Origin: Rebecca billardiae RCC1528
Taxonomy: Eukaryota > Protista > Haptophyta
Reading direction: 5' to 3'
Assembly (NCBI GenBank): GCA_965240325.2
Contig: OZ251236.1
Span: 1,426,001 to 1,490,000 of the forward strand
DNA: 64,000 bases
The notes under the pieces were generated by a model, which was not told where the DNA came from, made no database searches, and saw only the letters and a list, made by a program, of their open reading frames with translations. The position numbers and the translations under genes are program-made. Each line of letters starts with the position of its first letter. Positions within the stretch are counted from its first letter, which is position 1. Shown here one piece after another: positions 1-64,000 of the stretch.

Positions 1-1322
1 AAGTCGTTAACCGTAATACTATCCATATTGACACTCAACCTCCGCTGGCGGAGCTCACGGACGTATTCAACTTGAACTGAGCTCCGCTGGCGGAGCCTCT
101 GCTTGTGGTTTGCTGCAATTGGGGCTGGGCAGCCTGGGCTCAGCATGGGGCAGCTGTTCACAGCCCAGGCGGGGCGTCACCGCCTGTGAGCCGTCGGTGG
201 GCAGGGCCGACGGCGTCGCAGAGCTCATGCGTGGGAGCAGCGCGTCGAGGAAGCGATCAAGGTCGAGAAGGAAGGGGCAAGCAGCAGGGGCTGCCTGTAC
301 GTTTGTACATGCCTCCACACCGGTGCACATCACCCTTGCTCACTGCAGTCGTGAACAGTGCTGCCACTCATCTCATCATCGCTCACCATGCAGTGACGGC
401 CGAGCTGCGGCGAACTCTCACAGGCACCGAACACGCATCGGCTGTGCCCGCTGGTGCTGGCATGCGCTGTCCTCTACTTGCTGTCGGACAGCAAGGAGAC
501 GGCACAGCCGCATCTGCGAGCGGGCGAGGTGATGCTGTCCAGTGTCCTCTGCTCAGCGAGGCTGAGAGGCTGAGCACGGATCACGGATAGTGAGCCCTGG
601 TATCTCAACGCATCCAGGAGAGCAGTTGGTGCATGCCTGTGCTCAGACGTGCAGGACCAACCATCCGGTGCTGATTCAAGCACCCGCGCCAACAGCGGCG
701 GCACTCAACTCCACGCTGCTGATGCGGCCGCACAGCTGCAGGGATGGTACCACGGCGGGCGACGGCGGGCGCTGCAGCTGGCAGCTCGGTGGTGCCTGCC
801 CGATGGGCCTGGGCGCCGGGCGCACCGAGCGCGATGACGCCTCTCGCATCGCCCAGCGCGCTGGAGCCGCTGTCATCCGACGCTGCTGTGCCCGCGCCCA
901 GCTTGGGCTGCAGCAGCTGCGCTCGACTCCGCGCCGAGTGCGGCGGCAGCAGCGGGGATGGTGCCACCGCGGGCTGCGGCAGGCGCTGCAGCTGGCAGCT
1001 CGGTGGTGCGCGCCCGAGGGGCCTGGGCGCTGGGCGCAGCGAGCGCGGTGACGTTGCTCGCCTCGCCCAGCGCGCTGGAGCCGCTGCCACCGGGCGCTGC
1101 TGTGCCCGCGTCGAGCGTGGGCTGCCGCAGCTGCGCTCGACTCCGCGCCGAGTGCGGTGGCAGCAGGGATGTTGCCACGTCGGGCGGCGGCTATCACTTT
1201 GGCTGGCAGCTCGGTGGTGCCTGCCCGAGGGGCCTGGGCGGTGGACGCACCGAGCGCGATGACGTTGCTCGCCTCGCCCAGCGCGCTGGAGCCGTTTGCC
1301 ATCCGGCGCTGCGGTGTCCGCG
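1..1322. repeat. Left arm of long inverted repeat (pairs with 2776-4097)
   Basis: 1-100 is the near-exact reverse complement of 3998-4097. Mirror ORFs (105..590 vs 3508..3993, 649..837 vs 3261..3449) have identical translations. Identity is traceable inward to about 1322/2776 with scattered mismatches. Confidence 0.92.
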
Positions 1323-1570
1323 CCCAGCCGGAGCAGCACGAGGTGCGCTCGACTCCGCACCCGTGCGGCGGCAGCAGCAGGGATTGTACCACGGCGAGCG
1401 GCGGCAGTCGCTGCAGCTGGTAGCTCGACGGTGCCTGCCCAAGGGGCCTGGGCGACGGACGCGCCGAGCGAGCTGACGCCCCTCGCTTCCCCTATCACGC
1501 TCGAGCCGCTGCCATTTGATGCTGCTGAACCGTTCGGGCAGCTGCGGACTGTGCGCTCGACTCCACGCCG
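741..1570 (-). repeat. Degenerate ~213-bp (71-codon) tandem repeat, about 4 copies; mirrored and further degenerate copies at ~2475-3360
   Basis: GGGATGGTACCAC-like anchor at ~741, ~955, ~1166 and ~1380. Translates to a recurring ..TTELPAAAPAAARGGTIPAAAAALGAESSAAAAA.. unit with stops and frameshifts. Confidence 0.75.
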
Positions 1571-2775
1571 CGTGCGGCCGCAGGCAGCAGCAGCAGCAGG
1601 CTGGTAATTAACAGCTGCTGCTCAGATCTCCGTGACTGCTCGGTTGCTGCGTATGAGCCAGGTGAGTGAGCCGCTGAGTCGCAGGGGCCGCGTGAATTGA
1701 CTTGCGACCGCACGCCGGTATATAGGCTTAAGACGGCGTACGTCCGAGTCCCGATCAGCAGCGCAGGAGTTTTGAGAACGCGGTGACGAGTCACACGCAG
1801 CTACTCTTCTTATGATGGCGCTATACTTTTTTCTGTACGTAGTAGTAGTAGGTTACGACTACGCTGCCGGCCTCGCCCTCAGCATTACATTGACGGCGTA
1901 TGGTAGCGCAGGTCCGCCTGATGACCGTTTTATTGCGCGTCTTCATGATGATGATGACGATATGACGATAACGACTCCTCCGACTCCTGAGTCACATAAG
2001 TGTGACACCGCCACTGGATGACACGGGCTACTTACGTACTCAGCTCAGATCATGCGCGCCTGCTACTCGTAGTCGGGCTCCGGTCAGCGGGGAGCGCGCG
2101 GCGCATCATCATCATCAGTCGCGCTATCTGATGCATATCCGCGGCGCAGTGATGTCGTAGTACTGATGATGCGTGCGCTGAGATCTGGGCCGCGGCACTT
2201 CGGCGCGCCTTGCTCGGCCTCACCGACGCCGGGCCGTACTTGTTCGCGCGCCCGGCGCCGGGCTAGCTCAAAGAGCTGACCGCAGCGGCCCCCGTGCCCC
2301 GGAAGGCCTGCGGCCCTCACAGGTCATTGGCAGGCAGCAGTGTCCGGGGCTGAGGCCTGCCGGGTTCTCCCCGATTCGAATTCACCAATGTGACCGATGG
2401 TACCGCCTGCTGCCGTCAGCCGGCGGAAGAAGTGTCACAACGGCTGCTGCTGGCCAGCATATCGGACGCGTGCATCGGCGTCACCGCATTGGGCGCGTCT
2501 GCCGCCCAGGCCCCTCGCGCGCACACAACCGAGCTGATCGCTGCATCCACCTCCGCCGCAGCCAGTGGCGCCTTCCCTGCTGCTGCAGCCACAATCGGCG
2601 CGGAGTCCAGCGCAGCTGCTGCTGCCTAGGCCGGTCACGCCCCTCGGGCGCGCACCACCGAGCTGCCAGCTGCATCGACCGCCACCACCCGCCGAGGCAT
2701 CATCCCTCCCACTGGCGCGGAGTCGAGCGCAGCTGCCAGCTGTGACAGCTAGCTGCCCCGGCGGGGCGCGGAGCC

Positions 2776-4097
2776 GCGGACACCGCAGCGCCGGATGGCA
2801 GCGGCTCCAGCGCGCTGGGCGAGGCGAGCAACGTCATCGCGCTCGGTGCGTCCACCGCCCAGGCCCCTCGGGCAGGCACCACCGAGCTGCCAGCCAAAGT
2901 GATAGCCGCCGCCCGCGTGGTACCATCCCTGCTGCTGCCGCCGCACTCGGCGAGGAGTTGAGTGCAGCTGCGGCAGCCCAAGCTGGGCGCGGGCAGCGCA
3001 GCGCGCGATGGCAGCGGCTCCAGCGCGCTGGGCGAGGCGAGCAGCGTCACCGCGCTCGCTGTGCCCAGCGCCCAGGCCCATCGGGCGCGCACCACCGAGC
3101 TGCCAGCCGCAGCGCCTGCCGCAGCCCGCGGTGGCACCATCCCCGCTGCTGCCGCCGCACTCGGCGCGGAGTCGAGCGCAGCTGCTGCAGCCCAAGCTGG
3201 GCGCGGGCACAGCAGCATCGGATGACAGCGGCTCCAGCGCGCTAGGCGATGCGAGAGGCGTCATCGCGCTCGGTGCGCCCGGCGCCCAGGCCCCTCGGGC
3301 AGGCACCACCGAGCTGCCAGCTGCAGCGCCCGCCGTCGCCCGCCGTGGTACCATCCCTGCAGCTGTGCGGCCGCATCAGCAGCGTGGAGTTGAGTGCCGC
3401 CGCTGTTGGCGCGGGTGCTTGAATCAGCACCGGATGGTTGGTCCTGCACGTCTGAGCACAGGCATGCACCAACTGCTCTCCTGGATGCGTTGAGATACCA
3501 GGGCTCACTATCCGTGATCCGTGCTCAGCCTCTCAGCCTCGCTGAGCAGAGGACACTGGACAGCATCACCTCGCCCGCTCGCAGATGCGGCTGTGCCGTC
3601 TCCTTGCTGTCCGACAGCAAGTAGAGGACAGCGCATACCAGCACCAGCGGGCACAGCCGATGCGTGTTCGGTGCCTGTGAGAGTTCGCCGCAGCTCGGCC
3701 GTCACTGCATGGTGAGCGATGATGAGATGAGTGGCAGCACTGTTCACGACTGCAGTGAGCAAGGGTGATGTGCACCGGTGTGGAGGCATGTACAAACGTA
3801 CAGGCAGCCCCTGCTGCTTGCCCCTTCCTTCTCGACCTTGATCGCTTCCTCGACGCGCTGCTCCCACGCATGAGCTCTGCGACGCCGTCGGCCCTGCCCA
3901 CCGACGGCTCACAGGCGGTGACGCCCCGCCTGGGCTGTGAACAGCTGCCCCATGCTGAGCCCAGGCTGCCCAGCCCCAATTGCAGCAAACCACAAGCAGA
4001 GGCTCCGCCAGCGGAGCTCAGTTCAAGTTGAATAGGCCCGTGAGCTCCGCCAGCGGAGGTTGAGTGTCAATATGGATAGTATTACGGTTAACGACTT
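2776..4097. repeat. Right arm of long inverted repeat (pairs with 1-1322)
   Basis: Reverse complement of 1-1322; paired positions sum to 4098. Confidence 0.92.
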
Positions 4098-5619
4098 CGC
4101 ATTACTCCAATATGACATTCGGCGCCACCAAAGCTCCGCCAGCGGAGCTCAGCTCAAGTCAAGTCGTGGGCCATCGATAAGGACATTCGGCGCAGCCGAG
4201 GCTCCGCCAGCGGAGCTCAGTTCAAGTTGAATAGGCCCGCGAGCTCCGCCAGCGGAGGTTGAGTGTCAATATGGATATGATTACGGTAGTTAACGGCTTT
4301 GCATTACTCCAATATGACATGCGGCGCCACCAAAGCTCCGCCAGCGGAGCTCAGCTCAAGTCAAGTGGGCCATCGATAAGGACATTCGGCGCAGCCGAGG
4401 CTCCGCCAGCGGAGCTCAGTTCAAGTTGAATAGGCCCGCGAGCTCCGCCAGCGGAGGTTGAGTGTCAATATGGATATGATTACGGTAGTTAATGGCTTTG
4501 CATTACTCCAATATGACATGCGGCGCCACCAAAGCTCCGCCAGCGGAGCTCAGCTCAAGTCAAGACGTGGGCCATCGATAAGGACATTCGGCGGAGCCGA
4601 GGCTCCGCCAGCGGAGCTCAGTTCAAGTCGAATAGGCCAGTGAGCTCCGCCAGCGGAGGTTGAGTATCAATATGGATACGTATGATTACGGTTGACGGCT
4701 TCGCATTACTCCAATATGATATGCGGCGCCACCAAAGCTCCGCCAGTGGAGCTCAGCTCAAGTCGAATAGGTCCGTGAGCTCCGCCAGCGGAGGTTGAGT
4801 GTCAATATGGATATGATTATGGTTAACGGCTTCACATTATTCCCATAAATGGCATGCGGCGCCACCAAAGCTCCGCCAGCGGAGCTCAGCTCAAGTCAAG
4901 ACGTCGGCCATCGATAAGGACATTCGACACAGCCGAGGCTCCGCCAGCGGAGCTCAGTTAAAGTTGAATACTAGTAGGTCCGCGAGCTCCGCCAGCGGAG
5001 GTTGAGTCTCAATATAGATATGACTACGGTTGACGCTTCCGCGTTACTCCAATATGACATGCGGCGCCACCAAAGCTCCGCCAGGGGAGCTCAGCTCAAG
5101 TCGAGAGTGGGTCATCGATTAAGGACATTCGGCGCAGCCGAGGCTCCACCAGTGGAGCTCAGTTCAAGTCGAATAGGCCAGTGAGCTCCGCCAGCGGAGG
5201 TTGAATGTGTGGCACAGCAGAGTATGAATGCGTTGAAAGGCTTAGCATTATTTCTCCGATATGACACACGGCGCTGACCACCGACGCTCCGCCAGCGGAG
5301 CTCAGTTCAAGTCAGGTGGGTCATCAAGAATGGCATTCGGCGCCCCCGAAGCTCCGCCAGCGGAGCTCAGTTCAAGTGCCGAGTGTATTAGTTTACAAAA
5401 GGCATGGCTCATTAGCGAGCTCCGCCAGCGGAGGTGACTGCTGTTCGGTGGTTGACAGACTTCTGATACCATAACTAGTACGTTTGTTGTGTCATTCCTG
5501 CAAGCCCAGGCTCCGCCAGCGGAGCATTCCATGCTCCGCCAGCGGGGATTTTTCGTGGCCACAAAAATCTCCGCCGGCGGAGGGTCTGGGCCCCTTGCCC
5601 GGATGCTCCGCTGGCGGAG
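4003..5619. repeat. Subterminal higher-order repeat: ~200-bp units each carrying three CTCCGC-CA-GCGGAG hairpin motifs (26 motifs counted)
   Basis: Motif starts at 4003, 4045, 4134, 4202, 4244, 4336, 4401, 4443, 4535, 4603 ... 5569 and 5606 (last one inverted). Spacing cycles ~42/~90/~67 bp. Confidence 0.92.
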
Positions 5620-5641
5620 ACTTTTTGTAGTGACTCTTCTG

Positions 5642-5669
5642 CCCTCGCTCAGACCGGTCTGAGCGAGGG
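5642..5669. repeat. Perfect 28-bp palindrome
   Basis: CCCTCGCTCAGACC|GGTCTGAGCGAGGG. Confidence 0.9.
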
Positions 5670-6412
5670 GGCCGATTCAGACGGTCTGACTGGGCGCGCT
5701 CTTCGCGGGCCCACTCGTCCCGATGGGGCGTGGGGCCGCGCCTGGCCCTGTTCACAAGGTGTTTGTGTTCGGGGCAGGCGAAGGCTCTGTGCCACAACCG
5801 GGGTAGGTGGGCAGACAGGGGCTGGCGGCAGCCGAGAGGGGCCGCTTTCCCCCGCCCCCGCTGCTGCGAAGGCGGCGGGGGTGCGCTGCTTGCCTCCGCA
5901 GGCGAGCAGCGCGCAGTTTACGCCGGGCATGTGGACCTGCCCACCCTTCATCTTCCAGTTCTTCCCTTCGGCTGGGGCTCGATCAGTCGACGTGGCGTCG
6001 CTCACAGCGCAGGCAGGTGTTTGGCGCGGCTGCACTCTCGAGGTGGCTGGGATACAACATCCAGGTGCAGCACCCTCCCCGTGTGGTGTCAGAGCGCGCT
6101 CCCGAGCGCGTGCCTCCGAGCGCGGGGCGGCCGCTTGCTGCAATGGCCGCCTCGATGAGGTGCGGCAACGCGCCCCTCACCTGCCTGCGCCGGTCTGTTT
6201 TGTGGCGGTGTCTTTGTGCAGTGTTGGATGGCGTCAATCACGCCTTAACCAAGTGTGCACGTTAAAACATAGTAAACTGTAAGTTCCCCGCTCCAAATCC
6301 GGGAGATCCGGGGGCAATCTGCCAATCTCCAGATCGTCTGAGCGCATCCACGGCGCTGCCGCCAACCCGTCATTAACACGCCTCGGTGGTCGCTGCCCGC
6401 GCCGACGCAACA

Positions 6413-7429
6413 ATGGGCGGGGATGGCGGTGGCTCGACTGGGAAGCTCCTGACGCTTTTCGCGCTGTGGTACGTTGGGAACTACTACTACAACATCTACA
6501 ACAAGGTCGCGCTCAACGAGGGCGGTGGTAAGGACGGGCCCCACGCCTACACGATCGCAGCTGCTCAGCTCGCCGTGGGCTTCGTGTATGCGCTGCTGAC
6601 GTGGTTGTTCACGATGAACCCAATCACGATGTCGCGTCAGCTCATGCCGAAGCTCTCGGTCAAGGACTGTATCTCCGTCTCCGGCGTCGCCGTCTGGTCC
6701 GCCTTCGCCCACCTCGGCTCGGTGCTGTGCATGAATGCCGGCTCCGTCGCGTTCGGCCAGATCGTGAAGGCGGCTGAGCCCGTGTTCGCGGCTCTGGTGA
6801 ACACGGTCTTCTACGGCAAGCCACCGACCTTCGCAAAGACCCTGATGTTGCCCATCATCGTGCTCGGCGTCGCCATCGCGTGCCTCAAGCCCGACAAGGA
6901 TGGCAACTACAAGGTGGACTTCGAGATTGCGGCCGTGATTGCGGGCTCGTTTGCCAACGTCTCTGCGGCGTTCAGGGGCTCGGAGAATGCGCGGCTGATG
7001 GCGGCGCCCGGTCTCAAGGAGCGGATCGGCGGCGTGGGCAACCAGTTTGCGCTCTCGCAGGTCTTTGGCTTCATCGCGCTCATCCCGATCGCCATCTTCA
7101 TGGAGGGCGCGCACCTCGCCGACTTCTTCAAGCTGATGCAGTCAAACAAGAAGTTCGCCTACAACACCTTCATGTCGGGGCTCACTTTCTACGTGTACAA
7201 CGAGCTGTCGACGATGACGATCACGCACACGGGCGCCATCACCCAGTCCGTCGCGAACACCGCCAAGCGCGTCATCGTGATCGTCGGCGTCGCCATCGCG
7301 CTCGGCAAGCCGCTCACCTTTGAGGAGAAGGTCGGCTCGGCGGTCTCCATCTCGGGCGTCTTCCTCTACTCGGTCGCAGACTCGCTGATCGGCGGCTCCA
7401 AGAAAGCCGACGACAAGAAGAAGAAGTAA
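6413..7429 (+). CDS. TPT: Triose-phosphate/phosphate translocator family protein (338 aa, intronless, no N-terminal leader)
   Basis: Family motifs WYVGNYYYNIYNK, GSVAFGQIVKAAEPVF, FYVYNELS and TQSVANTAKRVIVI; many TM helices; ATG at 6413. Confidence 0.93.
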   Translation: MGGDGGGSTGKLLTLFALWYVGNYYYNIYNKVALNEGGGKDGPHAYTIAAAQLAVGFVYALLTWLFTMNPITMSRQLMPKLSVKDCISVSGVAVWSAFAHLGSVLCMNAGSVAFGQIVKAAEPVFAALVNTVFYGKPPTFAKTLMLPIIVLGVAIACLKPDKDGNYKVDFEIAAVIAGSFANVSAAFRGSENARLMAAPGLKERIGGVGNQFALSQVFGFIALIPIAIFMEGAHLADFFKLMQSNKKFAYNTFMSGLTFYVYNELSTMTITHTGAITQSVANTAKRVIVIVGVAIALGKPLTFEEKVGSAVSISGVFLYSVADSLIGGSKKADDKKKK

Positions 7430-8145
7430 TCACAGACCGCTTCCCCGCACGTGCATGCCCGAACGCAGTCCGCTGCCTGATCGCGCAGATGCGGTACGGC
7501 ACACCGAGCCGCTGCGCACGTGTCTCGGGGCCGTGGATCGTGTTCAGCATCCAGGATCCATCAGCCCGCATCAGGCGCAGCGCAGCACCAATAATGATAC
7601 CTCCCGTCCTTCGATCTCAGAATGATCGCGATCTCGTCGTCAGTCGTCCACTGACTGTCACGCGCGCGTCACGCACTATATATATATAGTAGAGACGGAG
7701 CAGTCTATTATCGAGCTGCGTCTGAGTATATATATATATAGCCGCGGCGCGCTAGAGTCCGTAATATCGATCACGGCCACGGGCTACCGCGGCGACTCGG
7801 CGGCGAGTATCCGCCGCGCCAGGTGCCCATCAGTAGTATAATGGCGACGACGCCGCCGATGTCGATGTCGATGCGGTCGTGCTGATGCGCCGGGGCGGAT
7901 GCCAGCATGATCGGGTGCAGCCCGCGCGCCCGTCCGAAGTCCCGAAGATCGAGAGACGAGACTGTAGTGATCGACTACAATATATAGCTATAATAAGCGC
8001 GATCATCGCGACATCAGCGCAGACGATACGACGAATATATATATATATAATGATCGACGAATAATAATCGTCGTGGACCGTGTGACCCGCGTTGGCAACA
8101 TGAGAGTGATGACTAGTGACAGCCATGCTGCTGGCACTATGAGTA

Positions 8146-11100
8146 TATATATATATATGATTAAACTTTCTTCAGGAATGCGCACCAGAAAAAGCCTTAA
8201 GAATCCGCTGGAGTTTCGCCGTCAAATCTCGAGCCGGCCCGCCACTGGCGGAAACGCCACGATGCGGGCCTTCTTCCTCGTCGACCGCACGTGCGCTCTC
8301 GCGATCGTGCGACGAGCTGCGGGCAGATCGACCCGCTCTTCCTGATCGGATGCCGATATCACTCTCAGGTACGCTCGCTCGCGAGCGCGCACCCGTCTCT
8401 TCGCCGCCCTCGACGAGCACGAGCCGATCTGCAGCAGATGTGCAAGGAGCCGCATTGGCCGTGCTCGCGCGCGCGCGGCACGGGCGACACAAAATTTGTT
8501 TGCCGTGACCTTTGCGCGCATTCCATTCTTTGATGGTGGTACCCTTGAGCCCCGGACTAGGTCACGGCAAACGCTTTCGCTCGTTGGCGCTGCGCGCGCG
8601 CGCACAGGAGCACTGCAAAGGCAGTGACAGGTTGCACAGGAAACTGTCCTTGGTGTTACATTTCTGAGAGACGGCGCCTCTGAAGGATGGCGCCCGCCCA
8701 CTCGCCGCTCGTGGGTGGCGCGCGCCTCGCGTGTCGATGCAGCCCCGCATCATGACTAGCTGAATGCGCGTGTCGTCAGGACTTGTCCGCGTGCGCTACA
8801 TCCCTTGAGCTAGCACAGCCGGGACCCCCTCGCCGTCGGCAGTGACTGTCATCATCCCATCACTGATCACACGTCGCGTGAGACGGCAAACAGCCACAGC
8901 AGCATCACCCTCTCGTCCAGGATCATCAGGCAGCTGGAGACAGTCCTCCCTTCGACGCGTCTCGGAGCGAGCGCACACGCCCAGCTCTATCTGCGTCACA
9001 CCGCCCGCGCCATCCGTCTCGAGCCCAACGCCCGTCACCACGCGCAGTATGGCAAACCGTCATGATCGGACCGAGCTCGTCGCCCGAGTGCAGCCTTCGC
9101 CCGCAATGCCGCGCGCGAGCATTCGAGTTCGACAATAAGTCGTCAGCGACTTGTGGGCCGGCGGGGAGATCCACGCGTGGCATAGATACCATGTAGGTCG
9201 TCAGCTCCTGCTCGGTGTACGCACGCGCTCTGCATCTGAACACTTGATAGAAGCTCTCGATCATCACCATCGAGCTGTCTACGTGAGCCTGTGCGACCGT
9301 CTGCGCAACACCTCGCGCCTCACCCTTGATGCTGAGCTCACGCGAGACAAAGAAGGCTATGTAGGGCTCAATGACATTCATACAGTGAGAGCGTCCTTGC
9401 CGCAGCGAGCGACAGCTTCCTTCGCCCGCTTCTTAGCACTCGCCCTGCTGTTCTTGGGCGTGAGTGAGGCGTGGTGCCTCGTCAGCCTGCTGAGCGGTTC
9501 TTGTCGATGCGTGTCACAGCGCGGAAGCAGGTGTGCGTTCGCGAGGCGTCGTGCGTGGATGCCGTTCTTCATGCTGACGACATAGATAGACTGCGTAGCG
9601 GCCGTCTCCTCATCCAAGAGCCTCGAGCATGCCACGACTCTGACACTTCAGCGCTCCGGCCGGCGCGCATGCACCATCAAGTGCAACCGAGCGGTTGAGA
9701 GGTAGCCGCCGCCAGCTTTTCGACCCTCACCAACACGCGCTGGATGAACATTGCAAGGTTGTCGCATACTATGAGTGTCGCGTGTCTCTTCCCGCGACTG
9801 TTGCTGCGCAACGTGATGTGCAAGACCAGTCGCGCGCGCGCTCCATCCAATACACGCACGGCTGATGAATGGACGTGGCCGAGCGCAAGCACGCACGCGC
9901 GAGTCGTAGGCTGCGAACGTCGTGTGCGGCCAGACTGCGACGTGCACGGCACGTATCCACCTTGCATTGCTACGTCTCTTCACACCGGGCCTGGGACTCT
10001 TCCAGGCTGAGACGGCCTGCTCTGCTGCCCTCTGTGACTCAGATGCCGCGCGAACGTGCCGCGCGGCTGCGCGATGTCGCGATTGGAGCTCAAGGGTGGT
10101 TGACTTTCGGTACATGCTACTCAAGCAGGAAGAGGCCGATCGAGGCGCGGAGTGGCGCGCTGCACCCGCAACAGCGGGCATCGTGCAGCGCGCGAGAGCG
10201 CGCGCCGCTTCCGGGCGCACGGCGACGGCGCCATGTACCGAAAGACGGGTGGACAGGTCGCGTCCACTGGGAATGTAACATCTGTCAGTCGCGGGCGGTC
10301 ATTTTTCCGTGCAACCTGTCCAGTGCACAGGCAGATGCAGTGAGCATTTCTGCTCGTGGGCGGCCTCCATGGCCTCGAGCGTGGTGACGAGCGCGCCGGT
10401 GACCACCGCGTGGTCCACCTTGGTGGCGCCGGACAGTCCGGCCGACCCTCGCCGGACTCCACCCTTGCTGCGCGCTGACTGTTTGCCGGTCGTGCAGCTG
10501 CGCCGCCAGCCGCTCGGCGCGAGCGGCGAGCGGCCACATGGTGACACAAGATGGTCGAAGGCGTGGCAGCGCGGTGGTGCGTGCGATCGGGGGACCCCAC
10601 CTGAGCTACGACACGGGCGCGCGCGCTCGTCCGTGCTCATCACGGTGGTGGACGCGCGCGTCACGCGCTCGTCGGCTGTCGCGCGCTGACCGTTGGGCTG
10701 CTTTTTGGTGTCTGCGGCGGCCACAGCTCGCCGGTACGGGCCCTATGGTGGCAGCGAGTGGTACGCGGCGTTGTACTAGGTCCGCGCGCGCCACGCACGA
10801 CGCTCGGCAGGCTCGCCCTCGGACCATTGGCTGAGCCCTACTCGCCGCGCGCGCCGCGCGCAGCAGCCGCTCGGCAGCTGCTCCGGGCGCGAAGCGCGCC
10901 CCGCGCGCTGCACGTGGGCGCGACGAGGTGGTGCGGCGAGCGTGCGCGAGTGTGTGCGCGTGATGGGCACCCCCATTGCGCGACTTGCCATGCACATCTG
11001 CCTCTCGCCAAGCCTTCGACACGATAGCTGCGACTGCTGCTCGGAGGTGCGCTTGCGGGCTCGCACACGTTTGAATCCGGGCTCGGCAGCGACCGCGCGG

Positions 11101-11874
11101 GCGAGGGACAGCGCGGTGCACGGTGGCGGAGCGCGCGCGGAGCGCAGCCTACACCTCACACGTGCTCCATCCAGACACATCGCGCATGCTCGCGCGACCT
11201 CCTCGGTCCATCACGCGCGCGTGCGCGCGCGAGCAGGTGTGCATTCGCCGGGCGCGTGCACGGCGCGCCGCGTTGGCGCGCGCACACCGATACCCGTGCG
11301 CAGCTCGACGAGCGAGCGCGGTGTGTTTTGATGCGTATGGGGAGTCTCGAATTTACGCGCGCGCACGCGCCGGCCCTCGCCGCCCCTTCGCTCGCCCACG
11401 CCTCATCTGCGCGCTCGGCGTTTGCAGGCAGCTGCTCATTCTTTCCGACACGTGCGCAAACGAGCAGATGGCGCTGGGCGAGGTCGATTGGTGCGTCAGA
11501 TATTCGGCAACGATCAGGCCCGCGCGTGTGCCGCCACTCGTGCTACTCTCGACGACCACCTCTGGCTCGGTCGCGCGCACGAGGCTGCTCGCGGCCGAAT
11601 CGTGCCGTGTACCGTAAAGCTGTACCGTGCGCGGCGAGGCGCACTCAGACGTCGGCGTGGGCTGGCATGCGATCGTCCAACGAACAGCGTCGACGAACGA
11701 GCATGTCGCGAGCATGGTTTGGCGCACTTCATGGCGCGCACGAGCCGCTCGAAGGCGCGCGAGGGCGCATAACCGCCGTCGTGGCCGCCGACCCCATCTT
11801 GGGCCGCGCGGATTCTTAAGGCTTTTTCTGGTGCGCATTCCTGAAGAAAGTTTAATCATATATATATATATATA
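8146..11874. mobile_element. 3.7-kb TIR element (50-bp TIRs plus terminal (TA)n tracts) with a degenerate, unidentified interior; superfamily uncertain (MULE-like TSD length)
   Basis: 8159-8208 GATTAAACTTTCTTCAGGAATGCGCACCAGAAAAAGCCTTAAGAATCCGC is the exact reverse complement of 11808-11857. Both are bordered by (TA)n, then by the direct repeat ACTATGAGTAT (8136-8146, 11874-11884). Confidence 0.82.
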
Positions 11875-12214
11875 CTATGAGTATGACTATCATAGCCCGA
11901 ACTCGGCTGGTCCGATATCGGCCCCGAGTCCGAAGCTAGTAGTGGCTAACTAGTGCGCCGCCCAACTTTGGCAACTGCGTCAAGTGCGGCACTGCTGTCG
12001 TCACGGTCAGTTCCGACTCAGTACAGAGTACTACAAGCAGCCGAGTAGTACTGTACTACGCCCGAGTTACGCCGGAGTACGGATTTCTGTAGTCGGCAGA
12101 TTCGGGACGATGCTGGAATAATAACGGCGGAACCGTTGACGAAGATGAGAGTGACGATCCACGACTACGCTTTCACATCTGCACGACGACCGTATTGTTA
12201 AAGCATAGCGTGTG

Positions 12215-14578
12215 TTACAACGGCAGCGAGGGCGCCATCGCCTTCTTCTCGCGAATGTCTTCTCGTCGCTCACGCAGCTCGAGAAGGACGACCACCTGCA
12301 CCCCGGCAGCGGGCACAGCAGCGGAGCGCGCGTGCAGGCGCTGTCAGCACGGCGCGGGCACACCCTGTGGGCGAGCGCGCGGGGCGCATGTGCGCGTGTG
12401 AGCGTGTGCGCGCACCATCCCGATGATCGTCAAACCCGACGCGAGCGCGAGCGCAACCCACGGCAGCATGTTGGCCTTGCTGATGTACAGCTCGACCGTC
12501 CAGCGCGACGGCTTGTCCGGCGGGTACGGAATCGCGATCAGCTGCGAGTTGGGGATGATGCCCGCGTTGAAGCGACGGCGGAGCGGCGGCGCGGCCGGAT
12601 CCTCGTCCGAGCCGAGAGGCAGCCCCACCCAGAAGTCGTTGACGTAGTCGTTCGTGCGGCCGAGGCCGAAGAGCACGTACGGCGTGAGCAGCGCCGAGTG
12701 CGCCGACACGGCGAGCTGCGTGCCCGCGTACACCCGGCGCGAGCCGGCGGCCGAGTTGGACGCGAACATGAGCGAGACAGCGGGCTGGTTCACGCCGTAC
12801 GGCGGCGGGCTCGGGTCTGCAGCCTTGGTGCCGCACCAGCGCAGGCACTGGCCGCCGAGCGTCAGCACCTTGAGGAAGTACGCGTCGGACTGGAACGCGT
12901 TGCGCGCGACGGTCATCGAGGGCGAGCCGGGCGAGCCCCCGAGCAGCATGATGTCGAGGTTGCCCGTCTCGTCGACGTCAAAGAAGGCGGCGCCGTGCGC
13001 GCCCGGCGCGCCGATGGCTGCGCCCAGGTCGAAGTGGCTCGCGCCCTTGCCGCCGTCGGATCCGCCGCCGTCGCCGCCGCCATCCCCGCGGCCGCCCTCG
13101 CCGCCGCTACCGTCTGCGAGCACCACGGTGCCCTCGGCCGTCTGCCGCCAGCTCGTCGCGTCGAATGACACCGCGGCGCCCGCGCGGCGCACGTTCCGAA
13201 GCAGCAGCGTGCGCGAGGTGCCGCTCCGAGGCTCGTGCAGCCCGGCCAGCAGGTCCGGCAGGCCGTCCAGGTCGAAGTCGCCCACGCGCACGAGCGGCGG
13301 GAGCGGGAGCGGCGAGGTGGAGGGCGCGAAGCCGCCGAGCCCGTCCGGGAGCCGGCCGATCGACACGTTGGCGAGCTGCAGGCTGAAGGGCGTGCGCACG
13401 CACAGCGTCTTGGAGGGGTGCGGGCGCAGGCTGCGCGCGCCGCGGGGGCGCGCGCGATCGGGAGGGTGGGCGCGTGGGCGGGCCGCGGGGCAGACGGGGG
13501 CGCGGGGCGAGGGCTCGTCGGGCGCGAGCACCGCCGCGCCGCCCACGAGGCGTGGCGCGCACATGGTCACGCTCACGAGCGGCGGCGTGTCGGTCGCGTT
13601 GGCGTCGGTGCAGCCGGCCACAACGTCGCACTGCGGGCCAATCGCGTCAATGGTGCCGTCCGCGTCCAGGTCCGCCCACGCGAGCTGCTGCACGCCCGGC
13701 GGGAGCTCGAGCGTCGCGCTCGGCTTGAGCGCCGGCACCTTCGAGCCGGGAGGCGGGTTCAGGTGGCCGGCATGCCCGTCGCCGCGCGCGGGCCACACCT
13801 CGAGCGCGATGCGCACGCCCGGGCCCGTGCGCACGCCGGCATCCGAGCGCACCGGGACCACCAGGTCAGCGCGGCAGTCGCCGTCGATGTCCACGGCGGC
13901 GGGCGAGGGCGTGTGCGCGAGCGGGCGCGAGCCGAGCCGCGCGCTCACGCGCTCGAACTCGCCGTTGCCATTGTTCAGCCAGAACGCGCGCTCGCCTCGC
14001 CCGACGAGTGCGTCGTCGTCGTCACATCGCTCGCCGAAGAGGTCACTCGCCGGGTCGGCGTCCGCGTTGAAGACGAGTGGCTGGCCGAAGGCTGGCGGGA
14101 GGCGCACGGGCTCGCCGAAGCGCGTCGTGTGGCCCGGGATGAACGTGAGCTCCGTGCACGGGGGCGGGAGCGCAGAGCTCGCGTTGGCCGCGCGCGGCGT
14201 CGTGCTCATCACGAGCGCGTCGAGCTGCCCGTCACGGTTGAGGTCGGTCGCGACAACGTTGACGATGGCCGAGCGGCCGACGCGGACCGATGGGCCCTGA
14301 CGAAACGTGCGCGCCTCGTGGTCCCACAGCAGCACCGAGAGCGAGTCGCGCGCAGGCGGCACGACGAGCACGTCTGTGTATTGGTCCGAGTCGAAGTCGC
14401 CAAACGCCACGGGTGTCGCGTGCACGCCGTGGAGGTGCACGGCGCGGGTCACATCGTCGAGCACGTGCGTGCTGTATGCTTCCATCTCATTCACGTTGAA
14501 CGCCGCCGCCAGCTCCGGGAAGACGACCGCGGCCGCGGCCACCACCACCACCCATCCGCCGCCCGACGCGAGCGTCAT
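12215..14578 (-). CDS. ITFG1: T-cell immunomodulatory protein / LINKIN homolog (FG-GAP repeats, type I membrane protein); exons 14578-12416 and 12295-12215
   Basis: Signal peptide; AFGDFDSDQYTD, DLNRDGQLD and VGDFDLDGLPDLL FG-GAP-type motifs; DAYFLKV, PYVLFGLGRTNDYV and IIPNSQLIAIPYP..W.VELYI; TM helix plus charged tail after a GT..AG intron (12415-12296). Confidence 0.9.
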
Positions 14579-14953
14579 GGCGGATGCGGGCGGGCGCAAG
14601 CGTTGCGCTGCTTGAAAGGCGCCCAAGGCGGCGGCGGACGAAAAATCAAAAATGCACTACCGGGAATAACCGGGTGTAGAGTTTTCCGGCCGGTTCGGTA
14701 ATTTCAATTTATTCATCCGCGCGCTTTTTACTACGCGGCCGCGCGCTGTCATCATCCGCATTCATCGAGCGTTCGGACGAGCTTCTGCGCTCAGACTGCG
14801 CGCGCACAGCAAGTTGGCGCAAGTTATGGGGACGAAACGACACATAGGCCAGAATAATGAGCACTCACATTCTCAGCTAGCGGAGCGCTTGATGTCAACA
14901 GTTCTCGAGTCGGTGACTCCTAAGTCTGAGGACTGAGCCCTGACGAGGTGACG

Positions 14954-17221
14954 TCACCTCTCGTCGTGCTGCTCGTGCATCGATTCGTCGTGCGTGAGTG
15001 TGATCGACGGCTTGGTGGGTGCGGGCCCCACGCCGCTGTGCATCGCTGGGCTCTGCAGCCGCGTGCGCGCGCGGCTGTCTGCCGCCGAGACCGACGCGCC
15101 GTCGGCGGCGGCCGCCGCGCTCTGCACGTCGTCCTCCACGCCGTGCGCCGGCATCGGCGAGCGCGCGGGCGACGCGCCCGTGCTCGTCGACGACGAGGTG
15201 ACGACCAGCAGCGGCCGCGCGCGCCCGCGCGCCGCCGCGCTCGTGGGGGTGCCGTTCGCGTCGGCGAGCGGGGGCAGGGCACCGCCCGTGGTCGAGGGCG
15301 TGCTGTCCGCCGCGCTCGGCCGGTGCAGCCGCATCGGCGAGGAGCGCAGGTACGGCTTGCTCACGTACGGCGGCGGCTGGCTCGGCGGGCTCGGCTCCTG
15401 CGACGAGCCGGCGCGCGCCGAGTTTGCGGGCGACTGGCTGGCCGCGCGAGCCTCGCGCTCGAGCTGCTTCTGCCGCGTGGAGAGGAGGTAGCGGCGCGCG
15501 ACCATGAAGTTGGTGCGCGTCTTGGCCACCGCCTGGTCCGAGCGCCGCCGCGCGCTGCCCGCGGCGCTCGCCGAGCTCGGCGTGACGGGCGCGGGCGACA
15601 CGGGCGGGCGCAAGGCCATGGGCGACTCTGCCGAGGGCGGCGCGTCGCGCGTCGCCATCCGCGCGAGCTGCTCGTCCAGCTGGCCGGCGAGGTCCATCGC
15701 CAGCGAGCCGCCCAGCCGGTTGCCCAGGTCTTCGATCAGCGCCGAGACCGCCGCGTCCGCGCCCACCTCGATCGCCGCCTCGGACAGCCCCTCGTGCAGC
15801 GTCAGCATCTGGTCCATGTGCTCGCGCATCGTCGAGAGCTGCGAGGCGGACGCGCTCAGCTCGTCGTTCAGCTGGCTCACCGAGCCCTCGGCCACCATCG
15901 CGCGCGCCTCCCACTCGCGCGCGGCCTCTTTCTGCTGCGCGAGGTTCGTCTCGGCCTGCGCGCGCGGCGCGGCGGCACGAGCGCGCACCCGCGTCTCGAG
16001 TCAGCGTGGCGCGCGCGCGCGGGCGCGCGCGCGAGCGCGCGCGCGGGCGCGGGCGCGGCGTGCGGACGAGGCGGTCCGCATCAGGGCGCTGGCGGCACGC
16101 ACCGTGGTGAGCTCCTCGTTGAGCTGGCGCAGCGCGGCCTCCGCCTCGGCGTGCTGCTCGCGCAGCCGCGCGCTCAGCGCCGCGTTGTCCGCCTGCTTCG
16201 AGCTGAGCTGCGTGGCGAGCTTGGCCGAGAAGGCCTGCACCGCCTCTGCGTACGCCTGCAGCTGGTGCACCTCCGTCTGCATCGCCGTCAGCTGGCGGAG
16301 CTGCGAGCGGAGCGAGATGCGGCGGGAGTGGCGCACCTCCGCGTCGGGCCCGCCCGATGGTCCGCCCGCCGCCTCCACCTGCTGCAGCTGGCGCGAGAGC
16401 CCGCGCTCGACGAGCTGGATGAAGGAGTTGGTCTGCGCGGGCGACTGCGGAGGGGTCGGCTGCTTGGCGGCCGCCGCGCCGCTCTGCGCTGGCGGCGCCT
16501 CGGCGACGGGCGACAGGGGTCCGGCGGCGTCGGCGGACACGGCGTCCGCCTCCGCACTGGTCACGCTCATGCTCGCGCCCGCACCCCCGCCCTCGCCGCC
16601 GCCCGCGCCCGCAGCCGCCTTCGCAGCCGCGGCTGCCGCCTGCGCCTCGGCGCGCGCCGCGTCCGCCTTCTGCTTCTCGAGGTGCAGCGCCTCGTTCATC
16701 TGCTCGAGCACCTCGTTGCGGTGGGCGATGTGCTTGAGGTCGGCGCGCAGCCGCTCCTGCTCCGCCTCCGCCGTGCCCACCCGCTCCTGCAGCGTCTCGA
16801 TCTCCGCCTCGGCCGCCGACAGCTTGGCCGTCAGCACCTCGGTGTGCAGCCGGTAATCGTCGCACCGCTGCTTGAGCGCGCGGTTCTGCTCGATGAGCTC
16901 GCCGGCCGAGCGCTTGACGCCGGCGGCTGTTGCGCGCGTCGCGCCTGCGAGCGCGGGCAGGGCAGGCGGCGGCGAGCCGCCCGCGTGCGAGCGCAAACCG
17001 ACCGCGGTGCTCGGCGCGATGTAGAGCTCCCGGGCCGCACGCTGCGGCGCGAGCCGTTCGCGCTTGGTCGAGTCCGCGACGTATTTGCCGATCTCGAGCT
17101 GGTGCTGCACGTAGATCGAGCGCGCCTGAACCTCGCGAGGCTCGTCTGGGGCCGTTGGTGGCCGCGAAGCCGGTGTCGACGCGTTTCCAGAGCCGCGTCG
17201 CCTGAGGCTGTGCGGCTGCAT
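14954..17221 (-). CDS. Uncharacterised coiled-coil protein; exons 17221-16103 and 15955-14954
   Basis: Two same-frame ORFs rich in heptad E/L/Q/A runs, joined by a GTGCGT..GCGCAG intron that contains the in-frame stop. Confidence 0.7.
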
Positions 17222-17572
17222 GACGCTTGAGCGACGCACTGCCACCCTGCTGGCGACGAGCGACAAAAGGTGCAACCTGCAACGCTCGAAACGACGAATC
17301 TAAATAGCCGCAGCAACTACTAAACCAAGGCGTGTGGTGGACCCAATGTGGCTCAAAGACTGACAGGAGGCGAAAATAGCACAACACCGCTCTATATCTA
17401 GGTCCATGATATGATTCGGTTAGAGTATGACTATCAATATCTACCGTACCCGCTTTTGCCCGAAACGACGAACCCATGTATTAGAATCGCCAACGACATT
17501 TTATTCTTCTCAACCATCGGGAGCATCAGAGTGGCGGGCTTGTTCCGCACAGGGCGCGAGCGGGCGCGCGCG

Positions 17573-20500
17573 TCAAAGCAGGCGCGCGGCCGTGGACGCT
17601 GTGGCGCCGGCCCGCGCGCTCGGCCGCGGCAACGGGCCGATGAGCGAGAGCATGACGGGCACGAACGCCAGCCCCGCGAGCAGTCCGAGCAGGATCGCGC
17701 CCCAAACGAGCACGAAGAAGGTGCGGAACACGGGCGAGTGGCTCGCCGCGAGGAAGAGCGTGCCGAGGAGGGTCGAGCCGCCCGCGTTGAAGATCGAGAA
17801 GCCGATCGCGTCGAGCGCCTGATGCACCTTCTCCTCGCGCGTGCGCCCCGGCGCCATCACGTACGCGTGGCCGATGTGGCACGAGTAGTCGATGGCGAGC
17901 GCGAGCGCGAGCAGCAGCGACACGAGCGTGATCGTGTTGAGGGGCAGGTCCAGCAGCACCTGCGCACGGCAGGGGCGCAGGGCGTGCGCGCGCACTCAGC
18001 ACTCACTCACCACGTTCCCTCACCCGCGCACGCGCTCGGCCCGCGCCTCGCGTGCAGATCGCCGCACCATCGCGCCGAGCAGGAGCACGTCGATGCAGCC
18101 GACGGTCACTGCGCACAGCAGCGCGAGGCGCACGGGCAGGAAGAGGCAGAGGCAGCAGAAGATCGCGCCGGCGGCCTGCAGCAGATTCTTCAGCCCGAAG
18201 CGCGGCATGATGTAGTCAGCGAGCGCGAACTCGTACTTGAACGAGTACATGGCCGCGTCCACCGTCGGGCGGTACTTGTCGATCACGGCATCGAGCTTCT
18301 CATAGTTGTGCCAGGCCGCCACCAGGTTGCCGGGCATGCGCGCAGTGAGAATGAGACGGTGTGCCTGTGCATGGCGGGGATTGGGTGGGCGAGAGCGCGT
18401 GAGCATCATACTGTACCGTCAGCGCAACGCGCTGGGCTGCGGTGCGCGCGCATGGCGTGCGCGCCGGGGCGCGCGCCGGCGCGCACGCCGCACACCTCGA
18501 TCAGCCCAGGCGTGTTCCCGAGCACCACATCCTGCTCAAAGTCCTTGCCGCCCTGCACGAGGGGCACGCTGCCATCGCTGTGCGAAGCCACACCGGCCGC
18601 GCCCGAGATCGAGCGCGAGATGGCGTACTGCAGCAGCGAGACGAGGGACATGGACGCGTGCTGCGGCGCGACGGCGAGGGCTGGGCCCTCGTCCTCCTCC
18701 GCCTCGGCCGCGTCGATGTCGGCGGCGGCGGCTGTGGCAGCCGAGGCCTGCGTGCCCGCCGCCTCCACGCTCGCGCTCGAGCTGGCTTCGCGCGGTGCGG
18801 CCGCAGTCGTCAATGGGCGGCTGGCCGTCGCTGCCGGCGCAGTAGCCACGGCGGCGCTGGCGGAGTCCGCATGCTGCTCAGCCGTAGCGGGTGTTGGCGT
18901 TGGCGACGGTGCTGCAGCCTCCGCTGCCGCCTGATGCTGGTGAGCGGCCCCGCCGTGCGGCGCGCCTGCGCCCTTGCCACCGTGGGCGTGTGACCGCATC
19001 ACACGGAGCCGGCGACCAGCGCTGGCCTCTGCAGCAGAGTCCTCCACGGGCGCGGAGCCCTCTTCGCTGTCGGCACCGCCGGCGTCGGCCGCATCGACAG
19101 GCGCGTCGTCCGAGTCAGACTGAGCGGCGGCTGCGCACTTGTGCACGCCGCCGTCCTCGAGGAAGCGCTGCACGTCCTGCTTTGAGCCGAGCTGCCGCGT
19201 CTCGCCAGTCACACCGCTCACGCACTGCCTGTAGTGCGTGTACGCCTCGAGCCAGTTGGTGCGCACCGAGAAGACGAACGGCAGCGAATGCAGCTCATCG
19301 AGCATCGCGCCAATGGCCGCAACCTGCGCCGCGTCCGACACGTTGGTCTTCTGCACGACGAGCAGGTGCGCCGGGTTGCTCGAGCCCGCCCAGTACTGGT
19401 CCAGGTCGTCGACGAAGTCGAGCATCAGCGAGTGGTCCGGCAGCGTCGCGCGCATGTCCAGTCCGACGCGCAGGTGCGGGATCAGGCTGACCGCCACGCC
19501 CACCGCCGAGATCCAGCCGAGCACGACGAGCACGCGCACGGGCGTGCGCAGCAGCGTGCGCGCGTGGTGCCGCTTGAGCCAGCGCTCGACGGGCCTGGGC
19601 TTGGCACGGGGCGAGTGCAAGAAGTCGCCCGCGCCTTCCTCCACCGCGGCCGCATCCTTCGAGGCCCCTCCGACGAGCGCGGGCACGGGCGCGGGCGCGG
19701 CGCGGCGCGGCCGAAGCCGGATGCACGGCAGGCAGTCTGCGCGCCGCGCGTTGATGCGCCGCTCGTCGAGCACGATGCAGCCCGTGAAGACCGTCATCTG
19801 CAGGAAGTAAACCATGGCGATGCACAGCGCGGCGGGCGTGCAGAAGTACGCGTACGCCGGGAAATCGACCGACGCGCCCGTGAGAAACGCGCAGAAGGAG
19901 GTGAAGGACGTGACGGTGATCATCGTGCCGGCGACCCCGAGCGAGGAGCGCAGCCGCGCTGCGACAGGCTGCGAGTCGTCCGTCGCGCCGTACGCAAAGA
20001 CGATGATGATCATGTCGTCGGCAGCGACGCCGAGCAGGGTGAAGCACACGATGGGCGAGATCGGCTGCAGAGGCACGCCGAGGAGCGAGGCCAAGCCGAA
20101 GCCGGACACCATGGCCAAGCCCGTGCACACGCCGCTCACCGTGCCCAGCAGCAGCCGCGAGCGCCGGCCGTCGCACGTGGCGCCGCCGAGCGTGATGCAC
20201 ACGTAGAGCATGATGAAGAGCAGCGAGAGCGCCATCAGGTATGAATCCTGCTGCACGAATCCCTGCGCCTCCTCCTCGTTGAAGCGCGAGGACCAGTACG
20301 ACACGTGCAGCGGCTGGTCGCCCTCCGCGTTCGCGCCGTCCACCAGCGAGCGCAGCATGCGCTCAAAGGCGGCCTGCGTGCCGTCGTGGAAGGCGGGCAG
20401 GCCCTTGTCGTAGAACGCGAGGTACTGCATGGCGTGCACGCGCACAAGACCGGGCTCCTCCGCGCCGGGCAACGGCTCGACGCCGCCCAGGTCGAAGCGC

Positions 20501-21705
20501 GCCTCGTCCACTGCCTCGGAGATCGTGCGGCGCACGTGCTCGTCCGAGCGCACCGCCGATGCCGAATACGACCAGAGCTCGAGCGGCGACGAGACGACGC
20601 ACACGCGCTCGCCCATCATCGCAACGTACCGCTTGGCGCACACGTCCGCGTACGTCGCGTTCCCACCGCCAGGCAGCGGCGCGACCAGCGCGACGAGCCG
20701 CGCGTGCAGCGCGTGCAGCGCGAGCATGCTCTCGGCGGTCGCCAGGTCGCCGCCGTCCTTGCGCCTCATGATCAGGATCGACGGCTCGGGCGCAGCGCCA
20801 AACTTGTCCTCGAGCAGCGCGCGCTCGGCGGCGAGGGCGGACTGCTGCGGGATGTACAGCTTGTGCGAGTTCGTCTCGAACCGCATGAAGAAGAGGCCCT
20901 GCGCGCATGCGAGCGCCACCACCACGCCGAGCACGATCGCGGCGAGCGGCCGCGCGCTCACCGCCGAGCCCGCCGCCTCAAACACGGCGGCAACGCTCCG
21001 CTCGATCGCGTGCTGCGGCTCGCGCGCGCACGCGGACAGCCGAGCGGCAACGCTCAGCGGTGCTTGACCCGCGCCACTCGCGCTGGCTACTCGTGCCTCC
21101 TCAGTGAGCACTGGCAGGGGCGAGCTGCCGCCGCCCACCCGTGGGGCGCCGCCGTTTGTGGGAGCGGGGAGAGAGCCGTTGCCTGCCGGCCCGGCCGCGG
21201 ACGAGAGCGACGAGTCCGTCTCCTCCGTGTGCGAAGGCGTCGCGTCGCCCGGGTGGTGCGCGAACGATGCTTTCGAGATCGGGCCGAGCGCGCCCCACTC
21301 GCCGCCGATCGCCGCGCACTGCGCGCGCACGCACTCGTACATCTCGTCGCGCTCAGCCTCGCCTCCAACGAATCGGCCAAACGCATAGGCCTTTGGCTTG
21401 TCGCGCGTGGCGACGTTGAGCGCGGCGTGCGCGCCGAGGCCGAGCTTGAGCAAGCCGACGCTATCCAGCGCGAACGCGCGCACGCGCCCACCGGTGAGGA
21501 GTGACGCGCGCTGCACAAAGGCGAGGTGGCGCGTCGTCACCACCAGCAGCCCGCTGCTCACCGGGTGCAGCCGGCCGGTGCCGTCACGCAGCCGCGTGCA
21601 CGCGCGGACGGCGAGGACCGCCTCCTCCAGACCGACGCCACCGGCCACCAGCAGCGTGCGCACGTCAGAGTCATCCTGCTCCTGCGCCCCTGATCGGAAG
21701 GGCAT
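17573..21705 (-). CDS. Patched/NPC1-family sterol-sensing-domain (RND-type) membrane protein with N-terminal GRAM/PH-like domain; exons 21705-18496, 18364-18068 and 17959-17573
   Basis: SSD motif FTLLGVAADDMIII, GTMITVTSFTSFCAF, LDERR, and the C-terminal LALAIDYSCHIGHAY..IGFSIFNAGGSTLLG..SPVFRTFF..GLAFVPVMLS. An alternative in-frame ATG lies at 21786. Confidence 0.88.
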
Positions 21706-22337
21706 CGTCACGCGCGGCGCTGGAATAGCGCGTCGCGGCGCCGTGGATGGAAGCCGGTGCGGTTCCTGTTCGCGCGCGCGCTGCATTCTGGCGCCAACAC
21801 CTGGCCGGACTTTTCAGCGCGCAGACGATTTTGCGTTTCGTTCCAGACTCGGCCGGAATGGCGGGGCAGCCTCGGAGTTCCGGAGTCAAGTGATCAGTCA
21901 ACGCACGATGAGTCGATGACTCACAACAAGTTCATGATCATCGTACGTACGTACTGTCGTTAGCATACTGACTGGGCTCTGCGCACCGTTTCGGCGCGAG
22001 CCCACCGAATGATCGGAGTACGGCCTTGTCGTGAACGTGGCGGCATCCTGGACTGAGGTGACGTGCACGGTCAACCCGGCGCCATCGCGAGCCGGGCCTC
22101 ACCCGTCGGCGTCGCGGGCCGAGGCGTGAGTCACATTGATGGACGGCCCCGAAAGCCGTCCCGAGTGGTCGGTCGCAGCGCGCAGCGTGTGCGGTCAGTG
22201 CCCGCCAGCGGCCCCGTGCGCCGCGCACACCCTCGCCGCGTTGCGGCGGTGTGTGCGGCGGCGCGCGGCCAGCTGGCCGGCAGCTGCGTGCGGTGCGCTC
22301 GGCTCGAGCCAGCACCCGGCGCCAGCCGTCAACGTGC

Positions 22338-25300
22338 TCACGTCTGCGGCGCCATGCCGACGCGATCGCGGTTGGCGACGGCTTCTGACGCGAGTGGCGT
22401 GACCTGTTGGTCCGACCCGACGCCGGACTGCACGTACGGCGACGCGCCGTCGTCCTGCGGGCGTGGCCGCACGGGGTGCGTGGGCACGGGTGAGCCGAGC
22501 GAGCAGGGGACACGGCGGGCGCGGCGGGCGTGGCCGCGCGGCCGCTGGGCGCTGGGCGCGTGTGCGCTCACATCCTCTCTGGGCACATCGACGCGTGCGC
22601 GCTCGCCGCCGACCTCCGGTGACACCTCCGAGCGCTCGGCGCGCTTCCATCGGCGGAAGAAGATGAACGCGGCGCAGAGCAGCAGTATGCTGCCGCCTCC
22701 GGCCGCGACGACCGGGATGACCCAATCTGGCAAGCCCTCCGTCTCAGCTGCGAGCGCGGGGCGCGCGGCGGCGGGGGCGGCGGCGGCGGCGGGGGCGGGG
22801 CGCGGCAGCCGTGAGCGCGCAGAGCGGCCGGCGCGGCGCGTGGAGCGCGAGCGAGGCGGCGCGGCGGCGCGCGAGCGCGCTCGTGCGCGGGCGGGCGCTC
22901 ACGGATGATCGTCGCAACGCCAGCGTCGTCGTCGTCGTCGCCGCCGCCGCCTCCTCCGCCACCGCCGCCACCGCTGTCGCCCGAGTCGCCGCCGCCGGAC
23001 GGTGATGGCGAGGCGACCACCTGCGACGGGGAGGCCAGCACCGGGATGCCGAGCGCGGCGGAGAGCTGCGCCGGCGTCGCCGACGAGAGGATGCCGGCGA
23101 TGTCGATGCCGGCGGCGGTGGCGGGGACGAAGATGCGCGTGGTCACCCTGAGCGCGGTCGCCTGCGGCCAGACCGTCTGGTCCCAGACCGCCAGCTGGCG
23201 GCCGCGCCGCCGCCCGTCCACCTCCACCTCTTCCAAGCTGCCCTCGTCAATGGTCACAAACGAGGTGCTGAACACGTTGCTGCCGATCTGGTCGTTGAGG
23301 AACGCGGCGATGTTTGCGCGGAAGGTGGTCCGCACGTCGAGCGTGAAGTCGGCGAGGGTGATGCCCAGCAGCCACGACATCTCGATCGACTCGCCAGGCG
23401 GCGAGGGCGGCGTGGGCGGCGGCGGCGAGGGCGGCGGCGCGGGCGGTTGGGGCGGCGGCGTGGGCGAGGGCGGCGGCGGTGCGGGTGGCGGCGGCGAGGG
23501 CGGCGAGGGCGGCGGGCTGAGGTCGAGGAAGATGGGCGGTGGCGGCGAGGGCGGCGGCGAGGGCGAGAGCGGCGGCGGCTGGGCGCCAATCGACGACCCG
23601 ATCGACGACCCGATCGACGAGCCGATCGACGATCCGATCGACGAGCCGATGCCGTCGAGGTCGCACGTGTCGTCGTCAATGGTGGCGAGCGAGTCGTAGT
23701 TCCTCGCGCGCGGGTCGGTGCAGCCGGCGCATGTCCTGTAGTCGCACAGCCCGCCGTCAGGCATGGGCGCCTGGTTGCCCGTCGTCGCGACCGGGTTGAA
23801 GTTGCACGCGTTCTGGTCCATGCAGCCGAAGATCGCCGGGATGCAGCACTCGGCGCGGAAGCACGAGACGGTCGCAGACGAGTCATAGTTGAGCGCCTCC
23901 GGCACGAGGCAGCCGACAAAGATGCAGTACGAGTCGTCCGGCGTGTTCGTCTGCGAGTTGTACGTGCTTGCGCTCGTGTCCTCGCAGCCGCGGATCACGG
24001 GGATGCAGCCGGTGTTGATCGTCGCCGTCGAGTCGTAGTTGATGAAGCCGTCGGGGAACATGCAGCCCGGGTACGCGCACGTGCCGTCGTCAATGTTTGC
24101 CGAGGGCACATAGTTCTGGGCGTCCGGGTCCGTGCACGCCGGGAACGGGTAGATGCACGAGTCGTCGTTGAAATTGGCGTTGGAGTCGAAGTTGAGCATC
24201 ACGGAGTGGATGCAGCCGAAGAAGGCGCACGTGCCGTCCTCCGTGTTCGCCGAGTCGACGAAGTTGGCCGCGTTGCTGTCCGTGCAGCCGCGCAGCTCGG
24301 GCGTGCACGTCGACGCGAGCGTCGCGCTCGAGTCGTATGCGGGCGAGGTCGAGTCGAGGCAGCCCTTGTACCGGCACGTGCCCGGCGCCTGCGCGGCGGA
24401 GATGTAGTCGGCGGCGAGCGAGTCCATGCAGCCCACGAGCGGCATGTCGCACAGCCCCTCCTCCGCCACGTTCGCCGTCGAGTCGTAGTTGAGCGCCATC
24501 GTGTTGAGGCAGCCGTAAAAGACGATCGCGCACGTGCCGTCGTCGACGACCGCCGCCGAGTCGAAGTTCTCGGCGACGCCGTCGGTGCAGCCGAGCACGA
24601 GCGACTCGCACCCCCCGCTCGAGACGGTCGCAGTCGAGTCGTAGTTGGGCCGGTCCGTCAGCATGCAGCCGTACGCCTCGACCACGCACGAGTCGTCCTC
24701 CGCCTCGGCCGCCGACTGGTAGTTCTCGGCGGTCGAGTCGGTGCAGCCCAAGATGGTGGCCGCGCAGCCGCTCGAGACGGTGGCCGTCGAGTCGTAGTTG
24801 GTCGCCGCAGAGTTCATGCAGCCGACGAACTCGACGATGCACGAGCCGTCGTCCACCATCGCGCGACCGTCGAAGTTGTCCGCCATGCTGTCCGCGCAGC
24901 CGTACGTCAGCAGCTCGCAGTCGCCCGCGACGGTCGCGGCCGAGTCGAAGTTTTGCGCGGTCGAGTCCATGCAGCCGAGGACGTCCACAAAGCACGAGCC
25001 GTCGTCCGCATCGGCTGACGCGGCGAAGTTGTCCGCGCTCGAGTCCGTGCAGCCGAGGACCAGCTGCGCGCACGCGCCAGTGTCGAGCACGGTCGCGCTC
25101 GAGTCGTAGTTGGCGTTGCTCGGCACCGTGCAGCCGCTCACCGCGGCGAAGCACGAGCCGTCGTCGATGGCCGCGCCGTCCGCGTAGTTGTCCGCGGCGG
25201 AGTCGGTGCATCCGCGCGCCGCGGCGACGCAGGTGCCCGAGACGGTCGCGTTCGAGTTGTAGTTGAGCGCGGTCGAGTCCATGCAGCCCTCGACGACGTC

Positions 25301-28300
25301 GAGGCACGAGCCGTCGTCCGACTCCGCGTCCGAGCCGTAGTTCTCCGCGGTCGAGTCCGTGCAGCCGTACGCAGGGATGGCGCAGTCGGCCGGCACCGTG
25401 GCGTCAGAGTTGAAGTTGGTCGCCGTCGAGTCCATGCAGCCCGCAACCTCGGTGAGGCACGAGCCGTCGTCCACGAGGGCGCTCGAGTCGTAGTTGTCCG
25501 CGCCCGGGTCGGTGCAGCCGTACAGCACCTCGTCGCACTCGCCCGCGACGGTCGCGTTCGAGTTGTAGTTGGCGGCGTTCGAGTCCATGCAGCCCTCGAC
25601 CGCGATCACGCACGAGTCGTCGTCCGCCGTCGCGCTCGCGTCATAGTTGTCTGCGGCCGGGTCGGTGCAGCCGTACGCGATCGAGTCGCACGTGCCCGGC
25701 GCGGTGGCGGTCGAGTCGTAGTTCGCCGCGTTCGAGTTCATGCACCCGACGTAGGCGGTGTAGCACGAGCCGTCGTCCACGACCGCCGAGGACGCGTAGT
25801 TGTCCGCGCTCGAGTCGGTGCAGCCAAACTCTGTCGAGTCGCAGCTGCCGTCGAGCGTCGCGGTCGAGTCGTAGTTGGGCGCGTCCGGGTCCATGCAGCC
25901 GATGAAGCCCTCCGCGACGCACGAGCCGTCGTCTACGAGGGCGGTCGAGTCGTAGTTGGCCGCGCTCGAGTCGGTGCAGCCGTAGTTCACCGCGTCGCAC
26001 TCGCCAGACGAGACGGTCGCTTCCGAGTTGAAGTTGGCGGCGTTCGAGTCCATGCAGCCGACCACCTCCTCCGCCGAGCACGAGCCGTCGTCCTCCTCGG
26101 CGGCCGAGTCGTAGTTTGGCGCGACCGAGCTGGTGCAGCCGTACGCGGTGTACACGCAGCCGCCCGACGCGACCGTGGCGTTGGACGCGTAGTTGGTCGC
26201 GGTCGGGTCCATGCAGCCCACCTCGCCCTCCTCCGAGCACGACGAGTCGTCGACCTCGGCGCTCGAGTCGAAGTTCTCCGCGGCCGGGTCGGTGCAGCCG
26301 TACGAGGTGTCGCAGCCGGTGCTGATCGTCGCGTTCGAGTTGTAGTTGCCCGCGAACGAGTCCATGCAGCCGTACACCACGTCGAGGCACGAGCCGTCGT
26401 CGACCATCGCGCGCGAGTCGTAGTTCTCGGAGAAGGAGTTGGTGCAGCCGTACGTGGACACCTCGCACTCGGCCGACACCGTCGCGCGCGAGTTGTAGTT
26501 GGGCGCGGCCGGGTCGAGGCAGCCCGCGTACACGCACTCACTCGCGCGCGTCACGTTGGCCGTCGCGTCGTAGTTCTCCGCCGCCGTGTCGTTGCACCCC
26601 ACCCCGCCGAACTCGTAGTCGATGTCGAGCTGGCGCCGGTTGCCGCCGCCGCCGAGGCTGGCGAGGAAGGCCTCGTAGTCGACGCGGAAGTAGATGCAGC
26701 CCTCGTTCACGTTGGACGCGGAGTCGTAGTTGAGCGCGAGGCTGGACATGCAGCCGCGCACGACCGGCACGCACGTGTGCACGTTGGGCAGGTTGGGGAA
26801 GTCGATGGCGAACTGCTCCGGCCCGTGCGTCGCCCACGACAGGTAGTTGAGCGCGGTCGTGTTCATGCAGCCGTACGCCTTGAACGTGCACGAGCCGGGG
26901 TCGGGCGTGTTGGCCGCCGGGTTGAAGTTGGCCGCGATCGGGTTCAGGCAGCCGCTCACCGGCAGCACGCACGCGTGCACGTTGGGCGCCAACGGGAAGT
27001 CGGCGGCGTACTCCTCCGGCCCGTGCGTCGCCGCGGATTTGTAGTTGAGCGCGTCGGAGTCCATGCAGCCGTACTTCTTGAAGACGCACGAGCCCGCCAG
27101 CTGCGCGTTCGCGAGCGAGTTGTAGTTCAACGCCCGCGGCGACATGCAGCCCGCCACCTCGGCCACGCACGCCGGGTGCGGGTTGGACAGCAGCGGGAAG
27201 TCCACGGCGAACTCCTCTGACGGGTGCGTCGCGAGGGCGTTGTAGTTGAGCGCCGTCGAGTCGGTGCAGCCGTACTTCTTGAAGGTGCACGCGCCGGGCG
27301 TGTGCGTGTTGGCGAGCGAGTTGTAGTTGAGCGCAAACGACGTCATGCAGCCCTGCACCTCGGGCACGCACACGTGCACGTTGGGCGAGAGCGGGAAGTC
27401 GAGCGCGAACTCGTCCGGCCCGTGCGTCGCCGCGGGCACGAAGTTGAGCGCCGTCGAGTCCATGCAGCCGTACACCTTGAACGTGCACGAGCCGTCGTCC
27501 ACCGTCGCGCTCGAATCGTAGTTACGCGCGCGCGACTGCGTGCAGCCCAGGAACGTGTACCGGCACGTGTGCTTGTTCGCGAGCGCGGGAAAGTCGACCG
27601 CGAAGTCCTCCGGCGTGTGCGTCGCCGACGACTTGTAGTTGTCCGCCGTCGAGTCCAGGCAGCCGTACACCTTGAACGTGCACGAGCCGTCGTCCACGTT
27701 GGCGCTCGGGTCGTAGTTGAGCGCGAAGCTCGAGGTACAGCCAGTGACCGTCGTGGTGCACTCGTGCACGTTGGGCGACGAGGGGAAGTCCACGGCGAAG
27801 TCGGCGGGGCCGTGCGTCGCCGTCGACATGTAGTTGTCCGCCGTCGAGTCCAGGCAGCCGTACACCTTGTACACGCACGTGTCGTTGTGCACGGTGGCGA
27901 GCGAGTCGTAGTTGAGCGCGCGCGTCGCCGTGCAGCCGTACACCGGCGGCTCGAAGGTGCACACGTGCACGTTGGGCGCCGACGGGAAGTCGATGGCGAA
28001 CTGCTCCGGCCCGTGCGTCGCCGCCGGGTTGTAGTTGTCCGCCGTCGAGTTCATGCAGCCGTACTTCTTGAACGTGCACGAGCTGTCGCCCGTGTTGGCG
28101 CTCGGGTCATAGTTGAGCGCGCGCGTCGACGTGCAGCCGTACACGCGCGGGACGCACACGTGCACGTTCGTCGCCGACGGGAAGTCGATGGCGAACTGAG
28201 CGGGCCCGGCCGTCGCCGCCGGGTTGTAGTTGAGCGCCGTCGAGTCCATGCAGCCGTACTTGCTGTGGATGCAGAGCGACGACACGTGCACGTTGGCGCT

Positions 28301-31054
28301 CGAGTCGTAGTTGGTCGCAAACGTGGCCATGCAGCCGGGGGCCGAGGGCACGCACGTGTACGGGTTCGCGGCGAGGGGGAAGGCGAGGCTGAACGCCTCG
28401 GGCCCCGCCGTCGCCGTGGCCACGTAGTTGATCGCGGTCGAGTCCAGGCAGCCGTACGTCGGGTAGACGCACGAGCCCGCCAGGTGGTGGGTGGCGCTCG
28501 AGTCGTAGTTGGTCGCGCGCGTGTTGGTGCAGCCGAGCGCCTTGGGCTGGCACACGTACGGGTTGGTCGTCGCCGAGGGGAAGTCGACCGCGTACGCGTC
28601 GGGCCCGTGCGTCGCGAGCGAGTTGTAGTTGAGCGCCGTCGAGTCGGCGCAGCCGTACGTCTTGAACGCGCACCGCGTCGCGTTGTGCACGTTGGCGGCC
28701 GAGTCGTAGTTGAGCGCGCGCGTCGACATGCAGCCGACGATGCCGGGGATGCACGCGTGCACGTTCGTGGCGCCGTCGGCGAGGCCGAGGTCCACGGCGT
28801 ACTCCTCCGGGCCGTGCGTCGCGTACGAGAGGTAGTTGAGCGAGCCGGGCTCCATGCAGCCGTACACCTTGTAGGCGCACATGCTCTCGACGTGCACGTT
28901 GGCGGACGAGTCGAAGTTGAGCGCGCGCGGCGACATGCAGCCGGGGAAGCCGGGGACGCACGAGTGCACGTTGGGCCCGGGCGGCAGGCCGCGGTCGGCG
29001 GCGTACTGCTCCGGCCCGGCCGTCGCCGACGGGTTGAAGTTGAGCGCCGTCGAGTCCGTGCAGCCGTACACGTTGAACACGCAGAGCGAGCGCACGTGCA
29101 CGTTGGCGGACGAGTCGAAGTTGGTCGCGGTCGACGACATGCAGCCGGGGAAGCTGGGGACGCACGAGTGCACGTTGGGCCCGGGCGGCAGGCCGAGGTC
29201 GATGGCGTACTGCTCCGGGCCGGCCGTCGCCGACGGGTTGAAGTTGAGCGCCGTCGAGTCCAGGCAGCCGTACACCTTGTACACGCACGAGCCGTCGTTC
29301 CGGTTGGCGCTCGGGTTGTAGTTGAGCGCGCGCGACACGAGGCAGCCGGGGATGGGCATGACGCACGAGCCGTCGTCCTCCCCGGCGAGTTGCTGGTAGT
29401 TGATCGCGTTCGAGTCCGTGCACCCCCGCGGCACGTACACACACGAGTCGTCGTCGATGTTCGCGTCCGAGTTGTACGCCGAGTTGGACGGGTCCATGCA
29501 GCCCTCCACCTTGGGGATGCAGCAGCCGTCGCAGTCGACCGTCGCCGACGGGAAGAAGTTCCACGCGTCCGGGTCGCGGCAGCCCTCGATCTCGAAGCTG
29601 CACGAGGTGTTGGTCGACGCCTGCGCCTCCGAGTCGTAGTTCGACGCGGAGGGCACCGTGCAGCCGATCTTGAACGGGGCGATGCAGCAGCCGTCGCACG
29701 GCACGGTCGCGCCGGGGAAGTAGTTGAACGCGGTCGAGTCCGTGCAGCCCACGATGTCGTACTGGCACTGGCCGTCGTCCACGGTGGCGAGCGAGTCGTA
29801 GTTGGCCGCGACGTTGTGCGTGCAGCCCAGCCGGGGGAAGATGCACCCCACCTCGCGGCACTCGAACGGCACGCCGTCCTCGGCGAGCGCGGGCGCGAGG
29901 CACGTCTCCGGGTTGAGCGCGGTCGTGTTGAAGCACGCCTCCTGGAAGCACGAGCCGTCCTCCTCGTTGGCCGCCGACTCGTAGTTGGTGGCGAAGGGCA
30001 CGGTGCAGCCCGGCGTGGTGTACCCGCAGCACTCGTTGGCGCCGCCCTGATCCGACGGGCAGCCGCACGTCGCCGCCGAGTCGAAGTTGAACGCCCTCGG
30101 GTCCATGCAGCCAAACTCGCACGGCGGCGGCGGCGGCGGCGGCGGCATCGGCGGGCTGCCCGGCGGCAAGGGCGGCGGCGACGGCGTCACCGGCGGCGGC
30201 GAGGGCGGCGGCGGCGCGGGCGGCGGCGGCGCGGGCGGCGGCGGCGAGGGCGGCGACGGCGCCACCGTCAGAGACACGACAAACGGCAGCTGCGGGATCG
30301 AGACCGGCACGGAGGTCGGCACGGAGGTCGGCAGCGACACCGGCAGCGACACCGGCAGCGACACCCGCGGCGGCGGCTCGACGGGCGGCCCGAGGGGCAC
30401 CTCCGAGAGCACGTCCTTGAACTCGAAGGCGAGCGAGACAACCGAGACCACTGAGAGCGCCGAGATGACGGGCGGCGGCGGCACCGCATCCACCACCGAG
30501 ACGGGCAGCGAGAAGAGCCCGACCGCGAGCGACGGCGGCACAGAGATGGCCTCGGCCGGCACAGAGAAGGCCTCGATCGGCTGCTGGATGGTGATGGAGA
30601 AGACGGAGAGCAGCTCGAAGGTCTCGTCAATGAGCGTGATCGCCACCGACGGCGGCTGCGAGATCGCCGGCACCTCGAGCTCCACAATCGACGGCACTGA
30701 CACCACGGAGATGATCGAGAAGAGCGAGGTGACCGACGGGATGCCCGGCAGAGACGGGATCTCCGGGAACGAGACCGGCACGTCCTCGGGGAGCGAGAAG
30801 GCGCCGAGGTCGGGGATGGCGAAGGAGATCGGCGCCTCGGGCATCGGCAGGTCTTGCGGGATGAACGAGAGCACCAGCTCGGCGCGCGCGCCGCAGAGCA
30901 TCGACAGCGCAATCAGGCTGCAGAGGAGCGCAGACGCGCCCCGCGGCCGTACGCCGCCGCCAGCGGCGGCCCTCCTCCGCGTCGCGCTCGCAGCGCGCGG
31001 CTCGGAGCGAGCAGCTTCGTCAGGCATCATCGAGCCCGCTCGTGTGAACGCCAT
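22338..31054 (-). CDS. Giant (~2800 aa) type I membrane/surface protein with tandem GC(T/M)DxxAxN(Y/F)xxxAxxDDGSC repeats and SPPP-rich stalks; exons 31054-22903, 22747-22572 and 22454-22338 (3' end uncertain)
   Basis: 8-kb uninterrupted ORF with a hydrophobic leader (ALLCSLIALSMLCGARA) and dozens of Cys repeats from ~30120 to ~23660. A spliced exon encodes the TM segment WVIPVVAAGGGSILLLCAAFIFF-RRWKR. Confidence 0.88.
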
Positions 31055-31927
31055 CGAGCCTGACCACGGCAAGCAGCACTCGCACGCGGCGCACCAGGCA
31101 GAGCTGCGACCCTGCGCGAGCAGTTGCGGCGCGAGCGCAGCGCGCGCGCGCGGCCGCGGGCGTGAGGACGAGGCGGCTGTGGCCAGGCACGCTGTGGTGC
31201 GCGCGTGAGGATCACATGCGCCCCGACACACGCTTGCTCCGGCTCCTCCCCACCACGCCTGCCAACGCCGGCCGCGCGCATGGACCAGCCAGGCGCACTC
31301 CATGGACGCCCCGTCCCGCCACGGCCAGCCGGCGGGACACGCGACGTGCTCCGGCGTCGGCGGCGGGCCACGCAGGCGCAGAGCCGAGGTACTCGCGCGT
31401 ACGCACGGCCTGCGCGGCCGCGAGTCGCGCGAGGCGGCCTGCGCACCTGGCTCAGCCTTGCCGCGAGTGCGCTCCAGGCGGCTCAACCCTTGGCGCGGCT
31501 AGCCTCCCCGCTTGCAACGGAGACTTGCGTCAAGCTGACCAGTTGCGGTAAGCCGCTGTCTGCGAAACGCATATTCCGGTGCCCTTGGCGAGCGTGAAAG
31601 GCGAGTCCGGCTTGGCGGTTACCAACTGCTTACAACCCCGACCGAGCTGCGAGAGCAGCTCTGTGATTGGCCAGTCCAGGCGTCGTTGGGGGCTACAAAG
31701 TTGGGAGGACGAAAAGTCGAAATTATTAAAACCCGGTGCAACCTTGATGGCTGCTTTGGCGAGCGATGGCGGCCGCTCCCTCCCGGAGACTTCAAAGTCC
31801 CCCCCTGCTTTGGCGCTATTCAGAAGCCCCCTTGCTCACGCCTACCTGCGCTGATAGATGAGTGATCGGACGTTCGCCATAGAGTACGGACGTAGTACTC
31901 CGCTGCGTCGGGCGCAAGCGCAGCGCT

Positions 31928-34900
31928 TCAGGACTCGAAGGGAGGACTGCCGCTGCCCGCGGCGAGCGTGAGCTGCTGCTGCATCGAGAGCGGCTGCATG
32001 CACGTGTCCGCCTCGCCCCCGGCAACGCCTGGCCAGTCGGGCGGTGGCATTGTTGCCGACGCTGCCGCCGCCGCCGCCTCTGCCGCCGCCACCGCCGCGG
32101 CGGCGGCGGCGGCGGCGTGAGCGGCATCCGGCAACACGGCGGTGCGCGCGCCATCACAAGCGCCGACGCTGCCGCCCTCTCCTGAGCCCGCCAGGGCGCC
32201 CTGCTGCACTGCGTCGAGCTGTCGTGGCGGGTGGGCGTGATGGGCGAGAGGCGAGAGCGCACACGTGGGCGAGCCGTGTCCACGCGCCATCGGCGTGATG
32301 GCCATCCTGCCGGCTGTGGTGGGACGCGCCGCCGAGCCGGCGCCGGGTGTGTCCAGCTCGGTCTCCGCGTCCGCGCAGCCCGCCGGCGTGCGCACGCCCG
32401 CAGAGTGCGCGCGCGACTTGCCGCCGCTGTCTCGGCTGCCTTCGCCGGCGGCGCCGGCGGCGGCGGCCGTCGGCGTGAAAGGCGGTGGCGGCGCCACAAA
32501 GGTAGTCGGCGACCTCCCGTCGGGCCCGCACGCCGGATCGGTGTCGGATCCATTGCCGCGCCGCCCTGCGGACGGTGGCGGCTGGGCGGCGGGCGTGGGC
32601 GTGGGCGCGCTCAGCTCTGCGCCGAGAGCGTGGGACGGCCGCGCGTGCGGCAGGCACACGGCGGGCGAGCCCTGCGTGGCGGCCAGCTCACGCGAGCGCG
32701 GCGTGTCTCCCGATGCGTGCGCCGGTGGTGTCTCCGTCTGCTGCTGCTCCTCCTCCTCCTCCTCCTCCTGCTCGTGCTGCTGCTGCCGTTGCCGTTGCCG
32801 CCGCGGCAGGTCTGAGCCCGCGCGCTCGAGCACTGCGCTGAGCCGACCGCCGAGCCGCGGCGAGGACGGCGCGCAGCCGCCATCGCCATCGCGCGCATCG
32901 GGTGCCGCGCCGCGCGTGGCGCCCGAGCCCGGCGGCGGCTCGGTGTGCGGCTGCGTGCCCTCAGCCAGCGCGGGCGTGCCACGCTCCTCCGTCTCCTCCG
33001 CCTCGGCGGAGCGCTCGGCGGCGCTGGCCGCGCGCGCTCTCGGCGCGAGTGGCGGTCGCAGAGCTTCGCCGGCCGCGCCGTCGACGTCCATGGCACCGGT
33101 GCCCGCGCCCGCGGCGGAGAGCGGCACCGTGCCCTGCTCCACCCCGCGCTCGGCGCCCGCCTCCAACTCAGCCCTGAGCTTGCCCACGGCAGCCGTGGCC
33201 GCCTCGAGCGCGCCGAGCACCGAGCACGCGTGCACGTCCGAGCGTGCCGCGCGCGCGTGCGCCTCCTCCAGCGCCGCGCCCACGCCGGCGGCGTCGGCGC
33301 GCGCGGCGGTCGCGCACGCCTCGGCGGAGAACACGCGCGCGCTCTCCTCCCGGAGCTGCCGCTGCAGGGCGTCGCGCTCTCGCGCGCGCTCGCCCTCGGC
33401 CGCGGCGAGCCGCTGCTCGGCCGCGTCCGCACGCGAGGCCTGCTGGTGCGCGCTCTGCTCCGCAGCCGTGCGCGCCGCGCTCGCCGCCGCCGCCTGCCTC
33501 TGCTGCTCGGCGGCGGCGGCAGTGGCCTCCTGCTGCGCGTGGCGCAGCCGCTCGACCTCGTCTCGCAGGCCCGCGCCGACCTCCCGCTCGGCGCGCAGCT
33601 CCCCCCGGACCTCGCCGAGCTCGCTCTCGTGCCGCGCGGCCGCCGCGTCGAGCGCGCTCTGCGCCTGGCCCGCCTGCGCGCGCGCCTCGGCCGCCTCGGC
33701 GCGCGCCGCCGTGAGGCTCTCGCTGGCGGCGGCGATCTGGGCGTGCAGCGCGTCGATCTGCTGGCGCTGCGAGTCGCACGCCGCCTCCGCCTTCTGCGCG
33801 CGCGCCTCCGCCGCGTGCGCCTTCGCGCGCTCCGCCGCGCCCTCGGAGCGCGCGGCCGCCTGCGCCTCCGTGGCGTCGGCCAGCGCGCGCTCCGCGGCGG
33901 CGCTCTTGCTGTTCGCCTTCGCCACGAGCTCCTCGCCGCGCGCGAGCTGCTCGCGCAGCTCGGCGGCGTCCTTGCGCAGCGAGTCCACCTCGCGCGCGAG
34001 CTCCTCGCGCGCCTGCGCCGCCGCGCTCGCCGCCGCCTCGCGCTCGGCGCGTGCCCTGGCCGCGTCCGCCGTGCCACGCACGACCTCGTTCAGAGCGACG
34101 GCCTCCAGCGCCTCGAGCTCGTGCTGCTGCGCGTTCGCCGTCCGCTCGAGGTCGAGCTTGAGCCTGTTGAGCTCGGCGAGCTGGCGCTGGAGCTCGTCAC
34201 GCGCGCTCGACGCCTCGTCGCGCGCGCGCTTCGCCGCGCGCACCTCGTCCGCGCTCGTCGCTGCGGCGCCGCTCGCGCCGGCCCAGCCCGCCGAGTCGCG
34301 CGCGCGCGCGGGCGGGCGCGCTGGCGAGGTCGTGGGCAGCGGCGCGTCGTCCGGCGAGAGCGGGCGCTTCTGAGCGGGCGCGATCGTCGCGCCGCGCATG
34401 CCAGCGTTCATCGCGCTCGCGAGAGCCGTCGGCACCGAGTGCGGCTCATCCGCGCGCGCCGCGTGCGCGCCGGCGCAGCTGCCGTCCTCAGGCGCGCGCG
34501 CTTCGTCGTCGCTGCAGCGAAAGACGCGGAAGTAGGGCAGCGGGGCGGTTCCCTCGTACTTGCTCGTCACGAGTCGGACCACGTCGCCCTCCCGCAGCGT
34601 CTGGTGCCGCCCGGACCCGTCCGGGTGCTTCGGCACGCGCTTGCGGTTCACAAAGGTGCCATTCGTGCTCACGTCCGTCAGCCTGAGCTCGCCCGCGTCG
34701 GTGCGGTCAAAGTGGCAGTGCACGGAGGAGACGTACTGGAGGGCGACCGCGACGGTGACCTGCGTGCGAGCGCCGCGCGCCGCGAGAGCGCGTGCTCAGC
34801 GAGCGCCGCTGCCGGCGCCGCGCGCGAGAGCACGCGCGCGCGCGCGCGCGCGCACCCGCTCCGGCTCGCGCCCGATCGTCCAGCGCTCGCCCTCGCGCAG

Positions 34901-34969
34901 CCGCACGATCGAGGTGTGATCATTGTCCAAGGCGTCTGCGAAGTGAGCCTCCAGCGTGAGCTCCGCCAT
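31928..34969 (-). CDS. FHA-domain protein with long coiled coil and disordered tail; exons 34969-34856 and 34759-31928
   Basis: FHA hallmarks WTIGR, VSSVHC and LTDVSTNGTFVN..LREGDVVRL span a GT..AG intron, followed by roughly 350 aa of A/E/R-rich coil. Confidence 0.85.
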
Positions 34970-35322
34970 GGGCGCAGAGGCCGCACGCAACCTGACCTGA
35001 GGAGGGCCGGACGCGCTCGTGCGCCACGTTGGTCGATGCTTTGGCGGAAGCGTCTGCAGCCTTTGCGCACTCTTTAATTCTTTTAAGTGTTTTTGCCTTT
35101 TTCCGGGTTTATTCCGCCTGGAAAAAGGTTTCTGCTGTGAATGAGCACCAATGCACGTGCCCAAAAGCCCTGTTAGCCCAGGCACAGCATCCAGCCCTGG
35201 CCAGCGTTGCGCTGGACGACACGACGGTCGACGGCACTGGCGCTCGTCGGCCGGGAGGCGGGACTGCCGGGACTCGTTGGCCACCGCGGCGCGGCGCGCG
35301 GCCTGTGGTACGCGCGCCGGGC

Positions 35323-36255
35323 CTACACACTCTCCTGCGTCGAGGCGATGGTGCGCACGGTCCCGCGCGCGTGGCGGCCGTCGTGCACCGGGAGCGCCGT
35401 GTGCCACCGCCGCCAGAACGCGAGCGGGCTGTGCGCCTCCGCGCGCAGCTTGAAGCGCCTGCCCCAGAACTCGAGCGGCCACTCGTGGCCATCGTACGCG
35501 CTGGGCAGCTGGAACGCGGCCTTGGCGGGGGTCACGTCGACGCAGTAGCAGTTGGGGAGCGGGGCGTTGGTCGAGGGCACCACGTCGTCCGTGTTCAGGA
35601 TCTGCTCCGCGTAGTCCACGCCCGTGCCGAACGTCCGCCGCCCGTACCCCCAGTCGAGCACGCCGCGCGCGCAGAACGGGTCGAGCAGCGTGAGCCGGAC
35701 AAACGGAGACCTGCGGCCGGCGCGCGCGCCGCGCTTGGTCGCGCGGGCACACGCGTCGGCGGCGAAGGCGCCGACGGAGACGCCGATCACGTGCACCGAG
35801 CGCACGTCCGGGCCGAGCCCGCGCACCGCGCGCGCGCAGCCCTCGCCCACCTCCTGCGCGTTGAACGCCGCCGTGAGCACGGACTGCGAGAACTCGCTCC
35901 AGTCAGGCGCGTAGTACAGCCGCGGCTTGATGCTGTGCCGGGCGTCCTGCGCTCGCACACGCGCGAGAGCCGCGCGCGTCAGCTTATCCGGACCACCCGA
36001 GCCGTGGAAGAGGAGCACCACCTCGCCGCCCCAGCCGCGCGGCGGCTTTGGCATCGGCTCGATCTGCTCCGACGGCTTGCGCACCAGTGCAGATGTGCCC
36101 ACGGCCGCATCGAACGAGGCCGCCACCATCACGGTGCCGGCGACCGAGCGTAGCGCCAGCTGCTTCAATGGAAGCGGGCGATTCGGACGGCCCGTGCGGC
36201 CGCAGACCGTCGAAAGCATTGCGAGCCACGCGAAGGCGCGCATGATCGCCCCCAT
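35323..36255 (-). CDS. Lipase-like alpha/beta hydrolase with N-terminal signal peptide
   Basis: LLFHGSGG, nucleophile elbow VHVIGVSVGAF, RLTLLDPF and a candidate catalytic His (YDGHEWP). Confidence 0.72.
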   Translation of the reverse strand: MGAIMRAFAWLAMLSTVCGRTGRPNRPLPLKQLALRSVAGTVMVAASFDAAVGTSALVRKPSEQIEPMPKPPRGWGGEVVLLFHGSGGPDKLTRAALARVRAQDARHSIKPRLYYAPDWSEFSQSVLTAAFNAQEVGEGCARAVRGLGPDVRSVHVIGVSVGAFAADACARATKRGARAGRRSPFVRLTLLDPFCARGVLDWGYGRRTFGTGVDYAEQILNTDDVVPSTNAPLPNCYCVDVTPAKAAFQLPSAYDGHEWPLEFWGRRFKLRAEAHSPLAFWRRWHTALPVHDGRHARGTVRTIASTQESV

Positions 36256-37017
36256 TGATGACCGCTGGGCGACGCGGCGAATCGTCACCGATGATCGCCG
36301 ATTCTCCGTCCGCAATTCCGCCTTAATTGTTTTTTCGCGGGATTGAGGGTGTGCCCGGCGGCGCCGCCCCCGGCCGGCGGCGTCGGTGGTCGACCACCGA
36401 CGAGGCGCCGGGGCGGCGCCTTGCGTGGACGACGCTACGACAGCCAGAGCGTACGTCTTAGCCTGCGCACGGTCCGAAGAGTCTTACAAGTCGTCAATGC
36501 ATCATCATGCCATCAGCTCCGATGGGGCCCCGTGTACGCCCGCCGATACGGGCGCGGCACTGATGAGTCTGATGCCATGATGATCAATAATAATTTGAAT
36601 GTTATTATATTAAGACGATCATCATATATAACGACGTGGCAGCATCGGACTACAAGCGTCAGGCTCAGAGTGCAACAGACACATAGAATGCGTCCGCGAT
36701 TGAATTTGATCTCGGACGGCGCCGTTCCGATCCACACTCGTGCGACTACTGCCGTGATCGGTGATGCCAAGCGCTTCAGCCCCGCACTCGTCAGCATGAC
36801 ACACGCGGCCCGAGCTAGCTGGCAGCAGCATCATGTTCATATATGATCGGGGCCGCCATCACTCATCAGCTGACCGCTGAGTTGATGCGGTAGCTTGATG
36901 GCGTTGCTTACGCCTAGGAGTAGGGTACGGTCTCGGCTCGCCGCGAGTGCTGCTCGTTGCATAGCAGGATTCAGCCACGGGCCGTGCATGCGCCGCAAGG
37001 GCCCTGCGGCAAGCGGC

Positions 37018-38292
37018 TTACGCGTCGACATCCGTCCATGGCGCCTCCGGCGCTTGTGAAGACGCCATGATGGACGACTTCCGCGTCCCGGCGCTCGCGG
37101 AGCGCCGCTTCTCGCTCGGTCGCATCCGCTTGGCGGCAGCGGCGCCGGCGGTGCGCGCGTATGTCTCGACCTTCTTCTGCGAGTCGAAGATCTGCACGTA
37201 GGGGTCGTACTCGCGGCCGTGGCGCGCGATCGAGGCGTAGTACTCCTCCAGCGTGTCACTGCCGTACCGGTCGTGCGCCTCCGTCGTGACCATGTCCTCG
37301 GAGGCGTAGTAGCGCACGATGCGCGCCGCCTCGGCCGCGTCCTCGAGCGCGTTGGCGAATGGCGTGCTGCGCGCCGCGGCCGCCAGCGCGCCGAAGAACG
37401 TGCACGCGCCGTCGAGCACCGCGATGGGCACGCGCATGATGCGGGGCGGGGGCAGCCCGACCGCCGCCGCCATCATGTTGCCCTGGTCGATCTTGCTCAG
37501 CGGCTCGCAGTCGCCGCCCAGCTCCCAGGTCCGGCCGCGCACGCCGCCCTCGGCATGCGCGGCCGTGTCGGCGCAGCTGTCGAGCATCGCGCGGGCGAGG
37601 TCGGGCTCCGAGATGGGGTTGGCGCGGATGCAACGCCCGCCGCCCAGGTCGAACACAATGAGCGACTTGCCCGCCGCGATGTTCTCGAACTGGTTGGACA
37701 GCGATTTGAAGAAGGCGGTCGGGCGGACGATGGTGTGTGAGAGCCGTGTCTCTGCCTGCAGCGCGCGCTCGGCGGCGAGCTTGGCGTGCTGGAAGGCCAG
37801 CGCGTTCGGCTCGCCGCGCTCGGCGGAGCGGACGCAGATTGCGCTGAGCAGGACGAAGTGCCGCGCCCCCGCCTCCGCCGCCGCCTCCACGCACGCCGTC
37901 GTCGCGCGCCTGTCGATCCGATCCGCCTCGCGCGGCGAGCCTGATCGGCTGGCGAGGCAGCAGACGACGACGTCCACCGAGCCCGGCGAGAGGGGCCCTT
38001 CGGGTGCCACGAGCGAGCTGCGGTCGTTCACATTCGCCTCGACGACGGACGCGCCCTCGAAGTACCGCTTCGGGGCCGTCGCTTTGGAGCGCACGACCGC
38101 AGTCGTGTGGTACCCGCGCGCGACCGCCTCTTTGACGACGGCGCGGCCGATGTAGCCGGTCGCTCCGAGCACGACGCAGCGCTCTCGTGGCGCTGCGTTT
38201 GCGACGATGGCACTGCCGCGGGCCGTGGGGCCCGCGGCGCGCCACCCCGTGGACGCGCCGAGCAGTCCGACGACTGCCACGACCAGGAGCAT
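37018..38292 (-). CDS. DVR: NADPH-dependent divinyl (proto)chlorophyllide 8-vinyl reductase (BciA/DVR-like), plastid-targeted
   Basis: VLGATGYIG, VVCCLASRSG, HFVLLSAICV, FQHAKL, IVRPTAFFKSL, PISEPDLA and YYASEDM; signal peptide plus transit-like leader. Confidence 0.88.
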   Translation of the reverse strand: MLLVVAVVGLLGASTGWRAAGPTARGSAIVANAAPRERCVVLGATGYIGRAVVKEAVARGYHTTAVVRSKATAPKRYFEGASVVEANVNDRSSLVAPEGPLSPGSVDVVVCCLASRSGSPREADRIDRRATTACVEAAAEAGARHFVLLSAICVRSAERGEPNALAFQHAKLAAERALQAETRLSHTIVRPTAFFKSLSNQFENIAAGKSLIVFDLGGGRCIRANPISEPDLARAMLDSCADTAAHAEGGVRGRTWELGGDCEPLSKIDQGNMMAAAVGLPPPRIMRVPIAVLDGACTFFGALAAAARSTPFANALEDAAEAARIVRYYASEDMVTTEAHDRYGSDTLEEYYASIARHGREYDPYVQIFDSQKKVETYARTAGAAAAKRMRPSEKRRSASAGTRKSSIMASSQAPEAPWTDVDA

Positions 38293-38616
38293 CTCGGGAT
38301 TCTCGGTGACGCTTCCCGCCCGCGCAGCGGCGCACAGCTGGCGGCACAGCGGTCTGGACCCAAAATGTGCCGGCTGGCAGTGCAAAACGCGGGCAGTTCG
38401 TGTCATTGATCATGGCTCAAAATGGCCGGCGACTAATTAATTGATCCCAAGCGGCCAACTCGCGCCGCGCGGCGCGACCGGGGGCGGCGCCTGGCTGCGG
38501 CCGGGTGGGACACTGGGACGGCGGCTGGAGCCGCTGGACTCATCAGTGACGCCCGGCCCCGCGCATGGCGTCGCCGCGCTGACGGAAGGCGGCCTCTCAT
38601 CAAGCGAAGGTCGAGG

Positions 38617-39876
38617 ATGGTGGTCGCAGCTGCCCTGGTGCTCGCCCTGTCTGTGGCGCGCCCTCTGTCTGCCAATCATCGGCCGCACATCGCCCGGTCG
38701 GTGCGCTCGCCTGCGCTGCCCGTGCGCACGCATGCTCGCGCACGTGCCGTCGCGATGACGACGACGGACGCCGCGAGCGAAGCGGTGGACGAGATCGCTC
38801 CAGTGGCATGCGACTGGGCAGGGGTCGATGGGGGGTACATGATCACATGCGACGCGAGCAGCGTGCGCGTCGCCTCCGCTGAGCGCATCATCAGCGCGTT
38901 CGGACTGTCCGACCTCGTGCAGACGCGCGTCTTCACCGCCGACCCCGAGGACAAGCTGCGCGGCTGCTACATGTCGCACATCGCCGTGCTCGAGGAGGCG
39001 GAGAGGACGTTCGGCTCGCGGGACGACTGGGCCGTCCTCGTGATCGAGGACAACATCGGCCTGAGCAAGGCCGCCACGAAGCCCGAGATCGCCGAGACGC
39101 TCGAAGGGGTGCTCCGGTACGCGCAGGCCGACCGCTCGTGGTCAATGATCCACCTCGCGTACATCATGTACGTGCCGGGGCTCTCCGTGCTGCGGGTACC
39201 CGCACGCGACGGCGCGGGCGTCCTGGAGCACGTCGTGCAGGTGAAGGTGACGGACATCCAGAGCGCGCTCGGCAACACGGCGTACCTCATCTCGAAGCGC
39301 GGCGTCGACGCGGTGCTGCGCGTGCACCGTGAGAAGGGCTTCACCGGGACGTCCATCCCCGACCTGATGGCGATGCTCTTCCCCGACAGCCGATACGCTG
39401 CGTACCCGATGCCGTTCCACCGCAGCGCCAAGATCGCGTCGATCGTCAACCCTCAGGTGCGCCGTGGCAGCACGCGCGCCCACGCACCCATCACGCCCGA
39501 GCGTGCGCTGACCGCCCACCGGCACCCTGCGCCGCGCGGCCGTTGGCGCATGCAGATGAACTCGTTCCGGCAGCTCGTCTTCCGGCCCGTGTGCACCGCG
39601 CTCTTCGAGCAGCTGCTCGTGACCACCGGCCAGCCCACCAGCGTGCTCGTCCCGTCCGCCATCGTGATGCTCTCGCTCGTCGCCCTCGCCTCCCTCGTGA
39701 ACACGGCGATCGACTTTTGGCAGCTCGCCACCGCGCCCGAAGACTTCCACGGCAACGTGCCGCTCACGGTCGCGTCCGCGCTCTTCTCGGCAGCGTGTCT
39801 CGCGGTCATCGCGACGGGTGCGGCGTTAGCGCCGGACCCGAAGAAGGCACCATCGGAGGGTGAGGCGGCCGTCTAG
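38617..39876 (+). CDS. Glycosyltransferase family 25-like protein with bipartite leader and C-terminal TM helices; in-frame intron 39457-39555
   Basis: GCYMSH, LVIEDN and GNTAYLISKRG motifs. Confidence 0.72.
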   Translation: MVVAAALVLALSVARPLSANHRPHIARSVRSPALPVRTHARARAVAMTTTDAASEAVDEIAPVACDWAGVDGGYMITCDASSVRVASAERIISAFGLSDLVQTRVFTADPEDKLRGCYMSHIAVLEEAERTFGSRDDWAVLVIEDNIGLSKAATKPEIAETLEGVLRYAQADRSWSMIHLAYIMYVPGLSVLRVPARDGAGVLEHVVQVKVTDIQSALGNTAYLISKRGVDAVLRVHREKGFTGTSIPDLMAMLFPDSRYAAYPMPFHRSAKIASIVNPQVRRGSTRAHAPITPERALTAHRHPAPRGRWRMQMNSFRQLVFRPVCTALFEQLLVTTGQPTSVLVPSAIVMLSLVALASLVNTAIDFWQLATAPEDFHGNVPLTVASALFSAACLAVIATGAALAPDPKKAPSEGEAAV

Positions 39877-40642
39877 AGTGGCGGCTGCCGTTGCTGATGA
39901 GTGTGGCAGTGCCGCCACATGGTCAGCCGGGCACGAATTCACTAGCTTACTATAGTCACGAGACACGATCTGATTGGCTTAATTCGCACTAGCTAGTAGC
40001 TACGCGTGGTCGCGTGATGACGGTCCGACCCGCGACCGACCGACGTCACTCGGTCCGCCAGACTGACGACGCCGTCCGGTAGCTACGGTAGCTGACTACG
40101 TTACCAGTACTACGTGTCCGGTGTCCGCGACGTCGACGGCCACGGGTCACGTGTCCGCAACTGTCAATTGAGCAGCATAGATGACTTACTATTATTCCGC
40201 GAGGCCGTCAGATAAAGAGTCCTGCAATTATAATAAACTTGTACCGTCCGCGCCACCACTCACCAGTACCGGTCATTGATACTAATCTGAGTAATCAGCA
40301 GACACCGGGTCACTCCGACACCGTCAGATTCTGAGTACGCTACTCTCCGATAGCCTCCGGACCGGGAGGCCCGGCCCCAGAGGGCTGAGCCTGAGGCTCG
40401 GACCGCCTCTTGCATGCATGGCCTGATGGGCCCCTAGATGCCGTGCAATTGATGCGGCCCAATGGTAGTCATGTCCGTACCGACGGACCGCGTGGCGAGT
40501 GGCCCCGATCAAGGACAGCCGCAGCGCCCTCCGCGGAGGTGCACCGTGCGGTTGAGTGAAGGAGAGGCGGCTGGCAGGCACTCCGATGCGGCTGCGCAGT
40601 GACTCTGGCCCGCAATAGAGTCGCTCGGTGACCCAGTGATGC

Positions 40643-41068
40643 CTACGCAGCATCAGCGGCCTCCTCAACGGTCGTCTGCTCGCGAGTGAGCTGCTCCACA
40701 TCTCTCAGCAAGATGTCTGGGATGCCGTTCGCTTTACCCCATTCCACGACGTTTTTGAAGCCGCGCTCGATGTAGTCCAGATTGTCGGCGATGATGTGAT
40801 GCTTGCCGCAGTGCTCGCACTGCACAAGGCACGTCCCCGTGCGGTAAACATCCGGATTGATCATCCGCACGGTGCGCCCGTCACATGCACGGCAGGTGAA
40901 CTCGCAGCGCATGGTGCGTCGGCCGAGGCGGCCAGCGCCGGAGGCATCGGCTGCCATGACGACCGAACGTGGCACACGATGCGTGCGCACGCCGGCGAGT
41001 GCGGCGTCTGCGCAGAATGGCGCGGCGGCAAGGAGGAGCACGGCGAGCGCTCGTCTGGAAGGCGGCAT
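40643..41068 (-). CDS. DNL-type zinc finger (Zim17/Hep1/Hep2 Hsp70 escort protein), probably plastid-targeted
   Basis: FTCRACDGR..YRTG..LVQCEHCGKHHIIADNL; signal peptide ALAVLLLAAAPFCADA. Confidence 0.9.
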   Translation of the reverse strand: MPPSRRALAVLLLAAAPFCADAALAGVRTHRVPRSVVMAADASGAGRLGRRTMRCEFTCRACDGRTVRMINPDVYRTGTCLVQCEHCGKHHIIADNLDYIERGFKNVVEWGKANGIPDILLRDVEQLTREQTTVEEAADAA

Positions 41069-41158
41069 GGCTGGCTTCCGCACGGCGCGCACAGCGCATG
41101 ACACCCGGACACGAGTCCGGCCTGTGCCCCCGTGGACGGCAGCGGGCAGCTGCGCACA

Positions 41159-42108
41159 ATGAAGACTCTCGTCGTGCTCCTCGCAGCGCTGCTCGCCCTG
41201 GCCTCGCGGGCAGCGGCGTGGGTGCCGGCGGGGGCGTGCACACGGTACGTGCCAACATGCGCTCAAGACCTCGCCCACGTAGGCCCTTGGGCCGACACCA
41301 GCCGCTGGAGCAGGGCGCTTCTGCCGTGATCGCCAGCGCGCTCGGCCCGTGGCTCGCTGATTGCGCGCCCCTGCCCCCATCTGCCGGGCGTGCCGCGCCG
41401 TGCCTCGCTCGACACGCACGGCGGTGGGCGTCGCCTCGCGCAGGCCCGCGAGCCGCGCCGCCTCGTCCAAGGTGGTGGACGTGCAGATGAAGAAGAAGTT
41501 GAAGGAGAACACCGAGCGGCAGGTGGTGCTCGTCCAGGACCTCGCTGCACTCGGCGAGAAGGGCGAGATCGTGACGGTGAAGAAGGCCTACTTCAGGAAC
41601 TATGTGCGCGCGGCTGCGTGCGCTCGGGCTGATCTCGCCCTGCCCGCGTGCGCTCCTCGCGCCGCGCTGCACCGCCCAGCCGCTGCGTGGGCTGACAGCT
41701 GGCGTCCTGCGCGCACGCTGGTCACGCGGCGCGCAGCTTGGCCCGTACGGCATCGCCGAGGCCGCCACGGAGGAGGTGCTCGCAAAGGCGGAAGAGCAGC
41801 GCGCTGTGCGCGAGGCGGAGATGGCGGCGAAGCTCGAGGGCGCGCGCCAGCAGGCGGCGACCATCGACGCCGTGTGCGGCTCGACCCCGATCACCATCAT
41901 GCAGCGCGCCGGCCCGGACGGCAAGCTCTTTGGCAGCGTCACGGCGGCTGAGATCTCCGAGCTCGTGGAGGACCGCACCGGCGTCGCGGTGGACAAGAAG
42001 AACATCGACGTGCCGTCCATCGGCGAGGCTGGGAGCTACGTGGTCGGGCTGAAGCTGCACCCGAAGGTCGATGCGACCATCAACATCGTCATCATCGGGC
42101 AGGAGTAA
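41159..42108 (+). CDS. rpl9: Plastid 50S ribosomal protein L9; exons 41159-41244, 41444-41603 and 41737-42108
   Basis: VVLVQDLAALGEKGEIVTVKKAYFRNYL and GKLFGSVTAAEI..IGEAGSYVVGLKLHPKV; signal peptide; two GT..AG introns keep the frame. Confidence 0.92.
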
Positions 42109-42319
42109 GTGTCACCATTCTGCGTCATAGAGAGTACCAGCGGGCTGTCACCGGCGCGCTGCCGCGGCAACCACGCCGCGCTGGGGCTCGACACACAGTC
42201 TGGCGGTCGGCCGTCGCAACTGCTGTACGCAAAGCCCATCGCCTTTTCAGACGACTGACACTGTTAGGCCGCGGTACCGCCGCCGCGCGAGTTATGCCGG
42301 CCGCGTTGCCGCCGGCCGC

Positions 42320-43251
42320 TGCCCGTGGCCGGCCTGTTTTATTTCTACCAGATTCCATTTCCTTTGTCACGGCGACAAACCCCTGCCCGCCAGTGGGAAT
42401 CGGTGTCACGCCCCGTTGGATGTACCTCTCACGGCCGATGGCGGCCCCCACGTGCGCGAGGAACGCGATTCCTGCACTCCTCGGTGACCGGTGAGTGCAG
42501 GAATCCAGTTGCGGCGCTCGTCCGCCTCGTCGTTGTCGCACACGAGGTACATCCAACACCATGGGTCGTATCCCAAAACTCTCCGCGCGCTCTGCGCCCG
42601 CGCGGCGAGCGATTGCAGGCTTGTTCTCATCATCTTGGCCAAGACTGCAGCCTGCCAGATGCGCCAGGAGACGTGTGCACACCTTTCCGCGCGTCATGGG
42701 TGCGCGTGGCACGCACCTTGTCATATTTTACGCCGAGGAGGCCTGAGCATCCGGCCTACCAACCTTCCGCGCTCACGTTCAAATGCAGGCGGCAAGCTGC
42801 ATGCAAGCGCACGCCGAACGGAAGCATCTCAAGCTCGACAAGGTAGTGGCGGCGGAGCGTTTAGAGCTGGTGGCGATTGCAGTCCATCTGGCTGTGAACT
42901 GGTCGCTAACTGACACGGGTGCGATGCAGCCAAGGCAGAGTGCTTGCAGCTTGCAGAGGGCCTGCAGCTGCGGCGGTTTGCCCGCCGCTCGCCGGCTGCA
43001 TCGTACACACTGCCGTGCACCGCGAGTGACCCCTGTGTCAAGGCGAAGCACCACGGCAAGGCGAGGCAGCATGTCTGACAACATTCTTCGCTACAGCGCA
43101 GCGCATCAACACGAAAATGCGCGAATGACGTGCCATCACTACTCCGGACTAGCTCCGGCGCCCGCACCAGCGGGCAAGCCGCCATTGTTCCGCGTTTTGG
43201 CGAATGTCGCCTTTGGGCTCTCGTAGAAATAAAACAGGCCGGCCACGGGCA
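42320..43251 (+). mobile_element. Degenerate PIF/Harbinger-like TIR element relic
   Basis: 29-bp perfect inverted repeat (42320-42348 / 43223-43251) containing GGCCTGTTTT. The internal frame-broken peptide FPRVMGARGTHLVI resembles the Harbinger FPxxxGAIDGTHIxI motif. Confidence 0.6.
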
Positions 43252-43485
43252 CGGCCCGACAGACCCACGCAGCCACGGGTGGCCGAATCACGGACTCCCG
43301 CGACTCATGAGCAGCAGTACTATGATAATAGTAGTTCTGTTTATACTCACTAGTCACTAGACACTACTTACATATCACTTTATTTACAGTGACTCCCTCA
43401 GTCTTAAGAATATAAGAGACGCATTCTCACAGCTCTGAGCTCAGGCCCGATTTAGGCCGAGGCGAGAATACGGTAGACGAGTGTA

Positions 43486-43854
43486 CTCACTTTATCTATG
43501 ATTTAACGGACACAGGAGTACGGGACGACGCGGGTCTCCTGATTCGTCGGCGGCAGTGCCCGATCGTCGACACGAAGTCGGCGTTGGTGGCAGAGCATAG
43601 CCTGCACCGCGATCGGATTGCTTGAGCGCGGCCTTGAGCTGCTGGCCAGCGCGATCCACCTGCCGCTGCGCGGCTCGCATGGCCCTGCTGTGGCCCCGAG
43701 CTACTGCGCTCAAGCCATTCGATCGCGGTTCATGATCAGGCTATGCTCTGCCACCAGCGCCGACTTCGTGTCGACGATCGGGCACTGCCGACGACGAATC
43801 AGTCAGGAGACCTACGCCGTCCTAGGTACCTGTGTCGTTAAATCATAGAATGAG
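43486..43854. mobile_element. MITE-like foldback element with ~110-bp inverted arms and probable TA TSD
   Basis: 43495-43604 is the near reverse complement of 43737-43849. Outer TA|CTCA..TGAG|TA. Confidence 0.75.
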
Positions 43855-43924
43855 TATCATGGGGGTAGTGCGTGAAAATCAGCATCGATTCATATTGAAA
43901 AAAGCCGCATCACAGAGCAGAGAA

Positions 43925-44746
43925 ATGGCGGCCTTCCCCCTCGGCAGGAACAGCTTGCGCATGCTCGTCTCCTGCGTGACCGTGGCGATGGCGACGGCGC
44001 ACGTGGCGTCCCCCCGTGTTTCGCGCAGCCGCGTGTGCCAGGTCGCGCGGAGCGGTGCCGTCGCTACTGCCAACTCCGCAGAGACCGGTGACGCTGACAG
44101 CATGGATCCGCAGCTTTTACACTTGGGCCGTCGCACGCTCGGTGTGGACTATGGCTTCAGGCGGACGGGCGTGGCGCTATCCTCGGGATACTCACCTCAG
44201 CCGATCGCCGTGCTGGAGTCAGATAGCAACAGCACGAGCGCGCAGGAGGCGCTTGTCGCCCAGCTGATGGAGCTCGCCAGACGGAACGCGTGTGAGCAGC
44301 TGGTCGTGGGCATGCCGCTCGACCAGCAGGGCGGCGAGGGCAATGACCAGTCCGTGGCGACGCGGGGGTTCGCGACGATGCTCGCGTGCGGCGCGGCGCG
44401 ATGGCGCATGCGAACGTACCTCTGGGACGAGCGCGGCTCGACCATCGAGGCGAGGCTGCGCACGAAGAAGGCCATTTCGAAGCGCTATCGCAACCTGGAG
44501 CGCGTCGATGCGCTCGCGGCCGCTGTCATCCTCGAGGCCTTCTTCGAGATGGATGGGCGCGGCGCGGAGATGATCGACGTGGAGATGCCAGCCGATCGTG
44601 CTGGCACGTCACCCGTGCCGAGCTCCGTACCGGGCAGCGCCGGCTCCGCGGGCCCCACCGCAGCCACGCCGCCAGTCTCCCCATATGCTGAGTGGCAGCG
44701 GAAGGCTCGCGAGCGCGCACGACAGCAGCGCGACAGCTCACCCTGA
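43925..44746 (+). CDS. yqgF: YqgF/RuvX-family putative pre-16S rRNA nuclease, organelle (probably plastid)-targeted
   Basis: LGVDYGFRRTGVALS, LVVGMP, WDERGST and VDALAAAVILE. An alternative ATG lies at 43961. Confidence 0.9.
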   Translation: MAAFPLGRNSLRMLVSCVTVAMATAHVASPRVSRSRVCQVARSGAVATANSAETGDADSMDPQLLHLGRRTLGVDYGFRRTGVALSSGYSPQPIAVLESDSNSTSAQEALVAQLMELARRNACEQLVVGMPLDQQGGEGNDQSVATRGFATMLACGAARWRMRTYLWDERGSTIEARLRTKKAISKRYRNLERVDALAAAVILEAFFEMDGRGAEMIDVEMPADRAGTSPVPSSVPGSAGSAGPTAATPPVSPYAEWQRKARERARQQRDSSP

Positions 44747-45332
44747 GCTTCAGAGCTGCGGGCAGTGGTCTGTGCAGTGGCCGGGCAGTCAGCGAGTCCC
44801 GGAACCGGGCGCGGCGCGGACGACTAGGCCGCGACGGTGACGCTCAGGCTTACTCACCGCGTCGGGCCGCGCACGGTCCCGGGTCTGAGCATCTCGCGCC
44901 ACTGGCACTGCGCATGAGAATGACTTATTGACTACTACTACGACGCGATAAGCGGACTGCCGATCATCCAGGCCCAGGCAGCGCCCGGGCCACGGCTCCC
45001 GACTCAAGGGCGAGAGCACTACGCATCGGAGTCGACGATCGCCCGGCCGCAGCGAGCGTGACGCCGATCCGCGTCGGATCCGCGGGAGTGGCAGGCCCGC
45101 GGGACCGCAGGCCGCTGCGGCACTCGGCTCAATACCGGCGACTATACAGTACGACTCATTCAGACATCACTTTGATGACGACTACATCAGACATGATCAG
45201 CGATATAGTCTGAGTTGATTGCATCAGCATGTTATATGCTGACAATAACGGCGCGGTCGATCAACTACACTGGACCGCGCTGCATCCTAAAAACCTATAA
45301 TGAATAATGATGACGACCGGTCATGCATATAT

Positions 45333-47078
45333 GTGGGGTTATTGGTACAATAACTGATTGTCTAAGAGGACGACAAGAACGCCGGGCGCCAGCGCCGCTC
45401 ATCAGCCACATCGCCCTCTACCAGACCATCGCCTCAAAGGGCGCTGCTCCCGGACAAACAGTCTGTCCGGGTTGTTCTTTCTGCCGAGGAGATCGGTTTC
45501 CGGCGCCGGCCTCTGCCGCCTGCTTCGCCAGGCGCGGCGTGCGAGATGGCTCCAGCCAAGCTCGTCCTGCGTCGCCGGCGGCGGCGGCTCGCACGCGGGT
45601 GGCGCGTCGCGTGCACCGACCAACATCTTTCGGCAACTCGGCGGTAAGCAACGCTCCGCATCGCGCCCCCTCGCGCTTCGGGCCACCGCCTCTTCTCTCT
45701 CTGTGTGCGTGCGCACCCTGTGGCTCTTCCGCACCCGCCCCGATCGCACCGTTCCCTCTTCGCCACATGCCTCCTCCTCCGTGGGTGCGCCCCCACGCGG
45801 ATCGCTGCTCCATCTCTCCCGCCCTGCCTCGGGATCGCCCCGGTGCCAACGCCAGCCGGCTCCTACACAAGGACCGCTGGCGGCACACCGCGCGCCGGGC
45901 CCCGTGCGCACCCGCGGGCCGTTCACAGCATCCGCAAAGGCCGTCTAGCCTTCTCCTGCTTCCGCAGCGCCGCGCCCGCGGGGCCGGCTGCCTGCTGTCT
46001 CTCCTATTCGGGTTCCGTCTCACTCGCACTGCCCCACCTGCCCAGCCCCCGCTGGCCGGCCCTCGTGCGTGCGCGACTCACACGTGCCTTGCCCCTTTCC
46101 TTCCCATCGCTCAATGGGATTCTCCTCCACGCGGTGCTCCCCAACACACCATGAAACGGGATCACTCACGCACCGCGTCTCGTCGACGGCGAGCGGCATG
46201 CCCACCGCATCTGCTGCCGCTCGCCAAGGCATGAGGACACGTAAATCCCACTGAGTAGGAACACACGCAGCCGCCTCGGCATCGACATGCCAGGCGGCGT
46301 GCCCACCTTCGGCCAGCAGTTGGCGTCGGCGTTCACGAGGACGGCTAGACGTGGGGTTATTGGTACAATAACTGATTGTCTAAGAGGACGACAAGAACGC
46401 CGGGCGCCAGCGCCGCTCATCAGCCACATCGCCCTCTACCAGACCATCGCCTCAAAGGGCGCTGCTCCCGGACAAACAGTCTGTCCGGGTTGTTCTTTCT
46501 GCCGAGGAGATCGGTTTCCGGCGCCGGCCTCTGCCGCCTGCTTCGCCAGGCGCGGCGTGCGAGATGGCTCCAGCCAAGCTCGTCCTGCGTCGCCGGCGGC
46601 GGCGGCTCGCACGCGGGTGGCGCGTCGCGTGCACCGACCAACATCTTTCGGCAACCCGCCCACCCAGGGCCCGTTGGTCTGGTGCTCGGGCGGCGGGATC
46701 ACAACACCCGCCGTCCGACCGCCCGGTCTTGCGGCGCTGCACTTAGGGCTCATGTGACCCCCTGCCTCCCAACACGATTGGGTTTTTCAGGTTAGGTCCC
46801 CGGCAGTGCTGCTCCCGGGCGGTCAGGTGGAGGTTCAGTCGACGAGTCCGCAGGCGCTCAGCCTTCCGTCAGCGGACGTCCGCGCGGGATCACTCACGCA
46901 CCGCGTCTCGTCGACGGCGAGCGGCATGCCCACCGCATCTGCTGCCGCTCGCCAAGGCATGAGGACACGTAAATCCCACTGAGTAGGAACACACGCAGCC
47001 GCCTCGGCATCGACATGCCAGGCGGCGTGCCCACCTTCGGCCAGCAGTTGGCGTCGGCGTTCACGAGGACGGCTAGAC
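45333..47078. mobile_element. Non-autonomous element with split direct repeats A1-B1-A2-B2 (Ngaro/PAT-type tyrosine-recombinase retrotransposon architecture)
   Basis: A1 45333-45637 matches A2 46351-46655, and B1 46157-46350 matches B2 46885-47078. B1 abuts A2 exactly. Flanked by ATAT tracts. Confidence 0.75.
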
Positions 47079-47124
47079 ATATATATATATATATATATAT
47101 ATGTAACGGGCTACTACGACAGTG

Positions 47125-47165
<41 letters not shown>
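47079..47165. repeat. (AT)n tracts followed by a (TG)n microsatellite
   Basis: Read directly from the sequence. Confidence 0.9.
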
Positions 47166-47570
47166 CTGTAATATATGATGCGGGCATGCGGCTGGGGCGC
47201 ACGGGGCGCATTACCGGCCGACTCGGCCCGACGGCGGCGCACTGCGCCGTCGGCGTCGGGCGCGTCACCGGCTGCCGCCGAATGATCTATGATCGTGATT
47301 CGGCACGACGCGCGACGCCTGACGACTGCCGCGCGCGCTAAGCATCATCAGTAGATAGCTATATAGTACGTAGTATTCAGACTGCAAGAGGCACTGTCCG
47401 GTAGTACCAGGCACTACTGCTCATGCTGCTGATGACAATAAGCAGTGCATGGATGCCACTAGTCATGACGCGACTTTATCCCGCTGCAGATAAGAGTCCG
47501 CGCGATCCTGACAGCTTCGCGCGGTCACGTCAAACTCACTCGTAATAGGAGCGCCTGCGGAGGGATGGCG

Positions 47571-50416
47571 TCACGCGTCCGCCATCCAGTGCCGCCCCGG
47601 GCTGGGCGCGCCGTCGGCGCCATCGGCCTCGCCGAGCGTGAGGGTCTCGTACTCGCGCTGAAACGCGGCCGCGCCCGCCTCGCCGTGCGCGGCGTGCAGC
47701 GCGCGCACGGCGCGCCAGTGCACGCGCGCCAGCTCGCTCGGCGCGCCGTGCGCGCCCTCAAACGCGGCGAGCTGCGTCCACGCGCCGAGGTGGGCGGGGT
47801 GCTCTGCAACCGCGCGCTCGAGCACTGCGCGCGTCGCCATCGCCTCGGCGCGCCGCAGCTGCGCGTCGGCGCACGCGCCGCCGTCGGCGCGCGCGCACGC
47901 GGCGCGCGCGCACGCGGCGTATACCTGCGGGCGGGCGAGGCGGCGCGGGCGCGTCAGCGCAGCACGGCGGGGCACGGCGCAGCGGCGCGGGCGCGCGCGC
48001 GCAGACGCGCGCGCGCAAGTGCGCGCACGTGCATGTGCGTGGGCGGCAGTGCAAGCACGGCCGCCACGCAGCGCGCGCGCCGCTCGGCCCACGCCGCCTC
48101 GTCGACCTCGGCCTCGGCCGGGCGCAGCGCCCAGCGCAGCAGCTCGAGCTTGGCGCGCGCGCTGCCGTGCGCGCCGTGCCCGCTCAGCGCCGCGTGCGCG
48201 GCGCGCGTTGCATCGAGCAGCTCGGCCTCAGCCGCGCCCGTGTCGGCTAGGCAGCGGACGGCGAGCGCGCACGCCGCGCCGCGCCCGCGGCCCTCGACCT
48301 CGGCGGCGGCAGGGACGGCGGTGTCGCCGGCGCCGGCGGCGTCGACGCACGCGTCCGCGAGCGCGCGCGACGCGTGCCGCGCGGCCGCCGCCGCCGAGCG
48401 CGCGGCGGGTGCGTGCCGCGCGCTGCCGTACTGAGTCGCCAGCAGCGCCAGCTCGCGCGCTGTGCGCACGCGCTCGGCGGCCGCGGCGCTGAGCGCGCTC
48501 GGCGCGCCCGCGGCGGGCGCGGTGAGCGCGGTGAGCGCGGCGGAGAGGCGGTGCAGCAGCCAGAGCAGCGACGCGCTCTCCGCGCCCGCGCCCAGCGCGC
48601 AGCCGCACGCGCGGTGCGCGGCCGCCGCCGCCGCCGCCGCATCTTCGAGGGAGCGCGCGCCCGCGCCGCCGCGCGCGCGCGCGGCCGCGGCGCCGTCGAG
48701 CGCGCGCGTGCACGCGCGCAGCAGCGCGCACAGCGACGCGCGCGCGCCGGCCGCGTCGTCCGCGTCGATCGACTCCGCACCGCCCGCGTGCGCCGCGCCG
48801 CCCAGCGCCGCCGCCTCCTCCTCCTCCTCCTCGTCGTCGCCGTCGTCGTCGTCCTCCTCCGCCTCCGCGTCCGCCGCTGCGCCGGCCGCGCCGCCGGCCG
48901 CGCCGCCGGCCGCGCCGCCGGCCGCGCCGCCGGCCGCGCCGCCGGCCGCGTCGGCCGCGCCAGCGCCGAGCGTCCAGGGCGGCGCGTCCGCGCCCTCGGC
49001 GGCGGCCTCGTCGTCGGCGGCCAGCGCGTCGGCGTGCGCGAGGTGCAGCGCGGCGTGCGCGAGGTGCAGCGCCGGCGCAGGCAGTGAGACGCGCGCGCCA
49101 AGCGCGCAGAGAGCGAGGCAGCACTCGCGCAGCGCGCGCCGCCCGCCCTCGCCCATGGCGGCGCCGTGCGCGCGGCCGAGCGCGAGCGCCCAGCGCAGGC
49201 AGCGCTCGCACGTGCGCAGCGCGCGCGCGCACGCGTCGTCGTCGGCGAGCTCGCCGCCGCGCGCGCGCTCGAGCGGGCGCAGCGCGCGCGCCGCCGCGGC
49301 GCGCACGCGCGCCAGAGTGGCAGGCAGCGCGCGCGCGGCGCGCTCGCCCCAGCGCGCGCCGCCGCCCGCGGCCGCGCCCTCGTCCGCGCTCCCGCCGTCC
49401 GCGCCGCGTCCCTCGGCGTCGGCGGCGTCGTCGCGCGCGCGGCGCGCGGCGCGCGCCGCCGCGCGCCCGTCCGCCGCGAGCGCCGCCTCGAGCGGCCATG
49501 TCGCGAGCGCGAGCGCCGCGCGCGGCTCGGCCGCGGCCGCGCTCGAGCGCAGCGCGCGCGCGAGGCGGCGCGTGAGCGCGCGCGCGTGCGGCGCGCGCGC
49601 GGCGTCGTGCAGCAGCTGCGCGGCGGTCGCGGCGGCGCGCGCCGCGCGGCCCGCCTCGCCCGCCGCCGCCGCCTCGCCCTCCGCGCTGCGCGCCAGCCCG
49701 TGGAGCGCGTCCGCGGGCGCGGCGTCCACCGCCGCCTCAAAGACGAGCGTCGGGATCGACTCGAGCGGCGGCGCCGAGGGGCCGGCGGGCGCGTCGGCGG
49801 CGTCGGTGGGCAGGCCGAGCGCGACGCGGCGGCGGCGCAGCCGCTCGCGGTACTGCAGCTCGAAGCGGAAGTAGCTGCGCCACAGCGCCGCGCTGCTCTG
49901 CGCGAGCGCGCGCAGCCCACGCTGGTAGAGCGCGCGCGCGCGCGCGCCGGACGCGCGCTCGCGCCACTCCCACTCGGCGGCGCGCGCCCAGAGGCGGGGC
50001 TCGTTGGGGTGGAGCGCGAGCGCGGCGGCGAGCACCTTCGCCAGCCGCGCGTGCGCGCCCGTGCGCTCGCAGTGGTCCGCCCACGCGTGCCACAGCCGGA
50101 GGTTGGCGCGCCACTTGCGCGTCGCGCGCTCAAAGATGAAGTGCACGCGGCGCGCGCGCGAGGCGTCGGCGGGCGTGCGCTTGGTGAAGCCGAGCCGGCG
50201 CTTGCGCAGCGTGTGCAACGCGTCCAGCCGCAGCTCGTGCTGCGCGTAGCGCAGAAAGTCGGCGGGCGTCGCCTGCCGGCCGTGCGCGAGCAGCTCGTGC
50301 CGCTCGCGCCGCTTCACGATCGCGCGCAGCTCCGCGTCCGAGTAGAGGCCGAGGCGGCGGTACTCGTCGATCTCGGGCACCATCTCCTCCATCAGCTTGC
50401 GCACGCGGTCCGCCAT
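47571..50416 (-). CDS. UTP6: U3 snoRNA-associated protein 6 homolog (HAT repeats); exons 50416-48029 and 47924-47571
   Basis: MADRVRKLMEEMVPEIDEY..IVKRRERHE..DFLRYAQHELRLD..RKRR and IFERATRKW..LW..AAEWEW..ARALYQRGLR..LWRSYFRFEL. Confidence 0.88.
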
Positions 50417-50681
50417 CGCGCCCGCGCGCCGCCGGCCACGCCGCGCTGGGGGGGGGGGCTGCGGCGCGTGTGCCGCGCGCCGACGTGTGCCGGCCGCGTG
50501 TGCGCGATGATGCGCCTGCCGTCGCCGCTCACGTGGTCGTGTGCACAGGCCTGCGTCGCGCCCTCCACGATGGCGTCCGGCGCGCGAATTTTCTGTGGGA
50601 AGGACGTGGGGGAGCAAAAGGCCATCATCGAAAAATCATAAGAAGGTGAAAAAGATCGGGTTTTCGGGGAGATCGTGTTTG

Positions 50682-50852
50682 ATTGGTCCTTTGGTTTGAT
50701 CTCGGGAAGCCGGACCCTGGACCGAACCCAGTTTTGTGCCGATTCGCGCCATTCCACTGGTCAGCCCGTCGGTTTTTTGATACCTTCCTGGTTCTCCCCA
50801 ATCGCGCTAATTGCAACTGTTTTCTTAACCACCCGGCGCCGTGGCCAATCAG
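50682..50852. promoter_or_regulatory. Three CCAAT boxes in the UTP6/NF-YA divergent promoter
   Basis: ATTGG at 50682-50686, CCAAT at 50798-50802 and GGCCAATCAG at 50843-50852, within an AT-richer intergenic patch. Confidence 0.5.
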
Positions 50853-51271
50853 CGCGTTAGACGCGCCGACACGCGCCCGCGTGAGTGGCTGGCTCGCGCG
50901 GTGTCCGCGCGAGCGCCAGCCACTCACGCGCCGCCCCCCGCACGACCTATCGATCGTGCCGCCAGCCTTTTGAGCCAGTGCCGCCCAGACTTGGGCCGCC
51001 CAACCAGCGCGAGGCCTCCGCCGCCTCGGCGTCGACAGCAAGCCAAGCGCGAGTCCCGGAGGGGGGCACACAGGTGCGCGCCGTGGTGCGTAGCCAGAGA
51101 CGCGGCGCGCGACGCCACGCCGGCCCGCCTCGGCCGCTCCGCCGGCGTACGCGGCGGCATCACGCGCGCCCCCGACGCTCACGCAGCCGTCTCCCCGCGC
51201 GCCTCGCCTGGCGCACCGCGCCCTTCTTGATCGCCGGCCCGCCAGGCAGCGGCACACTCCAGGGCGACTCT

Positions 51272-52677
51272 ATGATGCAGATCATGGCACAGGGCGGCGG
51301 CCAGGGCGGTGCAGAGCAGGGCTACTCAACTCAAATGGATGTGGGCAGCGGCGGCGCGGGCGGCGGCGACGTGCAGCACGGCTCGACCGTCGCGCTGCAG
51401 GGCATGACGCTGCAGCAGCTCTCCGCGCTGCAGCACATGCACCCGCAGATGATGGTCGGCGAGCACAGCGCGGACGGCCAGCTGCGCGCGCTGCAGCAGG
51501 CGGCCGCCGCCGCCGCGGCCAACACCGCGGACGGGAGCGGCGGCGGCGGCGGCGCGGGCGGCGCAAACGGGGCGAACGGCGACGCCGGCAACCTGGCCGC
51601 CGCCGCCGCGCAGACCAACGCCATCATGATGGCGCAGGCTGCGCAGGCCAACGGCGGCGTCTCGGCGGGCATGGTGGGCGTGATGGGCGCCGTGCCCGCG
51701 ATGCAGGGCATGCAGGCGATGCAGGGCGTGCCCGGCGTGGGCGTGCAGCCGATCGACGTGGCCGCGCTGCTGCAGTCGGGCATGGCCATGGCCGTCGACC
51801 CGACCAAGCGCTCCCTGCTCGTCGACGGGTACGGCTCGGCCGGCCTGGTCGCGCCCCACCTGGTGCGCGCGCCGCCTCTCTGCGCTCTGCGCCGCGCCGC
51901 GCCGCGCCGCGCGCGCGCCGACGCTGACGCGCCTCCGGCCCTCGTCGCCCCCGCGCGGTGTGCGCCGCGCAGGGCATCCCGCCGCAGCTGCTGTCGGTCT
52001 ACGCGCACGCCGGCGGCGTGCCCCAGCAGCAGTCGCAGCAGCCGGGCGCAGTCGGCGCGGCCGCGGCGGGCGGCGCGCAGGGCTCGCAGCCGCTCGCCCT
52101 GCCGGGCCCGCCGCGCATGCCGCTCCCGACTGAGGGCGGCGCCATCGTCGACCAGGACGCCCCCGTGTACGTGAACGCCAAGCAGTACAACCGCATCCTC
52201 AAGCGCCGCGCCGCGCGCGCCAAGCAGGAGGCGGACAACAAGGCGGTGCGCGCGCGCAAGGCGTACCTGCACGAGAGCAGGCACAAGCACGCGCTGCGGC
52301 GCGCGCGCGGCACGGGCGGGCGCTTCCTCACCGCCGCGGCGATCGCGGCCGCGGAGGCGGCCGAAGCGGCCGCCAAGGCGGCCGGCGGCGCGGGCGCGCC
52401 CGCGGGCAGCGGGGACGACGAGACGACGGCCACGGCCGAGCACATCGCCGCCCTCAACTCAGACGCGGGTGCGGGCGCGCCGCGCGTCGAGGGCGGCGCA
52501 CGCGCCGCGGGGGGCGCCGACGCAGGGGCAGCGGGCGCGGCGGAGGGCAGTCCCGACGCGGCAGCGGGCGCCGACGCGCGCGCGCGGCAAGCGGACGCAG
52601 ACGACAGCGCGGCGCCGATCGCGCTGGGCGCGGGCTCGGCGCACGAGCTGTCGCTGCACGCGCAGGCGGTGGCATGA
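51272..52677 (+). CDS. NF-YA: Nuclear transcription factor Y subunit A (CBF-B/HAP2); exons 51272-51862 and 51973-52677
   Basis: [48 protein letters not shown]; Q/M/G-rich N-terminal region. Confidence 0.93.
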
Positions 52678-53027
52678 GAGCGGCGCAGCCCGTCGCCGCC
52701 GCCGAGGCGACAAGGCGCGCGGAGGCCGGCAGCCCTTCTCGCCGGCTCCGCGCCGGGCGTCGACACGATGGCGCCCCGCCAGGGACCACGTGCGTGCTGA
52801 CTGGACGTTCACAGCCATGGCCATGTTTGTGTGTGACTGCCTGACGCGACGGCGCTGCGGCTCGACGCCCGGGCCCGGCACCGCGGGACGTGCGGACTGG
52901 CGTGGCGGCCGAACCCGACTCGCAGATCACTTTCGGTGATTCGATTTCACGGTTTATCTGGGCGGTCTTATTTATATTAATTTATTTTATAATAACGCCC
53001 CCGGGGGCACTCACGGCTCAGTGGCCC

Positions 53028-53030
<3 letters not shown>

Positions 53031-53110
<80 letters not shown>
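53031..53110. repeat. (TA)40 microsatellite
   Basis: Read directly from the sequence. Confidence 0.97.
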
Positions 53111-53111
<1 letters not shown>

Positions 53112-53357
53112 TTATAATAATAATACGGACTCGGGCCCTGCTCCGGGCCCGCTCCGGCCGGCGGCAGTGAGTCACAGTCCGCGGCCCGCCGCAGGGGCCA
53201 CTGAGGCGGCCTCTCCGTGAGTCAGGTCCGACTCACGAGTGTCGCCAGTGACTGGCAGGAATAACTAGGAAGCCTCAGGTTGAGTCAGGAGCGTGGTAAT
53301 CACCTTACACAATACTGCACCTATGACCGGCTAAGTCTACGACTACTGGCCCATGAA

Positions 53358-53819
53358 CAGGGCTCCAAGACGGTACACCGGACACCGGTAAATACCGTAC
53401 CGTCGGTGCGTACCGGTGCGTATGTACTGTACCGGTATGCACCGCCACAATTACAAACCGCTGCCGGCGCACCGGTGAGAGTCCGGGAGGGGTCGTGTGC
53501 GCCCGGACCACAGCACGGGCCGCGAGTACGGAGTACGCGGAGCTGTTGCTTGTCAGTCGGTCCGAGGTCGGAGTCACTGCTGGCACTCTCACTCACTCTC
53601 AGGAGTCAGGGGAGGCGAATAGGCGCCGCCGATTTCGTCCTGAATAATTGGGCTGTTTCTATCAGTAAATAGGCCCAAAATTTTTCTTCGCCTCGGGCCG
53701 GCCCGGGGGGGACACCCCCCCGGACCCCCCCGCGGTGCGCGCACCGGTGTACCGGTACACCGGCGCCTGCGGCGCCGGTGCACCGGTACGCGTACCGAGC
53801 ACCGGATCTTTGAGCCCTG
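53358..53819. mobile_element. hAT-family MITE (462 bp)
   Basis: TIRs CAGGGCTCCAAGA / TCTTTGAGCCCTG; perfect 8-bp TSD CCCATGAA (53350-53357, 53820-53827); ACCGGT/GTAC subterminal repeats. Confidence 0.9.
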
Positions 53820-53905
53820 CCCATGAAAGCAAAGGAATTCCTTTGATGAAAGATTCAAGTTCAGCTTGGGAGCAATCTTGGCCGCCCGTGCTGGTACATA
53901 AAAGC

Positions 53906-54535
53906 ATGGCGCCTGCCGCCGAGGGGTGCACACCACGGAAGCTCGGCCTGACGTTCAAGCCGCCGTCGCTGACGGTGGTCTACGCGGCACATGGCACGAC
54001 GAAGCTTCGAAGGCGGAACATCCCCGTGCGTGGCCTGCGCGCGGAGTCGGAGCCGGCCGACGTCGCACGCCGGCTTGCGCAGGCGCATGCGGACTTGCTC
54101 GCACCGGCGCTCGTGCCCACGGCGCAGCTCGAAAAGCTGATGCAGAGATTGGTGAGCAGCGTGGCCGAACGCGCCCTCACGAGCGGGCAGTCGCTTGCAC
54201 CCCAGCGGCAAGTGGCGCCCGCCTCGCAAGGGTCCGCAGCCGTGCCCGCGTGGGGCGGCAGCGGCGCGTCGCCCCCGCCGGCCGCGGTCGCCCCCGACGC
54301 CAACCTGAACGCCCTCGACACCGACGAGCTCAACGCGGTGAAGGCGACAATGGACGTAGCCTTCCGCGCGCGGCAGCTGAAGCCGGGCGACGCTGGATAC
54401 GAGTACGACAAGCGCGTCGACTTCGGCCGCCCGGTCGCGCAGTCCGAGTGGGACGACGAGCTGGAGGACTTCACCTCCTCGGAGGAGGAGGACCTGTTCG
54501 GCAAGAAGGACGATCTCGCCTCGCTGCTCGCGTGA
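53906..54535 (+). CDS. CEP19: Centrosomal protein of 19 kDa homolog
   Basis: PRKLGLTFKPPSLTVVY..KLRRRNIPVR..VPTAQLEKL and NLNALDTDELNAVKATMD..LKPGDAGYEYDKRVDF..SEWD. Confidence 0.9.
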   Translation: MAPAAEGCTPRKLGLTFKPPSLTVVYAAHGTTKLRRRNIPVRGLRAESEPADVARRLAQAHADLLAPALVPTAQLEKLMQRLVSSVAERALTSGQSLAPQRQVAPASQGSAAVPAWGGSGASPPPAAVAPDANLNALDTDELNAVKATMDVAFRARQLKPGDAGYEYDKRVDFGRPVAQSEWDDELEDFTSSEEEDLFGKKDDLASLLA

Positions 54536-55071
54536 GCGGCCTCCAGCGCCGAGGCGGGGCGGCGTCCGATGCGCTCACCGCGCTGGTCTGCGCATCCTCG
54601 TCGTCCGAGTAGTGAACGAGTCTCGGTCCGCGTGGGGGGCACGGCGGCGGCAGCTGCGGCCGAGGCTCAGCGCAGCGGAGCCCGAGTCACTCGAGTGCTG
54701 GATCAGAGTGACTCAGACTGCTGAGGGCCGAGAGAGACTGCCGCTGAGGCGGCGCTGAGCTGACTACGACAATATTAGCCAGCGCTCGGCGCCAAACAAA
54801 TTAACCGCTATGTAGGTCTAATTATGACGATCAAGACGGAGCGGCACTGCGGGGCTCGGCGCCTGGCGCAGGGCTCCGCGCCGTCCTCGGCGCCCGGGCC
54901 GGAGCGGCAGAGCTCGGCGCCAGTGCCGGGCGGTCCGTGCGGCCCGGCCCCCGCGCGGGCGCACGACGAGGCGGCCCGTAGTTGACGGCGACGCCGAACG
55001 GTGACTGCGCGCCGTGCACGAATGACGCGCGGCGATACGTAGTGGCTGGTGATGCCGAGCTTGTTAGCAGT

Positions 55072-55779
55072 TCAGCAACCACGTTGGTTCACCATCACAT
55101 TGATAGTGTCCCCATCTTGCATGTCCAGCGACACCACCGTGTCCCCAGACTGAACTCTGTTCCCATCAAAGAGGAAGTAGAGATGTTCCCTCGTGCTGCC
55201 CCGCGTCTCGCAAAAGGAATCCATTACCTTCCCCAGCGGCGCGGTGCTACGGACCATGTAGGCCGTCGTAGAACCGTCCTCAGAACTCACGTAGATCCGC
55301 ACGCTCGGCGACTCAGGGGCGCTAGCCCCACGCCGACGTTTGCGCGCCACCTGCTCGGCGCGCTCGAAAGCCCAGGCCCAGCCGCTCAGCCCAGCGGCGC
55401 CGTAGAGCCGCGTGAACTCACGCCGCGTCTTCTCGACGCGCGCGCGGCGGATGTCGGCGTCGAGGTCGCCGTCGGCGTCATGGTGGATCATTGCCGACAC
55501 CTTGTCCAGTACACGCGCGCACGCCTCGGCGTACCCGCGCGTATCCAGGATGTGCTCGTGCCAAACCATGTCGACCGCGAGCGGCGGCGAAAGCAGCCGA
55601 GCATCGTGGTCGCCGAGCGAAACCTTGAGCGCCAGGAACTGACGGTACGCGGCGATGGCGACGGGCGCCTCCGCCGCAGTGAAGTGCCCCTTACGCACCA
55701 GCCGGCGCTCGAGTCCGCCAAGGTCGAGCGCCTGCGTCGCCGCATCGGCGCGGGCGCCGTCGGTGATGCCTGTTGCCAT
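55072..55779 (-). CDS. GRDP/DUF1399-like domain fused to a C-terminal SUMO-like (Rad60-SLD) domain ending NQRGC (235 aa)
   Basis: YRQFLALK..LSPPLAVDMVWHEHILDTRGYAEAC..IHHD, then PLGKVMDSFC..FLFDGNRV..DTVVSLDMQDGDTINVMVNQRGC. Confidence 0.82.
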   Translation of the reverse strand: MATGITDGARADAATQALDLGGLERRLVRKGHFTAAEAPVAIAAYRQFLALKVSLGDHDARLLSPPLAVDMVWHEHILDTRGYAEACARVLDKVSAMIHHDADGDLDADIRRARVEKTRREFTRLYGAAGLSGWAWAFERAEQVARKRRRGASAPESPSVRIYVSSEDGSTTAYMVRSTAPLGKVMDSFCETRGSTREHLYFLFDGNRVQSGDTVVSLDMQDGDTINVMVNQRGC

Positions 55780-55916
55780 GTGTGCGCTGACGAGCGATCG
55801 GGCGACCAACCGTAAACCGTCGTCGTCGCCCAGAAGAATCCGAGCCGTCAGCCGCGGGATCAGAGGCTGCAGGAGGCCCTGGCGCTGCGGCGGGACACGG
55901 CGCGGCGCGCGCGTGC

Positions 55917-57325
55917 ATGTACTACTCGCGCGCGATGCGGTACGGGGACGACAACTACCGCCCGTCGGCGCCGCGCTCGCCCGGCTTGCAGCAGCCCGCC
56001 TCGCCGATGTCGCCCCGCTCCGCGCGGCAGACGCTGCTCAAGCAGGCGGCGGTGATCGGCTCGATCGAGACCGACAGCTCACTCGACCAGCTCGAGGACA
56101 ACCTGAGCGTGGAGGAGCTCGCGGAGCGGTTGCGCTGCGAGAAGCTCAAGGCGACGTCGCTCGCCAACCTCTTCCAGGCGTACGAGGCGGAGTGCGACAC
56201 GGTGTGCCGCGGCGCGCGGCCGCGCGCGCAGCGCGTAACCTGCGCATGGCGTGACAGATGGCGCCGCGCCACGCGCCCCTGCCGGGGCTGGGCGGCTCGT
56301 GCCGGCGCGCGCGCGCGCAGGAGATCAAGCGGATCCGCCGCCTGTCCGAGCGCACGATCCAGAACGAGCGCCGGGTCTCCGGCCTCGAGCCGGGCAACGT
56401 GGTGCGTGCGACCGCCACGTTTGCGCTCGAGCCGGAGCTGGAGCGCATCCGCGCCATCGTCTCGGCCGCGGCGGAGAGCGCGCTGGCGGCGCAGGCGGAG
56501 GCGCACGAGGAGGCGCAGCGGCGGATGGTCGAGACGCTCACGCGCCTCGAGGCCTGCGCGCGCAGCCTGGGCGCGCTGCGCGCCGCGGGCGCGCGCGCCG
56601 GTGCGGACGCGGCGGGCGAGGGGGCGGAGTCAGCCGCAGCGGAGGGCGCGGCTCCGGCGGATGCGGCGGCGGCAGAGCTCGAGGTGCGCCGCGCGGGCCG
56701 CGCGCCCTCGCGCGCGCCCTCGCGCGCCGCGAGCCTCCGCGCTCACGCACACCCCCGCGCGCCGCGCCTCGCCGCGCAGGCCCTGCGCGCCGAGCTCGCC
56801 GCCGAGCGCGAGCGCAGCGCCGCGCTCGAGCTGACGTGCGCGCAGCTGATCAAGGGGGCCACGTCCTCCTACCACGCGCCCAAGGGCGGCGCCAAGCGCA
56901 TCGACCAGAGGCTCGAGGCGCAGCCCGCCGTGCACGGCGCGCGGCTCTCGAAGGCCTTCGCCGGCCACCCGTACTCCACCGAGGACACGACGCTGTACAC
57001 GCCCGCGCACACGGCGGGCGCCGCCCAGCCCGCGCAGCCGCAGCGCACGGGCAGCGAGGACGGCGCGCCGGCCGGGGGCGCTCGGGAGGGGGCGGACGCC
57101 ACGCCGGCGGACTCCGTCGACCTTGCGGGCGGGGACGAAGCCGCGCCGCGGCTTGCGCAGGAGGACAGCGGCGGCGAGGAGCGAGCGGCGGAGGCAGGTG
57201 GCGAGGGCGGCGCACAGCCAGCTGACGCCGAGGCTGAGCGCGAGCAGCAGCAGGACGGCTACGAGGGCGGGCGCGCGGCTCAGCACGAGTCTGAGGGCGA
57301 GTCTGACGACGGCGCGCTCATGTGA
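55917..57325 (+). CDS. Uncharacterised coiled-coil protein; introns 56202-56320 and 56684-56779
   Basis: Protein-like ORF segments joined by GT..GCGCAG introns; acidic tail. Confidence 0.65.
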
Positions 57326-57885
57326 GCGGCGCGCGCCCGCGTCCGTGGGCAGCCTCGCGCGCGGGCACGCGGCGTTCGCGCGCGCCGCGCGCGGTGGAGG
57401 CGCAGCAACGGGCGGCACCAGCGGCTCACTCGTCATGCGCAGGGTCGTCGCGCCATTGCGATTTGCGCTCGTCAGCCATATCGCCGTCGCGACCAGCTGC
57501 TGATGCTCGCGCGCGTGACGATGTCGCAGCCTGTCGGGCCGTAGCTAGCCAGAATGATCCGGCCACCCGGTCACTGGTGCTGCTGACGATGACGGACTGC
57601 AAGCAACTGAACTTCAGTGTGAGCGGCTCGGCTGCTGCCGTGACGACGACGCGATCTTGCTGTCGTCGTCAGCGCAGCAGGCGCCAGCCGTCGTGACGCC
57701 GCCGCAGGCGCAGCGGCGCAGCCTGCCGCTGACCGCGCCGGCCGCCCGGCGCCCGGCGGCTCTCGAGTCTCGAGTCTCGTCTAGAATATTTATTACGACA
57801 TGATGCAGCATCATCATCAGCGCGCATATATCATCGTCATCAATCATCATGATCATCATCATATTCTGACTCACTCTGACGCCTA

Positions 57886-59812
57886 CCAGGTCGTTCCCCC
57901 TGCACTGGGAATCCGCGGTTTCGCACTATTCAGAGCACGAGGCCGCGGCATAGCAACGCAGATTTATTCTTCCGCTTGCTCTATCAGACCACTTGAACGA
58001 TCTAATCGAGGTTTCCAATTGAAAATGACGAAAGTACATCCATCCATTAGAGAACCCAAATCCCGAGCGCGGCAAAGCCGTGGAACGCAGTAATCAGCCT
58101 CGTCAGCGATAGTCCGCTCACGAAATCGAGGCGCTGGAAATGAGTTCTTCGCGTGCAACCGCGGAGGCGGGAGCCCTCCCGCGGGTGCGGAGCACCGATT
58201 CTGACCCGCCCCCTGCGCCTGCGGCCGGGCGGCGAGTGCGATGCAGCTGGCCCGGCGCTGGGGGGCGCGGATGTGCTTGCGGAGCCGGCGTGCGTGGACG
58301 GGCTGTTGCGGGAGAGTATCTGCCGCCCTCCTGCGCCGCGCGACTTGCGCCACGCCTCTTTCGCCTCGGCTCAGGGCAGCGCGCACGCGCGCGCCGCCTC
58401 CGGGGCCAGCCTTCGGCCTGCGCCGCAGCCGACCGCGCGCGCGCCGTGCGCGGCGTGGTCGGGAAGGAACGGGCGCGGCTGCCGGGCGAGATGGCGATAT
58501 CATGTGCGCACGCCATGCCGCCCCGCCACGCCTTGCCGAGCGTGTCGCTGGTCCATTTGCACGCCTCTTCGAGTTGTCACAAATGGTGTGCACGCGGCCT
58601 CGCGGTTGTGACCGCTGGGGGCCGCGCCCGGGCCAGGGCGCTGCGGGCGCGGATGTGCTTGCGGAGCCGGCGTGCGTGGACGGGCTGTTGTGGGAGAGTA
58701 TCTGCCGCCCTCCTGCACCGCGCGACTTGCGCCACGCCTCTTTCGCCTCGGCTCAGGGCAGCGCGCACGCGGCGCGTCGCCTCAAGGCCAGCCTTGCCTG
58801 CGCCGCAGCCGACCGCGTGCGCGCCGTGCGCGGCGTGGTCGGGAAGGAACGGGCACGGCTGCCGGGCGAGATGGCGATATCATGTGCGCACGCCATGCCG
58901 CCCCGCCACGCCTTGCCGAGCGTGTCGCTGGTCCGTTTGCACGCCTCTTCGAGTTGTCACACTATGAATGGTGTGCCACGGCCTCGCGGTCGTGACCCTT
59001 GCCGGGACGATCATTGAGACACAGAACAGTGCCAAGCGGGCACGCGGGATACTCTTACATGAATGTTCATCACCACGTGGTCGTGTAGAAGTGCTGGGTG
59101 CGACGCTTTCCTCGCGCGGATGCACTTTCATCATCTTCTTCGAGCTCCGAGGTCTGGCTTCAGGCACGACAAGAAATCAGCACTCGTCAACAGCTGTGCG
59201 GATCCGTTATCGTGCCCTTTCGCGGCGCCGCGGGGCGGCATGGCGTGCGCACATGATGTCGTCATCTCGCCCGGCAGCACCCCCCGTTCCTTCCCGACCA
59301 CGCCGCGCACGGCGCGCGCGCGGTTGCGGCTGCGGCGCGGGCACGGTGCGGCCCTGGCCTCCGAGGCGGCGCGCGCGTGCGCGCTGCCCTGAGCCGCGGC
59401 GAAAAGAGGCGTGGCGCGAGACGCGCGGCGCAGGAGGGCGCCATATACTCTCCCGCAACAGCCTGTCCACGCAAGCCGGCTCCGCGAGCACATCCGCGCC
59501 CGCAGCGCCGTGCCCCGGGCGCGCCGGCCGCCAACGGCGCTCGGCCGCCTTCGCCTGCCCGCCCTGCCGCCGAGGGCAAAGGTCAAGATTTGGTCGGCCC
59601 TCGCCTGCCGAGCCGCCACCGGCCGGGGGCTCCCTGCACCATCTATCTCATTGCGGCTCAATTTTGGGATTGCGAGACCAGCTCATCGATTGACGCACAT
59701 CCGCACCCGCGAGACCTGAAAATCTTATTCGCGGGTAGCGACGGGTGCGTCCTGCGGCTGTTTTTCTCGTATGTCCAAACCGCGGATTCCCAGTGCAGGG
59801 GGAACGACCTGG
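57886..59812. mobile_element. Non-autonomous TIR element with TA TSD (Tc1/mariner-like), with internal direct and inverted ~0.3-kb repeats
   Basis: 36-bp perfect TIR CCAGGTCGTTCCCCCTGCACTGGGAATCCGCGGTTT (57886-57921 / 59777-59812), with TA on both flanks. Confidence 0.87.
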
Positions 59813-60117
59813 TAATCAGCATGATCGATATTCAGGATGATAGATGACGAGCGCATCGTCATCGAATCACGACTGACGCCGAACGGGCGGCAGACTCTCG
59901 AGACGACTACTGAGTCGACGAGTCGACGACGACGTGACGTGTCACGTGACGACGTCGACATCCGGCCTGTCAATCAAGCGCAGTGTCATCCGCCAGCCGC
60001 CAGCCGCCCGGGAGGACCAGAAGAGCGGCATATGCTCCCGGCCGAGAGCCGCCACCGAGTCGGCGCGCATCACGCATACGCCCGCGCCCGGCGCGCCGGG
60101 CCTTCCCCCGGTTGCGC

Positions 60118-60984
60118 TCACATGCCAACCGCGCCCCTTTGGAGGAGGTCTGTGGCGATGACCAGGTCCTCAGGCGTGGTGAGCTTGAGGTTGGTGTACT
60201 CGCCCGCGCTGATCTTGACGGGCTCGCCCAGCGCCTCGACGATCGAGGCGTCGTCGGTCACCTCGAGGCCCTCGGCGCGCACCTTGGCAAAGCCGCGGCG
60301 CAGCGTGTCCACGCGCACCACCTGCGGCGTCTGCACCTCCCACAGCAGCGAGCGCTGCAGCGTGCGCGCCACGAACGCGCCGTCCTTGTCGCCCTCCTTG
60401 ATGGTCGCCTTGCACGGCACCGCCGGGATCGACGCGCCGTGCTCGGCCGCGTCGGCGATGCAGCGCATCACGCACGCCTCCGTGACGAGCGGGCGAGCCG
60501 AGTCGTGCACTGCCACGAGCTCCACGCCCTCCGGTACGAGCGCCAGCCCGTTCGCCACCGAGTCCTGCCGCTCGGCGCCGGGCGCGGCAAAGACGAGCCG
60601 CTCACCGTGCTGCGCGCGCAGCTCGGCCACCAGCTCGTGGTACTGCGCGTCGAGGACGAGGACGACCTTGACGACGCACTCGAGCGAGAGAAACAGCTCG
60701 AGCGAGTGCATCATCACCGGCTTGCCGCACAGGTCGAGCAGCTGCTTGGGCATCGACGCCTTCATGCGCGAGCCGACGCCGCCCGCAAGCACAATGGCCG
60801 CCACGTCGCCCGCGCCCGCCGCCATCATCGGCCCCGCCGCCGACGCGCCGCGGGCGCGCCGAGTCAGCGGAGAGACGCGCGCCACGCCGCGTCGTGCCGG
60901 CGCGAGCGGCGCGGCGTGGCTGCCCGCCACGACCGCCGCGCTCGCGGCGAGAAGCGTGACGACGAGCCGGTAATGAGCCGCCAT
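60118..60984 (-). CDS. ispD: 2-C-methyl-D-erythritol 4-phosphate cytidylyltransferase (MEP pathway), plastid-targeted
   Basis: LAGGVGSRM..PKQLL, GAERQDSVANGL, VAVHDSARPLV, LWEVQTPQ, VTDDASIVE and NLKLTTPEDL. Confidence 0.96.
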   Translation of the reverse strand: MAAHYRLVVTLLAASAAVVAGSHAAPLAPARRGVARVSPLTRRARGASAAGPMMAAGAGDVAAIVLAGGVGSRMKASMPKQLLDLCGKPVMMHSLELFLSLECVVKVVLVLDAQYHELVAELRAQHGERLVFAAPGAERQDSVANGLALVPEGVELVAVHDSARPLVTEACVMRCIADAAEHGASIPAVPCKATIKEGDKDGAFVARTLQRSLLWEVQTPQVVRVDTLRRGFAKVRAEGLEVTDDASIVEALGEPVKISAGEYTNLKLTTPEDLVIATDLLQRGAVGM

Positions 60985-61136
60985 GCTGCGCGGTTTTCGG
61001 CCCGTCCGGTGCCGGTGTGGTGCTTGCTCAGCGCGTGGCCGGACCAAAGCCCCAGCCGGTCGGAAGTTTCCGGAAGGCGGCGTCCGAAAAACGACCGACC
61101 AGCAGGACGCACAAGACCCTTCCGCCAGCGGACGCG

Positions 61137-61829
61137 ATGCCGTACGACTACTCGTCCAAGTGCGTGCTCGTGGGGGACTCCGCCACGGGCAAATCGTCGC
61201 TACTCCTGGCTTTCACCGACCCGGGCCACTTCAACGCCGCGCACGAGGCGACGATCGGCGTGGAGTTCGCCGCCAAGGTCGTGCCCCTCGGGCCGCACAC
61301 GCTCAAACTGCAGGTGTGGGACACGGCTGGGCAGGAGGCGTTCCGCGCGATCGTGCGCACGTACTACCGCGGGACCGCCGCCGCGCTGCTGGTCTTCGAC
61401 GTCACTCGCCGACACACATTCGACTCGCTCCCCTCGTGGCTGAGCGAGATCCGCGCGCACGCCGACTGCCCCGAGCTCAGCCTGGTGCTGGTGGGCAACA
61501 AGGCGGACCTGTCCGGGCAGCAGCGCGAGGTCTCCTCAGAGGAGGCGCGACTCTTCGCGCAGGCGCATGGCCTCGAGTACGTCGAGACAAGCGCGCGCAC
61601 GGGGGATGGCGTGGATGCCGCCTTCCGCACGGTGGCCGGCGCCGTGCTGCGCAAGACGCTCGACGGCACGCTCGACCCGACCGCGACACGCACGCAAGGG
61701 GTGAGGCTGGGCCACACGGCGGCGGCGCGCGCGCACGCTGAGGGCCTGCGGGTGCGCAATGCGGCCGGTCGAACAGAACGCTCCACGGAGGCGACAGGCA
61801 GTGGGGGCAACTGCTGCCGCGTTTCGTGA
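61137..61829 (+). CDS. Rab GTPase, Rab2/Rab14-like
   Basis: GDSATGKS, TIGVEF, WDTAGQE, YYRG, GNKADL and ETSA; CCRVS prenylation tail. Confidence 0.92.
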   Translation: MPYDYSSKCVLVGDSATGKSSLLLAFTDPGHFNAAHEATIGVEFAAKVVPLGPHTLKLQVWDTAGQEAFRAIVRTYYRGTAAALLVFDVTRRHTFDSLPSWLSEIRAHADCPELSLVLVGNKADLSGQQREVSSEEARLFAQAHGLEYVETSARTGDGVDAAFRTVAGAVLRKTLDGTLDPTATRTQGVRLGHTAAARAHAEGLRVRNAAGRTERSTEATGSGGNCCRVS

Positions 61830-62100
61830 TGACGAGACAGCGCGTTTGACAAATGATGGCGCCGTAGACTGTAGTAGTAAATTGAGTGATTGACCGGCAC
61901 TCTCAGCTGTAACCGGCCAGCGCTCACGTTCGGCCATCCACTTGGCACCACTCACTGTCACTGGTCCGTGGCGTCAGGACCAGCAGTCACTATAGTCAGC
62001 AGTATCATCTAGTCGCGTCGTCATCACTATACGTATATATATACATGTGGGGCGCTTCGAGGATGAGCTTAAGTATTGATACATTAACTTAATATATATA

Positions 62101-62611
62101 CAGGCAATCGCGGGCAATAAGGAGCTGTCACGTTAAGAAACTGGGGCTTGCTATCTGCGGATCTGGCCTAGAAACTGAGGCTAGCGATTGGCTGGTTCGC
62201 TATACGCATAGTCACACTAAGAAACAGGGACTACGTCGTCCCGGCTGACGAGTGGTCCGCCGAGGGGCGAGGCCGAGGCGCAGTCGGCCCGTCGGGGACG
62301 TGGCGCGCGGCCCGACTACGAGTACAGGCCAAGTCCCGACTTCTCCTGATGACTGACTCCTGGCCAGTGCACCGCAGCATCCATGCAACATCATGCCAGA
62401 TTTGCTCCAAAAAGGCCCAACATTTTCGTCGGCCTCGCCGGCCGGGCCTAAAGACTCAGCGGGGGGCTCTGCCCCCCTGCGCCCCCCGCGCCTGCGCGGC
62501 GGGCGGACCTAGCTAAGAAACTGAGACTCCGTAGGCGCTCGGGCTACCGAACGGCTAAGAAACCGAGGCTAGCCGTGAGATCTCTGACTTCTTATTGCCC
62601 GCGATTGCCTG
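62101..62611. mobile_element. Tc1/mariner(pogo)-like MITE (511 bp)
   Basis: 21-bp TIR CAGGCAATCGCGGGCAATAAG; TA on both flanks; five TAAGAAACTGAGGCT-like subterminal repeats. Confidence 0.87.
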
Positions 62612-62742
62612 TACTCAGAGTGTCAGCGTGAGTAGCGGTGACCGGCGGGCGCGAGTCGTACTTGCGCAGGACTCGCAGTCGCAGGGCTCTGGACTGTTGC
62701 TGATGCCGATGACGCATTAATTATCTGATGATAATAAATAAT

Positions 62743-62780
62743 AATATATTTTATAATATATATATATTATAAAATATATT
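62743..62780. repeat. Perfect 38-bp A/T-only palindrome
   Basis: AATATATTTTATAATATAT|ATATATTATAAAATATATT. Confidence 0.88.
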
Positions 62781-63017
62781 GACTGCGCGGAATACGACGA
62801 TGATCAGGGCGCCGGCAGGCCGATTCCTGATGATTTAAGCCATATATATCGATAACGCGCCGCGATTAGATGCGCGCTGTTGATATATGTCGCGCATATG
62901 TACCGAGCAGTTGTGCTGCCGCAGTGCGCTGTATCAATGACGAGCCGTTGCTGCGTATGTGCATCAGCGGAAAGTCGCGCTGCTGTTGTCGTTATACGAC
63001 GAACGCACGCTGCTGCG

Positions 63018-64000
63018 CTACATGGACGGGCGCGGCATGCGCTGGCGTGCGGGCCCGGCGCCGAGCAGCGGCGCAGTCGGGTCGATGCCGGATGACGACC
63101 TTCGCCCCGCACTCAGCCTGTGCGCCTGCGCCGCCTCCTGCCGCTGCGCCTCGAGCGCGCGCTCCTCTGCCGAGCGCAGCGCCTGGATGCGCTCGCGCAC
63201 AGACGGGTACGGGTGCGCCGGGTGCGCCACGCTCAGCGCGGCCGCGGGCAGCGGCTCGAAGCGGCGCTCGGTCGTGGGCGTCGTGCCGCGCGAGCCGGAG
63301 GGCGAGGGCGCGGCGGTGACGGGCTCGCCCCAGTCGGGCTCGGCCGTGCCCGCCGACTCGGCCGACTCGCGCTGCGAGCGTCGGCCGAGCACGCCCTTGC
63401 CCCGCGACAAGCGCAAGCCGCCCGGCGACGGCTCTGCGCTCGGCACGGCGCCCTCGGCGCCGTCGGTCTCGTCGCGCTCGCCCGGCGGCGGCGCGGCGTC
63501 CGCGAGGAGCGGCACGCTGAGCTCGCCCCCACCCGCGCGCCCCCTGCGCGTCGACGTGCGCACCGAGTCGGAGGCGCCGGCCTCGCTCGCGAGCACGTCG
63601 ATGGTGAAGCCGACGCGCGCGCCGCCCTTGCGCCGGGCGCCGCCCTGCCGGCCGCCGCTGCCGCCGCTGCGCAGCCCGCCGCGCGGCGGCCCTCTGGTCG
63701 AGCTCGTCACCTCCACCCCGCCGTCGCGGTGCGCCACCCTCGCGCGCGCGCGCACGCGCGCCACGATGAACGCCGCGAGCAAGAAGCAGCACAGCAACAC
63801 GAGCAGCGCGGACACAAACCGAGCGAGCGTGCGCCGCGAGCCCGGCGCCGAGCGCAGCGATGCGTCCGAGGCGCTCGCGCCAGCCTCGCCCGCGCCGCCG
63901 CCCGGGTCGGGCTCCGCTGCGCCGTCGGCGTCCGCGCCATCGGCGCCCGCGCCATCGGCGTCCGCGCCATCGGCGCCCGCGCCGTCGGAGCCCGCGCCGC
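63018..64000 (-). CDS. C-terminal part of an uncharacterised single-pass membrane protein (5' end beyond the window)
   Basis: Open frame from 63998 encodes GAGAD/GADAD 15-bp repeats, the TM segment FVSALLVLLCCFLLAAFIVA and a disordered tail. Confidence 0.6.
   Translation of the reverse strand, partial: GAGSDGAGADGADADGAGADGADADGAAEPDPGGGAGEAGASASDASLRSAPGSRRTLARFVSALLVLLCCFLLAAFIVARVRARARVAHRDGGVEVTSSTRGPPRGGLRSGGSGGRQGGARRKGGARVGFTIDVLASEAGASDSVRTSTRRGRAGGGELSVPLLADAAPPPGERDETDGAEGAVPSAEPSPGGLRLSRGKGVLGRRSQRESAESAGTAEPDWGEPVTAAPSPSGSRGTTPTTERRFEPLPAAALSVAHPAHPYPSVRERIQALRSAEERALEAQRQEAAQAHRLSAGRRSSSGIDPTAPLLGAGPARQRMPRPSM

Follow-up and report, generated by a model that had tools for sequence, protein, structure and literature searches.

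Fusion of a divergent, predicted GRAM-like PH-fold head to a sterol-sensing-domain transporter in the haptophyte Rebecca billardiae

The window (64,000 nucleotides of contig OZ251236.1 of Rebecca billardiae RCC1528) carries a minus-strand gene that probably encodes a 12-TM RND transporter with a sterol-sensing domain (SSD), preceded by a divergent cytosolic PH-fold head, most like GRAM domains, and by a disordered linker; the head is likely to act as a membrane or adaptor binder. By its sequence, the gene is a genuine haptophyte gene of pavlovophyte type. The following features were assigned (positions are those of the window):

17573..21705, minus strand: whole gene from ATG to stop, 3 exons, ~1,297 codons (ORFs, splice sites read from the sequence, colinearity with the transcript-derived P0004)
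18496..21705, minus strand: exon 1, 1,070 codons, comprising the N-terminal domain, linker, TM1, ECD1, SSD (TM2-6), loop, TM7 and most of ECD2; identical to P0001 through residue 1070 of P0001
18365..18495, minus strand: intron 1, GT..AG, phase 0; the alignment of exon 2 to P0004 begins at residue 798
18068..18364, minus strand: exon 2, 99 codons, comprising the end of ECD2, TM8 and TM9 (hydropathy)
17960..18067, minus strand: intron 2, GT..AG, phase 0; P0004 aligns colinearly and without indels across the exon 2/exon 3 junction
17573..17959, minus strand: exon 3, 128 codons and the stop, comprising TM10-12; 78% identity to P0004
21706..21786, minus strand: in-frame upstream ATG and 27 codons, probably 5' UTR
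21301..21678, minus strand: predicted PH/GRAM-like domain, residues 10-135, with a helix at 12-21, seven strands within 30-110 and a C-terminal helix at 116-132 (AF2 model, fold searches, language-model features, Pfam GRAM on the orthologue)
21022..21300, minus strand: linker, residues 136-228, rich in Ala/Ser/Gly/Pro (composition, low pLDDT at its start)
20875..21021, minus strand: pre-TM1 motif PQHA-I/V-ER and TM1, residues 229-277 (family alignment; hydropathy, TM1 ~253-275)
19717..20244, minus strand: SSD, TM2-TM6 (Pfam PF12349 and PF02460; PDB sequence matches; TM4 motif G-x-x-x-D-D, GVAADD, from P0001)
18676..19065, minus strand: insert within ECD2 (residues 881-1010), in frame and of low complexity; it shows no codon periodicity, and its coding status is uncertain

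The long ORF that holds both the head and the SSD (21786..18406, minus strand, 1,126 residues) begins upstream of the assigned start. The segment 21706..21786 was considered probably non-coding, because its GC3 is only 0.70 and because P0001 and the metagenomic orthologue P0002 both begin at the aligned Met-Pro. Downstream, exon 2 aligned with residues 798-891 of P0004 (53% identity, E 2e-29).

The preliminary description had quoted several peptide stretches as a GRAM/PH-like pattern lying ahead of the first TM helix, in the same exon as the SSD. These stretches were recovered in the long ORF at residues ~50-126, with the ATG at 21705 as residue 1 (nucleotides ~21558-21328), and the layout was as described: the head occupies residues 10-135, TM1 lies at ~253-275, and no stop codon separates the domain from the transporter. 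A shared ORF is weak evidence for a fusion when taken alone, because this 70% GC genome frequently yields spurious long ORFs (e.g. 860 codons at 14895..17477). Such ORFs would favour the alternative that the fusion has no real product, being either separate genes or a head of non-coding sequence in an accidentally open frame, and the weak codon periodicity of the linker in the window gene (GC1/GC2/GC3 0.73/0.68/0.81) points the same way. Against this, periodicity is clear in the linker of P0002 (0.77/0.60/0.92) and over the head itself (0.77/0.51/0.87, the coding pattern of the gene), and the head is predicted to fold confidently into a known fold. In addition, P0002, from a second genome, has an identical colinear layout, with 47-50% protein identity in the head (64% in its core). 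Translation from a start downstream of the head, which would have undone the proposed fusion, was not plausible: the only Met codons ahead of TM1 are M1 and M122 in the window gene and M1 in P0002, where an in-frame stop lies 12 codons upstream. The artefact is therefore very improbable; since an orthologue is colinear and no alternative start codon exists, the fusion is regarded as solid, and the head and transporter are read from these comparisons as one polypeptide of a real gene. Values of dN/dS against P0002 were 0.87 for the head and 0.74-0.80 for the ectodomains, and are uninformative between these two orthologues because extreme GC3 bias lowers dS in all regions.

For the head, AF2 modelling with a two-sequence alignment (window protein and P0002) gave a model with pLDDT 76.5 and pTM 0.74, while the single-sequence model was poor and unusable (pLDDT 41). 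The predicted strands (30-41, 46-57, 60-65, 75-79, 83-88, 95-100 and 107-110) form a seven-stranded antiparallel beta-sandwich that is capped at one end by the C-terminal alpha-helix (116-132), as expected of a PH-like fold. In Foldseek, the leading matches to the model were 4tyz (6.3e-5) and, at rank 2, the PH-like/GRAM domain of Lam6 (2.3e-4). With VIA, all of the best 50 of 48,161 chains had the PH superfold (Z 10-13.7), including Exo84 (13.7), 4tyz (13.3), the Bcr PH domain (12.2), Lam6 (12.0), and MTMR2 and MTMR6 (11.0-11.3; MTMR2 11.3). The GRAM domain of Lam6 was superposed on the model with an rmsd of 3.0 over 108 residues (Z 12.0, 18% identity). Structural neighbours in the ESM Atlas were GRAMD2A, a GRAM+VASt protein, TBC1D9B and bacterial PH domains (TM 0.63-0.71). 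A PH-like fold is thus well supported by the models, in line with what had been anticipated for the N-terminus, and all the top structural matches were PH-like. Sequence searches of the PDB with the head, its orthologue and their profile returned antibody and coronavirus nsp1 matches, which were discarded as chance (E ~1).

Assignment of the head to the GRAM subtype is probable, on the strength of modelled structure and sequence features. Even with E values up to 10 accepted, Pfam GRAM (PF02893, gathering threshold 23.6 bits) gave no match to the N-terminus of the window protein; its match to P0002 reached 23.2 bits (E 6.6e-5), pairing residues 21-60 with positions 8-42 of the 112-position HMM. 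The claim of a GRAM pattern therefore stood for the PH/GRAM-like fold, but membership of the GRAM family is borderline, and the structural scores do not discriminate: the VIA Z-scores give no separation of GRAM from generic PH, PTB or EVH1 domains, and those of Exo84 and Bcr PH are at least as high as those of the GRAM matches. On these scores, the head could instead be a generic PH-superfold protein-interaction module that controls sorting or turnover of the transporter by binding a trafficking adaptor, ubiquitin or a small GTPase, with precedents in the Exo84 Ral-binding, Vps36 GLUE, BBS5, TFIIH p62 and RanBD domains. The top Z belongs to the Ral-binding PH domain of Exo84; TFIIH p62, GLUE, RanBD, PTB and EVH1 domains follow at Z 10-12; and a canonical phosphoinositide motif was not verifiable in the head. 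In language-model feature searches, the BBS5 and Vps36 clusters (0.86-0.87) came just behind the GRAM clusters, which ranked first for both orthologues (0.89-0.90). However, GRAM was also first in the Atlas structure search and is the sole sequence-profile signal, and the helix at 12-21 aligned only in matches of the Lam6, 4tyz and MTMR2 type (model start 9-15, versus ~27 for ordinary PH domains). The head is also basic (net charge +3, pI 9.0; +9 and pI 10.5 in the orthologue), which speaks further against a pure interaction module, and this alternative is judged unlikely. A divergent head most like GRAM remains the preferred reading.

Linker residues 136-228 are probably disordered, as judged from composition and model confidence, and no FFAT-like motif was found in them by eye. 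The ECD2 insert, with GC1/GC2/GC3 of 0.80/0.72/0.75, resembles introns in composition; this low-complexity sequence stands in the window gene where most paralogues have a Cys-rich ShK-like module.

For the transporter half, Pfam detected only SSD/Patched models on the 1,126-residue ORF, with no NPC1_N and no VASt/StART-like domain. PF12349 matched residues ~515-663 at 100.6 bits (cutoff 22.3, E 1e-28), identifying a five-TM SSD, and PF02460 matched at 1e-20. PDB sequence matches were to NPC1L1/NPC1 (~3e-21) and to Patched (1e-12 to 1e-14). Hydropathy, counted exon by exon, placed TM1 at 253-275, the SSD at 488-647 and TM7 at 721-745, with more helices in exons 2 and 3; the protein is made of two pseudo-symmetric halves of six TM helices with a large ectodomain after each first helix, and exon 3 matched both NPC1 repeats. 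The C-terminal half matched NPC1 residues 1146-1256 (2.4e-13), with A-I-D-Y-S-C-H aligned with V-E-F-C-S-H so that the acidic residue and the His were matched. The charged relay is present as GVAADD in TM4 and as the TM10 Asp of that motif, opposite the NPC1 Glu. The functional meaning of these TM4/TM10 residues is established for Patched and NPC1. Because the TM4 D-D and the TM10 acidic and His residues are kept, the transporter half is predicted to be an active cation-coupled mover, probably of lipid or sterol. TIGR00917 (NPC1) was the best NCBIfam model, at 134 bits versus a cutoff of 1016, and TIGR00918 (Patched) reached 84.9 bits versus 1120. The designation NPC1/Patched transporter accordingly holds at the level of the SSD/RND superfamily (Pfam 1e-28), but the protein, having 12 TM helices and no NPC1 N-terminal domain, is neither a true NPC1 nor a true Patched. 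Its sequence relationships place it in a pavlovophyte-specific SSD subfamily.

The architecture had been put forward as unusual, and the searches agreed. Both a HMMER profile search with the head (1.84 billion protein representatives) and a word search restricted to the head returned only the window protein and P0002. Scanning of metagenome DNA with the head profile gave 117 pattern matches and 0 confirmed cases; the contig of P0002 itself was also missed, so this blank is weak. By sequence, the head appears very divergent and nearly an orphan. All eight nearest transporter relatives (8/8), two of them from Diacronema lutheri, have no head, which suggests that the fusion was gained in a restricted lineage or lost elsewhere. 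For the D. lutheri locus, upstream sequence included, tblastn with the head gave noise (best E 0.037, antisense inside the gene). In the literature on GRAM/PH-GRAM combined with sterol-sensing or Patched, no such fusion was found described.

In the proposed mechanism, the linker (~95-110 residues, disordered) would tether the head to TM1, and the most likely targets of the head are an adaptor protein or a membrane surface displaying anionic lipid, with sterol or without it. By such binding, the head would position or regulate the transporter; as GRAMD1/Lam proteins suggest by analogy, this might take place across a membrane contact site. The ligand, the topology and the tethering are putative. 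Sterol hand-on at the cytosolic face by NPC1/Patched-type proteins, and their placement at contact sites, are still debated, and pavlovophytes make unusual sterols. PH-like heads are common on membrane proteins in general. Analogy makes contact-site sterol handling a plausible but putative role: at contact sites, the GRAM proteins Gramd1b and Lam4 are physical partners of NPC1 and Ncr1 (PMC6753064). Carried furthest, this analogy would make the protein a single-chain NPC1-Gramd1b/Ncr1-Lam4 partnership, in which the head spans the contact site on its ~100-residue linker, recognises a sterol-loaded or anionic membrane in trans and couples an RND-type sterol pump to a tether. Such an arrangement is quite improbable; if true, it would be a natural "Rosetta-stone" fusion that renders the debated hand-off from SSD transporter to contact site directly testable. 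The linker would be long and flexible enough for the head to dock either in cis or in trans, and SSD proteins are established to be regulated by inner-leaflet sterol (see also PMC13634356). The head might on these grounds be an autoinhibitory or regulatory lid that docks on the cytosolic face of the transporter and gates transport by inner-leaflet lipid, without tethering to a second membrane, but we hold this for most improbable. In animals and yeast, NPC1/Ncr1 work alongside separate GRAM-domain proteins (PMC6753064). An NPC1/Patched-type transporter naturally fused to a GRAM-like head would give independent evolutionary support to this functional link, and the window fusion would offer a compact system for testing that link. 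The significance is tempered by the fusion being known from two sequences only and by the borderline GRAM assignment.

Compared with known systems, the protein is closest to the pavlovophyte SSD subfamily (Diacronema lutheri KFE25_008006 and KFE25_013719, MMETSP transcripts, Pavlovales sp. CCMP2436), with 47-50% identity from TM1 to the SSD, 65-72% within the SSD, a shared pre-TM1 PQHAVER motif and near-identical TM10-12. Unlike in the window protein, only 40-110 residues precede the motif in these members, and this short N-terminus contains no beta-sandwich; most have the ShK-like module in ECD2. With Patched/Dispatched/PTCHD, the protein shares 12 TM helices, a cytosolic N-terminus, two large ectodomains and the TM4 G-x-x-x-D-D motif, whereas its ectodomains are not recognisably Patched-like; we know of no Patched-family protein that carries a PH/GRAM head, and none was found. 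The GRAMD1/Aster proteins of animals and the Lam/Ltc proteins of yeast likewise have an N-terminal PH-GRAM-type domain, a disordered linker and then a membrane anchor, and sterol handling may be common to both. They differ in having a VASt/StART-like sterol-transfer domain, in place of which Pfam and composition indicate the low-complexity linker here (residues 136-228), and in being anchored by a single C-terminal helix rather than by a 12-TM RND transporter; in sequence, the window protein and its orthologue do not rise above the GRAM threshold. For each of the two TM halves, the highest-scoring sequence matches were to NPC1/NPC1L1/Ncr1 (3e-21 for the SSD, 2.4e-13 for TM10-12). In those proteins, the luminal N-terminal sterol-binding domain and an extra first TM helix (the 13th) are found where the window protein has a predicted cytosolic PH-like head, and NPC1 meets its GRAM partners in trans, as separate polypeptides (PMC6753064).

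The gene was read on the minus strand of the window, in DNA with a GC content of ~70%. Its open reading frame (ORF; 21786..18406) is followed by two more downstream ORF pieces that carry on the same protein. Homology searches were run exon by exon, on unjoined exons, and the gene was organised as follows:

21705..18496, minus strand: exon 1 (splice sites read in the DNA)
GT at 18495 to AG at 18365, minus strand: intron 1 (canonical, phase 0)
18364..18068, minus strand: exon 2, 53% identical (2e-29) to the transcript-derived homologue P0004 over its residues 798-891
GT at 18067 to AG at 17960, minus strand: intron 2 (canonical, phase 0)
17959..17573, minus strand: exon 3, stop included, matching residues 916-1003 of P0004 (78% identity, 2e-46)

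The alignment offsets relative to P0004 leave no indel at the exon 2/exon 3 junction, and the predicted product has ~1,297 residues. As the preliminary description stated, the N-terminal domain (the head, residues 10-135) and the sterol-sensing domain (SSD) lie in one exon, exon 1, and the peptides it quoted were found in the N-terminal region. Long spurious ORFs arise easily at 75% GC; an example was observed on both strands of 14895-17477 (opposing ORFs of 760-860 codons, Arg/Ala/Gly-rich translations). A 424-codon ORF (16001-17275, minus strand) appears to encode a genuine coiled-coil protein.

Judged from its sequence, the head is real and translated. It shows the codon signature of the gene (GC1/2/3 = 0.77/0.51/0.87), and GC3 is only 0.70 in the 27 codons from the upstream ATG (21786) to 21705. 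A word search limited to the head recovered one other protein of the same layout, the orthologue P0002, encoded by JGI metagenome contig L001. From a common Met-Pro start, the N-termini of the window protein (P0001) and P0002 are 47% identical (64% at residues 51-100), and the head is conserved on par with the ectodomain. Upstream of the first transmembrane helix (TM1), the only Met codons are M1 and M122 in the window protein and M1 in P0002, where an in-frame stop lies 12 codons 5' of M1; a transporter start downstream of the head, which would have undone the proposed fusion, is therefore not plausible. With these observations, it is unlikely that the head-transporter fusion is a non-product. 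The dN/dS values for the pair (head 0.87, ectodomains 0.74-0.80) are uninformative, because GC3 bias depresses dS.

The head is, by sequence searches, almost an orphan. Pfam gave no match on the window protein's domain even at E<=10, PDB sequence searches returned chance matches only, and a HMMER profile run against 1.84 billion representatives found nothing beyond P0001 and P0002. The Pfam GRAM model reached E 6.6e-5 on P0002, covering only the first third of the model and scoring 23.2 bits against a cutoff of 23.6. Language-model features placed GRAM clusters top for both proteins (0.89, 0.90), followed by the BBS5 and Vps36-GLUE PH domains.

A PH-like fold is well supported by structure prediction. 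AlphaFold2 gave a pLDDT of 41 from the single sequence, and 76.5 (pTM 0.74) from the two-sequence alignment, with a predicted helix (12-21), seven strands (within residues 30-110) and a second helix (116-132). In Foldseek against the PDB, the best match was 4tyz (6.3e-5), a functionally uncharacterised Leishmania domain, followed by 5yqr, the PH-like/GRAM domain of Lam6 (2.3e-4); all remaining matches were PH-type. VIA-align scored Exo84 13.7, 4tyz 13.3, Bcr-PH 12.2, Lam6 12.0 and MTMR2 11.3, and the best 50 in a Foldseek-independent scan of 48,161 chains were all PH-superfold domains. Structure search of the ESM Atlas returned GRAMD2A, an oomycete GRAM+VASt protein, TBC1D9B, bacterial PH (bPH_3) proteins and a "putative GRAM" cluster (TM 0.71). 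Alignments to Lam6, 4tyz and MTMR2 begin at model residues 9-15, taking in the N-terminal helix; ordinary PH domains could be aligned only from ~residue 27. The GRAM/PH-like pattern originally proposed stands as a predicted PH-like fold with borderline GRAM membership, GRAM being our best single guess at the subtype and a reasonably probable one.

For the transporter, the Pfam models Sterol-sensing (PF12349, 1e-28) and Patched (PF02460, 1e-20) matched. The closest solved relatives were, in order, NPC1L1 and NPC1 (~3e-21), Patched (1e-12 to 1e-14), then PfNCR1, yeast Ncr1 and SCAP. Exon 3 matched NPC1 residues 1146-1256 (2.4e-13), the Asp and His of its A-I-D-Y-S-C-H aligning on NPC1 V-E-F-C-S-H, and G-V-A-A-D-D is present in TM4. 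By hydropathy, TM1 spans residues 253-275, the SSD 488-647 and TM7 721-745; exons 2 and 3 hold the other helices. The NCBIfam NPC1 and Patched models scored far under their cutoffs (134 against 1016; 85 against 1120), and no NPC1 N-terminal domain was found in the window protein. With NPC1-like TM sequence, a Patched-like 12-TM layout and these scores, the protein is classed, from its sequence, as an SSD-bearing eukaryotic RND transporter outside both named subfamilies: the NPC1/Patched identity first given holds for the superfamily and not for either subfamily.

Ectodomain 2 (ECD2) includes an in-frame Ala/Ser/Pro/Thr-rich stretch (18676-19065, minus strand; residues 881-1010), with a comparable stretch in the orthologue. 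It lacks codon periodicity (GC1/2/3 0.80/0.72/0.75, intron-like) and could either encode a disordered insert or consist of in-frame introns (one or several) that went unrecognised. At that site, the domain-less paralogues (P0003-P0006 and P0009; L002 6001-9457) carry a Cys-rich module ending C-x-x-T/S-C-G-x-C, ShK-like in appearance, and the window gene has low-complexity sequence.

Searches with TM1-to-SSD and with the SSD alone gave eight further relatives: Diacronema lutheri KFE25_008006 and KFE25_013719, a Pavlovales sp. CCMP2436 protein, two transcripts from MMETSP/EukProt, two JGI proteins and the ENA metagenomic protein P0010 (most distant, E 8e-11). These relatives mark the host as a haptophyte of pavlovophyte type. 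N-termini were examined for seven; the beta-sandwich was absent from six, all short, and P0006, truncated at its 5' end, gives no information there. A Pfam scan alone covered P0010 and gave no GRAM/PH match, and nothing resembling the domain lies upstream of the gene at the D. lutheri locus. A scan of metagenome contigs with the domain profile missed L001 (JGI 3300036591), and a blank there does not mean absence. In the tree, P0001 and P0002 form a clade (support 100/99) adjoining domain-less clades, so this small lineage either acquired the head or kept one that was lost elsewhere. MAFFT placed a short acidic helix (D/E-x-A-I-R-A/N-A, also given as D-x-A-I/V-R) of the P0003-P0005 N-termini under the C-terminal helix of the PH domain (21310-21360); the match may be fortuitous or mark the vestige of a lost domain, a faint hint of loss that is not relied on here.

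In these searches the head was confined to P0001 and P0002, and the literature searched held no description of an SSD transporter with a GRAM or PH head. Its sequence argues for a real, rare domain fusion with an attractive putative function. The head (charge +3, pI 9.0; +9, pI 10.5 in the orthologue) precedes an Ala/Ser/Gly/Pro-rich linker of ~95-110 residues and an apparently intact RND/SSD transporter. The N-terminus is probably cytosolic, like that of Patched-type proteins; the head would bind a membrane surface or an adaptor, and the linker would be long enough to reach another membrane. Rival readings of the same layout take the head as a protein-binding PH module controlling sorting, or as a cis-acting regulatory lid. 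A role in localisation or tethering would be the most economical reading, because at contact sites NPC1 and Ncr1 are reported to interact physically with Gramd1b and Lam4 (PMC6753064), and the order in GRAMD1/Lam proteins (GRAM, linker, membrane anchor) parallels that of the window protein.
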